DNA of 64,000 nucleotides from a virus, in the IMG/VR virus record IMGVR_UViG_3300018080_000105, positions 120,022 to 184,021 of that record. One strand, 5' to 3'. A program made the position numbers and the translations under genes. The notes beneath the pieces were generated by a model. That model was not told where the DNA came from, searched no databases, and worked only from the letters and a program-made list of their open reading frames with translations. Below are positions 1-64,000 of the stretch, in pieces (the stretch's first letter is position 1; every line of letters begins with the position of its first letter).

Positions 1-205
1 TTCCTGTTGGTAAGCGAACACTCATGCGTGGCCATGCTGATAGACGGGACATGCTGCTCCGCCACTTTAACGCGGAACTGCTTATGAGGTGGAGCGAAGA
101 CAACCACAGTGTCTTGACGAACAGTAATGTCTTTCACGCCTTTGAGTTTACCAGTGGCCACCTGCCCGTGCAGGAAATCCGCCAGCTTCCGAACAAACTT
201 GGTCG
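1..205 (-). CDS. hypothetical protein, partial (runs off left edge)
   Basis: Open frame from ATG at 205 (MLDTTKFVRKLADFLHGQ...) to the window edge, preceded by AGGTG; follows gene 223-714 in the same operon. Not in the ORF track. Confidence 0.6.
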
Positions 206-222
206 TGTCGAGCATAATGCAC

Positions 223-714
223 CTACGCTGTGATGATCCTGCGTACGTCGTGAAAGTAGATCCGGGCAATGCGATCATCAGACAGCCGCAGGTACACACC
301 TTGCTCTCCCTGATGTTGGCTGCCCACGTACACGCCTTGCCACATGTGCCCTACGGCGTCGGTGACGCGGTATGTGTGTCCCTGGGTGAGTTGAGACATA
401 GGCACCGAACGATAGTCGTGGGAGTCGTGAGTACCGCGGAGACGAAACCCTGTCAGGTCTCCAGTCTCATCCACCGTAGCCTCGATCATGCCATCTTCGC
501 CCATCAAAGCCTGCAGCACGCCATTAACAAGGCCGAGAGCGCCAACAACCGGTTGATTCTGGCCGTCCAGTGTGCAGATAACGTGTGGGTGTTCCAGCAG
601 CTGCGTATTGCAGTTATGACGCAACCCAATGACTTTCATCATGGACTGCCAGTCAGCCTGCACAGCGAGGTTCAGAGAATCAACTACTCGCTGAATGTCT
701 GCTTGATCAACCAT
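223..714 (-). CDS. hypothetical protein
   Basis: 163-aa ORF whose start overlaps the stop of the upstream gene; no recognised motif. Confidence 0.7.
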   Translation of the reverse strand: MVDQADIQRVVDSLNLAVQADWQSMMKVIGLRHNCNTQLLEHPHVICTLDGQNQPVVGALGLVNGVLQALMGEDGMIEATVDETGDLTGFRLRGTHDSHDYRSVPMSQLTQGHTYRVTDAVGHMWQGVYVGSQHQGEQGVYLRLSDDRIARIYFHDVRRIITA

Positions 715-964
715 CGTCTACTTCCTGCGTGCCGGCTTCGTCCAGTATTTTCAACCCGCCTTTTGCGAGAGTCTCTCGAATACGGAGTCCGTGTTGTTCA
801 ATCATAGACTCCGCAAGTGCCGTTGGGCGATCGTATGCCACAGGCAACTCTTCCAACGGCATCTGTATTGTTGCTATACGGCCGTCCGACAGGAGAAACC
901 GTGCGAATGTCTGAACAGCGTAGATACGCAGTGATTCGTTGTCAACTGTCTCGGCGTCAGACAT
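707..964 (-). CDS. hypothetical protein
   Basis: ORF track 707-994; ATG at 964 (MSDAETV) overlaps the end of the upstream gene. Confidence 0.65.
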   Translation of the reverse strand: MSDAETVDNESLRIYAVQTFARFLLSDGRIATIQMPLEELPVAYDRPTALAESMIEQHGLRIRETLAKGGLKILDEAGTQEVDDG

Positions 965-1292
965 CAAAAGTCCGCCCAGCCGCTGTGCGGCCATCGCCGT
1001 CGAGACCTGCGCGTTTACCCCGGCCCGCCATGCCTACGGCCCCGAAGTCATCTGTAACGCCTTCAGACTGGGTATTTACTACCTGCAACGATGTACCATC
1101 CTGCAGGCGAACGCCCAGTCCACCGTGCAACGTGTCATGTGCGACGATTGCGTTCGTTGTAAGTGATTCCCGGGCGAAGTCGATGAATTCGTCCACAATC
1201 TTAACTTCGGCATCCAGGTGATTACGGGTGCGTCGCCACTCCCGTTTCAAATAGCCCAGCAAATCAACCGGGGTCGGATTCTGATTCTCCAT
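957..1292 (-). CDS. hypothetical protein
   Basis: ATG at 1292 (MENQNPT) preceded by a GGAG SD at 7 nt. Confidence 0.65.
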   Translation of the reverse strand: MENQNPTPVDLLGYLKREWRRTRNHLDAEVKIVDEFIDFARESLTTNAIVAHDTLHGGLGVRLQDGTSLQVVNTQSEGVTDDFGAVGMAGRGKRAGLDGDGRTAAGRTFDV

Positions 1293-1506
1293 CTGCACTC
1301 TCCATATCTTCCAGCACCCGCCTGAGATCAAGGGGGTCTGCATGTTCTGCTGTCGTATGCACCGCCAAGCCGAATACTCCCCGTTTTTCAGGAGTGATCA
1401 TCAGCATTTTGCAGGCGGCAGCGACGTCATGTTCGACGTCAACTGCCTTCACTGCGTCCATCACGGCCACCGAAAGGGCAACCAGTGTCTTCTCGTTCTC
1501 GGTCAC
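1264..1506 (-). CDS. small hypothetical protein
   Basis: GTG at 1506 immediately after the tubulin stop (TGAcGTG), with a GGAG SD; 80 aa. Confidence 0.55.
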   Translation of the reverse strand: MTENEKTLVALSVAVMDAVKAVDVEHDVAAACKMLMITPEKRGVFGLAVHTTAEHADPLDLRRVLEDMESADGESESDPG

Positions 1507-1507
1507 G

Positions 1508-2668
1508 TCAGACTCCAAGGAATTCAGCCACCGCATCAGCTGGCTCGCCGGCTTTATGGGCCAGGTCTGTCAGCCGTTCTCGCGGAAACGGTAAGCCACC
1601 AATCATCGCAAGGATCTTGATAGCGTCATCGCCGGCCGCGGGGTAAACACCAGGGAACACAACCGAGTCTTTGGGCGTGAGGATCCGGTTCATCATTTCG
1701 ATGCCGTGATCGATCACGCCCGTTTTCACGGAATTTGGGCCGTCCCAGGCCGCTCCGCTAACCACGTAAATCATACCGGCCGTGGTACCCTTTGACAGGT
1801 CCACGCTGGCCAGCACGTTACGTTTCAGCTGGTCACGGATCGGAACGGAGATATCCGAAGGCTCATCCCATTTCTGCACAGTAGTTGCCGCAAAGGCCAC
1901 CACTCCGCTGTCCAGGATCTTGGCGAAGTCTGCCGGGTCAAATGTCGTCCCGCCTTCGTCCTCCGAATCTGTGCCCGCCAGACGATTGAACGTATGCAAC
2001 AGCTTCGCTGTGCTCGCGTTCGATGCCGGCTTCTCATTGCGAGCAGCCACACGATCGCCATACAGCTCCACGAACCGCTCGTTGTCAATGAAGATAATCG
2101 GACTCAGGTTCAGGCCCGGCAGCTGACGCATGGAGTACAGCACGTTCTTGGCACTGCGCTGTCCCTCTGCGTTCTTGGGCATCGCCATGATGACACCCAC
2201 ACGATTTGGCTTCTTCTTGGCCCGCATGTACTGCTTGGCCACTTCCGCCGCTTTCGCATAAGCACCTGCACCCGTGCCGCCCGCCCCAGAAAGGCAGACA
2301 AACACGTGATCCACGTCATCGCCCCAACACCGCGAATACAGGTCGTAAATATCTTCGCCCTTGTCTTTCGCGATAGCTGCAGCGGCGGCCGGATCTTTGC
2401 CCACACCTTGCTGGTCACCAATGTCCAGCTTGGAAGCCTCGGGGAACGTCTTCAGCTCTGCCAGGTCAGCCACGGCTGTGTTGATCGCACAGATGCGGTT
2501 GTACCCGAGTTCCTTGAACGTGCTCACAATACGACCACCAGCCTGCCCCACGCCCACGAATGCGAACTTGAAACCAACCGGGTGATCAAAACTGTCAGGG
2601 ATTGCGCTGGATGCTGGACTTTCCGGGCTCTCGGAAATATCTCCAATATCGAGTTCAAAGTCACTCAC
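1508..2668 (-). CDS. tubulin/FtsZ-superfamily GTPase (PhuZ/TubZ/CetZ-like)
   Basis: T1 GVGQAGGRI, T2 AINTA, T3 QQGVGKD, signature loop SGAGGTGAG (cf. GGGTGS/TG), T6 IDNE, T7 TFDPADF. Confidence 0.92.
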   Translation of the reverse strand: MSDFELDIGDISESPESPASSAIPDSFDHPVGFKFAFVGVGQAGGRIVSTFKELGYNRICAINTAVADLAELKTFPEASKLDIGDQQGVGKDPAAAAAIAKDKGEDIYDLYSRCWGDDVDHVFVCLSGAGGTGAGAYAKAAEVAKQYMRAKKKPNRVGVIMAMPKNAEGQRSAKNVLYSMRQLPGLNLSPIIFIDNERFVELYGDRVAARNEKPASNASTAKLLHTFNRLAGTDSEDEGGTTFDPADFAKILDSGVVAFAATTVQKWDEPSDISVPIRDQLKRNVLASVDLSKGTTAGMIYVVSGAAWDGPNSVKTGVIDHGIEMMNRILTPKDSVVFPGVYPAAGDDAIKILAMIGGLPFPRERLTDLAHKAGEPADAVAEFLGV

Positions 2669-3189
2669 TCTGCGCCTCCGTCGTCCTTCAGGTAATCTTC
2701 CGTGGCAATGATGTCATCGGCCTCTTGGTCGATCACTGCCTGTTCTTCCTCAGTCCGGGGCTCTTCTGCCGCCAACTGTGATTCTTCACCACCCGTAGTC
2801 GCCTCGGCGTCGATCTGAGACTGACCAATTTCATCATCGGTGACTTCCTCCTCTGCGGCAGCGAGATTCTCGATCTCGTCACAGACCACAGCATACAGCG
2901 TTTCGTCCTCTGAATAGAGTCGCTGCATCTCAGCGTCGTACTCTGCCCCGTCCAGCTCCATCATCTGGGCAGCTGCTGCTGCTGCCTGCTCACGAAGCTG
3001 CTCAGGCGTACGCGCCGGGGTTGGCGGCGTCTCGACCGCTGATTCAGTAGACTTCGCAGGGTCAGTTACCGTGGCGGCCTCGGCCGGCTCTTCGGTCTTA
3101 ACTTGGCGAAATGTGGAAAGGCGGCCTGTCTGTGTGTTTTCTTCCTTCTCACGCAGGCGCTGGCGATATTCGATAGAACTCATGGTCAC
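2665..3189 (-). CDS. acidic low-complexity hypothetical protein
   Basis: 174 aa, E/D/A-rich; coupled by overlap to both neighbours. Confidence 0.75.
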   Translation of the reverse strand: MTMSSIEYRQRLREKEENTQTGRLSTFRQVKTEEPAEAATVTDPAKSTESAVETPPTPARTPEQLREQAAAAAAQMMELDGAEYDAEMQRLYSEDETLYAVVCDEIENLAAAEEEVTDDEIGQSQIDAEATTGGEESQLAAEEPRTEEEQAVIDQEADDIIATEDYLKDDGGAE

Positions 3190-4259
3190 TCCTGTTCCTT
3201 CGACTTCTCGTCAAGTACGGAAGCCAACAAGTGGTCAAACTTCTTCTTCCGCTGCCTCGCGTCATCACAGATTGTGTTCTGCAGGCCTCGGACATATCCA
3301 GGTGAACGCAACATCCTGTAAAGAGCGTCGTCCAATCCGGCGTAATTCGGAGCAGCACACACCGCTCCAGCTTCGTTAATGCTCTCGACACAGTCAACGC
3401 TGCACGAGTTGTCAGCCGTCAGTATCTCAGCTAAAGGCCGCAAATTGAAGCCTACAATGGGGGTTCCCATGTTGATCGACGTGAGGCCGATCAACCCCAG
3501 GCTCTCGTGCAACGTGCACCATAGCGTTAAATCGTGATTCTGGAACAGTTGCAGGCGATCAAATTGATCCAGCCCTTTAGCCAGCCGCAGCTTATTTGGG
3601 TACCACCGCCGCAATCGTCGCAGATACCGAGAAAACACTGACGGAAGCGTACTGGACGAATAAGCCACTGTCACTCGCAAGTTTTTGTGTTGCTGTAATC
3701 GCTTCTCCAGTAACGGCAGAATGCCGGGGTCAATCCTGCGAATGTTACCATCCCACCACGGCAGCAGCACGTGCAGCGGCTCCACCAAATGATTGGGTGG
3801 CTTCTTACATACAGGGAAACCCGCCTCCCAAGGCACATATCGAGCATGTCGCATGCCTGCTGCGAACATCACCTCGAAGACGTCACGGGTCGGGGCCAGT
3901 ACGTTGTGAGCCAGCGCCGCTGTGTCCAGATCCCGAAAATGAATCGTATTCATCATCAACAACACGGAAGTCTTAGCGCCCTGCGATCGCACATAACGGA
4001 TCTGCTCGGGATGCGGAATCGTCGTCCACACGACGTGCTCAACGTCTTTGCACCAATCCGTGAATTTCCCCTGCACAACCTGGGCATCCCACTCTGGAGT
4101 TATATCGCGTTTATCCGTTGACGGGGTAAACAAGCTATAACTGTGCCCGTGATCTTTGGCCCACTGCGCGATACGGAGGCCAGCGTACGTCGCCTCGTGG
4201 TGACTGTAGCGAGTACAGATGCCAACCTTCGTCGTCCGTGGTAGATCCACGTTGGTCAC
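3186..4259 (-). CDS. glycosyltransferase, GT-B fold (GT4-like)
   Basis: C-terminal HDLTLWCTLHESLGLIGLTSINMGTPIVG matches the GT4 E-x-x-G-x(7)-G-x-P-V motif. Start set at GTG 4259, overlapping the upstream stop (GTGA). Confidence 0.8.
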   Translation of the reverse strand: MTNVDLPRTTKVGICTRYSHHEATYAGLRIAQWAKDHGHSYSLFTPSTDKRDITPEWDAQVVQGKFTDWCKDVEHVVWTTIPHPEQIRYVRSQGAKTSVLLMMNTIHFRDLDTAALAHNVLAPTRDVFEVMFAAGMRHARYVPWEAGFPVCKKPPNHLVEPLHVLLPWWDGNIRRIDPGILPLLEKRLQQHKNLRVTVAYSSSTLPSVFSRYLRRLRRWYPNKLRLAKGLDQFDRLQLFQNHDLTLWCTLHESLGLIGLTSINMGTPIVGFNLRPLAEILTADNSCSVDCVESINEAGAVCAAPNYAGLDDALYRMLRSPGYVRGLQNTICDDARQRKKKFDHLLASVLDEKSKEQE

Positions 4260-5080
4260 GGGAATTTCCGTACAGCAGGAGCGATCACATACGGCGGGTG
4301 GGAATGATAACCCACGCGGCCTTTTTGGTGCCGATGCCATGACAGTTTCGGGCGAACTCGGGACTTGATCCCGATATGTTGCCCGACAAACGGCGTAACA
4401 CAACCGACAAATAGTCCTTGGCGCTTCGCTGCGTGGCAAAGCGTATCATCAAACTTTTGTCGCTTCTTGTGCTCTCGTGCAAAGTATTTGTCATGCAATC
4501 GTGCCCAGCCTTCCCGGCTAATGAATAGGCACTGTGCAGTGATCCCGGATTCTACCGAGCGTTGATTCTTGTGAAACTTGAACGTGCTGTTCAATTTCAT
4601 GCCGGCCATCACGCCTACCGGACGCTCACTGTGGTCATTGCGTCTCTCTACAGAGGCCAGCAGGCGAATCAACCAATTCTCTTTGAAAACAAAGTCATCC
4701 TGCAGCAGCACTACACCCTCGGCATCTGGTGCCTGATTGAACAACGCACGCACGGCGAGACAGGATGCCTGGACAACCCCGAGGGATTCCCCGTCGGACA
4801 GCCGCACGATGGGCACCTTACCGTGGATTCCTTTGGGCTGAACAGGCGGATCAGTGAGGATATCCAGTCCCAGATTTTTCCACTTGGGACCGGTGGGCCA
4901 TGGCAACTCACAGTCAATCTCCTCGTTGGTCTCGTAATACCGCCGGGTGATTTCCTTCTTGCTGCAATCATCAAAAATCGTCAGTCGCGTATCTGCAGGC
5001 AACTCCGTCGCAGACAATGAGCGCAAAGTCGCGTCCAGGTATGTGACGCGATCCTGTGTCAGAATACCAATCGGAACCAT
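4256..5080 (-). CDS. glycosyltransferase, GT-A fold (GT2-like)
   Basis: N-terminal VPIGILTQDRVTYLDATLRSL, IFDDCS, acidic motif LLQDDF, and FVGQHIG. Confidence 0.75.
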   Translation of the reverse strand: MVPIGILTQDRVTYLDATLRSLSATELPADTRLTIFDDCSKKEITRRYYETNEEIDCELPWPTGPKWKNLGLDILTDPPVQPKGIHGKVPIVRLSDGESLGVVQASCLAVRALFNQAPDAEGVVLLQDDFVFKENWLIRLLASVERRNDHSERPVGVMAGMKLNSTFKFHKNQRSVESGITAQCLFISREGWARLHDKYFAREHKKRQKFDDTLCHAAKRQGLFVGCVTPFVGQHIGIKSRVRPKLSWHRHQKGRVGYHSHPPYVIAPAVRKFP

Positions 5081-7140
5081 CAGGTCATATCCATCAATCG
5101 ACGCACGGCACCGGGCTTCGGCCGCCGCAAAATAGATCGATCAAGAGCAGAGGCCACTTTGCCAAACTGCTGCTGCATTACCATTTCCCCGCCTTCCATA
5201 CGAGCTTGTCGCCGCATGTCGTCCATGATGGATTTCACCATCGCATGTACTGTGGGGTTCTCCTTTTTCAAGCGCTGAAGAGCACTGTCTTTCTGCGACT
5301 CAGGCATCGCCATGAACTGAGAAGCCAGCGTCTGTGCCACAGACTGGATCTCTTCAACCGTCGTGGGCGTATTCGGCATAATCGGCTGGTTAGCCGCAAA
5401 GGACTGAGCAGCACCCATCGCCCCCATAGGCTGTCCCATCGGCCCAAGCGGTGGCGTGGCAGGCATCCCGCCGCCCGGCATAGCGCCGGGCATCCCCTGC
5501 ATCTGCGGCATAGCGGCAGCTCCTCCGCCACCGGCCGCTGCCGGGTCCATCGGCATCGCCCCGCCAGGAGGCATACCCCCAGGCATTTGCGGCATGGCCA
5601 TTTCGTCCATCATGGCCGACTGTTCCATCTCGTTCTGCATGTCCTGCGTCGCCTCGGCCACCACGCGCTCTTCCTCCAGCTTCCGCCGCTCTTCCTCGGC
5701 AAAATCCAGGCCAACGCTGTGCAAGCCTGTGGTACGACTGATCTCGCCGCCACGCATAAGCTGCAATTTGGCCATCTGGCGGTTGAGGTCGTCGGCATGA
5801 GTGACGCGAGACAGGCGGCAGACAACAGGCTCCCACGCCATCAGCTGGGCCACCTTCTCTACGAGCTTGCCCAGGAAACGATTGAGGTTGTGAACCAAGT
5901 GTGCCCAGTTCGCCTCAAACAGACGGAGAGCAGCCGGAGCCGCTTGAACGCTGAGAGAGCCCTTGTACATGTCCACCGGCACTCCGATGGCGTCCAGCAA
6001 GGACTCACCAGCCTGATTCAACAACTCAGTAGGGGCCAACTGATTGGCATCACCACCCAGTGCCTGGTATTCCATTGGGAACGGTAGCACATTCCAGCGA
6101 GCAGGGTCTCGGCGTCGCTGGCGGAGCATTTGCTCCACTCGCTGCACGAACCCGCCCAGATTGATGCTCATAACCGGGTCATTGATCTGGCCGCCAGCAG
6201 CAGAACCTGACGCCTTCGGCTGTGGTGTCAGCACCCGGAACGGCACAATGTAGTCCAGCACGATTGCCTCGTTGTAGCGGTGCAGGACTTGATAGTACCA
6301 CGCTTGGCGAAAGTTGGTGAGCACGCGGCTCAGGCCCCAGCCCCGGTTACGGCGACCGGCGAGCGCTTCCTCCTTCATGTGGTAAATAACATCCGGATCG
6401 AACATCAAATCCTGGTTGTTTTTCACCGCATCTACAACTTCCCAGCTGGCGCGCTCCATGTGGAACAGGTGCCCCTTGCGAATCTTCTCACGGTACTCGT
6501 TAGGAATCTTCCAGATGAAAGCATTGTCGTTGCTGTACTGGTCATGCAGGATCTCAATCTCATGCGGATCCCAACGCTTGACCTTCAGCTGATCTGCTTC
6601 ACCCGAACGTCGGTCGATGTGCTTCCACGCACCACGATACTTACACTTCGGACACGAGGCATTGAACTTAAAGTCTGACCATGAGTACGCAAAGGCTCCG
6701 GTGTTCTGCACTTTCTTCAATGGAGCTTCAAAGCCACAGTCAGGGCAAGACAAAGCACGGCGGAACGGCACGAGGAGACTGGTGAACGAATTACCGTACA
6801 CCAGATAATCGAGAGCCACATCCTGCAGCACCTGCCGAATGCCCAGCGTCTCGTTCAGGAAGTCGAGGTACTTCTGCTTTTCCTCTCGACCAACCCGATC
6901 ATCCCCATCACCTCCGCCAGGCGCGGCAATCTCCACATCAGTGATGAAGTAAGAGATGATGCGCCGAATCGCCTCTCGATACGGACCGTTGGCGTCAACG
7001 ATGTACTCACACCACCACAACGCTTCCTGCATTGTGGTTGGCATGGCCGTTGAAGCCATATCACAAAACGGATCAGGCCAACGATCATCCGCTAAGGCAG
7101 ACGTATTGGCGTTCCAGCGACTCTTGGTCAAGACGCTCAT
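5080..7140 (-). CDS. probable portal protein
   Basis: 686 aa; ALDYLVYGNSF resembles the portal D-x-L-x-x-GN-x-F/Y motif; RGWGLS...AW and ...LLDAIGVP segments are also portal-like; a terminase is present in the same window. Confidence 0.65.
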   Translation of the reverse strand: MSVLTKSRWNANTSALADDRWPDPFCDMASTAMPTTMQEALWWCEYIVDANGPYREAIRRIISYFITDVEIAAPGGGDGDDRVGREEKQKYLDFLNETLGIRQVLQDVALDYLVYGNSFTSLLVPFRRALSCPDCGFEAPLKKVQNTGAFAYSWSDFKFNASCPKCKYRGAWKHIDRRSGEADQLKVKRWDPHEIEILHDQYSNDNAFIWKIPNEYREKIRKGHLFHMERASWEVVDAVKNNQDLMFDPDVIYHMKEEALAGRRNRGWGLSRVLTNFRQAWYYQVLHRYNEAIVLDYIVPFRVLTPQPKASGSAAGGQINDPVMSINLGGFVQRVEQMLRQRRRDPARWNVLPFPMEYQALGGDANQLAPTELLNQAGESLLDAIGVPVDMYKGSLSVQAAPAALRLFEANWAHLVHNLNRFLGKLVEKVAQLMAWEPVVCRLSRVTHADDLNRQMAKLQLMRGGEISRTTGLHSVGLDFAEEERRKLEEERVVAEATQDMQNEMEQSAMMDEMAMPQMPGGMPPGGAMPMDPAAAGGGGAAAMPQMQGMPGAMPGGGMPATPPLGPMGQPMGAMGAAQSFAANQPIMPNTPTTVEEIQSVAQTLASQFMAMPESQKDSALQRLKKENPTVHAMVKSIMDDMRRQARMEGGEMVMQQQFGKVASALDRSILRRPKPGAVRRLMDMT

Positions 7141-7176
7141 GCGAGCACTCCCGTTTCATCCGTGAGGGAACCGTGA

Positions 7177-7350
7177 CTACTCTGCGTCTTCCTTTGACAG
7201 CTTTTCAGCCGCCAGGTCGCTGGCTCGTCGTGTGATGTCGTCGTCGAGAGCTTGCTCTTGGGACTGTTTGTCCCCGGCACGCTTTTCGCTTTTCAAACGA
7301 CCTTCCGTATCGTGTGTGTCTCGTACTGAGACGACGCCTCGTTTTTCCAT
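7177..7350 (-). CDS. small hypothetical protein
   Basis: ATG at 7350 (MEKRGVV) with a GGAG SD; 57 aa. Confidence 0.6.
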   Translation of the reverse strand: MEKRGVVSVRDTHDTEGRLKSEKRAGDKQSQEQALDDDITRRASDLAAEKLSKEDAE

Positions 7351-7361
7351 GACAGTCTCCG

Positions 7362-8294
7362 TTACTGAGGCTGAGCGTTTCCATCCAGTTCGGCGGTATT
7401 TTCTACCATCAGCAGACAATACTCCAGATCATTGTGGATGTACTGGACGCCTGTTGTGTGAACCTGGTGGACTTGCGTAGTCCCATGAATGTGAATTGCC
7501 ATGGCCGGCGTGACCGTCCCCGGCGGTGGTGGCTCCGGAAAATACTTGATACTGCCCACATGCCGGGTGTCGTAAACCAGTACGACGAAACCACTCCGGA
7601 CAATCACGTCGTGATATGGGGCATCCATCCGGCCAAAGTGCTCCCGCTCAATCGTCACGAGCTGGAGGGGCGGGCCAGGGTCTCCCTGGACCTTGCTGAC
7701 GTTAGGAACGCCTGTGTCTGATTTAGCCGGCGGAGTCTGTCGGGACGCAGCACTAAACGCGCCCAACGGACTGATCGATTGGAAGCCACCGCCAATGTTC
7801 GGCGCCGCTGCTGGAACATGGGGAGCCTGGGCAGGCGCAACTGTCGGAGCTGCGGTCTGTTGGACCACAGGAGCCGGCGGCGCGTCGGGGGCAGGTTCAG
7901 TTTGAGGAGCTGTTGGTTCTTCTGTCTGCATCTGCGAAAACCTCTCCATAACGCGAGCGGCAAGTTCCCGCTGCTGATTGATGTCCTGAGCCTGTCCGTG
8001 TGTGAAGCCCATCTCCCGCTCAACTTCGCGAGTAGCTTTGTCCAGCGCTGTCTTTGACAACGCCTGCAACGGGACACGTTTCCCGCCGTCTTCACCTTTG
8101 GGATCGATCCGTACGACGATCCCAGATGTATCATGGGGTTGTGTACCTGATGGAATTCCTCCCGGAGTCGCTTTTGGCACAATGACTCCTGTCAACCCAT
8201 ACTGACTGGGTGGCGGTGTTGCGGGTCGAATATCCTGGGGCGTAGGGGCCGGCTGATACTGTGGCACCGAAGCCGGAACGATTGCTGGGGGCAT
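7362..8294 (-). CDS. hypothetical protein with Pro/Ala/Gln-rich linkers
   Basis: ATG at 8294 (MPPAIV) with an AAGGAG SD; beta-rich C-terminal ~85 aa. Confidence 0.75.
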   Translation of the reverse strand: MPPAIVPASVPQYQPAPTPQDIRPATPPPSQYGLTGVIVPKATPGGIPSGTQPHDTSGIVVRIDPKGEDGGKRVPLQALSKTALDKATREVEREMGFTHGQAQDINQQRELAARVMERFSQMQTEEPTAPQTEPAPDAPPAPVVQQTAAPTVAPAQAPHVPAAAPNIGGGFQSISPLGAFSAASRQTPPAKSDTGVPNVSKVQGDPGPPLQLVTIEREHFGRMDAPYHDVIVRSGFVVLVYDTRHVGSIKYFPEPPPPGTVTPAMAIHIHGTTQVHQVHTTGVQYIHNDLEYCLLMVENTAELDGNAQPQ

Positions 8295-8382
8295 GAGACA
8301 CTCCTTCGTCGGCGATATCGCCTGACATACCTTATCTGTCCCGCCAGGAATCCGCAACACGTGGTGAGAATTGCGGATAGCT

Positions 8383-8418
8383 AAAAAGAAGAAACCAGCG
8401 CGGGGTACGCCCCCGCGC
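8383..8418 (-). terminator. rho-independent terminator-like hairpin
   Basis: 8-bp GC stem GCGCGGGG(8398-8405)/CCCCGCGC(8411-8418) followed on the minus strand by TGGTTTCTTCTTTTT. Confidence 0.6.
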
Positions 8419-8479
8419 CGGCGTTCTCTTATGGGTTCCGAACAAAGGCCACGAACCTTGTCCGGCTGGATACTCACAT

Positions 8480-8647
8480 TCAAATGTATCCAGCCGGGAA
8501 AGGCCAGTCAGGGCCAGGATCTGCTTCCCGGCTTTGCAGGTGATCGCCAGGTGACGGCGACCACGATGTGTGCACCCGACTGATTTCGTGGATCAGTCGA
8601 CGGAACACAAGGAAAAGAATACAACTGAAAATCATCATCTCCTCCAT
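8480..8647 (-). CDS. putative small membrane-anchored protein (55 aa)
   Basis: MEEMMIFSCILFLVFRRLIHEIS...; begins 6 nt after the upstream stop; GGAGGAG precedes the internal ATGs; hydrophobic N-terminus. Below the ORF-track cutoff. Confidence 0.45.
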   Translation of the reverse strand: MEEMMIFSCILFLVFRRLIHEISRVHTSWSPSPGDHLQSREADPGPDWPFPAGYI

Positions 8648-8653
8648 AATCTG

Positions 8654-8944
8654 CTAGTCAGACAGGTCCAGCATAGCAGTCGGGATTGTGAAGAACAACG
8701 TTGCGGCAGGATCCTCCGCACTAAACCTTTCGCGGCAAAACTGATTAACCAGCTCTTCCGAAGGCAAATGATACAAACCCCGGCCCTCCTGCCCCACCCG
8801 CACGCCCACAAGGGTCATGCGGGTTGAAGCAGGTATCCGAGGCAGCAAAAGCGGCTTCGGATCCTGACCTACCAACCAGGCGACTTCGTCAATCCCGTCG
8901 GGGCCATAGAGTCGGTGTTCCTCCCATTCATCGGGATTCCACAT
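8654..8944 (-). CDS. hypothetical protein
   Basis: ATG at 8944 (MWNPDEW) with an AAGGA SD, overlapping the end of the upstream gene. Confidence 0.6.
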   Translation of the reverse strand: MWNPDEWEEHRLYGPDGIDEVAWLVGQDPKPLLLPRIPASTRMTLVGVRVGQEGRGLYHLPSEELVNQFCRERFSAEDPAATLFFTIPTAMLDLSD

Positions 8945-10334
8945 GCTGACGTTTCCTTTTTGCAGGCCGACGACGCCGTCGTGGCGAGCCGGCAGGCTTC
9001 CAGTCCTCTGTAGCCCAGAGGCTGGCACTGACATCCCACCGGCCCAACTCGTGAGGTGCAAACTGGAAGAACTCTTCCGGAGCAGTCTCACAATCCATGG
9101 CCAGTGCCTGATTGATGCAGATGTTTGAGGCGAACAGCGGGTCACGAGGAGACAACGCGGCTTCCAGGAGATCCTGGTCCGTTGTGCCTGCCTCGATCAG
9201 CGGACGAGATTTGCGGAGCAGCTCTCGCATCGCCCGAACAGCATCGTCCGGTTGGATCGCGTTGACAGGGTCTTTGACCCGCACCACGATCGGCTTATCC
9301 CGATGACGCATTGCATCGAGCAACACTTCATCACTTGCCAGCTCGGCATAAGCTCCGAGCCATTCACGCATGGCGTCCATTACCACCTGAATCCGTGCTT
9401 CCGCTTCTCGCGGATTGCACAGTGTGCCAGACGAGTCGGCTGTCTGCGCATCGCAGCCAGTCTCGTTCGCGGCATCCAGGGCTTTCAGCGTCTCAGGGAG
9501 ATCGATTCCTTTGCTGCTGGAAACAGCACTGGATCGATTCTCGAAAGACAGGGTCTTCAGGTCACGCACGGGGTTGTAGGTATGCACCCCTTGCATTTCA
9601 CTGAAGTCTGTGAGCAGCTGATGTGCCTGCCCCTTGTCACCGAAGTATTCGGTGGGCAGCAGGTACAGATGCGTGTTGTTGATCCCTTCGCCAGGGGCCA
9701 ACCACTTGTCAGCCCACAGTTCGTGAGCCAGGGCGGGGAAATCCTCTGTGGGGATCCCCATCACTTTGTCCCGGGTTTCGCCGCTCTCCAGAATGTAGAG
9801 CGACCGCAGAGCCGGAGTGTCCGGACAGTCCAGATGGGCTGGATCCGGTACACCTGCCCAGTGCCGGGGCATCGTAGGAACTGCGCTCAAAGCCCACTGC
9901 TGCGTGGCAGCTTTGGCCAGTTCCCGGTCAAGTCCCAGACCCAGACGAGTCCACTCGCCGGCCGGGCGAGCTTTGGGATCAGTGACCGTTCCTTCGTCGC
10001 GAGGATCCAGCCGACGTCCGAACGCCCCCTTCTTCGGGTTCTGCTCGAAGTCATGGACCATGCGAATCTGGTCGTAACAAATCACGTTATCAACCACACG
10101 TGCGGTTACGCACCTCAGCTCAATCGACTCCCCGCGTTTGGCTCTCGGGTTGTCATGCCGTGACATGACCATCATGGACACCTTCCCAACAGGGAGGAGT
10201 GTCTCACCCCGAGTGTTCCAGGTCGCACCCCAGACGCCGCGCATAGCGGCACGCTGTTCGTCACTACGACGGACAACCTGGTAGTAGTGCTTCTGGGACA
10301 GATCTTCTTTTCTGGTACGGCTGCGGTTCGACAT
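8928..10334 (-). CDS. hypothetical protein (~468 aa)
   Basis: Long ORF; ATG at 10334 has a GGAG SD at 6 nt; no recognised motif. Confidence 0.8.
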   Translation of the reverse strand: MSNRSRTRKEDLSQKHYYQVVRRSDEQRAAMRGVWGATWNTRGETLLPVGKVSMMVMSRHDNPRAKRGESIELRCVTARVVDNVICYDQIRMVHDFEQNPKKGAFGRRLDPRDEGTVTDPKARPAGEWTRLGLGLDRELAKAATQQWALSAVPTMPRHWAGVPDPAHLDCPDTPALRSLYILESGETRDKVMGIPTEDFPALAHELWADKWLAPGEGINNTHLYLLPTEYFGDKGQAHQLLTDFSEMQGVHTYNPVRDLKTLSFENRSSAVSSSKGIDLPETLKALDAANETGCDAQTADSSGTLCNPREAEARIQVVMDAMREWLGAYAELASDEVLLDAMRHRDKPIVVRVKDPVNAIQPDDAVRAMRELLRKSRPLIEAGTTDQDLLEAALSPRDPLFASNICINQALAMDCETAPEEFFQFAPHELGRWDVSASLWATEDWKPAGSPRRRRRPAKRKRQHVESR

Positions 10335-10358
10335 CGTTGACTCCATAGTATGGGCCAT

Positions 10359-10389
10359 AAAAAAATCCATGAGCAGTCAAACTCATGGA
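10359..10389 (-). terminator. terminator-like hairpin directly upstream of gene 8928-10334
   Basis: TCCATGAG(10366-10373)/CTCATGGA(10382-10389) stem followed by T7 on the minus strand. Confidence 0.55.
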
Positions 10390-10447
10390 CGTCCACTTGG
10401 GACAGGAAGGGTGCAACTAAGTTGCGGTTCTTCTGCGGGCAATACGT

Positions 10448-10477
10448 AAAACAACCCCAGCTCGAAAGCTGGGGTTG
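10448..10477 (-). terminator. rho-independent terminator
   Basis: Perfect 11-bp stem CAACCCCAGCT/AGCTGGGGTTG with a TTCG loop, followed by TTTT on the minus strand. Confidence 0.7.
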
Positions 10478-10622
10478 CCGAAGCCCGGTCGCGGGGCGAC
10501 CAGTCTCATTGAATCGTGTGCGAGAGGATCAACATTTCATAGTAGAGCTCCTTGGGGTTACGAGAATCAATCTCTCACGTGGTAACACGTCGCATGTTAC
10601 ATGCCGCAAAACGGCAGTCAAT

Positions 10623-11402
10623 TTAGCTGCCAAACATCGGCGTATCTTCGCCACTGGTGGCGGCTGGCGGAGGTGGCGGAGGTACCGGTAAAGCTGCCTG
10701 CTCTGACCCAGGAGGGCCTTCCTCCTCGTCATCCACAACAGCTTCCAGTTCGGCTTCCTCAGACTCCTGTTCTGCCGCTTCCGGATCATCAAGCGGATCA
10801 CCCACCCAACCAAAAGTTGCAGTGCCCGCCTCTGACGGATCGGGAATATCGAACAACGGAATGTTTCCAAACGGCGTCGTCAGGAACTTGTTGACTCCCT
10901 CGGTAATGCCCAATTGAGCTCCAAGAAACGGGAACAGGCAAACGTCCTGCCCGATCAACTCTTTGATCCGTGAAACCAATCCTTCCACAGTAGCGAACCG
11001 CTCACACGTCGGCCACTGATCATCAAACAACACAACCAGCAGAAACTCCTGCCCAGCCGCCCGACTATGATTAGCAACCTGTGCGATCAATGACTGTGTC
11101 GCGGCGTCCGCAATCGGCGTAGGGGCCGGTTGCACAGGTTGTTGACAAGGGGCGGGCGAGCCAGAGGGCAGCGTGGCAGAATCCGCAGGCACGGACTGCG
11201 GTCTTCGCCGAGGTGGGCGTCGCGGAGGTGGCGGAGGGGGCGCTGCGCCTTGCTCCTGCGACGAGTCGCCGTCGTCATCCAGCCCGCCCGCTGTACCGGT
11301 CCGCGGAGCCGCCGCAATGGCCCCCTCTGCAGGGAGTGCCGGCGCCGGTATCCTCTCGACCTGTATCGCTGTTGTGTCCGATTCATTCTGTTCCGTTGTC
11401 AT
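10623..11402 (-). CDS. hypothetical protein, Pro-rich/acidic termini
   Basis: ATG at 11402 (MTTEQNE) with an AGGAGG SD; folded-looking core FLLVVLFDD...FPFLG flanked by low-complexity sequence. Confidence 0.75.
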   Translation of the reverse strand: MTTEQNESDTTAIQVERIPAPALPAEGAIAAAPRTGTAGGLDDDGDSSQEQGAAPPPPPPRRPPRRRPQSVPADSATLPSGSPAPCQQPVQPAPTPIADAATQSLIAQVANHSRAAGQEFLLVVLFDDQWPTCERFATVEGLVSRIKELIGQDVCLFPFLGAQLGITEGVNKFLTTPFGNIPLFDIPDPSEAGTATFGWVGDPLDDPEAAEQESEEAELEAVVDDEEEGPPGSEQAALPVPPPPPPAATSGEDTPMFGS

Positions 11403-11667
11403 CTGCTGGTCCCTCCTGGTACAGCACAACCAATCCAAAGGTCAGGCACTTCAGCTGCAAACGATCTTCCACGCTGCCGTGCCACTGTGTGTGCATGCCC
11501 AGTTGCCCGGGATGAACGATCACATTGCCAGTCTGCTCCACCCACTTATCAATCTGGGCGTCGAGTTCCTCGGAGTTCGGACCTTCTTCGATCCGTTCCG
11601 CAAAGGAACCATCTTCCTGACGTTCAAACCAACGATTCTGCGTAAAGGTCTTGGTGCGGATCATCAC
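11383..11667 (-). CDS. hypothetical protein
   Basis: 94 aa; ATGA overlap with the upstream gene. Confidence 0.7.
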   Translation of the reverse strand: MMIRTKTFTQNRWFERQEDGSFAERIEEGPNSEELDAQIDKWVEQTGNVIVHPGQLGMHTQWHGSVEDRLQLKCLTFGLVVLYQEGPADDNGTE

Positions 11668-12038
11668 TCGTTTCCTGAAATAGGCGGATGACTTACGGGG
11701 TCAGTTTGATTCGCGTCCACGTGGCCGCGATCGGGATCTGAATCAATTAACGAATGCACGTGGTGGTCCGGCCCTGTGCCCGGCTGAATGGGCGAGTCAG
11801 TGGGCTTGTCGAAATCGAAAGCGGTCGCCTCCGCATTCAACATACGCACACTGAGCGCCCCTGTCTCAGTGTTTACGTTCAATACGCCACACACTTGTTT
11901 ACCGCCGTCGCCCACGATGCGGACGTACGCAACCGGTGTCACTTTCTTCGTGCCACGGGGAACTACTGTCAGCGAGGTATCATCGCCGGACGACATCATG
12001 GCCTCGACAGGGCCAGGGGCTTCCAAAACTACCTGCAC
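11664..12038 (-). CDS. hypothetical protein
   Basis: 124 aa, GTG start with a GAGGAG SD. Confidence 0.7.
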   Translation of the reverse strand: MQVVLEAPGPVEAMMSSGDDTSLTVVPRGTKKVTPVAYVRIVGDGGKQVCGVLNVNTETGALSVRMLNAEATAFDFDKPTDSPIQPGTGPDHHVHSLIDSDPDRGHVDANQTDPVSHPPISGNE

Positions 12039-12040
12039 TT

Positions 12041-12733
12041 CTATTCTCCTCTGCTTGGGGTAAACAACCTCCTGGACTCTTCCAGGATAGCTGCGTCCGG
12101 ATCTACTTTCACCAGCTTGGGAAGATTCGGATATTGCACTTCGAGAAGGTAAGCCGTCTCTCGATTCGATGATACGCCGAAAACCGTAACTGGGACTTTC
12201 ATGTCCTTTGTGATCACGGTTGCTTTCTTCAAAGCAAAGATGTCTGGGATGGTGGTTTCATAATAGAGAATACGGGCATAGTACGACAACTCCTGACTCA
12301 CAATACCGATGCCGGCGATCGTATCACGGAGAAGTTCCCACCGATCTTTCACGATGGCGTACAGTCGGCAGTCATAGTTAATGACGTCCTGCCCCACCAG
12401 TCCTGTGCCCAGCCCCCGGAAGAATGGTTCCTGAGAATCAATCACCACCGGCCAGAGTTCCTGCTCATCAGTGGGGTGTTGTCTTTGGAACTCCACCACA
12501 GGGTCGCGATCGAACGGCGTGGTGGCGCTAATCACAGCTGGCGTGAAGAACACATAATCGTCCAGCATATCAGTCAACGTGCTGGTTTGCTTCTTCTCCG
12601 GCTGCGGGAGATCGTCCGGAGAACCCGCGTCATGCGTTTCTGACGTGATAGGTTTACCGACACGGTCGAACTCCGATTCATCGTAGTCCGCCATCAAATC
12701 CCGCGTCGTGATATCGAATCGCGGGTCAGTCAT
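12041..12733 (-). CDS. hypothetical protein
   Basis: ATG at 12733 (MTDPRFD) overlaps the end of gene 12726-13133. Confidence 0.75.
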   Translation of the reverse strand: MTDPRFDITTRDLMADYDESEFDRVGKPITSETHDAGSPDDLPQPEKKQTSTLTDMLDDYVFFTPAVISATTPFDRDPVVEFQRQHPTDEQELWPVVIDSQEPFFRGLGTGLVGQDVINYDCRLYAIVKDRWELLRDTIAGIGIVSQELSYYARILYYETTIPDIFALKKATVITKDMKVPVTVFGVSSNRETAYLLEVQYPNLPKLVKVDPDAAILEESRRLFTPSRGE

Positions 12734-13133
12734 CTGTAGCCGGTTCCTCTTCCGGAGTTCCATCCGCAGCTCTGCGTGCTGCCTCCAGCTCCATCTGACA
12801 GAAAATGTCAACCACAGGCAGAACAGATTCCAGGACCTGTTTTCGCAGCTCTGCAGCAGGCGTCGGCGTCTGAGCCGCGTAGCCCTCGGCAGACCTGCCG
12901 AGGACTTTCTCGACCATATCGGGGTTAGTGACTTCCCAGCCGTTTTGCAGCTCCACATGGATCCCATTACGAACCATGAGGAACAACTGCCGAGCGATCA
13001 CGTCCACCTGAAACAAATGATGCAGAATTGGGCTCTCTTTCAACAGAAGTTTGGCGTCCTCCGCCGCATCCTCCATTTCTTTCCGAGCCTGATCTGCTGC
13101 GCCTGCCCCGCCAATGATCGGTACGTTTTGCAC
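12726..13133 (-). CDS. hypothetical protein
   Basis: 135 aa, operon-coupled. Confidence 0.7.
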   Translation of the reverse strand: MQNVPIIGGAGAADQARKEMEDAAEDAKLLLKESPILHHLFQVDVIARQLFLMVRNGIHVELQNGWEVTNPDMVEKVLGRSAEGYAAQTPTPAAELRKQVLESVLPVVDIFCQMELEAARRAADGTPEEEPATDD

Positions 13134-13142
13134 TGCCGTCTC

Positions 13143-13999
<857 letters not shown>

Positions 14000-14000
<1 letters not shown>

Positions 14001-14653
14001 CAGATTCCTTCCGAATAATTCTGGACGGCCATGTGACAGAGCCACATGGAATCCGCAATGTTGTCAACGCCTGTGCTCTCGTAATCCTCGGTCTCAAACT
14101 CAGTCCCGTGGGTCGCGTTGCAGGCTTTAATCATATCGACCTTGTTGGCATTACCTTTCCCGGTCGCAAACTTCTTGATTGTTCCGATCGGGATCGCCTG
14201 GCAGGGAATGTTTCGTTCCTCTGCCCATGTCACCAGAATGGCACACAAACCCTGCACCACCTGCGCCCCTGTCACTGCGCGAGCGACAATGGCCTGAATG
14301 TTGTTTCGCATCCCTGGCGGCACCGCCCCGGTGAACTTCACTTCTTCGTAGAAGATCAGATCCGGTTCAATCACCTCCAGGAACTTCTTTAACCGCACAT
14401 AACGAATCGATTGCGTATCGTGCGTCCCGACGCTCAGGTCCCACTGCCCCCCAATGATCGGCGCGTCCGTCACCGGCTGCCCCGGCACAATGTCGCAATA
14501 CGACACCCCGCAGGAACTAGCCAAATCGAGACCAACGAGACGCCGATAGTCGGGCTCAATACGCGAAAGAGCCCTCGCGTAAACACGAGGGTCTTTAGTC
14601 AGGGCCAGCTTACCGGTCGGCAACTGGAGCGGTTCCTTCTTCGACTTTGCCAT
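14000..14653 (-). CDS. ruvC: RuvC-like Holliday junction resolvase
   Basis: LVGLDLASS, IFYEEV, IPIGTIKKFATGKGNANKVDM, DNIADS: the four acidic catalytic positions are present. Confidence 0.88.
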
Positions 14654-15447
14654 TAGGCGGCCACCTGCACATCAAACAATTCAGAAGGCTCACCATTGAC
14701 ATGCCGAAGCATCTCTTTGAACGTCTGCAACATGTGATGCCCCAATAGGCAGTCAAACACAGCTGTATGCCCCGCCTCGGGGTTCAGCCCGAACCGTTCA
14801 CTCAGCTGGTACTTGCCATCACAGTGATTCTGCAGACTCCACTTCACGCCCCTAATGCGACGACCGTTCACACTGTTGAACCAAGTATCCAGGTCATCAC
14901 TTGGATGCGGTACCAGCTGTGCCTGGATGGCTTTCTCCACCAGCCCGGTGTCGATAACCCGTCCATGTGCCCACGGCAACGCGTAACCCTGCAGATACAG
15001 TTCCGTATGCCGGTCGATCATCGGGCGGTCGAACGAACGAAACCCATGACCGATGATGGCGGTGTCACTGTTTATCAAGTGCTCGTAGATCATGTTCGAG
15101 AACTTGTGCAGCACACCACAAGGTTCTTTGCCGTCTCGTAGCAACCGCTCCCACGAGTAGTAGAGCGGGCGGCCCTCTTTGCCGTATGACTCAGCCAGCC
15201 GGCCTAATCGCTCCCGCACGTATTCGTCCGATACATCAGGATGCTGCGACCAGTCCAGCTCTTCGTTTCCATAGTCCACGATCTCGTTGTTTGCCACTTT
15301 GACAAAGCCAAGATCCAGAATGAAGTCACCCCCATCCCGTTTGAACCCAGTGGTCTCGCAATCGATCACCAGGTAGTCGTCCGGCAGGCGTAGCAATGGT
15401 GAAATTGCCTGCATGGTATCCAGCTCATGCTGGGCGACTTTGATCAC
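14653..15447 (-). CDS. DEDDh 3'-5' exonuclease (DnaQ-like)
   Basis: ExoI VIDCETTG, ExoII IIGHG..FD, ExoIII HTAVFDC; GTG at 15447 overlaps the upstream stop. Confidence 0.88.
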   Translation of the reverse strand: MIKVAQHELDTMQAISPLLRLPDDYLVIDCETTGFKRDGGDFILDLGFVKVANNEIVDYGNEELDWSQHPDVSDEYVRERLGRLAESYGKEGRPLYYSWERLLRDGKEPCGVLHKFSNMIYEHLINSDTAIIGHGFRSFDRPMIDRHTELYLQGYALPWAHGRVIDTGLVEKAIQAQLVPHPSDDLDTWFNSVNGRRIRGVKWSLQNHCDGKYQLSERFGLNPEAGHTAVFDCLLGHHMLQTFKEMLRHVNGEPSELFDVQVAA

Positions 15448-16238
15448 AGTTTTCTCCCTGTGTAAATATAGAACGCCAGCTTCACGGCCATCCAAAGACG
15501 GCGAAGCCAGCCTGCTTCTCGCAATTCCTTGATGTACGCACGAAGACCATACAGCTTCTCCAATTTCGCTGCGTCGGCCTTGGCTACCTCTCGCACGACT
15601 TCAAGCTGATTCTCCAGCTTGCCCTTCTGCTCTTTCAGGTTATTCACCTGATCAGCAGTCGTCGTGACCAACTTACGCGCATCTTCGGTAGACTGCGTCA
15701 GCACTCGCTGCAGCTCTTCCACCTCCGCACGTAGTCGGTATTCCGTGTCATCGTCAAGCTCTTTCGATTCGTGGCCGCTCAGCCTGGCAGCAGTAGCGCG
15801 GCCTGCCGCAATCATGCTGGTGAAGTCAGCGTGAATGTGTGAAGGCTGCCCTCGCATCGTGACATCTCGCAATGCCACGAAGAAGCCACCCATGACCACC
15901 ACACCCACACGCTCAAAGAACGCTATGCGAGCCAGCGGATGCAAGTCATGTCCTTCCGCAGCCTTGGCAAGCGCGAATGCCGGCGTATCCACTTCTGCAT
16001 CACGCACGTACAGCCGGTGCGCCTCAGTCAATACCGCAACTGTTACGCTAACCTGTTCCTGCGTGACACCTGCAGCTTCCAACATGCTCTTCATCGGCTC
16101 GGCCCAGTTATCCTGGTCAAGACCGGCGAAGACTTCACGCATCATCGGAACGTAGATGTTGACCAGGTCTCGCTGGGGAGCATAAACCATGGCGTTGGGG
16201 TCATCCCCCGGACGTACTTGTTGAAGGGATCTCTTCAC
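15444..16238 (-). CDS. hypothetical protein with C-terminal coiled coil
   Basis: GTG at 16238 with a GGAG SD (alternative ATG at 16190); heptad-like C-terminal segment. Confidence 0.7.
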   Translation of the reverse strand: MKRSLQQVRPGDDPNAMVYAPQRDLVNIYVPMMREVFAGLDQDNWAEPMKSMLEAAGVTQEQVSVTVAVLTEAHRLYVRDAEVDTPAFALAKAAEGHDLHPLARIAFFERVGVVVMGGFFVALRDVTMRGQPSHIHADFTSMIAAGRATAARLSGHESKELDDDTEYRLRAEVEELQRVLTQSTEDARKLVTTTADQVNNLKEQKGKLENQLEVVREVAKADAAKLEKLYGLRAYIKELREAGWLRRLWMAVKLAFYIYTGRKL

Positions 16239-17280
16239 GTGTAATCTCCACAACGATCAGTTCGATGGCCATCCGCCCCTGCACTGGTCGCAGGGTACCG
16301 ACTTTAATTGTCGGAGCACCACCTGGGAAAAACTCTTCATCACGGCGAATCCATTCCGCCGCAGCTGACTGCTGTTTGTCGCGCAAGTTACTGAGTGCGT
16401 GTGACACATACCGGCCATCGTACTCAATCGTCTTCTCGACTGATGTCACCACATGGGTGTCAGCAGCCATCTCTACCTCAGCTGTAGGCGGCAGTGCTTC
16501 CGAGGGGAATCCCTGCTCCGGCTCCAGCATCGTAATCGTTAGTTCGTCTGCCGGAGGGTCGGCGGCATTGTACAGCGCTTCAATGTCAGCCTGCTCGATC
16601 TCGTCGTCGTCGAATTCCAGCGACAGATCTTCACCGAGTTCGTCATTGTCCAGGTCCAGTTCTTCCGGAGCCTGGAAACCTGCCCGCACCACTTCCGGAG
16701 GAACCTCCACAGGCACTACCTCAACCGGCGGCGGTAGTTCGTACGATTCACCTGTACTGTCTTCTTCCACTTCATCAGTCGACGCAAAACCGTCTTCTCC
16801 TCGGACAGTCGCAGGCAACACATCCACGACCGGGAACTCTGCCTCAGCGCGTTCCTGGAAGATCACTTGCACGATCTTATCCCCGGGCTCAAAAGTTCTG
16901 GCTTCCTGTGACAAGTTTGTCACACCCACCAGTATCTCGCCACGGTAATCGGCATCAAGCACACCGCCAGTACGGTGGACCTTCTGCACTACCCCCAGAC
17001 CGCTACGATCCCACAGCAACCCGACGTAGTTATCATCGATCGCCATCCGTATGCCCGTGCGGAACACACAAGACTCGTTAGGCTGCAGCGTGATCATCCC
17101 TTGGACACTGAACCGCAACCAATCGATTACCCACTCGTCAGGGTAATCATGCGTCGCAATACCCTCGATACCTGAAACGCAATAGAGATCATGCCCTGCT
17201 GCGCTCTCAGAGCCCCGTGTGGGTACTTTGGCTTCGGGATGGCAAAGGACCACGGGACATTGAATCTGCTGAACCATCAA
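16201..17280 (-). CDS. dut: trimeric dUTPase with long acidic C-terminal extension
   Basis: Motifs AGHDL, DRSGL, GVLDADYRGE, DKIVQ, RGEDGFAST, followed by ~190 extra residues. Confidence 0.92.
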   Translation of the reverse strand: MMVQQIQCPVVLCHPEAKVPTRGSESAAGHDLYCVSGIEGIATHDYPDEWVIDWLRFSVQGMITLQPNESCVFRTGIRMAIDDNYVGLLWDRSGLGVVQKVHRTGGVLDADYRGEILVGVTNLSQEARTFEPGDKIVQVIFQERAEAEFPVVDVLPATVRGEDGFASTDEVEEDSTGESYELPPPVEVVPVEVPPEVVRAGFQAPEELDLDNDELGEDLSLEFDDDEIEQADIEALYNAADPPADELTITMLEPEQGFPSEALPPTAEVEMAADTHVVTSVEKTIEYDGRYVSHALSNLRDKQQSAAAEWIRRDEEFFPGGAPTIKVGTLRPVQGRMAIELIVVEITREEIPSTSTSGG

Positions 17281-17293
17281 ATCACCTTTCGTC

Positions 17294-17308
17294 GGTTCTT
17301 ATTTACCG
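17294..17308 (-). promoter_or_regulatory. recurrent motif, 1-mismatch copy (CGGTAAATAAGAACC)
   Basis: Lies upstream of dut; matches the motif at 40405, 48366, 50687 and 63402. Confidence 0.5.
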
Positions 17309-17788
17309 CGGCTCTTTAGCCGGGCGTATCATTTCTTCACGGGCCTCTTCGTCCGCCAGCAGGTATTCCTGGACGGCGACTTTGTAGGCCTCGACATCCT
17401 CCTCAGAGTAGGAGGCCTCGTTCGCAGTTGTGATGCGGTTGCCTGTCTTCATGTAGGCATGCACCTGTTCAGGTGAAATGCCCGCGTCCAGCATTGCGGA
17501 CGCAGCAGCATTCCGCGGGTTAGTCACTGTCTTCGGCGAACTCAGCTCAGCCCCCTCCAACTGGGGCACAGGGCGGGGCCGACGATGTGGTTTGGTATTG
17601 TTCGCCGTTTGCATCTTCAGCAGACAGCACTTCTTGTACTTCTTCCCGGAGCCACAAGGACAGGGGTCATTACGACCAACCTTAACGCCGCGGCTATAGT
17701 GGATCCGAGGAACGTCCCGTGCTGTGATGGGCGGCCCTGTGGCGACTCGTTTCTTTTTCGGACGCTGCGACTGCTGGTTCTTCTGCAC
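17303..17788 (-). CDS. SEC-C motif protein
   Basis: [20 protein letters not shown] is a canonical SEC-C metal-binding motif. Confidence 0.9.
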
Positions 17789-18290
17789 AGATCTGTTCCT
17801 TCAGTAACTGCTGGACGAAATCCATCAATGTCGGGTAATCGTCAGGGACGTGAGCATAATGCAGACCCACCCGATTTGCAAACTCCCGATCACAGGCGGA
17901 ATTCCCTACCATCCAGCTATGGTTGTGGCAACCTCCTGGGAAATACTGCAAAACCTGCGTCCGCAGCCCAGTCATCGGCTTCCGGCACCCGCACTCGTCC
18001 CCGGGCGCGTGAGGACAGTAAAACGTAGGGGGCCAGCAATACACTTTCTGTGACCAATTCAGGTGCATAGCTGCCTGCGCATGGACGTAGTGAAGCTGAA
18101 CCTCAGTCATCATACCCCGCCCGACCGCCGACTGATTAGTCACAATCACCGGCTGATAGGCAGAACGATGCAGCAGTGCGAGGGCCTCGGGAGCGCCCTC
18201 GCACCAGTGCCACTGCTTCGCAAAATCTGTCAGATAACCAACATCTTCGTTGATGACACCATCGCGGTCCAGAAAAACAAACTTACGCAC
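17694..18290 (-). CDS. gmhB: D,D-heptose 1,7-bisphosphate phosphatase (GmhB-like HAD)
   Basis: [22 protein letters not shown]...C.CRKP, WMVGN..CD; GTG at 18290. Confidence 0.88.
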
Positions 18291-18642
18291 TGGTCGCCCT
18301 TTCGAGCGGAGACTGAACCAGCCGCCAAACACGGGCTGGTCTTGCATGTGTACCTTCAGGCAAAAATCTGACAAATTCCCACAGATCCTTGTCCTGAAAA
18401 ACCGCACCCATAAATCGCTTATCGACCACAGCCAGGTCGGCCGCGATCGCCGGGTGCATCCCCATGACAGCCAGCACCCGAGGCCCGGTCACCTCACCAT
18501 CCTGCATTGCAAGATGGTAGGCGACATATTTGGCCTCTGAGATCAACAACTGGCGAGTCGCCCGCAGGCGTGCCAACGCCTCATCACGAAGTCGGGCCTG
18601 TTCTTCCGGGTCGGGAAGATGTTGTGACGCATCTGTCATCAC
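18283..18642 (-). CDS. hypothetical protein
   Basis: 119 aa, ATGA-coupled to thyX. Confidence 0.7.
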   Translation of the reverse strand: MMTDASQHLPDPEEQARLRDEALARLRATRQLLISEAKYVAYHLAMQDGEVTGPRVLAVMGMHPAIAADLAVVDKRFMGAVFQDKDLWEFVRFLPEGTHARPARVWRLVQSPLERATSA

Positions 18643-19688
18643 ATTTCCTTAGTGAGGCCAAGGGCCACCAGCTTGTCCCAGCACTCGTCACGTTCACGAC
18701 ACCGGTCGAGATTCATCCACTCCTCCGGCTGTGCGTCTGTAAACTGAGCCCCATCACAAGGCAAGCTACCACTATTGGCTAGGTTTCCGATCACCTGCTG
18801 ATCCAGCGAGGTCAGCAGTGTCGCGTGCAATCTGTAATCACAGAAGGCTTCCCAGGTCAGCGGGAACAGCTCAGCAACAATGTCATTGCCGATGATGTCC
18901 GCGTACTCCCGAATCTCCTTCTGTGCATGAGAATCCATCCGCAGGCCAAGGAAGTGCAGCAGGTTGTGCAGGTCACACTTCCAGTATGCCTCGGTGAATG
19001 TGGACAGCGGTAGGTCCTTGCGGGCCTGCTCTTTCGCCACACCGAAGTGCAACCGCTCGTTGTACACCTCCTGCGCACGGACGTGCAGTTCCTTCTCTTG
19101 CTTGGTGAGATACTCCCCTGGAGTCTCCACGCCATGCAACGCATGACAGTTCAACGCGTCTACTGGAGACTTCGTGACGTAGTAGCCGTCAAACGTCTCG
19201 TCCGGAAACTCAGTCACATTGTGACCGCTGCTGCCCTGCCGGTTGCTCTTGGACTGCAATCGCCAATCCCAGGGCTGCGTAGCCATTCGATCATCGATCG
19301 CCGGAGAATACCGTGTGCTGTACTCGTTGACACTGGCCGTTCGGTGACGAATCCACTGCCGCCACACGTCCATCGGGACGCGTACGTGTAGCTTCAGCTC
19401 CGCAAACTCGACCGGCGTGCTGTGCCGGTGTCGCATCAAGTACCGCAACAAGTTCCTGTCTGAGCCAAGCGCTCGACCCTCGGACTGAGCGGTTAAGCGG
19501 GCAGCTTCTACGATGGCCGCGTCGTCGCCCATCACGTCCACCACTTTGATGAAACCCTGGCCACCGAACACCTCAAACGTCTGCTCACGAAGCGCCCAGA
19601 GCTTCTCCAGCCGCTGCAGGTCATTCTGTTTCCTCTGATCCTCCGCACAAAGTTCGCTCTCGTACAGTTCCTGTAATCCAGCTGTCAT
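18639..19688 (-). CDS. thyX: flavin-dependent thymidylate synthase
   Basis: RHRHSTPVEF and the ThyX motif RQWIRHRTASVNEYSTRY; AKEQARKDLP; HNLLHFLGLR...HAQKEIR. Confidence 0.95.
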   Translation of the reverse strand: MTAGLQELYESELCAEDQRKQNDLQRLEKLWALREQTFEVFGGQGFIKVVDVMGDDAAIVEAARLTAQSEGRALGSDRNLLRYLMRHRHSTPVEFAELKLHVRVPMDVWRQWIRHRTASVNEYSTRYSPAIDDRMATQPWDWRLQSKSNRQGSSGHNVTEFPDETFDGYYVTKSPVDALNCHALHGVETPGEYLTKQEKELHVRAQEVYNERLHFGVAKEQARKDLPLSTFTEAYWKCDLHNLLHFLGLRMDSHAQKEIREYADIIGNDIVAELFPLTWEAFCDYRLHATLLTSLDQQVIGNLANSGSLPCDGAQFTDAQPEEWMNLDRCRERDECWDKLVALGLTKEM

Positions 19689-20566
19689 GAATGCACTTTC
19701 ATTCGATTAGCCGCACTGCATGCGACACAAAATTCGCCAGGATCTTCCGGGTCAAACGCAGCACGTTCCATACCGCACCCTTCACAAGCCCCAACCTGAT
19801 AATTCAACCGATGCGTCCCTGCCACACACTCCTCATAGCCCACTGCACAATTCCAGCAGGCGTGAGTGTACTCTCTCGGGCAACGTGTACGGTCAACGCG
19901 AAGCCGCAGCTTCAATACATTCTTCCGGTTCCATGCCACCATCGAGGGGCTGCACGCCACCTCGAAGAAGCCTGGAGCATCCCGTGAGCGGGTTGGCTCC
20001 AAGTGCCCAAGCATCCGCAGACCCACCATGGCTGCAGAATTCAAAAACGGATACTTACCGCCTCGACGGGTAAATCCTACTCGCATCGCCACCGCGCCGA
20101 TGGCCGTGTGTTTCCAGAAGTGCCGAATCAGCATGCCGGCCGGCGTACCTGCCAGCACCCGAAACTCGCCCATGTAGCCCATGGCATTCCGACTGTTTCG
20201 ACCTTTGACCAGTCGCTCTACCATCAGCGGCACCCATTCCTGCGTCCGCTGGATTGACCACGGAGGCACGCTAATGCCTTGCCTCAACCTGGTCGAGTTG
20301 CCTGCTAGTCGCCAGGCCAGTTGATCCGCCTCTGTGACGGTCAGTTCTCGCCCGGACAGATACCGGACGGACTCATACGCTGTATCGAACTGAATGTTCA
20401 TCGAGGCGGCAATGTTGCCAGCCAGAGAGTCCAAATCAGGGACAGTCTCAACGCTGTTATTGACAGCGTTGTTCAGCAGCTTGTGCTTGGTCCTTTCCAC
20501 CTGCGTCAGATTGAAGGACGGCAGCTTGGTCATTCGCGCCTCCCAGCCGATATTCATAGCTGCCAC
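19685..20566 (-). CDS. hypothetical protein with C-terminal Zn-finger-like Cys clusters
   Basis: C..H.C..C, CEGC and CVAC in the last 70 aa; start uncertain (20566/20557/20533). Confidence 0.75.
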   Translation of the reverse strand: MAAMNIGWEARMTKLPSFNLTQVERTKHKLLNNAVNNSVETVPDLDSLAGNIAASMNIQFDTAYESVRYLSGRELTVTEADQLAWRLAGNSTRLRQGISVPPWSIQRTQEWVPLMVERLVKGRNSRNAMGYMGEFRVLAGTPAGMLIRHFWKHTAIGAVAMRVGFTRRGGKYPFLNSAAMVGLRMLGHLEPTRSRDAPGFFEVACSPSMVAWNRKNVLKLRLRVDRTRCPREYTHACWNCAVGYEECVAGTHRLNYQVGACEGCGMERAAFDPEDPGEFCVACSAANRMKVHS

Positions 20567-20626
20567 ACTGCGGGCAGCGTGCCTGATTATCAGCGTACAC
20601 GTGATTACAGCGGTTACAGATCTTCA

Positions 20627-21016
20627 TCATTTCACGGCGACTGCAACACCAAGGAAGAATCGCCAGAAAATCTCCTGTGTCTCAGAGTTTTGAACCTGGT
20701 CAGTCGGTTCACCAATCGCCAGGTGAAGACGGCGGGCAACTCCAGGGACTTGCGCCGCCGCCTTGAAACCCAGCTGGAAAAGAAACCCGAACGCATCGGT
20801 CGGATGATTCTTCACCAAATACGGGAACATAGGAACGTAGACATGTTCCTCTTTACGAATGACGCGGAAGTCCACGTCTTTCTTCTCGTCAGGGTCCACT
20901 GGACCAAAAGCCGAGTACCAAACCTCACCAGCTCGCTCTTTTTTTACCAAGTCAGCTGGGGGCTGTTCCCGCTCCTCACAGACGGCCAAATCGATTTTGT
21001 GGTAACTGAGTTCCAT
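20627..21016 (-). CDS. hypothetical protein
   Basis: 129-aa ORF in the operon. Confidence 0.7.
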   Translation of the reverse strand: MELSYHKIDLAVCEEREQPPADLVKKERAGEVWYSAFGPVDPDEKKDVDFRVIRKEEHVYVPMFPYLVKNHPTDAFGFLFQLGFKAAAQVPGVARRLHLAIGEPTDQVQNSETQEIFWRFFLGVAVAVK

Positions 21017-21025
21017 GGCACAGTC

Positions 21026-21799
21026 CTACGTCAATGGCTGCGTCGCGACATGCAACGCATCTGTGGGAGAAGTTTTCGTTTCCTTTGCGACACCCAGGGG
21101 CACCCCTCCAGTGATGCCACGGCGCGGAGCTTTACTCTCACGCCCCTGATCGTCCGCATTGATTCGTACGCCGGTCCGGAAATTTTTAAGCCGCAGATCT
21201 TGCTGGAAACACAGCTCACCGAGCATCGTATCACCACCGTTATGGTGCAATGCCGGCCACGGGTAGTTGAATCGTCTCAACACATCCGTGCGTGCCGTCC
21301 ACCAGCCTCCCGTAGCAAACTTAATACTGCCACGTTCCGCGGGAGATTTACCGCCGTACCAGGGCTGCTGCATGACAAACTCACGCTGCTCGCCCATCCA
21401 CCGCATAGTATAAATGCTTCCAATCACGTCAGCATTTTCCATTGCGTCACTGACGACCGACAGCCACGACTTCTCAGGATGATCCTCCGTCAACGAGAAT
21501 CCTTTCAGGAAGCTGTCATCGTCGAACCACATGAAGTACGGAGTCGTCACAAGATCCGTCTCATGGAGAACCCGCCGCATGAGCGGGTATTTCCCCGGAT
21601 TGTCCGATACTTCAAGAATCTGTTCATCAGGCACCCAACTCCGCACCCAGGCGGAGACGGCCGGAGTCACTGAATTTAAGATCACGACAAGATTGAGATC
21701 GTCACGAGCCACCGTAGCAGTGATCGAACGAAGACACCTGTCTGCCAACTCTGGGTAGTCGCCATACAGCAACACGCAAATCGTGAACTTATTCTTCAT
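21026..21799 (-). CDS. glycosyltransferase, GT-A fold (GT2-like)
   Basis: TICVLLYG...DRCLRSI, VVILN, DXD motif MWFDDDS, HNGGDTMLG. Confidence 0.78.
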   Translation of the reverse strand: MKNKFTICVLLYGDYPELADRCLRSITATVARDDLNLVVILNSVTPAVSAWVRSWVPDEQILEVSDNPGKYPLMRRVLHETDLVTTPYFMWFDDDSFLKGFSLTEDHPEKSWLSVVSDAMENADVIGSIYTMRWMGEQREFVMQQPWYGGKSPAERGSIKFATGGWWTARTDVLRRFNYPWPALHHNGGDTMLGELCFQQDLRLKNFRTGVRINADDQGRESKAPRRGITGGVPLGVAKETKTSPTDALHVATQPLT

Positions 21800-21811
21800 G
21801 ACTCTGCCTTC

Positions 21812-22723
21812 TTAGCTACTGGCCATGTCCAGTGCACGCGCACCACGCCCGCCGCGGGAGCCGCCCCGCCGACTAGCTGCTGGTGCAGGTTCAGATTCTA
21901 CTTCATCAGCCTGTGCCTGTTCCTCCAAAGCACTTCGGAGGTACTCTTCAGCACGGTCCAGCTTCGCGAGGTTGTCGGACGCAGCAGTGGCGATGCCCTG
22001 CATATAGTCACGAATCTCGTGAATCTGATCCACCATTGTTGCCTCCACTTCACCAGTGGGGACAGTCATGACGTTGCTGAACACAGACTCTGTGGAGCCG
22101 TTCCAGATGTTGTCGTTCTTCCCTACCCAGGTACGGCAGACGCTGTGCATCTGTCGAATCTGTGCCGAGACAGTAGCCGGCATAGCATGAGAACGACCGT
22201 GGGTACCGCCCCTGTTGAACCGTCGTTTGATCAGGTCATGCAGAGCATTAGGATCGAGCATCTTCTCGACCGCTTCCTCTGCATACTTGTTCCGCTGATT
22301 CTCGGTGTTCAGCGTCATCAGGAAGCCGACGTGGCCCCAGTTCAACCGGAAGTCTGTATCTGTGTTGTGCCACGAGATCAGCTCTTCCATCTGGTCCTGA
22401 TCATACAGACCCGCAAACTGCATTGCTTTACGGATCGTCCGGGCCTGTGTGGAGAGAGCCTGCTCAACCAGTTTGAGCCCTTTCTCTCCATTGTTGCCCA
22501 GGTATTTCGTTTCGTCCGCTTCGATCTCGTTACAGAGAGTTCCGATTCTCCAGTAGTACCGGATGTTCTCGGATCGAAGGTCGTTCATCGTCTTTTCAAG
22601 ACGCTTGAACTTCCGGTGGAGTTGCGCGTTCATCTGCGAGATTGCATCGGTACGCGCTTTGGTAATAGCAGCAGGACTGTTCCCTGAACGTTCGGCCCTG
22701 ACTGCAATCGACTGTCTTGGCAT
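21812..22723 (-). CDS. DUF1016 N-terminal (YhcG-like) domain protein
   Basis: YYWRIG...KYLG...RTIRKAMQFA...LNWGHVGFLM...RNKYAEEA pattern; no PD-(D/E)XK C-terminal domain evident. Confidence 0.6.
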   Translation of the reverse strand: MPRQSIAVRAERSGNSPAAITKARTDAISQMNAQLHRKFKRLEKTMNDLRSENIRYYWRIGTLCNEIEADETKYLGNNGEKGLKLVEQALSTQARTIRKAMQFAGLYDQDQMEELISWHNTDTDFRLNWGHVGFLMTLNTENQRNKYAEEAVEKMLDPNALHDLIKRRFNRGGTHGRSHAMPATVSAQIRQMHSVCRTWVGKNDNIWNGSTESVFSNVMTVPTGEVEATMVDQIHEIRDYMQGIATAASDNLAKLDRAEEYLRSALEEQAQADEVESEPAPAASRRGGSRGGRGARALDMASS

Positions 22724-22732
22724 AACTGCCTC

Positions 22733-23887
22733 CTAGAGTACAAATTTCCCTGTCAACAAAGCATACGCGGCTTGTTCTAGTTTCTCCCGCCGCGAGGAGT
22801 CTACCTGTCGTGCAACCCACATGAGCGGAACGAACAGGTCATAAAGTTTACGCGAAGCGTAGCGAGCGGCCAGGTCATGGGTCTGAAATTCTGCGGCAGA
22901 ATGCCGCCCCAAAGCACAGGCACGATCAACTACGTCGCGAGCCAGTGTACGGCCCACGCCCAACAAGGTTACCGCGCGGATCAATCTCTTGCGATGCTCA
23001 CGACGTGATTCATCAGAATTGCAGGCGTCAAATCCCATGGACTCGCCCTGCAGTCGGAGCAAGCCTTCGGTAATATCGTCACGACTCACAGATCGCTCAG
23101 CCACTTCACTCACCATGGCGGCAAGGCGAAGATGGAAGTTTTTGCCGGCGTGAGTCACCCGACCACCGTGCTTACGGTAGGAACCCAAGCACACACCAAC
23201 AGGAGTAAAGGCCGCCACAGTCCCTCGGACTGACGTCCCTGTAGCTTCTCCATTGGTGAAATAATACCCGTCATAGACGTTGAACGCGTTACCGGCCACT
23301 GTGGTAGACGTCAAAGGATCACGCGATCGAAACCAAACCGTGAACTTTCGGCCCACCAGCATCGCTGCGTACACATCCACGTCAGGCCGCACATCCGCCA
23401 ACTCCTGCGTCGTGATTCCGAACAGCTCGAAATTACCGAGATACTGATGGGTCTTCCCAATCAGCCCTTCGATAGTCTTGGAGTCACGGTTCTTCAACAG
23501 GAGATACTTAGAAACCAACGGAAACCGCAACTCAACCAGCCAATTCCAGAACTCAATAGCGACCGTGCCGTCGGTCAGCAGTTCTTTCTCGGGTGGAAGT
23601 GTTATGGTCCCGCAAATATCAGGCATCATCTTGCTGAGGCCCGGAGCCAGCACCTGGGCAATCTGACTGAAAGCAGCTGCCGTCATCCGATAGCCACCAT
23701 CAATCGTTTTACCCTGCAGGTCCAACTGCAACTCTGCTGGCTTTGACGGACTACGCCGCTCCGTGGTGTCATCCATGTGGCGGAGAGCCGCCTGCAACTC
23801 ACCACGTTGCGCGTGATTAAACTGTATGACACGAGACGCCTCATACAGCTGCACGTTCCCATCTGTGCGCTCGTTATTCGTAGCCAT
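22733..23887 (-). CDS. DUF932-like phage protein
   Basis: MTAAAFSQIAQVL, LLLKN...GLIGKTHQYLGN, FTNGEATGTSVRG...VC resemble DUF932 family segments. Confidence 0.45.
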   Translation of the reverse strand: MATNNERTDGNVQLYEASRVIQFNHAQRGELQAALRHMDDTTERRSPSKPAELQLDLQGKTIDGGYRMTAAAFSQIAQVLAPGLSKMMPDICGTITLPPEKELLTDGTVAIEFWNWLVELRFPLVSKYLLLKNRDSKTIEGLIGKTHQYLGNFELFGITTQELADVRPDVDVYAAMLVGRKFTVWFRSRDPLTSTTVAGNAFNVYDGYYFTNGEATGTSVRGTVAAFTPVGVCLGSYRKHGGRVTHAGKNFHLRLAAMVSEVAERSVSRDDITEGLLRLQGESMGFDACNSDESRREHRKRLIRAVTLLGVGRTLARDVVDRACALGRHSAAEFQTHDLAARYASRKLYDLFVPLMWVARQVDSSRREKLEQAAYALLTGKFVL

Positions 23888-24470
23888 CCTGCGGCGCCCA
23901 ATCCGTGCCCACCGTCTGCATGAAACTCTTGAAGGACTCCAGCACGACTGTAGTACCTTCCCTCGCCATCGGGAATATCGTGCGAGGCCACGGATCTTCC
24001 CGTTCCTCTGCAGGCGTGAACACCTGGTTCTGAATCGGCTGGTTGTGGAGAGTCATCAAGAACGCATCTTTCGCATGGGGTAAGTTGAAAATCAACGCCG
24101 CCCGTTCTGTCCGCAGATCCACGCCGGCCAGATCAGCCTGTTCCATGTACTGCTTCCACCACGAAAGTTTACGAAAACGAGACTGCCCGTAAATATCAGC
24201 CATCTTGATCGTGTGCGTGAACTTAATCTTTTCCGACATCAAATGCACCGGGAACCCAGGAAAGTGCTCGGCAAACCATGTGAAGTCGAGATCGTCATGC
24301 CCATGTACCGCAATAGCCTGCTGCTTACACAGCGACACATTGAACGGCACATTGGCATACCGCAAGATCTGTTTAACAATCCGCTCCTGGAAAGACAGCT
24401 GCCGTTGTTGTTCAGCCTGCTGCCTATCAGAAGCGTCCAGCTTTTTGAAGAAGTCGTCCACACCGCTCAC
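23874..24470 (-). CDS. hypothetical protein
   Basis: 198 aa, GTGA overlap with recA. Confidence 0.75.
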   Translation of the reverse strand: MSGVDDFFKKLDASDRQQAEQQRQLSFQERIVKQILRYANVPFNVSLCKQQAIAVHGHDDLDFTWFAEHFPGFPVHLMSEKIKFTHTIKMADIYGQSRFRKLSWWKQYMEQADLAGVDLRTERAALIFNLPHAKDAFLMTLHNQPIQNQVFTPAEEREDPWPRTIFPMAREGTTVVLESFKSFMQTVGTDWAPQDGYE

Positions 24471-25768
24471 GAGTCAGTCTCCTCTGCCTCTGCTGCGGCA
24501 TCTGTCACACCCTCAACAATCTGAGAATGCTCAGCAGCGGCTGCTTTCGCAGACATGTAATCCACACCAGGCTGGAACGGATACCGTTCCGTAATCCCTA
24601 GCATCGGATACAACTGCCGCAACTTGTCCGGGTGATTCTCCAGTGTGGCGGCCAGTGTACGGTAATCAACAGCGTCTTCGAGACCGATCTCCGTCGCTGC
24701 ACACTTTCTGTTTGACCGCTGTGGTTTCAAACCCAACAAGTCCCTGATGTTGTTGTACAGGGTCTTCTTGCCTGAGACGTTCTCCAGCTTCAACAACATT
24801 TCGGTAGAAGCTGAATGCCAGTCCCACGCGGTATGTTGCCGCCATTCGCCCGAAGCGTCTTCCGCCATCCACCACTGCAACTCCGCAGTGATCATTTTGC
24901 GACTTGGCCCCAGTGAGTTCTTCCGGGCCTTCATGTCCACCCGTAGACCTTGATACTCGGCTTTGTCGATATCGGCACCTGTCGATGCCTTCTTCATACC
25001 GATCTCGTAGGTCTCCATGAACTTGACAGCCTTACCCCCTGGCACACTCGACGTCGGTATCCCGCGAGCATCCGTTCCCGGTTTCTCGTGGTTCGTGCCG
25101 ATGACCGTGAACGGATAGTCCTGGATACGGCGCGGCATCGTCCGCATGTACCTCGCAATCATGTTAGCCGCCAACGCGTACCCGCGGACTGCGTGCCCAT
25201 CTTTCTCGACCTGTTCGATCTCTGCTTGCGGCGCTGTAGCCATCAGAGAGTCGACCGCAATCGCAAACGGGAACGTCCGGCCAGGACCGTCTGCTGCGTC
25301 CATGGTCTTGGCCATGTTCTTCGAGAAATAGGTGAAGACGTCCTGCCACTCTTCGAGGCTGTGTGTCTTCTTAACCATCAAGCGATTGATCCACTCTTCA
25401 TTCCACATCAACAACGAGTGACGTAGTTCCGGAGAGTCTTTGTTTTCGTTCTCAGCCAGTACCGCCCCACCACCGTAGAACATGTGCCAGCGGAAGACCT
25501 CGTACAGGAAGGCCGACTTTGCCGAACCTTCCTGCCCAATGATCTGTATGATCCGCGATAGAGGAAGCATGGTTGACTGAAACAAGTATCGCAAAGACAG
25601 CGCTGGCAACGGCAGTCCCACGAGACTGCTCTGTGCTTCCACGCCGATCGATATCTCGTCTCCCATGTCCGCCTGGGCCTGATCTCGCATCGCTGCGAAC
25701 ATCCCATTCAGATTCTGTTCCCGTACTTCCCCTGCCCACTGATCAGCCTTACGGCGTCGCTTTGCCAT
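24467..25768 (-). CDS. recA: RecA/UvsX-like recombinase
   Basis: LPLSRIIQIIGQEGSAKS (Walker A), AIAVDSL (Walker B), IGTNH, PGGKAVKF; ATG at 25768 with a GGAGG SD. Confidence 0.9.
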   Translation of the reverse strand: MAKRRRKADQWAGEVREQNLNGMFAAMRDQAQADMGDEISIGVEAQSSLVGLPLPALSLRYLFQSTMLPLSRIIQIIGQEGSAKSAFLYEVFRWHMFYGGGAVLAENENKDSPELRHSLLMWNEEWINRLMVKKTHSLEEWQDVFTYFSKNMAKTMDAADGPGRTFPFAIAVDSLMATAPQAEIEQVEKDGHAVRGYALAANMIARYMRTMPRRIQDYPFTVIGTNHEKPGTDARGIPTSSVPGGKAVKFMETYEIGMKKASTGADIDKAEYQGLRVDMKARKNSLGPSRKMITAELQWWMAEDASGEWRQHTAWDWHSASTEMLLKLENVSGKKTLYNNIRDLLGLKPQRSNRKCAATEIGLEDAVDYRTLAATLENHPDKLRQLYPMLGITERYPFQPGVDYMSAKAAAAEHSQIVEGVTDAAAEAEETDS

Positions 25769-25784
25769 TCGTGTATGCCTCCAC

Positions 25785-25817
25785 ATAGAAAGAGGGGCGA
25801 GCAGCGCCCGCCCCTCT
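25785..25817 (-). terminator. hairpin plus U-rich tail immediately before the recA SD
   Basis: 9-bp stem AGAGGGGCG(25791-25799)/CGCCCCTCT(25809-25817), then TTCTATGTGGAGG on the minus strand. Confidence 0.55.
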
Positions 25818-25837
25818 GAAGTAATCCGTTACGGGCG

Positions 25838-27424
25838 TTACTGCCCTGCGGCGGTTGCCGCTGCCGCCAGCGCTGCTGCGGCTCGTCCTGTGGGCGCAGC
25901 TGCAGGCGCAGCTGCAGGCGCTGCCGGGGCCGCGCCTTCAGTCCCCGGCTGCTGAACAGCAACCGGTGGTGCTGCCGGGGCTGCGGCCGGAGGTGCTGCC
26001 GGCGGTGCTCCTGCCGGAGTGCCAGGCACCGCTGCAGGCGTCGCTGCTGCCGGCGGGGCCGCAGCGGCCGGCGGAGCAGCCACAGGAGGCGGTGCTACGC
26101 CGGGGACAGCTCCTGGTGCAGCATCCGCAGCATACGGCGACGGCGGTGCCGTAGGCGTAGCTGGGGCCGCCGGAGCGGCCGGAGGCGCTGCCGAAGCAGG
26201 GGCAGCTGGCGTGGCAGGCGGAGCTGCTGCAGCAGGCGGAGCAGCAACCGGAGGGGCTGCTGCTGCGGGAGGTGCCGCGACAGGCGGGGCAGCTGCCGGC
26301 GGAGCTTCAGCAGGCGGATAGTACCCACCTGTCTGAGGTACCGCCACCTGGTGAGCCTGAACAGCCGCTTCACGCGTACCTTCTGGGATCCAGTCCGGAT
26401 GATCCGCCCACGCATACAGAATCAAATTGGCCGGGAAACCGGGAGCGATCGCGAACGCTTGCTCCTGGAACGTCGGGAACCAGAAGATATCTTCCCAACG
26501 CATGATGCGCTGGCGGACAAATTCTTCATACCCAGACCAGTCAGCTGTCACACCGCCTGTCCCACCATAGTTGTCGGACAAGAAGCAACCGTAACCCTTC
26601 GGAGCATTGGCCTGCTGAGCCTGCCCTGGCAGAAATGCCCCGGCCACAGGGGCCGTAGGGGCCGTAGGCGCTGCAGGCGCGCCGGGGGCGGCGGCCCGCG
26701 ACCAGGCTTCCGGCCCACGCGCCTGCGGATCGCCATCTTCCAGCCGATAGAACGACACGTACTTACCCGTCGCCAGCGGTAACGGGTCACCATTGGCGTA
26801 GATTGCGTCCCAGTCACCAGGCGCAGCAGCACTGGCTTCCGGACTCAACAATTCCAACTGTTCCAGCAGTGCGTTACACGCTGACGTCGAAAGACAAAAC
26901 AGCACCGTACGATCCTGAAGACCAACCGGCAACTCTGCGTGCGGGTTCCACGCCTTGGTGTCGTTCTGCACCAACGCACCCTGCACGAAGTACGCCGTCT
27001 TGGGCGCTGTCAGTTCCGCAGAGCGGCCAGCCCCGCCGTCCAGCAAACCAGCCCACCCTGGCTGTTCCTGCTTGTTCTTCTTGGCGCGACGACACGCCTC
27101 GTAGAGCACACTAGCCGGGCTCGGAAGGGATGTCATCGTAGGATCCATCGGATCCTTAGTAATCATGTTCAGCTGATTGGAGCCGAAACTGCGAATCGTC
27201 TCGTACCCGCGAATCCAGTCTGAATAATCGCGTTCTTCACTGCTGTTGCGGAACGGAAGAAACTGCCCCGTCTCGACGTCAACCGCCGGAAAGATTCTCA
27301 CCGTCGTCACTGCATTCTGCTTCCACGACGGCTTGTACACTGACACGTCGGATCGCAACGTGTAGTGATTGTAGCGCTCCCCTTGGGTCGCATGCCCGTG
27401 TTGGGCGAAACTATAACCAGTCAT
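25838..27424 (-). CDS. probable single-stranded DNA-binding protein with Pro/Ala-rich tail
   Basis: Lies between the polymerase and recA; TTVRIFPA...KTAYFVQGAL segments are reminiscent of gp32-like SSBs; last ~170 aa are almost only P/A. Function inferred mainly from context. Confidence 0.45.
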   Translation of the reverse strand: MTGYSFAQHGHATQGERYNHYTLRSDVSVYKPSWKQNAVTTVRIFPAVDVETGQFLPFRNSSEERDYSDWIRGYETIRSFGSNQLNMITKDPMDPTMTSLPSPASVLYEACRRAKKNKQEQPGWAGLLDGGAGRSAELTAPKTAYFVQGALVQNDTKAWNPHAELPVGLQDRTVLFCLSTSACNALLEQLELLSPEASAAAPGDWDAIYANGDPLPLATGKYVSFYRLEDGDPQARGPEAWSRAAAPGAPAAPTAPTAPVAGAFLPGQAQQANAPKGYGCFLSDNYGGTGGVTADWSGYEEFVRQRIMRWEDIFWFPTFQEQAFAIAPGFPANLILYAWADHPDWIPEGTREAAVQAHQVAVPQTGGYYPPAEAPPAAAPPVAAPPAAAAPPVAAPPAAAAPPATPAAPASAAPPAAPAAPATPTAPPSPYAADAAPGAVPGVAPPPVAAPPAAAAPPAAATPAAVPGTPAGAPPAAPPAAAPAAPPVAVQQPGTEGAAPAAPAAAPAAAPTGRAAAALAAAATAAGQ

Positions 27425-27432
27425 CAAACACT

Positions 27433-27495
27433 CCTAAAAGACAGCGGCGGACACCCCGCCGCGAACCATAAAGTTTACCAGCATTCTGCCGGTAA
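27433..27495 (-). terminator. double hairpin plus U-rich tail before the SSB SD
   Basis: Stems 27475-27495 (TTACCGGC/GCTGGTAA) and 27444-27462 (GCGGCGG/CCGCCGC), then TGTCTTTTAGGAG. Confidence 0.5.
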
Positions 27496-30400
27496 TCACG
27501 CGCACACCAGTACCTCTGGCTGAATTCCGAGAGAACTCAGAAGTTCGTCAGAGGGATCTTCGCCCCAGTTGACTTGGACGTCGTAATCGATGCCGAAATG
27601 ATACGGCTCCGCGACATTCATCGGGGTATTGTCAAGGTACCGGGGCCATATCGGTACGCGCTGGACCATGTGCTGTCGCAACACGTTCTGCAGGAAATCC
27701 TGCAGCTCGGAAATTGGCACCTGAAACAGCAAAGCATCATGAATCTGCAGCAACAGTTTGTAACCGTACTGCGGATTATCCTGCTTATGCTTGTGAAAAT
27801 TGTAGATCGCCAGCCAGATCGCATCAGCGACCATGTTCTGAATCGGGAAGTTCTGCGACTGGCGCTCCTGTTCGCCAATCACGCCCCTGTCGTGGGCAGG
27901 GATGAACCGCCGCATACGGCCGAACGAACCAGCCATCCAACGATCCTCCTGGGATCGCCGACGACATTCTGCCAGGAACGCAGCAGTTCCCGGGTAGCGT
28001 ACGAAATACTGGTCGATCATCGCCTGACAATCATCGACGGAGACTTCAACACCCTCTTCCTTACACTGCCGTGCGATCGCCTCTGCGGATCGCCCGTAAG
28101 GAATACCGAAGTTCACGTTCTTCGCCGCCACTCGTAAAGGTGAGTGTCCGGCATTCTTCAGTCCCTTCTTGGTCGGGTCGCACTGAAGTTGGAACGTGTC
28201 AACGGCCGTGTGAGAGTGGATATCGTAGTGAAGAGGATCAGACTCGGGCAACGCATTACGTCGCACGTGTTCGATCATGTTGGGGTCGTCAGCAAGCCAG
28301 GCGATCCCCGCCAGCTCCGCCCCGGTGTAGTCAGCCTCGACCAGCACATGCCCCTCTTCCGCACAAAAGATCGTACGGATGGGCGAGAGATACAGTGCCT
28401 GCTCAAAGACGTCAACGTAATCACCACGTACCGTGGTTACGCCTTCCTCGTTGGTAACTTCGGTACCCAGAATACGAGAGTAGTCACCTTCACGACGTTT
28501 GGAGATATTCTGCAGCGGCGGACGGGAAGACGCCCCTCGCCCAGTTTCTTTGTTCTGGGAGATATGCGTATGGACCTTCCCGTCATGTTGTGCCGCCGCT
28601 GCGAGGCCTTTGTCATAGACAAGTGCCCCTTGGGCGTCACGCTTCCAACCCGTCCCGTCCTCATTCAGTACGGGTGGTCGCAACGGACCCTTCAAAACCT
28701 GGGTGATGAACTTTAGGTCGCGGAGCATCATCGCCAGGGGATTCTCATGGCCTAAAATCCCCAGTACCTCCTTGTCGGAACTCGGAGTGTACTTGTGCTG
28801 TTCTCCGCGGGTGATGATATCAGCCCACAGCTTCGACCGACGGCCGGTGCTTTTCACCGGTGTCAGTCCCAACGTTATAGACCCAGGCGGTCGAATGGAA
28901 ATCCGCTGCCCTGTTGTTTTGTCAACTTTCTTGGAGTAGTCATCCCCAAACAGGAATGCAACACACTGAGGAGTAGATTCCGGATTGAAGTCAGGCCACC
29001 CAATCTGCTCCCTGAAGTGGGCCAACAGACGGTCACGTGCATAAATGAACAACGTGGTCAACCGGTCCACTCGATCACGGTCCAACTTGATCCCAGTCAT
29101 CTCCATTTCCAGCACACCGAGACTGGCACAATGAGATCGCCAATATGGCTCCCAGGACGAAATACCGTTCCAGTCGGAGTCCAGCAACCCGCCGTCTTTC
29201 ATGTGCTCGATAGCGATGCGTCGCGTCACATCCGGGTCATACTGGGCGTAGTTATCGCCCCACTCAGGGTCGGTCGGCTCTGGGTGCAGAATCCACTGCG
29301 GAAGGAAACCATACCCCTCCAGATCCTCCTTCTTGATATTGTGCGCCGCACAGTACCCGGTAATGTGCGCTTTCAGCCGGGTGTCATACACAGGGGCCGA
29401 CGTCAGCCGTACAGTCATGTCGGTCAATCGGTACGAAGCAGTCTCGTTGACTGCATGGTATTGCAGTCCCGTGTCGAACCCGCCCTCTGTGCGGCACAGC
29501 TCTGGGGAGTCCGGCGGCGCGTACTCTTCACGAATGTCCAAACCTTCTGCAATCAGCCACGGAAGGTCAGCCCGCAAGAAGTGACCACCAGGCCGAGGAA
29601 ACCAACCACGATCCGGGTCGCGTTTCAAAAGACGCGTCAACTCATGGATTGCGTGGCCGATAGACGGCTTGAACGCCGGCTCCCCGCCCTGGTGGCGTAG
29701 CACAACATTGATACCCTCGCCGTGCTTGGAACTGAACTGAATGTTCCGTAAATAAGAACCAGGGTTCCCCGGGTGTTCCCCTTCCCACTCGCCGTCGACC
29801 GCAATCACCCGACGCCATGGGTCAGGATCAGCCATGATCTCATCCACAATCGCCTTCAGTTCGCGATGCTTGTAGATATTGCGGTGATCAATGAACGACT
29901 CCTGCTTCCCGATATCCGCGCCACGAGTCAGGGCAATGAACTGCCCGACCTGCGCACGGAACTCAGGATAAGTCTCAGGGGTACGCCACACAGCGCCTGG
30001 CGCTGTCGCGGCCATCACCTTGATCGTGTGATAGCACGGCTCTTCATCCAGCGTACTATGCAGCGGGATGATGATTTCCTCCACACGACCAGTCATCGCC
30101 TGCACACCGTAACTCGTCCCCAGCAGCCACTTCGAGGCGTCGGAGCCGAGGCACAACAGATACTTCGGACGCACCAGTCGCAGGGTCTGCTGCAGAAGAA
30201 CGTTGCAATCTTTCTTGTGGGCCATTGGCAACGAGTCAGACTGCGGATCCAGCTGCGGCCAGTGAACCAGATTATCAACGTAGAACGCATCACGTTCCCG
30301 TCCAACATCCCACTCGTCGAGAGCATCCATCAAAATCTGGGCACTCTCGCCGACAAAGTTTCGCCGTTGTGCGACGTCGTCTTTGCCGGGCATCTTCCCG

Positions 30401-37194: not shown

Positions 37195-39308
37195 AGGGTG
37201 ATCACCGAATCGAACAACGGGGCCAGCTCAGTCTCGTGTGTCACGATCATGCACTGTAACCCACGCGAGGCGGCAAACTCACGAAGCCTCCCCAGCACAG
37301 GTTCAAACCCACGGATATGATGTTCGTCGAGATACGCCGTCGGTTCGTCGAGGTACAGTGCCCCGATATTCTCTGCCAACAGCAAGTTAATTGCCAGACG
37401 GAACGTCAAGGCAAGGATCACCTTTTGGCCACCTGACAGCCTTTCAGCCGGCTGTACAGTGCCATCCTGAAATGTTGCCACGAAGGACAAGCCCTCATCC
37501 GCATGTACGCGATAGTCAGTCTCAAATAGCTCCAGGAACGCATTCATATCGGACTGGATCACCTCCAGATTCCGTTGCGCCACGAATCGCGGAGCCGCAT
37601 CTTTGTGCACCAAAGCACGCATTTCGGTAGCCAGGTCACGCCATTGCCGAAATTTTTCAGCCTGTTGCTGAATCGCTTCTGCGTCCGAAATCTGCGTACG
37701 CAAGCCGGCAGCCTTTGTCTCGGCGATCGCCAAAGCTGTCTCCGCGTCACGACGAGTCTGTTCGTGTTCATTCCACGATTCGATGTACGTAACCGCCTCG
37801 CCCCGCTGCTCCGCAGTGTAATTCGGCATCGCCTGCAATGCGGTTTGCAACTCGTCCACGCCTTTCGTCAAGCTCTCCAACCGGCCTTCCAGATTCGCCA
37901 CAGCCGACTGCTGAGCATTCCTCTGGCGAACCTGCGCATCGTGCAACTGTTGCTGCTTCTGCTCGTCCGCGATGATGGCCTGTTGAGCACCTACGTCCAC
38001 ATCGATTTCTTCAGCCGAGGGCAAATTTTTCAACATGTCCTCATACTGCGCAATCGAGCGTGTCGCGCTGTCGTAATCAGTTTGGTAGGAAGACTGCAAC
38101 GAGCCGTACTCATCCCAAGCATCCACCAACGGGGCTATCTCGGCCCGCCGTGCCAGCAACTCAGGAATCCGTACCTTGGCCTGTTCCACTTTCTGCGCCA
38201 GTGTCGTAGCCGGTGTACCACAAGTCGGGCACTCAGCGACTCCGTCAGCCATGGTTCCGACAAACGCTTGTAAGTTCGCCAGTTCCGCGTCAATCGCTAC
38301 CACTTCCTGCCAGTACGTCTCGCGATCACCGGACGGAACCGGAGGAGCGACCAGATTACCCAGTACAGCTCTCCACTTTGCCAGTTCAGCCTCGACGTTA
38401 TCGCGGGCAGTCTGTGCCTTCTTATTCTGATCCCACACAGTCAGTAGCCGCTGAGCTTCCGAAACATCACCAGCCACTTTCGACAGTGCCTCTTCCAGCT
38501 CCCCGAGCAACGTATCCAGGTCGCTGAGCGTCTGCCTTGCTGTGCTCAACTCACTTGCAACCTGGTCTCTCTCCTGCTGTGCCGAAGCTACTGCACTGAT
38601 TGCTTGCTGTCGATCGTCGTACTTTCGTATCACATCCTGGTTAGAGTTACGACCCTCCGCGATCTGCTCGTAAGTCGCGATCGTGGCCAGGGATGTACGC
38701 AATCGCTCTATCTCTGTTCCCGCCGTCACAAGCTCTGCGCGGCACTGATCCAGATCTGTTGCAACCGTAGGGATCTCCAGACTCTTCAGCTTGTCACCGA
38801 TGGTCTTATGAACAGACGCGGCCTTCTGCGTGCGAAACAGTCGTTGAAACTGCTCCGCTCGCTTAGCCGGCGTCTTTGAAATAAACCCAAAGATATCTTC
38901 CTGGGAAACAATCACGAGATCGTTGATGATCGACGTGCTGACTCCCAGGATCTCTTCGATACGAGCCGTAATATCGCGATCACCTTCAATCACCTCGCCC
39001 GTGCTCAGCGTCATTGTCGCTTTGTGGCTCGCGGGTTTCAGCATTCTCCGAATCGTGCCGGAGATCTCTCCGTGCGTGAAGTCCATCTCGACGAAAGACT
39101 TCTGAGTAGGATCTGCGAGCACACGAACGTTATCCGCCTTTGTGCCCGAGTTTGTATTCTCACCTGTCAGCGCGAGGCGTATGCCGCCCAGGAAGTTCGA
39201 CTTCCCGGAACCGTTCGCCCCCATGATCGCCGTCAAGCCCTCTGAAAAGTGTTCAGTTCTCTGCGAGTGCTGACAGAAGTTCAGCAGTTGCAGACGTTCC
39301 ACACGCAT
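37191..39308 (-). CDS. sbcC: Rad50/SbcC-like SMC ATPase (gp46-like)
   Basis: Walker A GANGSGKS, Q-loop VSQED, Zn-hook CPTCG in the coiled coil, signature LSGGQK, Walker B LYLDEPT, H-loop VTHE; ATG at 39308. Confidence 0.95.
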   Translation of the reverse strand: MRVERLQLLNFCQHSQRTEHFSEGLTAIMGANGSGKSNFLGGIRLALTGENTNSGTKADNVRVLADPTQKSFVEMDFTHGEISGTIRRMLKPASHKATMTLSTGEVIEGDRDITARIEEILGVSTSIINDLVIVSQEDIFGFISKTPAKRAEQFQRLFRTQKAASVHKTIGDKLKSLEIPTVATDLDQCRAELVTAGTEIERLRTSLATIATYEQIAEGRNSNQDVIRKYDDRQQAISAVASAQQERDQVASELSTARQTLSDLDTLLGELEEALSKVAGDVSEAQRLLTVWDQNKKAQTARDNVEAELAKWRAVLGNLVAPPVPSGDRETYWQEVVAIDAELANLQAFVGTMADGVAECPTCGTPATTLAQKVEQAKVRIPELLARRAEIAPLVDAWDEYGSLQSSYQTDYDSATRSIAQYEDMLKNLPSAEEIDVDVGAQQAIIADEQKQQQLHDAQVRQRNAQQSAVANLEGRLESLTKGVDELQTALQAMPNYTAEQRGEAVTYIESWNEHEQTRRDAETALAIAETKAAGLRTQISDAEAIQQQAEKFRQWRDLATEMRALVHKDAAPRFVAQRNLEVIQSDMNAFLELFETDYRVHADEGLSFVATFQDGTVQPAERLSGGQKVILALTFRLAINLLLAENIGALYLDEPTAYLDEHHIRGFEPVLGRLREFAASRGLQCMIVTHETELAPLFDSVITL

Positions 39309-39318
39309 AGAAGTCCTC

Positions 39319-40398
39319 TCAGGACATAAATTCTTCAAAAAGCCGGTCATACTCGGCAGCCTCATCCTCGGCTTCGAGCATCCGAACGGTATTGTCGTGG
39401 AGCAGGGTGCCGGGCGGCCGCAGCTGTCCCACTGCATTAACCAGCCCAGCAAACGCATCTTTCGGACGAAGCGCGGTGTCCACCACCACGTCATCTGTTA
39501 CACGCAACGGCTCAGCAAACAAATGACCACTCTCACCCACAACGGCAGTCAGCCGTGCCAGTGCGTCAGGCAGATTATCTGCATACTGCATCCGTAGAAT
39601 CGGTTTTGCGATCTCCCGATCATCTGGAGCCGTCTCCTGCAATGTCGTCAACTGCTGCGGCAACTCTCGCACAATGCTGTCGAGCTGCTCTGGTGTCATG
39701 ATGCGGGCAGACGAGTAAGCACGTGTACGAATCTGCACCCATTCAACCCGCCTATCTTCGTGCAGGACACCCAGATACTTATTAGCGTTCTCGCCCAACG
39801 ACTGCATCGCCGTCGACCCCGGTGAGTAGAAGTCCACAGGATCACCGTTAGCTGCGGGACTTTGGTAATGCCCGGTGACATGGAAATCGCCAGTGAGCAC
39901 CTTCATCGCCCGAGGGAAGTGCTCCGCATGCCCGTCAACCAATCCCACTGGCTGCAATGCGTCCCAGGACTGGTGACACAACAGGAAGTCCACGTCTGGC
40001 AACGCAGCCAGCACTTCCGGCAACTGTCGCCGAGGTGTGTAATCAATGCCGTAGAACGACACATTCCCCAACTCAAACCGCCCCGTCGCATGCGTCGGCC
40101 AGTCGTGCATCTGAAACCACGGTGGGTCGGTGAAATCGTGGTTGCCGCGAATAAAGTACGCCGGCAAGGCAGCCTCCTGCATAAGATCCATTGAACGGAT
40201 GAACTCATACACAGAGGTGGGGTCAGGGCGTCGCTTATCAAACAGATCGCCCAGCTGGATCAGCGGTAGCTGATGATCCAGACAGTAACGGATGACTTCT
40301 CTCCAGCCGTGATAAGAGTCACCCTGCAGACTCGGATGCTTTGCCCAAGTCATTGGTCGAAAATGATTGTCCGCCGTAAACACGGCGAGTGCTGTCAT
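39319..40398 (-). CDS. sbcD: Mre11/SbcD-like metallophosphoesterase nuclease (gp47-like)
   Basis: ADNH, GDLFD, GNHD, CHQ, GDFH motifs; adjacent to the Rad50 homolog. Confidence 0.92.
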   Translation of the reverse strand: MTALAVFTADNHFRPMTWAKHPSLQGDSYHGWREVIRYCLDHQLPLIQLGDLFDKRRPDPTSVYEFIRSMDLMQEAALPAYFIRGNHDFTDPPWFQMHDWPTHATGRFELGNVSFYGIDYTPRRQLPEVLAALPDVDFLLCHQSWDALQPVGLVDGHAEHFPRAMKVLTGDFHVTGHYQSPAANGDPVDFYSPGSTAMQSLGENANKYLGVLHEDRRVEWVQIRTRAYSSARIMTPEQLDSIVRELPQQLTTLQETAPDDREIAKPILRMQYADNLPDALARLTAVVGESGHLFAEPLRVTDDVVVDTALRPKDAFAGLVNAVGQLRPPGTLLHDNTVRMLEAEDEAAEYDRLFEEFMS

Positions 40399-40404
40399 CA
40401 GGTT

Positions 40405-40421
40405 TGGTTCCTATTTACCGG
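40405..40421 (-). promoter_or_regulatory. 17-nt recurrent motif CCGGTAAATAGGAACCA
   Basis: Identical copies at 48366-48382 and 50687-50703; lies 6 nt upstream of the sbcD ATG at the head of the replication operon. Confidence 0.7.
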
Positions 40422-40782
40422 GATCCGGTAACTCAATGATCGTAACATTCACATGCGTCGGCGCCATCTGCACGTAAGCCGTGCAATACGGATCACCGCA
40501 ACGGCCGCACAGATGCTCCGTCGGATGTAATCGTTTAAGCGGGGATCGCTCGATGATATCGTCAATCGCGTCCACGAACTCGACGCCTGCGTCGTAAACC
40601 GCGTCAGCAAACCGCGTGAATGCCGCGGCATTCGTACGAAGGACGTACGGGGTAGGATCTTCCGCGTCGCGGTCATCGTCTCCCGGATCTTCCAGGTATT
40701 GTGACAACCCCGTCAAAATGTTCACACGGGCACAATCGCGTTGATACGCTTGGCTCAATATCCGGCCAATTGATACAGTCAA
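40411..40782 (-). CDS. hypothetical protein with C-terminal CxxC..C
   Basis: 123 aa; its stop codon lies inside the 17-nt motif. Confidence 0.7.
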   Translation of the reverse strand: MTVSIGRILSQAYQRDCARVNILTGLSQYLEDPGDDDRDAEDPTPYVLRTNAAAFTRFADAVYDAGVEFVDAIDDIIERSPLKRLHPTEHLCGRCGDPYCTAYVQMAPTHVNVTIIELPDPGK

Positions 40783-41642
40783 GTTGTGACCCCTGTCGCA
40801 GAAAGGCCTGCGACGATAGGCGTTCGTGCCGGGATTGGCTCGGTCGCCTCGCCGCGGTACTTCTTAAACAGCTCACGACATTCTCGCTCGCCGTAAGACA
40901 TCACCCGGTCAACCGGGCAGTAGATACAAAACATGTCCGCCAGCATGTGTGGTGGCGGCAGAAACTGACCCGGCGTGTCGGTGATATACAGCGGAGGCAT
41001 GGGCCGCGTGTCCGACCCCCACAACACAACTCCCTTTTGCCAGGCTTGCACAACCCAGGACAAGTAATCACCCCAGTCTACTCCGGTCGCCAGCATTTCG
41101 TCACGAACCACAAGCAACGACTCGCGGAACATACTGTGGGCGGCCACAGCGTTCACCACTGTAAACTCGGGACGTAGACTAACCGGGTTGTGTTCCACCC
41201 CTGTCATGTCGTTACCAGCACCGAGCATCACTGTCTTCATCTCGCTCCAGCGCTTCGCATTACGTCCGGTTTTGGCGACGCCAAGGCACCCGATGTTCTC
41301 GTCATCGATCTTAGGCACAAACAACGACAAGATTCCTTGCCGCATTACCAGTGCCGTGTCCGTCAGCAGGACAGCCCGCTTAAACTCAGTACCATCTTCG
41401 ATCGCCCGAGACAGTCCAAAAGCGGCATGAAAGCCGCCGTTCGCATCCTGTGGCAAATGCGACTGGTAGAAGCTCGCACTATGCCGAAGGTCCAATGCTT
41501 GCTCACTAAGCGTGCTGGTCGCATCGACCACCACAATATGCCGCGACTCCTGATCGCTGGACCACAACACCGAGTCATACAAGTCCTGTAAGACATATTG
41601 ACCACGGCTGGACGCAACCACGTAAAGTGTGTCAACCTGCAT
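40779..41642 (-). CDS. GT-A-fold glycosyltransferase-like protein
   Basis: LYVVASS...LQDLYDSV, IVVVDAT, AVLLTDTAL resemble the GT2 layout; ATG at 41642. Confidence 0.45.
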   Translation of the reverse strand: MQVDTLYVVASSRGQYVLQDLYDSVLWSSDQESRHIVVVDATSTLSEQALDLRHSASFYQSHLPQDANGGFHAAFGLSRAIEDGTEFKRAVLLTDTALVMRQGILSLFVPKIDDENIGCLGVAKTGRNAKRWSEMKTVMLGAGNDMTGVEHNPVSLRPEFTVVNAVAAHSMFRESLLVVRDEMLATGVDWGDYLSWVVQAWQKGVVLWGSDTRPMPPLYITDTPGQFLPPPHMLADMFCIYCPVDRVMSYGERECRELFKKYRGEATEPIPARTPIVAGLSATGVTT

Positions 41643-41654
41643 TCTGCTCTCCAA

Positions 41655-41691
41655 ATAGAAACAGCCCACGGCGAAGCGGACCGTGGGCTGT
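41655..41691 (-). terminator. hairpin plus U-rich tail
   Basis: Perfect 11-bp stem ACAGCCCACGG(41661-41671)/CCGTGGGCTGT(41681-41691), then TTCTATTTGGAG on the minus strand. Confidence 0.6.
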
Positions 41692-41717
41692 AATACGGTT
41701 CCGGGTACTACCTCCGG

Positions 41718-41770
41718 GGACCGCGGGCTCGGAATCTGCCGCAGTGCGGCTCCGTTATGCTACGCGGCCC
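41718..41770 (-). ncRNA. candidate small structured RNA with tRNA-reminiscent 5' end
   Basis: GGGCCGCG-TAGCATAACGG...CGCGGTCC: 8-bp closing stem, internal GCCGC/GCGGC hairpin, followed by further hairpins; not a canonical cloverleaf. Confidence 0.3.
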
Positions 41771-41781
41771 GAAAAAAGCTG

Positions 41782-43215
41782 TCAATCGCCACCAGAGGAA
41801 TCCTGGATGGTTATGTAAAAGGAATCTACAGGACATAAAGCCAGTTCTCCCCCTTGTTTACGCACATAGTCTGCTCCAGGAATCGGCTCTTGTGAGTCTG
41901 CCCCTTTAACCAGTACATCAGGGTTCAACGTCCTCGCCAGCAACTCCACGTCGCCACTGAAAGGCACCACTGCGTCCACCATCGGCAGAAGCGAAAGATG
42001 CCTCGCACGCACCGGCGCTGGTACTCGCGGCCGGTGCTCGCCCTTCAAGGCCTTCAACGACGCATCATCGTTGTAAGCCACAATCACAAAATTGGCCCGA
42101 GTGGCGGCGAACTCAAACAGATCAATGTGACCGGAATGCAACCCGTCAAAACATCCGTTAAGCAACGCCACCCTCTTCCGCGGATGAAACCGACGGAACC
42201 GCGTCAACGCAGCTACGAGAGATTCGATTGTGTGAATTTTGTGTGAAGGACCTCCATGCGTTCGGACGAACTCGCCCAACTCTTCGCGGGTAGGCGCCAC
42301 CACTCCATACTGTCGAACCACGAGCCCCGCCGCCTGCATAGCGAACGCAACGCCCTGCGAGAACGGCTGCTTTTCCATATACGCAGCAGCCAAGGCTGCC
42401 ATCGTCGTATCCCCTGCCCCGCACACATCCCGAACCTCTGTGTCGACCCCAAACGGCGGGGCAAGTTCCGGGTCAGACATGTGCTCTGTTTTATACACAC
42501 AGCCATGCCGCCCGGCCGTCACCACGACCCGAGGAACATTGTAGATATCTGAAACCTGAGCGCACGCTGTATGTGCCCGCTCAGTCACCGACAACGTATC
42601 AGAGAGCCCCGGATGGCACATGTGCTCCACCATCTCGATCGCCTCAGTGAAGTTGGGCTTCAACAACCCCACTCCTTCATAAAGGTCAACCTTGTTAGGT
42701 CGCACGTCCGCAAAGATTGGAATTCCAACAGCAAAGTGTCGGATACTCTGCACAGCCGCCAAACTCAACAACCCTTTGTCGTAATCAGCAATCACAATCA
42801 GATCAATGGGTGTCTGATTCTCGGCCAATACTTGGAGCTTCGAGACGACGTGATCACCCATAATGTCAGGATGGGCTTCTTCCTCGTCAACACGACAAAG
42901 GATAGTGCCCCCAGACGTGATACGGTGCTTCACAGTCGTGGGGGTATCAGTCACCGCAAGCAACGGGTGCACGCCGTACTCTTCACACAGCTCTTGCACA
43001 CGCCGGCCCGCGGCGTCGTCGCCGATACTCGCTAACAACACAGCCTGATGACCGAGAGTCTGGATGTTGCGAGCAACGTTTCCCGCTCCGCCCAAACTGT
43101 CAGTTTGCTGTTGTTGTCGAATGATGGGCGCCGGGGCCTCCCGGGAGATGTGAGACATCTCCCCTTCGGTCCGCCGGTCCAACATCACGTCTCCGATGAC
43201 GAGCACGTATCCCAT
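41782..43215 (-). CDS. hldE: bifunctional heptose 7-phosphate kinase / heptose 1-phosphate adenylyltransferase
   Basis: VLVIGDVMLD...ISREAPAP, GGAGNVARN, DYDKG, KPN..E, DVCGAGDT (PfkB); NGCFDGLHSGH, NDDASL..LKG..RP, PDVLVKGAD (nucleotidyltransferase). Confidence 0.95.
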   Translation of the reverse strand: MGYVLVIGDVMLDRRTEGEMSHISREAPAPIIRQQQQTDSLGGAGNVARNIQTLGHQAVLLASIGDDAAGRRVQELCEEYGVHPLLAVTDTPTTVKHRITSGGTILCRVDEEEAHPDIMGDHVVSKLQVLAENQTPIDLIVIADYDKGLLSLAAVQSIRHFAVGIPIFADVRPNKVDLYEGVGLLKPNFTEAIEMVEHMCHPGLSDTLSVTERAHTACAQVSDIYNVPRVVVTAGRHGCVYKTEHMSDPELAPPFGVDTEVRDVCGAGDTTMAALAAAYMEKQPFSQGVAFAMQAAGLVVRQYGVVAPTREELGEFVRTHGGPSHKIHTIESLVAALTRFRRFHPRKRVALLNGCFDGLHSGHIDLFEFAATRANFVIVAYNDDASLKALKGEHRPRVPAPVRARHLSLLPMVDAVVPFSGDVELLARTLNPDVLVKGADSQEPIPGADYVRKQGGELALCPVDSFYITIQDSSGGD

Positions 43216-43230
43216 CTCTGCGGCCTCCTG

Positions 43231-44568
43231 CTACGCGTTCGTGGTGACCTCCAGCACATAGGAGTATTCACCGAACGGGAACACGTATCGTCCTTCGACT
43301 TGTTCCCGGGGCTGCACCTCGACAAGGGCATTGCCCTCGGCGTCGTACAGCGTGGCGTCAACATAAGGCCTGGGCTGCCCGTTGACAATGGTCACGCCGG
43401 CAGAAAGCCCGTCGTCATACTGCTGCCCGTACGAGTACAGGACATCACCCAATTCGACCGTGCCCAGCGGTCCCGGAGAAGACAGGGCTGTGTGCACACG
43501 AGCCGCCTCAGCTTTACTGATGCGGAGTCGTGCCGTCTTCTCCGGTAACACCTCCCCCTCCGAATCCGTGACCGGATTAGGCGGGGGATCGTCACTGAGC
43601 ACCAGGCTGGATATCCCTACCCCCCGGAACACTTCACCGGCATCGCTCTGAAAATCACCAAAGGTAAGACCACTGGCTTCATCAGTGCGGATATCGAGAG
43701 ACGTACCGCGGTGCTGCCGGTTCTCGGCGTCGGTGTAAACACATCGCTGGCCAGCAGCGGAGGGCGGCACCTGTTCAACCCCCCGCTTACGAGACTTTCC
43801 CGCCGGGCGGCCTCGCTTTGGAGGATTCGGTTCCGCAAAGGCCCCGGCACGGAACTGCTCGATCAAATTCGGGTTCACCAGGAAGTCGTTCAACGACAAC
43901 GGCACAGGCACAGACTGCTGTTCAGCGGCGCGAATCATATCGACATACAGTGCAACGTAATCCACCACATCCTTGGCAGCCCACTGCTGCGTGTTCGCCG
44001 CTTCAGCTTTGGCCTTTGATCGCGGTAGCAGCGCGTTGATGGCATCGTCCGGGTGTTTGAGATTCTCTTTGTCGAAGTCGCACATCGGTGCGTACAACTC
44101 CAGGAAAGTCTCAAACGTCAATGCGGGCGTCAGCTGCCGCAACCAGAGATACTGCCCCAACAGGGCAATCTTCTTAGCGTCACCGCTGTACTTGTCACAG
44201 CCAGGCTTCTTCGCAAACTCTCGAAGACGTGACTGGATAGAAGGCAGTTCCTCCGCCGGGGGAGGTTCTGTTGCCGGAGGTGTAGCCGGCGGGGTTTCCT
44301 GTGTCGGAGCTGCCTGCTGCGCAGGAGCTGCCTGCTGCGCAGGAGCTGCCTGCTGCGGGGCAGCGGGCAGCGGGGCTGCCGCAGGCGGGGCGGCTGCCGG
44401 AGGCGCCGCTTGTTGTGGAAAGGTCGGAGCTGCAGCTGGTACCGCTGCAGGAACCGCCGCTGGCATGGGTGCCACCTGCGTTACCGTCAACGCCGGCATA
44501 TCAGGTGTCACTGGAGGATGCTGCGGCTGCTGCGCGCCCCACGGCAGTTGCTGTTGTGGATTAGTCAT
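43231..44568 (-). CDS. hypothetical protein with Pro/Ala/Gln-rich N-terminus
   Basis: ATG at 44568 with an AGGAG SD; about 110-aa low-complexity N-terminus followed by folded-looking domains. Confidence 0.8.
   Translation of the reverse strand: MTNPQQQLPWGAQQPQHPPVTPDMPALTVTQVAPMPAAVPAAVPAAAPTFPQQAAPPAAAPPAAAPLPAAPQQAAPAQQAAPAQQAAPTQETPPATPPATEPPPAEELPSIQSRLREFAKKPGCDKYSGDAKKIALLGQYLWLRQLTPALTFETFLELYAPMCDFDKENLKHPDDAINALLPRSKAKAEAANTQQWAAKDVVDYVALYVDMIRAAEQQSVPVPLSLNDFLVNPNLIEQFRAGAFAEPNPPKRGRPAGKSRKRGVEQVPPSAAGQRCVYTDAENRQHRGTSLDIRTDEASGLTFGDFQSDAGEVFRGVGISSLVLSDDPPPNPVTDSEGEVLPEKTARLRISKAEAARVHTALSSPGPLGTVELGDVLYSYGQQYDDGLSAGVTIVNGQPRPYVDATLYDAEGNALVEVQPREQVEGRYVFPFGEYSYVLEVTTNA
44306..44357 (+). 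repeat. 18-nt tandem repeat x3 (GGAGCTGCCTGCTGCGCA)
   Basis: Copies at 44306, 44324 and 44342 (third partial); encode QQAAPA repeats on the minus strand. Confidence 0.9.
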
Positions 44569-44576
44569 TTCTACTC

Positions 44577-45542
44577 CTACTGATACTTCAAATCGCGAAA
44601 ACCGCGGTACATCGCAGACGTACGGATTCGACACGCCTGCCGAAGATGGAGTAACTGAGCCACACGCTCAGCGTCTCCAATCATCATCTCCGTCGGGTAG
44701 CTGCACGCTCGTGCAACAGCCCGCAGAATAACACGCCGGGAAGGGCGATCAAATCGTTGCACCCTTCCATTGGTTGATTGGCTGATCTCGTCCGGAAACT
44801 CGTAGTCTGCCGGTACTTTGAACAGCTGTCTGTTTGTGAACTTCCATTTGCGGCCGTCATCATGAGGCTCCACAGTGGTGTAGAGGAACGCAGCGGCCGG
44901 ATCAATTTGCGACACAAACGACGCCCGCCCACGACTACTGTCCCGCAAAATGCAGGCCAGGTTATCTGCGATACTGTAGTCGCCAGACACCACGTCGCGG
45001 ACAAACGAATGCTCCCGCTCAATCAGATGAAAAGGAAACGTGTACGTTGTTTCGTACTCCGGATCACCAGCTTCTGCCTCTTCGATAGAAGGCTCATTGC
45101 GCAGCTCCGTCACCGTCATATCCAACGATCTTGTTCGAGCCATACGCCGCCCGGAAGATGAAGGGTCAGGTGCTGGAAAGGCTTTGTCAATCGTCACCCA
45201 GACATCTCGTACCCACCGTGCGTAACAAAACGGACAAACCGATCGGCGGCGGCACGGTCGCGTAGACGGGCGGTTCAAGGCAAACGTCGGACGACAATTT
45301 CTTGCGTAGAGGATGGTATGCGCCTGATCGTACGCACCATCCTGCATCCATCCCGCATCTGTCAACGCGCCGATTCTTGCCCGCCAACGATCGATCAATG
45401 ACGACGTCATCTCACGGATGCTATCGACACTGTGGGCGTTACGTGCCCGGTTTGGATAAAGCGGGTACAACACAGCAGATCGCTGCACCAGATCAGGATA
45501 ACGATTCGGAATCGCTCCCAATGTAAAATGAACATCACCCAT
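44577..45542 (-). CDS. hypothetical protein, Zn finger plus possible inactivated HUH/Rep-like fold
   Basis: C-x13-C-x5-CPFC resembles the Rep_1/IS91 Zn finger; no HUH at the expected position (WKFTNRQL). Confidence 0.4.
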   Translation of the reverse strand: MGDVHFTLGAIPNRYPDLVQRSAVLYPLYPNRARNAHSVDSIREMTSSLIDRWRARIGALTDAGWMQDGAYDQAHTILYARNCRPTFALNRPSTRPCRRRSVCPFCYARWVRDVWVTIDKAFPAPDPSSSGRRMARTRSLDMTVTELRNEPSIEEAEAGDPEYETTYTFPFHLIEREHSFVRDVVSGDYSIADNLACILRDSSRGRASFVSQIDPAAAFLYTTVEPHDDGRKWKFTNRQLFKVPADYEFPDEISQSTNGRVQRFDRPSRRVILRAVARACSYPTEMMIGDAERVAQLLHLRQACRIRTSAMYRGFRDLKYQ

Positions 45543-45903
45543 GATTGCTCAACATATAAGCGTAAGACTCTCTCGCCGTGCATTCACATTTCTCTGAGAA
45601 AGGTGACACACTTTTTAACTTCGAGCACGGGCAAGAAAAGGTGTGGTAACTGGGACACGACAAACAGAGGCCGCCCCAGATGATCGTCGAACACGTCGGG
45701 CAAAGGCCTGTACGTTCCGCAAGGTGTAATTGAGTTCCTGCAAACGCAGGTCTCGATTGTCGGGCTTCCTGGGCTGCTCGCAACATTGCGGGATGCGGAA
45801 ACATCAATGCAAGCTGGCTACTACCAAATTGCTGCACCGCATACTCCACCTGCCGGTGCCACTGAATCGGATGAATGTAGATATGTCGTCGTGAGTTACT
45901 CAA
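45535..45903 (-). CDS. putative Cys-rich small protein
   Basis: TTG start overlapping the upstream stop; 8 Cys (CPTC, CLSC, CPC, CEC); fills an otherwise empty 350-nt gap. Confidence 0.45.
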   Translation of the reverse strand: MSNSRRHIYIHPIQWHRQVEYAVQQFGSSQLALMFPHPAMLRAAQEARQSRPAFAGTQLHLAERTGLCPTCSTIIWGGLCLSCPSYHTFSCPCSKLKSVSPFSEKCECTARESYAYMLSNHG

Positions 45904-46663
45904 TGACTTTTCCATCTGCAAACTCAATACGCGTACCATGATGCAGAGACAGTTCATTGGAGACGAATTCGATCTTCTCCCGAAACCGCTGCATGTCACG
46001 ATCCTGCCGCAGGCACGGCACCCCGTCAGCATAGCCAATGCCGCCATCATGCCCGTACAACAGAAAGTCAGTAAACCCAGCCAGGTGCAGAAAATGCAGA
46101 CCCATCACTGAAGTGTCTGTGGTCAGCAGTTCCTCTGCATCAACGGACTCCTCAACTTTCTTCGGATCCCAGTCCATCTGTGACCGGTGAGTCACTACGA
46201 CGTTCCTGTCATGGCCCAGTACATCTGTCACGGGTATAGACCCAACCCCTCGCTGGTCCTTGTGTACGTAGGCCGGGCAAACAAACTTGCCAATTCGGTG
46301 CCAATGCGCTCGACAGTTCATCAAGGCGTTTTCATCACTGAAGAACGCATAATCAGAGTACGGAACCAGCAAGATGGCCTCATTGACTGTAGCTACCGTA
46401 CCTGCGTATCGAATGTAATCGCTGGCCCGCGCAGCACTAGGCCCCTTGGCCACATACAACACACGCCCGCGACGTCGTCGCCACTCTTCCACATCCCGAT
46501 AACTGGACTGGTAACCCTCCGGAATCTGGATGCGAGCACGATCCAGCATGTCTTCCCTCGCTCGCCACCAATCCGCAGATCGTGTGACAGCGATATCCAC
46601 TCCCTTCAAAGATCGCTTGAACGGCACCCCGCGATAGTATTCTGACGGGTATGTTTCATCCAC
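45896..46663 (-). CDS. Maf/DUF115 (GT29-like) glycosyltransferase-fold protein
   Basis: VLYVAKGPS, VATVNEA, AFFSDE, TSVMGLHFLHLAGFTDFLLYGHD. Confidence 0.65.
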   Translation of the reverse strand: MDETYPSEYYRGVPFKRSLKGVDIAVTRSADWWRAREDMLDRARIQIPEGYQSSYRDVEEWRRRRGRVLYVAKGPSAARASDYIRYAGTVATVNEAILLVPYSDYAFFSDENALMNCRAHWHRIGKFVCPAYVHKDQRGVGSIPVTDVLGHDRNVVVTHRSQMDWDPKKVEESVDAEELLTTDTSVMGLHFLHLAGFTDFLLYGHDGGIGYADGVPCLRQDRDMQRFREKIEFVSNELSLHHGTRIEFADGKVIE

Positions 46664-47888
46664 GTTTCATCTCCTTTCTGAGGACAACAGCCTGAAACTT
46701 CTGGCGCCCAGCTGTCCTGTAAAAATCTCCTTGGTGAAAAACACAGTGCGGCCCCAAACGTGATTCCAAATACGCTCCATGCGCTGATTTCATCACACAA
46801 GGGTGAGTCGCAGATCGGATCTCAATCCGCTTCTCGTCACAAATGGCCTGGACTAAACCAGGCACACCATCAACCGCATCTGAAATCTGGATGCTGGTGA
46901 GTACCCGCTCACCCATGTTCAACGTAAACGACGGACGCTTACCGAAAAATTGAAAGTTGCGATACCAGCGACCGCACTCACACTGCTGCCATTTCGTACC
47001 AATGTGGCATCTGTCATCGTTCAAGTAATCAATGAACGGAAAAGCTGGGTTGAAGTAATCTGTACAAGACAGTTGCCCATCAACTTCCTGCATATCACAC
47101 AACCAGTCGTACGTGTGGTACGTACCGAACTGACACTGGAAGAAAGAAGCGCCGCCATCCCAACAACGCATGTTGTCGCATACGTGGTCGACAATGCCGC
47201 GATCTACAAGTTGCCTGGCAGCATCTTGATCCACAGTCTCGCACGACGTGTACAGCAGCGACGCCAGCCGTCTTAATCGCCCCGAGTCCAGATACGATTG
47301 CATTGTTGACCAGGATGACACGACCACGTCAAACTCTCTGCGATTACTGTTTTGCAATTCATGAACCAGTCGCTGACACATCTTTGGCCCCTCCAGCTGC
47401 GGGGGGTACCGAAACCAGTAGGTACGCGCCACTCTCGCACCAGAGCTAGCGAGCGGTTCTTGCCACGTTGATTGCCGAATAGACAGCCGCACATCTTTCT
47501 GTGCGGGGTCAGGCACTAATCGAAGCACCGACGGACATTCCGGTACGTGGAACTCACGCTGAATCACATTGTTCTTAGCCCGCATGATTTTGGGCTTCTG
47601 CCAGCTGTAATACTTGAACCGTGATCCCGTCGTCGCAGATGTGGTACACGTAACCACGTCTTCGCACCGCAGCGGCGGCATACCCGCCAATGTATCGCGC
47701 GTCTGGAATTGCCCGATCGTGTCAGCGTAATGCGGGAACTTCGATCTGGCCCATTCTCGAATGAAGAAATCGCGCTCCTCCCGAAACTGAAGAAGCGCAT
47801 CCAAATCATACTGCAGGTCCGACAGCTCAAATGCCCGCTCTGTGTCCAGGAGCTGGTCAAGCTCTCGCAGGGGCTGCCGCAGGTTCAT
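46656..47888 (-). CDS. CapK/PaaK-like adenylate-forming ligase
   Basis: TTSATTGS P-loop-like motif, LYTSCE, DNMRCWDGG, LSCTDYFN.AFPFIDYLNDD, CECGR, FFGKR. Confidence 0.75.
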   Translation of the reverse strand: MNLRQPLRELDQLLDTERAFELSDLQYDLDALLQFREERDFFIREWARSKFPHYADTIGQFQTRDTLAGMPPLRCEDVVTCTTSATTGSRFKYYSWQKPKIMRAKNNVIQREFHVPECPSVLRLVPDPAQKDVRLSIRQSTWQEPLASSGARVARTYWFRYPPQLEGPKMCQRLVHELQNSNRREFDVVVSSWSTMQSYLDSGRLRRLASLLYTSCETVDQDAARQLVDRGIVDHVCDNMRCWDGGASFFQCQFGTYHTYDWLCDMQEVDGQLSCTDYFNPAFPFIDYLNDDRCHIGTKWQQCECGRWYRNFQFFGKRPSFTLNMGERVLTSIQISDAVDGVPGLVQAICDEKRIEIRSATHPCVMKSAHGAYLESRLGPHCVFHQGDFYRTAGRQKFQAVVLRKEMKRG

Positions 47889-48363
47889 ATTTTGCGAACT
47901 CCTTCACGAACTCACACAAAGCCTGTCGCAGACCGTTGTAGTCCAGAGCCGCCAGGTCGGTTGTCTCCAGGTACTTCACGCAGCCCTTCTCGTCATCCAG
48001 CAGCAACAGGTACTCGCCGGCCTCACAGGCGTCCGGATCGTCAAAATCAACGCAGCCAGATTGTAGCGTAATCCCGTTCCTGGCCTCCACCGTCAGCGGA
48101 TTCCGAAACGGCTCGTATTCCTCGAAGTCGGCGATCAGGCGAGCCACCGCAGCGGAAGCCGTGCTGTGTGGTCCGACACTGGTAGCCGCCATCGGCTGGT
48201 TTGATTTCAGCACATGCGGCGGGAATTCATCCGGATCAGCAAAGAAACTGCCCTCGCGACGACGCCAGACACACAAGACTGTTCGTTGGTCGACAACGTG
48301 CCGATTGAAGAACAACTGGACTGTGCGTTCGAGGTTCTTTTTGTCGTTTTCGGTGAGTGTCAT
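47857..48363 (-). CDS. hypothetical protein
   Basis: 168 aa; ATG 2 nt downstream of the 17-nt motif. Confidence 0.75.
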   Translation of the reverse strand: MTLTENDKKNLERTVQLFFNRHVVDQRTVLCVWRRREGSFFADPDEFPPHVLKSNQPMAATSVGPHSTASAAVARLIADFEEYEPFRNPLTVEARNGITLQSGCVDFDDPDACEAGEYLLLLDDEKGCVKYLETTDLAALDYNGLRQALCEFVKEFAKYEPAAAPARA

Positions 48364-48365
48364 GG

Positions 48366-48382
48366 TGGTTCCTATTTACCGG
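48366..48382 (-). promoter_or_regulatory. 17-nt recurrent motif CCGGTAAATAGGAACCA
   Basis: Identical to 40405-40421 and 50687-50703. Confidence 0.7.
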
Positions 48383-49263
48383 TCTCGCCGGTGGGAAGGG
48401 TTTTCTCACGTACGGGAAATAGTCGTGTGTGACGCCACACAGACGAATTTTGTATCATCTGTGATACGGTTTTGCTGTACGTGGTTGTACATCGTATTTT
48501 TACCAGCAAAACGATACCGTTTGTGAGAATCGAGCCTCGCAGAGCCTGATTTTTATCGGTGTCGAGTCACGGGCGTTTTGTTCGGTTTTCCAACTACTAG
48601 CGGCGCAACGAGTTACGTCGAGGTGTGCGAGCGCCTATAGCATAAAGTTTGAAACTCTGTTTTCGAGTAGTCAAAAAGTATTACTACATGTCCTACCCTT
48701 ACGTAGAAGTTGAGTTTCCGTAAGTCGTGTCACTGTCTCGGGTTGTGATGCAACTTTACCCATTGTGACTATAGCATAAAGTTATGCTATTGATTACAGC
48801 ATAATGCTGAATACGCAGGTCGCCGCCTTCTGCGGCTCCCCGCGTATTCTGAGAGCGAAAGAAAGAGACAACCAGGCACGTTCACGCCAAACCTTCGTGG
48901 TGCCTCCGGCCGCGTACGCCCAGGGGCTGCGGCCGGACTCGGCCCTGCTCACTCCCGAAGCCAGTGTGGGCCGAGGCCGTCGCGTTAGTTGTTGCTCCGC
49001 TATCACCGGTAACCACCGATACAGGGGTCTGATTGTCGGCTTGGTTTGCCGGGAACTTAGCGAAACGGCCCCGTGGCGCTCCTCTGACAGTCTCGCGAGT
49101 AGGGTCGCTTGCGTATCGCTGTTACCGGCCCGCAGAAAGCCTCTCAGAGCCTCGTAGCTGATTTCTGTTTCAGAAGTAACCCTGATTTCCCTAAGTCTTT
49201 TCTGGTAAATGACTTACGGCAAACTGCTGTAAGAAAAACCGTAAGTCTTTTCTTACAAAGGGG
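48383..49263. promoter_or_regulatory. large non-coding control region (candidate origin/operator cluster)
   Basis: No convincing ORF; direct repeat CTATAGCATAAAGTT (48635, 48769); palindrome ATAGCATAA-AG-TTATGCTAT (48771-48790); CCGTAAGTC at 48718 and 49239, inverted at 49211; TGTAAGAAAA/TTTTCTTACA (49228-49257). Confidence 0.6.
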
Positions 49264-49812
49264 TTACGTCAATTGAGCTTTTCGTCGCTCGCACAGCAAT
49301 TTAGTGTGTTCCTCCCAAAGCAGCCGCGTGTTCACGCCAGGCGTCATGTCGAAATGATCTGTCAAAGAATCAAGCAGGCTGTCCAGCTGGGCTTCTGCAG
49401 CGTCTCTCTGTGCGGTGATTGCTGCGCTGTCTGCCGGTTGGTCGTCGGCTTCTTTGTCGCCGAGGTGGCCCCTCCCCGCCGGTTGTCGCGGCGGTAGGTC
49501 TGCGTCCCGTCGCGGCATAGGGATGTACTTTGTTGTGAAAAAGCCCAGCAACGGATCTTCCCTAACCAGCATCTGGACAAATACGGTCACGGCGCCAGCA
49601 CGGTTGCCGACTACTTTCCCGTTGATTTTCACTTGATCCTGAAACAGAGGCTCGCTGCTTCGCTGGATCTCGAACTCCAGGAAAAGTTCCGGAAGCGGTT
49701 GAATCGAAAAAGACTCAGTCGCCCGGAGAATGGTCTGAATGTGGTAGCTAAACGAGTCCAATCGGTACTCACCCGTCGCGACCTGACTCTCGCTTGGTTT
49801 CAGTGATGTCAT
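49264..49812 (-). CDS. hypothetical protein
   Basis: 182 aa, ATGA-coupled. Confidence 0.65.
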   Translation of the reverse strand: MTSLKPSESQVATGEYRLDSFSYHIQTILRATESFSIQPLPELFLEFEIQRSSEPLFQDQVKINGKVVGNRAGAVTVFVQMLVREDPLLGFFTTKYIPMPRRDADLPPRQPAGRGHLGDKEADDQPADSAAITAQRDAAEAQLDSLLDSLTDHFDMTPGVNTRLLWEEHTKLLCERRKAQLT

Positions 49813-50108
49813 ACGACGTCCTTCGAGCGAATTTTGTGCACATCCTGTTTCATGCGTTTGTACATGGCGAGCTGTTCATCGATGTGGGCCTTCAACGCCC
49901 GCTTCGCACAGCGGAAGTTCTTGAACCACCTCCCATCTTTGCCGCAAATGACTCCTCCTCCCCCTGGATGGTCCGGGTGGGAGGGGTCCAGTTCTCCGTT
50001 CTCGTCAAAGCGAAGAGGCTCACCGGATTCGCCGCATTCCGCGGTTTCGATTCCGTAGTGAGCCTCGTTGCATTCATGCCATCCATAGACTTGGTGGCTT
50101 TTTCTCAC
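49809..50108 (-). CDS. hypothetical protein
   Basis: 99 aa, overlap-coupled on both sides. Confidence 0.65.
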   Translation of the reverse strand: MRKSHQVYGWHECNEAHYGIETAECGESGEPLRFDENGELDPSHPDHPGGGGVICGKDGRWFKNFRCAKRALKAHIDEQLAMYKRMKQDVHKIRSKDVV

Positions 50109-50683
50109 GTCAACATTTTCTCCTCGAAATGATGTTCGATGGGTTCTCTGTCGAAGATGATCTCCTGCTGCCCGCAGGCCACATGATCAATATCGGCAGC
50201 GTAGTCTGGTGTTCCGTCATTGTTCAGGTGGTAGTGCAAGTCTTCCACAATGACGAACGGGCGACCACATTCTGCACAGACCCATTCACGATGGGGCCAG
50301 AAGAATACGCCGTCTGGGGTTAGCAGCACCATCTGTGCCGCGTCTACTTTGGTGTTTGTCTCCAGGTCACGAAATCCGTCACCCTTCTTAGGGTCGCAGC
50401 CCAGTTGTCTCGCTGAAGGGTCGTTGCCATTCAGTCGCTGCGCTGCCAGCCCGGCGGCCGTGTCTTCCGGGAACCATGTCCCGCGAAGCCATTGGAAAAC
50501 CTGCCGGTGCTCGGTGATGATGTGCTCTCGTTGCTTTGGCGTAGCGTGTTTGAATTTCACTCCACCGAGGGCGACGATTTTGCGATACGCGATAACGCGC
50601 TCTTTGTAGCTGATGCTCCACTGGATGTCCGGACGATTGAGGTTCCGGTACACCTTGATCGGCATCACTGTCTCATCAGACAT
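50105..50683 (-). CDS. hypothetical protein
   Basis: 192 aa; begins 3 nt after the 17-nt motif; C-terminal CAECG. Confidence 0.7.
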   Translation of the reverse strand: MSDETVMPIKVYRNLNRPDIQWSISYKERVIAYRKIVALGGVKFKHATPKQREHIITEHRQVFQWLRGTWFPEDTAAGLAAQRLNGNDPSARQLGCDPKKGDGFRDLETNTKVDAAQMVLLTPDGVFFWPHREWVCAECGRPFVIVEDLHYHLNNDGTPDYAADIDHVACGQQEIIFDREPIEHHFEEKMLT

Positions 50684-50686
50684 GCC

Positions 50687-50703
50687 TGGTTCCTATTTAC
50701 CGG
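50687..50703 (-). promoter_or_regulatory. 17-nt recurrent motif CCGGTAAATAGGAACCA
   Basis: Identical to 40405-40421 and 48366-48382; contains the stop codon of the upstream methyltransferase. Confidence 0.7.
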
Positions 50704-52171
50704 CCGTCGTGAGAGCTGGTAGCTCTGCATCCCGGGGAGTCCCCGGCACCTGCACAGTAACAAGGACGGTGTTGACCATCGTCCCGCTCTCTTTGAAGCT
50801 GCCATCCGGCAGGTCTTCAATCTGGCCGCCCATACTTTCCAGCCATTCGCGAAATGCGACGCTGGCTTTGTCTTGCCTGTATTGTGCCCCGTTGCTCATA
50901 ACAGCTGCAAGACGCCCTCCCGGACGGAGGAACTTGGCAGCGTGCATGACATGGGCCACATCTCTCTTGTGGGAGAACGGAGGGTTCATCACCACTGCGT
51001 CGAAGCCTTTGGGTTCTTTGACTTCCAGATCGCCAGGCACGGCATCCAGGAAATTACCCGGCCACGGACAGAACGCCTCCACAACATCAAAGTCATTGCG
51101 AAGTTCGTCGTACCGCTCCTGGTCCAGTTCCACGGCCATGCCCATCGCCCCACGTTTGATCGCAGCACGTACGATCGCCCCGCCGCCTGCCGACGGCTCC
51201 AGCATGTTGGTGCCTTCGTGAACATCGGCAGCGTCCAGCAATCGTTCTACCAGCTTCGGAGGTGTCTGAAAGTAGTTCAGATCCCCGTTCGGCGCTAGTG
51301 GCGGTTGATTGTACTGCTGTTGTGCCGCGTACTTGTCCCGTACGCCGTGGTACTCGTGTTCATTATCCGCCCCGAGAACCTTCTCTCCACAACGCCAGTT
51401 GAACTCGTCCAGCAGGTCGAGCCGTTTGATCACCAAGTGCAGGTTCTGGTTCTTGAAACATTTGAACTTAAAGTACGTTGTTTCACCCGAGTTGTTGCTC
51501 GGGTCGCACTGAATCACTGCCGGGTGAAGCTCCCCACGATAGCCTTTCGGGTAATCTTTACCGTCAAGCAGGTGCATGATGGTGTCGAACGCTTCCAGTC
51601 GCTCCCCTGTAGTCCCGTAGTTGAGGTGGTAATTGGTACTGAGCCGCGAGACACCAAATGGCACGATTACCTTGGGACTGAGTTGGTAACGATTTTGCCG
51701 GTTGGTTACGTAGTCATCGCTGGCGTACGGCTTCATGCTGTTGTACACCTCTCGACAGGACTCATCGAGATACTGCTCAGCAGAGATGGCCATCCCGGCG
51801 GCTACTTCGCACAGGCTTTCCGGCGTGATATCTGGCCAGTTGTCGATGTGGTTTTCTTGATTGTCATGCTTCTCCACGAACATTTCGCGAAATTCTCGCT
51901 TCCGTTCGGGAGTCATGAACCGGTGCAAGTCCATGTGATTGATCAACATTCGCCAGACTGTCCGTTTCATCTCACGGGCAATCAACTCGGTGTCGCACTC
52001 CTTTTCGATTGTGCAGGAGTAACTGAACGATCCTCCGAGCGGGTTGAAGGCTGTATTCAACTCTCGCATGACTTCAAAGAACTCACGCATTTTCTGCAGA
52101 GCCCTGGGCGTGATGTCCGCGTAGGCAGCAGCTAACTGCTCAGCTGTTGTGTATGGTACGAGGTCGCTCAT
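50693..52171 (-). CDS. DUF4942-domain N6-adenine DNA methyltransferase
   Basis: N-terminal TYFKFKCFKNQNLHL (DUF4942-like); C-terminal YFQTP, MLEPSAGGG (SAM binding), VVMNPPF, LRPGGRLAAV. Confidence 0.85.
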   Translation of the reverse strand: MSDLVPYTTAEQLAAAYADITPRALQKMREFFEVMRELNTAFNPLGGSFSYSCTIEKECDTELIAREMKRTVWRMLINHMDLHRFMTPERKREFREMFVEKHDNQENHIDNWPDITPESLCEVAAGMAISAEQYLDESCREVYNSMKPYASDDYVTNRQNRYQLSPKVIVPFGVSRLSTNYHLNYGTTGERLEAFDTIMHLLDGKDYPKGYRGELHPAVIQCDPSNNSGETTYFKFKCFKNQNLHLVIKRLDLLDEFNWRCGEKVLGADNEHEYHGVRDKYAAQQQYNQPPLAPNGDLNYFQTPPKLVERLLDAADVHEGTNMLEPSAGGGAIVRAAIKRGAMGMAVELDQERYDELRNDFDVVEAFCPWPGNFLDAVPGDLEVKEPKGFDAVVMNPPFSHKRDVAHVMHAAKFLRPGGRLAAVMSNGAQYRQDKASVAFREWLESMGGQIEDLPDGSFKESGTMVNTVLVTVQVPGTPRDAELPALTTAGK

Positions 52172-52401
52172 ATCGGGTAGGGGTTCTCTGTGATAAGGAT
52201 CGAACCAGATGCCTCACCCTGGATATCCGGGCCGCCGGCGACCACAGTCAACAGATCAGTCAACGACACTGTCGCAATCAGCTGGTCTGTGGCGTCGGGG
52301 CGGTAGCGATGTATTTCCAGCGTATGATCGTTGTGCAGACAGACTTCGATTTGCTCTGTCGTATCATGTCGCTTGTTGACGAGGACGAAATCAGCCCTCA
52401 C
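52168..52401 (-). CDS. small hypothetical protein
   Basis: GTG at 52401 (MRADFVLVN) with a GGAGG SD; overlaps the upstream stop (TAGTG). Confidence 0.6.
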   Translation of the reverse strand: MRADFVLVNKRHDTTEQIEVCLHNDHTLEIHRYRPDATDQLIATVSLTDLLTVVAGGPDIQGEASGSILITENPYPI

Positions 52402-52645
52402 TACGAGCCTCCTGTGGAGATCGCATGTCCGATTCCGCCAAGCGGATTTCTTCCGCGGCGCATGGTATCTGGACAACTAACTCGTTGTCCTCCACCAAGA
52501 TTTGTACCAACGGATTCGGGAAGTCTGCTGGCATCGTGCTGCGTATCTGAAGACACCCCTGTACTTCGTGGCTGATCTCCACTTCGCGCTGTCCCCACGT
52601 CGTCGGATCGACCAGCATCACCGTTTTCGTCATTTGATCTCTCAT
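52391..52645 (-). CDS. small hypothetical protein (overlaps 52401-52874 in another frame)
   Basis: GAGGAGG SD before ATG 52645/52633; protein-like MTKTVMLVDPTTWG...PLVQILVEDNELVVQI. Confidence 0.5.
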   Translation of the reverse strand: MRDQMTKTVMLVDPTTWGQREVEISHEVQGCLQIRSTMPADFPNPLVQILVEDNELVVQIPCAAEEIRLAESDMRSPQEARSEG

Positions 52646-52874
52646 TTTCCTCCTCATCAAAATAGAAAGCACGCAGCGGTGCTGTATGGTGGCATTGTTC
52701 ACACCATACTGCGGAATCTTCATCGTAGATAACGTCCCCTTCGTGCTCGGCGCCGTCGTCAGTTAAGCGAAACTGTGCAGTACCCTCCACAAGGAAATTA
52801 CTGGCGTTACCACAACGCGGGCACTGGACACCATCCAGACAATTGTCATTGCCGTTGTGATCCATATTTGTCAC
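52401..52874 (-). CDS. Zn-ribbon protein
   Basis: CPRCG...WCEQCH in the first 65 aa; low-complexity C-terminal half overlaps another ORF. Confidence 0.6.
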   Translation of the reverse strand: MTNMDHNGNDNCLDGVQCPRCGNASNFLVEGTAQFRLTDDGAEHEGDVIYDEDSAVWCEQCHHTAPLRAFYFDEEENERSNDENGDAGRSDDVGTARSGDQPRSTGVSSDTQHDASRLPESVGTNLGGGQRVSCPDTMRRGRNPLGGIGHAISTGGS

Positions 52875-53074
52875 TCCTCGACGTAGAAGTTCTCTTCGCC
52901 TTCGGGGCAGTTTTCCCGCATCAACGCCAGGCAGCGGCGGATGGATTTTTGCGTACGGCCCCCAGAGGTTTCACTGTGTTCGCATCGCGTACACGTAACC
53001 TCAACTCCGAGGATCTCTTTGCCTTTGAACGGGACAGTGACGGGTGTGACTTCACATTCCACTTTGTCAGCCAC
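52871..53074 (-). CDS. small Cys-containing protein
   Basis: 67 aa; CTRC, RRCLALMRENCP. Confidence 0.7.
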   Translation of the reverse strand: MADKVECEVTPVTVPFKGKEILGVEVTCTRCEHSETSGGRTQKSIRRCLALMRENCPEGEENFYVEE

Positions 53075-53375
53075 AACTCATCTCCTTTTCGGCTTCCTGC
53101 TTTGGCCGTTTCTCCAGACGGATGAAGCCTGGAATCTTCTTTAAGCTCACTGGGCCTCGGTTATCACGCCCGTGCTCACGGGTTCTTTCCGCCGCTCTCA
53201 CGGCTGCCTCCAGCCCGTTAAACCAAGCGCTCTGGCTGCCGAACAAATTGCCGGCAGTGATGCGGTATTTATTTGCCTGCTCCAGACTTTTCTGGAGCTC
53301 CAGAAAATTTGCATTACCTAGCGGTAGTTGCAGCAGTGTTTCTGTGTGATGTGATTCTTCATCTTCCCACGACAT
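53067..53375 (-). CDS. hypothetical protein
   Basis: 102 aa, operon-coupled. Confidence 0.65.
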   Translation of the reverse strand: MSWEDEESHHTETLLQLPLGNANFLELQKSLEQANKYRITAGNLFGSQSAWFNGLEAAVRAAERTREHGRDNRGPVSLKKIPGFIRLEKRPKQEAEKEMSCG

Positions 53376-53378
53376 ACA

Positions 53379-54605
53379 TTACCCAAAATCGATGTGACGA
53401 CGGCGACCCCCGTCGGGATCTGTATGAGGACGTAGCTGATTCAACTCGTCCTGCAACTCATTGGCGCGAGATTGCAATTCGCGACGCTCGGCACGTAGCT
53501 GTTGTAATTCACTGGAAAGCCGACGAGTTTCAATTGCTCGTCGATCACGTTCCAGTCGCCCGCCAATGTGATCAATGTACGCAGCGATCCCGCGGTCAAA
53601 ATCTTCTCCAGTGGCGAACTGAAACTCTGTAATATGCCTGTCGTGAAACAGGGATTCCCGCGGGAACATCAACGCTTTGTAAGTGCGAAAGAAGAACTCT
53701 CCCATCACACGCTCATTGCACTCGTCAAGTAATACCCACTTTTCGACTGCCCATGGACTACCATCGGCAGTCGTTCCACGCGGCACGAGCAACATGTTGT
53801 AAGCCCGGGCCTGGTCCGCAAACTTTGACGGTATAACACCGTCGTGTGTAATGGTAGGGTACGCTGGTGGCGGCGGAGGCGGAGGCGGCGGGGGCGCCGC
53901 TGGCACGGTAGACGACTCTGTCCGACGCGGACGATACGGTGGCTGATCGTCAATTATTTGCGACAGGCGAGGCGGCTGCTGGTTCTGTTGGTTTGGTCGA
54001 AAACCCTCCATCACCTGAGAAGCATGCAATACCAGTTGTTCCCAAGTAGCGAACTCCCGCCATGACGTGGGCTCACCGCCAACAAACTGACGACACGTGT
54101 TCACGACCGGGTTGGCCGTCAACACGAGGCTGATCCGCCCGCTATCCGGGTCCACCTGCCGAACAGACCACTGCTCGGTGTGAGTTTGTACAACGTGGTA
54201 CCCAAATGTGTTGGCCGCGTCTACCAGGTCCAACGTGAGACGGCACATGTGGACTTTATCTGAAACATAGCGCGACACGTCTGGGCCATCCGCCGAGTTG
54301 TCGGCTTCAAGGTATTGCATCAGACACGCCACCAGCATCGCAATGAAGTCTTCGTCAGCGTACATTTGCACCGCTCGGTGCCCCGCCGCAATGCACCACC
54401 ACCGTAAAATTTTGTTGGAACCTGGAAACAATTTGAGAACCTCCCGGCGGCGAGAGGTGTCGATTACCGCCCACCGGGAGGTGTCGTCTGTATGTTCCAA
54501 CGACAACCGCCCACAGATGTGCGTTGGAAAAGTGCTCGACAACTGTTGGTGCAGTTGTTGAAATAATTGAGCATGCCGGTCTGTGGTTGGTCGTGGAAGT
54601 GTCAT
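53379..54605 (-). CDS. hypothetical protein with poly-Pro linker and C-terminal coiled coil
   Basis: 408-aa ORF; PPPPPPPPPPP linker; heptad-like tail. Confidence 0.8.
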   Translation of the reverse strand: MTLPRPTTDRHAQLFQQLHQQLSSTFPTHICGRLSLEHTDDTSRWAVIDTSRRREVLKLFPGSNKILRWWCIAAGHRAVQMYADEDFIAMLVACLMQYLEADNSADGPDVSRYVSDKVHMCRLTLDLVDAANTFGYHVVQTHTEQWSVRQVDPDSGRISLVLTANPVVNTCRQFVGGEPTSWREFATWEQLVLHASQVMEGFRPNQQNQQPPRLSQIIDDQPPYRPRRTESSTVPAAPPPPPPPPPPAYPTITHDGVIPSKFADQARAYNMLLVPRGTTADGSPWAVEKWVLLDECNERVMGEFFFRTYKALMFPRESLFHDRHITEFQFATGEDFDRGIAAYIDHIGGRLERDRRAIETRRLSSELQQLRAERRELQSRANELQDELNQLRPHTDPDGGRRRHIDFG

Positions 54606-54608
54606 GGT

Positions 54609-55733
54609 CTAGTCTACGAAACCTTTCGCGACAGGCAGGAAAGGAACAGGCGTATCTGTCGAAGTCATCGTTTGATACTTCACAGTCAACCGCTTCCCTA
54701 TGTAATCCTGGTGGTTATCCCAGAAATGTCGCTTCTGCGCGTGTGTACCGGGAGAGGTAACCTCGAACTTGTGCCCGGCATCGGTCACGCATTCAAAGAT
54801 CGCCATACCGACAGCGCCACCACGACCCTCGCGGCATCCCACCACGGGAAACTCGGCATCTACAAAAGTCTTCATCTTCAGCAGGTCCGTTGACCGATCA
54901 CCGGGACGGTAACCTGTACGGCCGTGACGAAGCATTGCACCTTCATAGCTGTTATCCAGACACTGCGCCTGAAATGCGACAGCTTCGTCGAGTGACGCCG
55001 CCGGGACAGTTTTGGCTAATTGAACGTGTGTACTGCCCTGCGCGTACATGCCCCATTGCAGCCGGTCGAAGCGTTCAACGAACGGCCGCTCAGTGTCGTT
55101 GATGTCGTACAGCATGAAACATAGATCTGCAGAACCTGCCTGCTTCTTCCGCACCAACGATCCAATTTTATTCAAGGGTTTGCCGTGGATATACAGCTCG
55201 CCATCCAGAATCATCCCGGCATCCATAACTGGAAACAGCTGTTCCTTGATGTGATCGCAACTCACGATCTCTTCACCTTTACGGCTGAACAGCTTGATGT
55301 CCATACTGTCGCTAGCAATCGCCAAGCACCGGTGGCCATCAAACTTAGGCTGCACACGGATGTAGTCCGCGTCATTCCAGTCGACTTGGTTGGCGTAGTC
55401 TTCGTACTTGTGGGCCAGCATAGGGGCCAGTGCCTTTTTGGCGTCTGACTCCTCTACTGTCAGCCCGTACTGTTTGCGGTCACGCTGCTTGGTATGCTTG
55501 GCCGTCGCTTCGGCATAAGCCTGCTCCAACGCTGTGGTCGCATTTTTTTTGCCGGTGTTTTTGCCTTCTTTGATGTGATCTCGCGTGACCTGTTTCTTCC
55601 CGCCCTGTTTCCCGTGCTCCACGACGATGACACCGGTCCCGTCGGGTTGCGCTTCAACCCAGATCCGCCATTCCTGTACGGAACCATTTGAAGCGCGTTT
55701 GAACAGAGTGGGGTGTTCAACTGTCTTTGTCAT
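54609..55733 (-). CDS. ATP-dependent DNA ligase
   Basis: Motif I VQPKFDGHRC, III ILDGELY, IIIa FMLYD, IV YEGAMLR, V LLKMK, OB domain LTVKYQ; ATG at 55733 with a GGAGG SD. Confidence 0.95.
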   Translation of the reverse strand: MTKTVEHPTLFKRASNGSVQEWRIWVEAQPDGTGVIVVEHGKQGGKKQVTRDHIKEGKNTGKKNATTALEQAYAEATAKHTKQRDRKQYGLTVEESDAKKALAPMLAHKYEDYANQVDWNDADYIRVQPKFDGHRCLAIASDSMDIKLFSRKGEEIVSCDHIKEQLFPVMDAGMILDGELYIHGKPLNKIGSLVRKKQAGSADLCFMLYDINDTERPFVERFDRLQWGMYAQGSTHVQLAKTVPAASLDEAVAFQAQCLDNSYEGAMLRHGRTGYRPGDRSTDLLKMKTFVDAEFPVVGCREGRGGAVGMAIFECVTDAGHKFEVTSPGTHAQKRHFWDNHQDYIGKRLTVKYQTMTSTDTPVPFLPVAKGFVD

Positions 55734-55746
55734 CAATCCTCCAGTG

Positions 55747-56094
55747 TCAAGCAGAGACGGGTGTATTGATCGGCGTGAACTCGCCATGCTGGCTGAGTCT
55801 CGCATACGCGTTCTCGTTCTTCAACGCGTCATCCAGGGTCCGAAAGAAGTGGTGTCCCTGATACTTGTCCGTGTCATCTTTCGCGGCACGTACCCAGCCT
55901 CGGGCACATTCCCACACATGATCGCGGCCTTTGAAGAAGCTGCAGTGGCCGAAACCACGGCGGTCGTCGGGTAGGCAGGTCCAGCCGAGGTCTTCGGCAA
56001 GATCGTTTTCCTCGGCCAGCCTGCTGAGCATACGGCTTTTATGGGGTTCGGCCCAATTGGCGAGGAAGGTTTCTGTTCGTGTTCTCCAGCTCAT
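55747..56094 (-). CDS. hypothetical protein
   Basis: ATG at 56094 (MSWRTRT). Confidence 0.65.
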   Translation of the reverse strand: MSWRTRTETFLANWAEPHKSRMLSRLAEENDLAEDLGWTCLPDDRRGFGHCSFFKGRDHVWECARGWVRAAKDDTDKYQGHHFFRTLDDALKNENAYARLSQHGEFTPINTPVSA

Positions 56095-56098
56095 TCTC

Positions 56099-56653
56099 TT
56101 ATCCTGTTTCTTCATCTGTTGGTGCTGCGGCGGAAGAACTTCCGTCCAGCATCGTAACTTCTGCAATTGGCGGCGTTTCATTACGAATGCCCGCTAACTC
56201 GTACACGTCGACCCACGTAGCTTCACACGACAGGCATTCGCTCTGCTGTGTAACTTCTCCGTTAAAGTCTGATTGATAGACACTTGTGTGCAAGTCGTCC
56301 GATCCGCAGAACGGGCAACGCACACCATGCGTCAAAAGGTATTGTTGTCGATCCGCTGACGTCAGCGTGTTCAATGCTCCGCGGCGTAGCGAAAAGGTGT
56401 AATCATCTTCGCCTTCAAACAGAAAGTCCTGCTCCAGGTCAATTTCTGAGTCATGCAGCTCCAGCACGATCTCCCCGTGCTGATCCCGCAGCGTGGCGAT
56501 CATCTTGGCCTCCTCACGATCGATGCGCACGCCCGCTGTGTAACTGTTGTCGTATGTAACCGTGATCTCCTGATCGCAGTCATCGCCATCGCCTCGAATC
56601 ATTTGATTCAGGATTGTCCCGGACACGATCCGCGTCTTCTGGAATCTCGACAT
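56099..56653 (-). CDS. hypothetical protein with C-terminal Zn ribbon
   Basis: ATG at 56653 with a GGAG SD; CPFCGS...CLSC. Confidence 0.7.
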   Translation of the reverse strand: MSRFQKTRIVSGTILNQMIRGDGDDCDQEITVTYDNSYTAGVRIDREEAKMIATLRDQHGEIVLELHDSEIDLEQDFLFEGEDDYTFSLRRGALNTLTSADRQQYLLTHGVRCPFCGSDDLHTSVYQSDFNGEVTQQSECLSCEATWVDVYELAGIRNETPPIAEVTMLDGSSSAAAPTDEETG

Positions 56654-56655
56654 TT

Positions 56656-57666
56656 CTACTCCATATCGATAAGACGTCGCTGTGATGTCGATGACCCCGC
56701 TGGATACAGCGTGGCTTTGATCCAATCGTTTGGATCTGGTTCTGGAACGCACTCCCGCTTTACAGCACGAGCCGCCAGGTACCCCATCACATTTGCGGGT
56801 ATTACTGTCTCAGTGCCGAGATCATCATTTTGCCAGATCTCCCGCCACTTTTTGTTGTTCGTAATGTACACCTCACGACCACGACAGCCGACAAGTTTCA
56901 ATAGCTCACGTTGCACTTCTGTGAGTGTGGGATTCGCACGCAGAACGCGCTTAAACGCTTTCAGTTCTTCACGACTGGAAATCGATTGAAACATCTTGAA
57001 GAGCGCTTCACGAGGAACCATCCGCATGTCCACTGTGGTGTGGTTGTTGATTCCCCACATCCTTCCGGGCATGACGAGTCGGCGCGACCAGAACCGTAAT
57101 TCAGCTACAATTTTGTTGCTGTTTGCCTGGTCCCAGTCCCCCTCGCGTAACTCCCGCAAGATGTTATCACTGATGTCTGTAGCGTTCATCGTGATGTAGT
57201 CGTACAACCTCATGGGCGGCGTAGTGTGTGTTGCTACGCTTTTTTCGTACTGATAGTGATCGAGGCCGAGTTCTTCAGGTTCTGGCAGTGTGCGCATCAA
57301 TGATTCGTACTCGGCTTCCAGCTGTTCCGCCAATCGCAGTTTGTCTGCTCCGGGGTGTACGGAATCCATCTGCATAATACGGTCGCCACACCACGCACCG
57401 GCAGAACGGGGCCGGACCACGTAATGTTGCAAAAGACCGCTGCCGACTTTTTCCCATTCCAAGTAGTGACGCTTTTCCGGAGTAGGCGGCTTTCTTCGCG
57501 TTCGCGCCAAACAACCATAGGCGTTACTGAGCAGTAGCTGGGAGGCCAACTGATATTTGTTGATAGGGCCAGAAACAGCCGGTGGCTGTCCTTGGGCGCC
57601 CATCGCCAGCGACGAGATGTACTCCATCCTGTCCAGGTTGACGAGTAATACCGGGCCGTCAGACAT
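56656..57666 (-). CDS. hypothetical protein
   Basis: 336-aa ORF; no recognised motif. Confidence 0.8.
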   Translation of the reverse strand: MSDGPVLLVNLDRMEYISSLAMGAQGQPPAVSGPINKYQLASQLLLSNAYGCLARTRRKPPTPEKRHYLEWEKVGSGLLQHYVVRPRSAGAWCGDRIMQMDSVHPGADKLRLAEQLEAEYESLMRTLPEPEELGLDHYQYEKSVATHTTPPMRLYDYITMNATDISDNILRELREGDWDQANSNKIVAELRFWSRRLVMPGRMWGINNHTTVDMRMVPREALFKMFQSISSREELKAFKRVLRANPTLTEVQRELLKLVGCRGREVYITNNKKWREIWQNDDLGTETVIPANVMGYLAARAVKRECVPEPDPNDWIKATLYPAGSSTSQRRLIDME

Positions 57667-58339
57667 TAGACTGCGGGTTCAACGCATGAGGATCAAGCGG
57701 TTGTCCGGTTTCCGGATCGTAAAATCGCAGATTGTCAATTGCGTTGGCGGCCCGCGTCGCGTGGTTGTCGCCTTCCACTTCGGCAGGGTCGTTTGCCCGC
57801 ATAATGGCACCGCGAGACAACCCCGCAATTAGATCGGCGGCCCAGTTGAGCTCCGTTGTCTGCCGAGGCGCCCAGTGGAACTGGCAGTGATAACCGTTCC
57901 GCCGCAGTTCTTTCATCGCTGCCCAGATCGCAAACTGTTTGCGCGGGACGTCCTGAGTCGGCCCCATGGCCCGGTTGCCCCAAGTGGCGATGGTCTGTGA
58001 GTCGGTCAGCACATGGACCTGTAGGTGTCCGCGTGTGCGAAGCCGTTCTTTGCCGTGCTGGTTGTCGTACCAAGTAAGGGCCTGAATGTAGGGCATGGAC
58101 TCTGCGAAGTTCACAGACCCACAATCCATCGCCCCGTAGAAGAAGCGACGAATCGGTATCGGTTGGTTGGTGATCAGTGTCGCGGCCCAGCCGCACGCTC
58201 CGTCCCAACCACTACCGGAACCGTCGCCTACCAAGAGCACGTCCCATTGTGGGTTCTGCATCTTGGCGAGAACAGTGTCAAGCGTCCGGTGATCCTGTTG
58301 CGGGGCTGGTTCCCGTGTCTGTGCTGTCGGGTGCTCCAT
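57659..58339 (-). CDS. RNase HI-like protein
   Basis: LLVGDGSG (D), NFAESM (E), VHVLTDSQ (D), WAPR...NWAADLIA (D): RNase HI catalytic layout. Confidence 0.8.
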   Translation of the reverse strand: MEHPTAQTREPAPQQDHRTLDTVLAKMQNPQWDVLLVGDGSGSGWDGACGWAATLITNQPIPIRRFFYGAMDCGSVNFAESMPYIQALTWYDNQHGKERLRTRGHLQVHVLTDSQTIATWGNRAMGPTQDVPRKQFAIWAAMKELRRNGYHCQFHWAPRQTTELNWAADLIAGLSRGAIMRANDPAEVEGDNHATRAANAIDNLRFYDPETGQPLDPHALNPQSNV

Positions 58340-58688
58340 TTGTGCCTTCTTTCTTTTGAGCCTCCAACTGGGCCAGTGCCTGCGATTGCTTTGCCATGTA
58401 GTCATCGACTTCGCGAAGCATGTTGGTTGCCATGTTGTAAATCAGTCCCAGCGATCGTACGACCTGTTGCCCAGTGTTGACCAATTCAGCCGGGCGTACT
58501 GATCCACGCAGCTCGTCGCGAATACCCAGGAACATTGGCGGGAACTTGTTGTTCAGTTCGCCGTAGTTGGGGATGATCGCGACTGATTGCAGTTCGGGAA
58601 TAGTGTCCAGCAGGTCGTCGGCAAACACTGTCGCCATGGCCTGCACTTCTTCGTTAAAAGGTCGCCGTTTCTGAGTCGTTTCCGACAT
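58278..58688 (-). CDS. hypothetical protein
   Basis: 136 aa, coiled-coil-like C-terminal half. Confidence 0.7.
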   Translation of the reverse strand: MSETTQKRRPFNEEVQAMATVFADDLLDTIPELQSVAIIPNYGELNNKFPPMFLGIRDELRGSVRPAELVNTGQQVVRSLGLIYNMATNMLREVDDYMAKQSQALAQLEAQKKEGTNGAPDSTDTGTSPATGSPDA

Positions 58689-59076
58689 TGAATATCCTGT
58701 CCGTAAAAGTCATGCACTGTGTGGCGGCCAGCGAGTACGCTGGCATCTTCAGCAAGAAGACCACCCAGGGCGTTTCAACAAACAACGCCGGAATAAAGCA
58801 GGTCACCATGACCATCCACGGCGTGTGGTGGGAAAAGCAGAAAGGACAACTGACCAGCTCCGCGAGCAGCCGCGGGCAGTAGCGATCAGCCAGTCGCATC
58901 CACAGAGGCAAAGGATCTTCCTCTGCATTTTCCGGGATGTGGTCCTCCTCGGGCAGCTCATCGTCCAGATCCTGGAAGAATGCCCGCGGTGTTGCGAAGA
59001 TCGAACCCTCGAACCAAACGGTATGTACGGCTTTGGCAGCCAGTACCATCACAATGAAGTCAAACCAGTTCATCAT
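58654..59076 (-). CDS. DUF1360-like membrane protein
   Basis: Hydrophobic N- and C-terminal helices and LAELVSCPFCFSHH (cf. L.ELL.CP.C..VW). Confidence 0.65.
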   Translation of the reverse strand: MMNWFDFIVMVLAAKAVHTVWFEGSIFATPRAFFQDLDDELPEEDHIPENAEEDPLPLWMRLADRYCPRLLAELVSCPFCFSHHTPWMVMVTCFIPALFVETPWVVFLLKMPAYSLAATQCMTFTDRIFNVGNDSETATF

Positions 59077-59124
59077 CTTCTCTGCAAAAAAGGTGCCCGG
59101 GGCAAAGCGCCCCGGACCACAGTA

Positions 59125-59268
59125 TTACGCCCCGTTCCAGCTGTTTAACATCTTGATGCCCAGGGCAGCCATGCCGAGAGCACTGAGCGGTATGATTAGT
59201 CCCAGGGCCGGAATAGTGGCCAAAGTCCCAATCACCAGCAGAGGAGGCAGTACCACATTGGGAGCCAT
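59125..59268 (-). CDS. small hydrophobic membrane peptide (47 aa)
   Basis: AGGAG SD, then MAPNVVLPPLLVIGTLATIPALGLIIPLSALGMAALGIKMLNSWNGA. Below the ORF-track cutoff. Confidence 0.65.
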   Translation of the reverse strand: MAPNVVLPPLLVIGTLATIPALGLIIPLSALGMAALGIKMLNSWNGA

Positions 59269-59284
59269 CCCAAGTCTCCTTGTA

Positions 59285-59524
59285 TCAACCCAGGATCTCT
59301 TCCTCGCCGTAAGGCCAGGATTTCGTCAATCCAGAGTCAGGTTCGTGACCTCGCTCGCGAAGAGCTACGGCCGCAATCGGATAAGGAGGCGAAAGAGGTA
59401 ACTGCCTAGCGCGGTTACGCTCCAAATCTGACCGGGGCGAAGGGAGCCGCCGCGTGGTTCTACCAGCGGAGACCCTTCGTTCCTGGAAAAGTTTCGCACT
59501 CCGACTCAATGAGGGTGTAGCCAT
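59285..59524 (-). CDS. putative small hypothetical protein
   Basis: 79 aa; its stop directly precedes the SD of 59125-59268. Confidence 0.4.
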   Translation of the reverse strand: MATPSLSRSAKLFQERRVSAGRTTRRLPSPRSDLERNRARQLPLSPPYPIAAVALRERGHEPDSGLTKSWPYGEEEILG

Positions 59525-59547
59525 ACCTGTTCTCTGGTTGAGTTTCA

Positions 59548-61515
59548 GTGATTGGGCTGGCTATCATACTCCCTCACGACGCCGGCGGGAAGATCCCGCT
59601 GGTGTTTCCTGAAGCCAAGGTGGGCAGTATGGTTGCGAAGTTGTCGATGCCGGAACTGGCGAAGACGGTCGATATGATCGTCGCGCCGCAAATTGCAGGA
59701 CGCCGGCAGTCCAAGCTGGACAGGCTCGTGTATCTCCGGAAACTCGCAGAGTCCGGAGCCATTCATACACTGGAGCCATTCCTTCCGCTGTGCCTGACGC
59801 TGCAGGGAAAACCCTACGAGCTGTCAGACCACTTCCCGTTCAGCCCTGTCTTCAAAACGATGATGCCAAGCACGCTCGTGCTGAAGACTGGCCGACAGGT
59901 ATCCAAATCCACCTCCCTGGCTTCGCACGGGGTGATGTTGGCGAATTGCATTCCCCACTTTCGTACGCTGTACGTCATGCCGCTCTATGAGCAGGTCCGA
60001 CGTTTCTCAAACAACTATGTGCGGCCTTTCATCGACAGATCGCCGATCAAGACCCTATGGTCGGGGACCAGCACAGAGAACTCCGTGCTGCAGCGATCGT
60101 TCAAGAACCTGTCGATCATGCTGTTCTCGTTCGCCCTGCTGGACGCCGACCGCGTCCGCGGTATCTCGGCCGACAAGGTGGCCATCGACGAAGTCCAGGA
60201 CATGGACCCGGACCACATCCCGATTATTCGCGAAGTGATGTCACACAGTCAGTACGGGCTGTTTCAATTTACTGGAACACCCAAATCACTGGACAACCCG
60301 CTTGAAGGGCTGTGGCGACGAAGCAGCCAGGCTGAGTGGTTCATCCCTTGCTTCAGTTGCGGTGAGTGGAACATTCCGACGTTGGAATTTCACTTGGATG
60401 AAATGGTCGGACCATACCATGACGACATTTCGGAGCGTTGTCCTGGCGTTGTGTGTCACAAATGCCAGAGACCAATCTTTCCGCGACAAGGACACTGGGT
60501 CCATCGGTATCCGCAACGGCGGTGGCAGATGGCGGGCTATCATGTGCCGCAGATCATCATGCCACTGCACTACGGCAAACCTGAAAAATGGCGAGAGCTG
60601 TTAGCCAAGCGAGAAGGCTGGGGCAACACCACGCAGGCCACGTTCTACAACGAAGTGATGGGTGAGTCTGTCGACGCGGGACAGAAGCTGATCACCGAAA
60701 CCGAATTGCGGAAAGCAGCTAATCTCCCGTGGTCGAACAAACCTGACGACCCGGATCCCAAAGTGCTTCGCCAGTTGCCCGGTTACCGCATGCGGATGAT
60801 GGGCGTTGACTGGGGTGGCGGCGGCGAAGACGGTGTGTCGTTCACCACGCTGGCACTGCTGGGACTCTCCCCGTCTGGTCACGTGGATCTGTTGTGGGGT
60901 AAACGCCTCGTCCTGTCTCAGGAACATCTCAGGGAAGCACAGGAAGTGCTGTACTGGATCAAGCGATTTGGCTGTGACCTGATGGCCCACGACTACACCG
61001 GAGCCGGTGTTGTGCGAGAGACCGTGATGGTTCAGGCCGGGTTTAACCTCGATCGCGTGATGCCCATCCAGTACGTACGAGCTGCTTCTTCCAATCTGAT
61101 TCGCTACGTAGAAGCTACGCCACTTCACAACCGTGCACACTATCGGCTCGATAAGACCCGTTCATTGTTGTACACGTTCCAAGCGTTGAAGCTGAACCTG
61201 CTCCGTACTTTTGAGTACGACTACGTCAACGATGACAACCCAGGGCTGCTACATGACTTCCTGGCTCTCGTGGAAGAGAAGACAGAAAGCCGACTGGCGG
61301 GTGACATTTACACGATCACCCGCAACCCGATGCTGACTGATGACTTTGCCCAGGCAGTGAACATCGGGATCGCGGGGCTGTGGCACGCGAATGATGCTTG
61401 GCCCAACTACGCAGAAGCTGCCGCAATCGGTCGAGTAACACAGAGCCAAGTAGCCTCGTTCGGCTCCCGTGACTACGGTTGGAACGAAGACAGCGGTTTC
61501 TTCAATAATCGTTAG
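59548..61515 (+). CDS. terL: terminase large subunit, GpA-like
   Basis: LVLKTGRQVSKST (Walker A), VAIDEVQD (Walker B), TGTP (motif III), CFSC...CHKC, GYHVPQI, FYNEVMGES, nuclease MGVDWG. True start may be ATG 59629. Confidence 0.92.
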   Translation: MIGLAIILPHDAGGKIPLVFPEAKVGSMVAKLSMPELAKTVDMIVAPQIAGRRQSKLDRLVYLRKLAESGAIHTLEPFLPLCLTLQGKPYELSDHFPFSPVFKTMMPSTLVLKTGRQVSKSTSLASHGVMLANCIPHFRTLYVMPLYEQVRRFSNNYVRPFIDRSPIKTLWSGTSTENSVLQRSFKNLSIMLFSFALLDADRVRGISADKVAIDEVQDMDPDHIPIIREVMSHSQYGLFQFTGTPKSLDNPLEGLWRRSSQAEWFIPCFSCGEWNIPTLEFHLDEMVGPYHDDISERCPGVVCHKCQRPIFPRQGHWVHRYPQRRWQMAGYHVPQIIMPLHYGKPEKWRELLAKREGWGNTTQATFYNEVMGESVDAGQKLITETELRKAANLPWSNKPDDPDPKVLRQLPGYRMRMMGVDWGGGGEDGVSFTTLALLGLSPSGHVDLLWGKRLVLSQEHLREAQEVLYWIKRFGCDLMAHDYTGAGVVRETVMVQAGFNLDRVMPIQYVRAASSNLIRYVEATPLHNRAHYRLDKTRSLLYTFQALKLNLLRTFEYDYVNDDNPGLLHDFLALVEEKTESRLAGDIYTITRNPMLTDDFAQAVNIGIAGLWHANDAWPNYAEAAAIGRVTQSQVASFGSRDYGWNEDSGFFNNR

Positions 61516-61840
61516 GCCGAATCAAATCTGTGTGCAGTGCCTCGTTGGTGTGGTCGCGTGTGTGGATGATTAGGTAAACATGCTCCGGGTAGGTCCACTC
61601 GATCTTACGAAACTCTGTCACGAAGGCGTCTTTGTCGAACGGTGCCCACGTATCGCATACCCACAACTCAGTCATATTGGCGGATGAGATTTCCTTGAAG
61701 CGACTGTCCTGGTGTTCGTCCATCCAGTAAACCAACGGCTGGGCTTTTTGTACTTCTCGGCGGTAAGGGCCTTCTCCAGTGCGTGCCCGTTCCGGGTACA
61801 GATGGAACAAGTAGATATCATAAGACGTGATGGCTGTCAT
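61502..61840 (-). CDS. hypothetical protein
   Basis: ATG at 61840 with ATGA overlap; convergent with terL. Confidence 0.7.
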   Translation of the reverse strand: MTAITSYDIYLFHLYPERARTGEGPYRREVQKAQPLVYWMDEHQDSRFKEISSANMTELWVCDTWAPFDKDAFVTEFRKIEWTYPEHVYLIIHTRDHTNEALHTDLIRPNDY

Positions 61841-62310
61841 TCGCGTGTTTTCCGGTACGGAGAGCAAGTCCACGCCGTTGCGCGGTTGTACAGGCGATAG
61901 TGATCCGCCAGCTTGTCGAACAACCGATCTGCTAACCGGTCAAGATAGTATGCCGCAAAAGCCGGGGCATCATCTCGCGTCACCAGCGCAACGCCCTGGT
62001 GGTAGAACTCACCCTGTGTATCGATTGTCAGAGCTACCAGCCCATTGTACGCCACTACACCTTCGTCACGCCCTCGCTGTACATCACCTGGCGGACGTTC
62101 TCGTTGCCCCAGGAAGACGAATGAACAAGGCAGCCATTCTTCCAGTTGAGTCTGGAACAGAGCGTAAACCTCTTCAATCAAGTCGTTGCCGGCAGCGGTG
62201 GTGGTACCAGCTTCTTTATCTGCTTCGCTCGGGTCGCCTGGACCCAGCAGCTCGACGTACACATATCTGGAATCTTCCCGGTTACGCGGGCGCCAGTTAC
62301 CTCGTCCCAT
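61837..62310 (-). CDS. hypothetical protein
   Basis: 157 aa, GGAG SD. Confidence 0.7.
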   Translation of the reverse strand: MGRGNWRPRNREDSRYVYVELLGPGDPSEADKEAGTTTAAGNDLIEEVYALFQTQLEEWLPCSFVFLGQRERPPGDVQRGRDEGVVAYNGLVALTIDTQGEFYHQGVALVTRDDAPAFAAYYLDRLADRLFDKLADHYRLYNRATAWTCSPYRKTRE

Positions 62311-62376
62311 TAGTTGATCTCCATGAAAAGCGGGCCGCAGGAAACCCCGCAGCCCGCTGAGTGTGCGTCGCGATGA

Positions 62377-62583
62377 TTAGTCGTCATCATCGTCGAGGTA
62401 ATCGTCGTAGTCATCGTCATCGAGGTAATCGTCGTCGAAGTCGTCTTCGTCATCATCGTCTTCGTCATCGATGTACCCGGAAACGGAGAATTCCGGCTCG
62501 GGATCAGTTAGGAACGCGTGAGTGTCCTGAATGGTCCTTACTTCGTCGAGCCAGTGCGGCATCTCAATCTCTGCTGTCGTCAT
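62377..62583 (-). CDS. small highly acidic protein
   Basis: 68 aa ending in DDEDDDDEDDFDDDYLDDDDYDDYLDDDDD; AAGGA SD. Confidence 0.7.
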   Translation of the reverse strand: MTTAEIEMPHWLDEVRTIQDTHAFLTDPEPEFSVSGYIDDEDDDDEDDFDDDYLDDDDYDDYLDDDDD

Positions 62584-64000
62584 CCACATTGTCCTTTTCG
62601 GTCGGCTGCCACCAGTCAGGCTTTAGCAGCCAGCCACGTGCGTTGTCACGTGACGGTTCTCCGAGAAGTACACCAGCCTCATCCAGAGCCTTGGTGATCA
62701 GCAGGACATCTGGCACCAATCCACAGTCTGATCGTACTGCGGAACAGAACCTGTCCTGCGACAGCCATACAGCTTTTTGCCGAGGTAAATCAACTAACCC
62801 GGGATTGCTGACGGTGTCGTAACCTGCCTGTACGAGCGGAAGTGCGCCACGTGCCTGCAGGTCCATGACAGCTGCTTCCACATGGGAAACGGCTGCCGTA
62901 CTTGTGGGTGTGTGAAGCACACACTTTGCCGCTTCGATCGCGACGGTCCTCGCTCCGAGCGATTTGAACCAGGTAGCCATATCCCGCAACACACACAGTG
63001 CCAGATCGCGATCGATCTCTGGCAATGTAAGCTGCTTATCCGACAGGTACTGCAGGTAGTTGGGAATGATGTGCCGCACAGCCCCGTCGGCCAGCTGCAG
63101 CGATCCGAGTTCCCGAGTCTGCTCAATCAGGTTGAACTGCTCACGGAGTGCGAGCATTCGACCACCGACACGTGACATGTTGAGCGTCAAATTCTGAATC
63201 ACAGGGTCATTGACCCATTCAGAGGCCGCAGCCGTACGCTCGAACCGGGTCACTATGGGCCAGGTATGTCCACTGCGTACTTTCTCGACCAAGACCGCCA
63301 GGTCATTGTCGTCTGGTACACGTAGAGAAGGACAACCCAACTGTTTCAATGCGTCCGTGCCCATGCTCTGAGCGCCGGCACCTGCCAGCAAGATCGGACG
63401 TTGGTTCCTATTTACCGCTGGCGCCACAATGTTGGCGACCACGCAGGCAGCGGTTGCCCAGATCAACTGGGTCTCTTCATTTTTCCGGGCCAATGCCTGC
63501 CGAAACCGTAGCGGGATAATTCCGGGCAGCGGTAATGCCGTCGCCGGCGTATTGACAGTAGCGACGACGCCGACTTCCAACTCTTTCACACGACCGTATT
63601 TGATGCCGAACGTCGGAAAAGTGAACTGCTGTGCTTCGTCGCACCAACCGACACTGCCGGTCGTCTTCACGTATTCCGGCGGGTGCATTCGCAATGACAG
63701 GTCCAGTGCTTTCTTGCCCCATCGAGGGCACAGCTCTGCAACACCGGCACGTGCCTCGTCTCGCAGGAACTTGGTGATCCATGACCGAATCCCGTTGTCC
63801 AGTGTCGTGGTGGGGAGCATGAACGGGTAGCGTTCTCCTTTGAAGAACACGTTACCCTGGTAGTAGCTTTTCTGCGGGGTGTTGAGCACACGATCAATCT
63901 GCATCGTGAAGTTGCTGATCTGTTTGCCTGTCTCGGTGATCCAGCAACCGTTCTTCTCTGCAACCCACTGATTGTCAAACTGCAGCCGGCAACCGACGCG
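62564..64000 (-). CDS. DUF927-like (origin helicase-associated) protein, partial
   Basis: Frame stays open from 63904 to the window edge; ISNFTMQI and SVGWCDE..QFTFP resemble DUF927 segments. Confidence 0.45.
   Translation of the reverse strand, partial: RVGCRLQFDNQWVAEKNGCWITETGKQISNFTMQIDRVLNTPQKSYYQGNVFFKGERYPFMLPTTTLDNGIRSWITKFLRDEARAGVAELCPRWGKKALDLSLRMHPPEYVKTTGSVGWCDEAQQFTFPTFGIKYGRVKELEVGVVATVNTPATALPLPGIIPLRFRQALARKNEETQLIWATAACVVANIVAPAVNRNQRPILLAGAGAQSMGTDALKQLGCPSLRVPDDNDLAVLVEKVRSGHTWPIVTRFERTAAASEWVNDPVIQNLTLNMSRVGGRMLALREQFNLIEQTRELGSLQLADGAVRHIIPNYLQYLSDKQLTLPEIDRDLALCVLRDMATWFKSLGARTVAIEAAKCVLHTPTSTAAVSHVEAAVMDLQARGALPLVQAGYDTVSNPGLVDLPRQKAVWLSQDRFCSAVRSDCGLVPDVLLITKALDEAGVLLGEPSRDNARGWLLKPDWWQPTEKDNVDDDSRD
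63402..63417 (-). promoter_or_regulatory. 16/17 copy of the recurrent motif, inside a coding region
   Basis: CGGTAAATAGGAACCA, same orientation as the other copies; encodes V-N-R-N-Q in the host ORF. Confidence 0.5.

Follow-up and report, generated by a model that had tools for sequence, protein, structure and literature searches.

The spacer at 10335-10622 of the analysed window, a stretch of 64,000 nucleotides of viral DNA, is best explained as a 5' leader in which transcription ends prematurely. It would belong to a transcription unit that a group of phages of about 200 kb has in common and that has lost a small gene in this phage. We put the probability of this reading at roughly 0.55. 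It is proposed that a promoter of the phage group, overlapping the stop codon of the upstream gene P0002, would start an RNA carrying a strong ribosome site and a mini-ORF of three codons. In the nearest relatives the mini-ORF may pass ribosomes, through an overlapping stop and start, to the gene of a small basic protein, and transcription would run on into the gene of the P0001 family. In the present phage the body of the small gene would be gone, with a hairpin and two intrinsic terminators standing in its place. Most transcripts, whether they come from this promoter or from upstream, would stop at terminator 1 (after about 145 nt) or at terminator 2 (after about 230 nt), and P0001 would depend on read-through. 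On this reading, premature termination within a 5' UTR would produce the short structured RNA, and the mini-ORF would be an inherited translation-start module and no sensor.

Results

The window corresponds to bases 120022-184021 of a virus record of 184,021 bases, which is linear and estimated to be 89% complete. Pfam scans of 56 window ORFs revealed a large-phage module for replication and nucleotide metabolism, which includes a family A DNA polymerase with a UDG domain, a helicase, RecA-like and SMC-like proteins, a ligase, ThyX, a dUTPase, a tubulin-like protein and the large terminase. No tRNAs were found in the window. The spacer is bounded on the minus strand by P0002 (10623-11438), whose stop codon TAA occupies 10625-10623, and by P0001 (8928-10334; 468 aa), whose start codon ATG is at 10334. 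GGAG at 10344-10341 precedes this start codon, the two spanning 10332-10344, and the N-terminus MSNRSRTRK agrees with the homologue starts in the related genomes G003 and G001. With the P0002 stop and the P0001 start so placed, the spacer comprises 288 nt. Neither P0001 nor P0002 has a Pfam or PHROG match, and no function is assigned to them. The original prediction had described the spacer as a structured RNA candidate with tandem terminators and a micro-ORF encoding M-K-C. This observation is real, and all of it lies on the minus strand. Nothing in the spacer recurs in the genome beyond chance words of 10-17 nt, and there are no direct repeats within it. The word AACCCCA is present twice, before the Shine-Dalgarno sequence and within the 5' arm of terminator 1, and was not counted because, by rough arithmetic, chance alone should repeat a 7-mer within 288 nt. 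As for other contigs, one of 47 kb, which may be the source itself, spans the stretch without any difference, and two of 151-154 nt, which come from two further runs, agree fully with the stretch over 10303-10456; there is no variation among them that could be used for covariation.

P0001 is a rare protein. Only four relatives of it were found among 5.8 billion proteins, the closest being 70% identical (P0003/P0008), and no DNA of these relatives was found in viral, metagenome or genome contig collections. Cultured phages gave no blastn match to the spacer and no tblastn match to P0001, P0002 or the small protein of G007. A scan based on P0002 returned only G003 and G001. Relatives were collected by means of the large terminase, which gave 86 related stretches, and 80 loci were kept. 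Of 24 records searched, 4 have a P0001 homologue, with 37% identity in G003, 32% in G001 and weak C-terminal matches in G007 and G020; neighbouring proteins of our phage and its relatives are about 35% identical. In G003 and G001 the order is the same: a P0002 homologue, a gap of about 400 nt and a P0001 homologue. Within this gap is a small ORF, with 52% identity between the two genomes. The product of the small gene in the nearest relatives is basic and 61-114 aa long. In 13 of 14 loci the small gene comes immediately after a P0002 homologue, and in G007-like relatives it overlaps with the gene that follows.

A profile was built from four of the small proteins and run on 50 records, comprising our own and 49 relatives taken from the 80 terminase loci, largest first. 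The profile matches 14 of the 50 records, and all eight records with a completeness of 90% or more are among them. Neither Pfam nor PHROG has a match to the family. There is no profile match in our own record, the 11% of the genome that lies outside the record being able to carry the gene. Running hmmsearch --max over 4250 six-frame ORFs of our phage (at least 25 codons) gave a best E value of 0.83, elsewhere in the genome. In the profile search the frames of the spacer rank 147 to 3565 of 3590, with the spacer's own frame at 2559. The family profile and a two-sequence profile both rank the spacer frames far down, and the idea that the small gene is hidden in the spacer was rejected. The place that the small gene has in the relatives is occupied in our phage by two intrinsic-terminator hairpins ahead of P0001.

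It could also be asked whether the spacer holds a protein gene of another kind. Three frames are open: a plus-strand ORF of 113 codons (10350-10691), the frame behind the TGA of the mini-ORF (10528-10172) and an ORF of 30 codons (10509-10417). In favour of such a reading, the G007-like relatives have a small gene that overlaps with its neighbour. However, the codon-usage scores of the three (-0.17, -0.31 and -0.33) are to be compared with +0.10 ± 0.19 for real small genes, +0.23 for P0001 and +0.17 for P0002. The frame behind the TGA has no in-frame ATG, GTG or TTG before 10396, and none of the frames has similarity to the family profile. A hidden protein gene is extremely unlikely.

Support for the leader reading comes from a promoter-like motif, CTAAAT-N17-CATGT, present on the minus strand at 10599-10626. 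The TAA stop codon of P0002 sits inside its first block. At all 14 related loci, as at our own, the same arrangement exists, in which CTAAAT, exactly 17 bases and CAT(A/G)T occur at or just after the stop of a P0002-like gene. The pattern TAAAY-N17-CATRT gave 79 matches in 11 records as compared to 9 for a reversed control. Nearly all matches lie on the gene strand; G007 has 0 forward and 8 reverse, and G010 has 10 forward and 1 reverse. The relatives carry 3-15 motif copies per record, whereas our own record has only 2. For an alignment, 40 of the 77 matches from relatives were fetched, and they were picked by eye, a choice that favours a clean consensus. Left out of the 40 were the plainly differing matches, every match from G005, G008 and G011, and four matches at loci already used. 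The 42 aligned copies (40 related and 2 own) give the consensus gCTAAAT(a/t)...g.CAAAA..c.GGCATAT..A.TG, which keeps positions that the search pattern had left unspecified. An ORF led by a Shine-Dalgarno sequence follows the motif at 22-191 nt in 38 of the 40 related copies, and in most of the 40 a hairpin begins 6-13 nt past the motif. In our own copy the first such ORF downstream is the mini-ORF. CTAAAT-N17-CATAT thus probably represents a promoter class of this phage group, which is defined here and belongs to no published family. It should be noted here that the second block is CATGT in our own copies and CATAT in 40 of 40 related copies, and this difference, like the low copy number in our own record, counts against the leader reading. 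In Arash, a cultured relative, the virion contains RNA polymerase and sigma factor subunits (PMC10585845), and no promoter is described in the accessible text of that paper.

A sigma-70 scan at the motif reads TTGACT-16-TAACAT. By analogy with sigma-70-type spacing, the RNA would start near 10591 (± 3), in the region 10577-10600 of the minus strand. An RNA beginning at about 10590 can form a 5'-terminal hairpin of 5 bp at 10577-10590 in the predicted fold. This placement changes the meaning of two stems that the original prediction had assigned to the RNA. The stem at 10602-10616 (UGCCG/CGGCA) is present but would not be part of the RNA, as it sits in the 17-nt spacer of the promoter-like motif; the 8-bp stem at 10582-10600 is also present, but it straddles the -10-like block and the probable start. 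The second copy of the motif in our record (27797-27823) is followed by a hairpin and then by a hairpin of -21 kcal/mol with a U-run, before a gene led by a Shine-Dalgarno sequence. The promoter spacer at our locus also has a 22-nt match to a palindrome array of G022 and G009, with an E value of 0.02-0.05 per genome. Our own genome is without such an array, and the match may be due to chance.

Downstream of the probable start, the Shine-Dalgarno sequence AAGGAG (10548-10553, minus strand) stands 7 nt ahead of ATG AAA TGT TGA (10529-10540), which encodes M-K-C. Both can be read in the sequence at the positions given in the original prediction. The mini-ORF has counterparts in the two nearest relatives. 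G003 has GAGGT, 5 nt and then ATG AAA ACT CAA TGA (MKTQ-stop), and G001 has GGAGGA, 7 nt and then ATG AAA GCG AAC TGA (MKAN-stop). In both of them the TGA of the mini-ORF overlaps the ATG of the small gene, and this ATG is 16-20 nt from the Shine-Dalgarno sequence, beyond its direct service. The overlap together with this distance suggests that ribosomes are handed over from the mini-ORF to the small gene by termination and re-initiation. More distant relatives were read by eye. Short overlapping ORFs were seen in the G007 group (M-F-A-stop), in G005 (M-R-A-stop) and in G011 (M-G-F-A-stop), and G006 and G020 have an overlapping ORF of 8-9 codons at the same place, whereas no short overlapping ORF was seen there in G022, G009 and G018. 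In our own phage no start codon overlaps or follows the stop of the mini-ORF. The mini-ORF appears to be better explained by the module of the relatives, in which a Shine-Dalgarno sequence leads ATG AAA, than as a sensor.

A possible relic of the lost gene, corresponding to its first ~17 codons (RTRFNETGRPATGLRQ.P), lies in frame behind the TGA at 10472-10522 on the minus strand, and its resemblance to the N-termini of the G001 and G003 small proteins is weak. In a frameshift-aware alignment to G001 it scores 36 as compared to 23.6 ± 3.4 for shuffled sequences, none of 60 being as good, and for G003 5 of 60 shuffles are as good. Plain local alignments are equalled by 12 of 300 shuffles in one case and by 33 of 300 in the other, and the family profile does not detect the relic. 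Further likeness to the small gene past ~17 codons had been seen by eye, but these matches are lost in the frameshift-aware alignment and were discarded.

Between the mini-ORF and P0001 the hairpins follow one another. The stem that the original prediction had placed at 10487-10501 is present and can be extended to a hairpin, H3, at 10482-10506 of the minus strand, with arms at 10482-10492 and 10496-10506 that are 82% complementary and pair in predicted folds. The CUUCGG motif was also correctly noted as a string (10483-10478), but it makes no tetraloop in the predicted folds, where its CUU forms part of the base of the stem before it. Terminator 1 (10447-10477, minus strand) has, as was claimed, a stem of 11 bp and a UUCG loop; the stem is perfect, and a U-run follows. 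Its arms (10467-10477 and 10452-10462, 11 nt each) are 100% complementary with a CCCC/GGGG core, and UUUUACGU follows. The U-run is UUUU, or UUGUUUU if the stem base is counted, and the hairpin has an energy of -19 to -21 kcal/mol. A small hairpin of 5 bp, GCAAC-UUA-GUUGC, is predicted between the terminators at 10413-10425 of the same strand. The second stem with seven T just before the next gene is likewise present, and a terminator scan flags it. This terminator 2 (10359-10390, minus strand) has a stem of 9-10 bp followed by 7 U and an energy of about -14.5 kcal/mol, with arms at 10382-10389 and 10366-10373 and the T run at 10365-10359, and it ends 24 nt ahead of the P0001 start codon. Both hairpins have the form of an intrinsic terminator, which is a G+C-rich hairpin followed by a U-run on the transcribed strand, and RNA would probably terminate at both. 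There are no sigma-70-like sites on the minus strand downstream of 10594 within 9800-11200. As the stretch after terminator 2 is also too short for a separate promoter, P0001 seems to depend on read-through.

Terminators of this kind are also seen in some of the relatives. G003 and G010 have a strong hairpin and U-run between the promoter motif and the small gene. By a loose rule, a terminator-like hairpin is present in 6 of the 40 related leaders and in both of our own; leader terminators are thus not a general trait of the promoter class.

It could be argued that the spacer is only the scar of a gene loss, in which the small gene has decayed or been replaced, the hairpins only end the upstream operon, and the promoter and mini-ORF are leftovers without a role. 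The absence of the small gene between flanks that are kept would fit with this, as would the weak 5' relic in frame behind the TGA, the departure of our promoter's second block from the group consensus and the fact that the structure is unique to our phage. However, at about 35% identity unselected DNA should keep neither a 28-nt motif with exact spacing nor AAGGAG-7-ATGAAA. P0001 would be left without an evident promoter, and perfect hairpins of 11 bp and 9 bp with U-runs are not products of decay. We consider a mere scar unlikely.

The original prediction had offered, as one of two possibilities, a ribosome-dependent attenuator that senses translation of the three-codon ORF. On such a reading this translation would determine which of the two terminators forms. 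A strong Shine-Dalgarno sequence and a mini-ORF do lie upstream of the terminators. In addition, the minimum free energy fold pairs the ATG and encloses the mini-ORF in a long helix, which translation would open. However, all 11 pairs of terminator 1 have a probability of 0.85-1.0 whether or not 10516-10555 is forced to be single-stranded, as it would be under a ribosome on the mini-ORF. Before the 3' arm of terminator 1 is made, most of the 5' arm is free of pairing and no partner competes for it. As the pairing of terminator 1 is unaffected by this footprint, there is no structural support for an attenuator that senses ribosomes. The mini-ORF in G003 and G001 ends on the ATG of a gene and not ahead of a terminator, and three codons leave no room for regulatory codons. 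Attenuation of this kind is very unlikely.

The spacer is strongly folded. Its minimum free energy is -106.5 kcal/mol as compared to -78.4 ± 4.95 for 200 dinucleotide shuffles, none of which was as good (z = -5.67). The opposite strand also folds well (z = -4.21), and folding alone cannot tell the strand. In a comparison of 20 co-directional spacers (120-450 nt) from the phage record its z value was -4.4, lower than that of any other. A model RNA of 147 nt (10590-10444) has z = -4.32, with none of 200 shuffles as good, and consists of three parts: the long helix enclosing the Shine-Dalgarno sequence and mini-ORF, hairpin H3 and terminator 1. The two nearest relatives do not have this fold: the leader of G001 has z = +0.59, and in that of G003 the z of -5.23 comes from one terminator. 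A search of 43 related records gave no homologue of the structured part. The Rfam search proposed with the original prediction places the spacer in no family: no family reached its gathering score in the 64 kb, and the best match within 10200-10750 at E ≤ 10 is a 36-nt piece of the rnk leader on terminator 1, with 24.1 bits where 55 are needed.

The other possibility raised in the original prediction was a stand-alone small RNA of ~150 nt that ends at the first terminator and guides Nop or RAMP proteins. As far as the RNA is concerned this is a reasonable prediction, since a promoter-like motif is present and a hairpin with a U-run lies ~145 nt on. The guide role does not hold. Searches with the Pfam models for Nop (PF01798) and RAMPs (PF03787) found nothing in the 184-kb record, although positive controls were detected, and neither domain is present among the 56 window ORFs scanned. 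A C box (RUGAUGA) and a D box (CUGA) are absent from the 288 nt. Rfam matches to sR30 and sR43 have E values of 3.5-7.5 and lie inside the coding sequence of P0002, and they were dismissed. A CRISPR RNA or other RAMP guide was likewise dismissed, as the spacer has no direct repeats and no second copy in the genome, and PF03787 gave nothing. With C/D-box guides and crRNAs, this RNA has only the size range in common.

A small RNA of ~145 nt with another function could nevertheless have replaced the small gene, acting in trans on phage or host targets or having a dual function with the mini-ORF. Several features would be in line with this: a promoter and a strong terminator are found at the spacing of a small RNA, the three-domain model RNA folds better than all of its shuffles, no other of the 20 spacers is as structured, and AAGGAG with ATG AAA is intact though the gene that it served is gone. 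The accessible text on phiKZ, moreover, describes short 5'-UTR RNAs as abundant and as suspected regulators (PMC10914365). Against a functional RNA, the structured part has no homologue in the 43 related records or in Rfam and so no conservation or covariation, plain premature termination predicts the same architecture, and the retained ribosome site and ATG may only mean that the loss was recent. A functional stand-alone RNA is a possible but rather unlikely reading. More specifically, the small gene might have been swapped for a working phage RNA of this length that uses the same promoter and ribosome-loading module and serves as a regulator or as a decoy that binds ribosomes; we regard this as quite unlikely.

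Discussion

A predicted leader RNA of this kind is not surprising by itself, as such RNAs are already documented in large virulent phages. According to the accessible text of Putzeys et al. (2024, PMC10914365), virulent Pseudomonas phages have 42 terminators within 5' UTRs, and 34 of these give a short product of less than 250 nt and a long read-through product with a common 5' end. The text also reports 29 non-coding RNA candidates in six phages, and northern blots that confirmed an RNA of 71 nt (phiKZ T102) and one of 141 nt (phiKZ TU237). The features of such a 5'-UTR short RNA, a terminator less than 250 nt from the start and a gene downstream on the same strand, are found here by prediction. 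Our leader resembles the phiKZ type, as far as that text describes it, in having a promoter, an intrinsic terminator within 250 nt and a same-strand gene in a large lytic phage, and here too a short structured RNA and a read-through mRNA would share one 5' end. The phiKZ RNAs have been mapped and seen on northern blots, whereas the present leader is predicted from sequence alone. Further differences from the type described there are the serial arrangement of two terminators, the mini-ORF with its strong ribosome site and the displacement of a protein gene, which the comparison with relatives indicates.

What is added by the present analysis is, firstly, 42 aligned copies of a putative promoter class in a group of uncultured phages of ~200 kb, most of the copies being followed by 5' hairpins and small ORFs. 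Secondly, a conserved small gene has been replaced by terminators while the promoter-like motif and ribosome site were kept, which makes the locus a clean template to ask whether intrinsic terminators are obeyed in these phages.

In phage lambda, the constitutive promoter pR' gives a short leader RNA of one to two hundred nucleotides that is terminated at tR' ('6S RNA'), and the downstream genes depend on read-through brought about by Q antitermination. The leader described here resembles this system in its promoter, its short terminated leader RNA and its read-through-dependent gene, as predicted. The likeness does not extend to the phage group as a whole, since 34 of the 40 related copies have no terminator in this leader, unlike lambda pR'-tR'.

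Attenuators of the trp, pyrBI and erm types have a short translated ORF upstream of a terminator in the 5' leader. The present leader differs from them in that no alternative helices tie the ORF to the terminator, and in that an ORF of three codons stops 52 nt ahead of terminator 1.

In translational coupling, an upstream mini-cistron has a stop that overlaps the next start, as in ATGA or TGATG. G003 and G001 resemble such coupled mini-cistrons, as the Shine-Dalgarno sequence serves an ORF of four codons and the small gene has no Shine-Dalgarno sequence of its own at a working distance. The present phage has kept the module of Shine-Dalgarno sequence and ATG AAA, but nothing is left after the stop to couple to. 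The mini-ORF that recurs at the start of the small gene in the relatives may represent a device for translational coupling, and this candidate is the third addition made here.

Small basic proteins encoded at the equivalent position in related phages

Of 50 related records, 14 carry a gene for a small basic protein (61–114 aa) flanked by the P0002-like gene and the P0001-like gene; these proteins form one family, and all eight near-complete records (8/8) have it. The N-terminus of these proteins resembles M-R-x-V-x-F-K-G-R-P-V-R-R-Q. Their genes were located, all on the minus strand, in loci L082 (2861–3097), L083 (2410–2619), L084 (2552–2797) and L085 (2456–2776), and further members of the family lie in L099–L111. 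No match for the family was found in Pfam or PHROG, and the phage's own record lacks it.

Most relatives carry, at optimal SD distance, an ORF of 3–9 codons, for example GTG or ATG followed by TTT GCG TAA, which lies about 20 nt 5' of position 1501 in L099–L107. The small gene begins at TTG, GTG or ATG, and the mini-ORF overlaps this start codon in a different frame; a 3-nt insertion in the related phage record G011 leaves the frame of the mini-ORF intact. The arrangement could be due to coupling, competition or frameshift.

Proline-rich and acidic at both ends, the P0002 protein (window 10623–11438, minus strand) contains a core at approximately residues 128–216 (...TPFGNIPLFDIP...GWVGDPL) that is conserved throughout the phage group. 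The C-terminal ends of its relatives show a conserved ...VFDxxLPDPDS, while the nearest relatives have ...GDTPMF instead.

A promoter-like motif class

The promoter-like motif gCTAAAT-N17-(GG)CATAT occurs in 3–15 copies per genome in the related phages of about 200 kb; copies were recorded at 10599–10626 of the window, at 27797–27823 of the own genome (outside the window) and in L112–L151. The copies lie on the gene strand, usually 20–110 nt 5' of small SD-led ORFs, and often a hairpin is found directly 3' of them. The motif may be the recognition sequence for a phage-encoded polymerase with a sigma factor, or may represent an early promoter class.

The second own copy lies on the minus strand (27700–27905 with its flanks, outside the window). 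It is preceded by a UUCG-loop terminator and followed, in order, by a hairpin, a hairpin of −21 kcal/mol with a U-run, and an ORF preceded by an SD, whose product contains many cysteine pairs (CxxC...CPCC).

In two related records, G022 (L090 1390–1630, minus strand) and G009 (L092 1400–1670, plus strand), a spacer of about 300 nt adjoining a divergent gene start holds an array of about six palindromes of 25–30 nt; some are of the TTGACTGCCG..CGGCAGTCAA type and the others belong to a second type. The array resembles a set of operators or iterons. The own promoter spacer is identical to the array at 20 of 22 bases, possibly by chance.

Other spacers with stable predicted folds

Unusually stable folds were also predicted for two further co-directional spacers on the minus strand, at window 18408–18638 (z = −3.45) and own genome 50020–50232 (z = −3.86), each compared with 60 shuffles.
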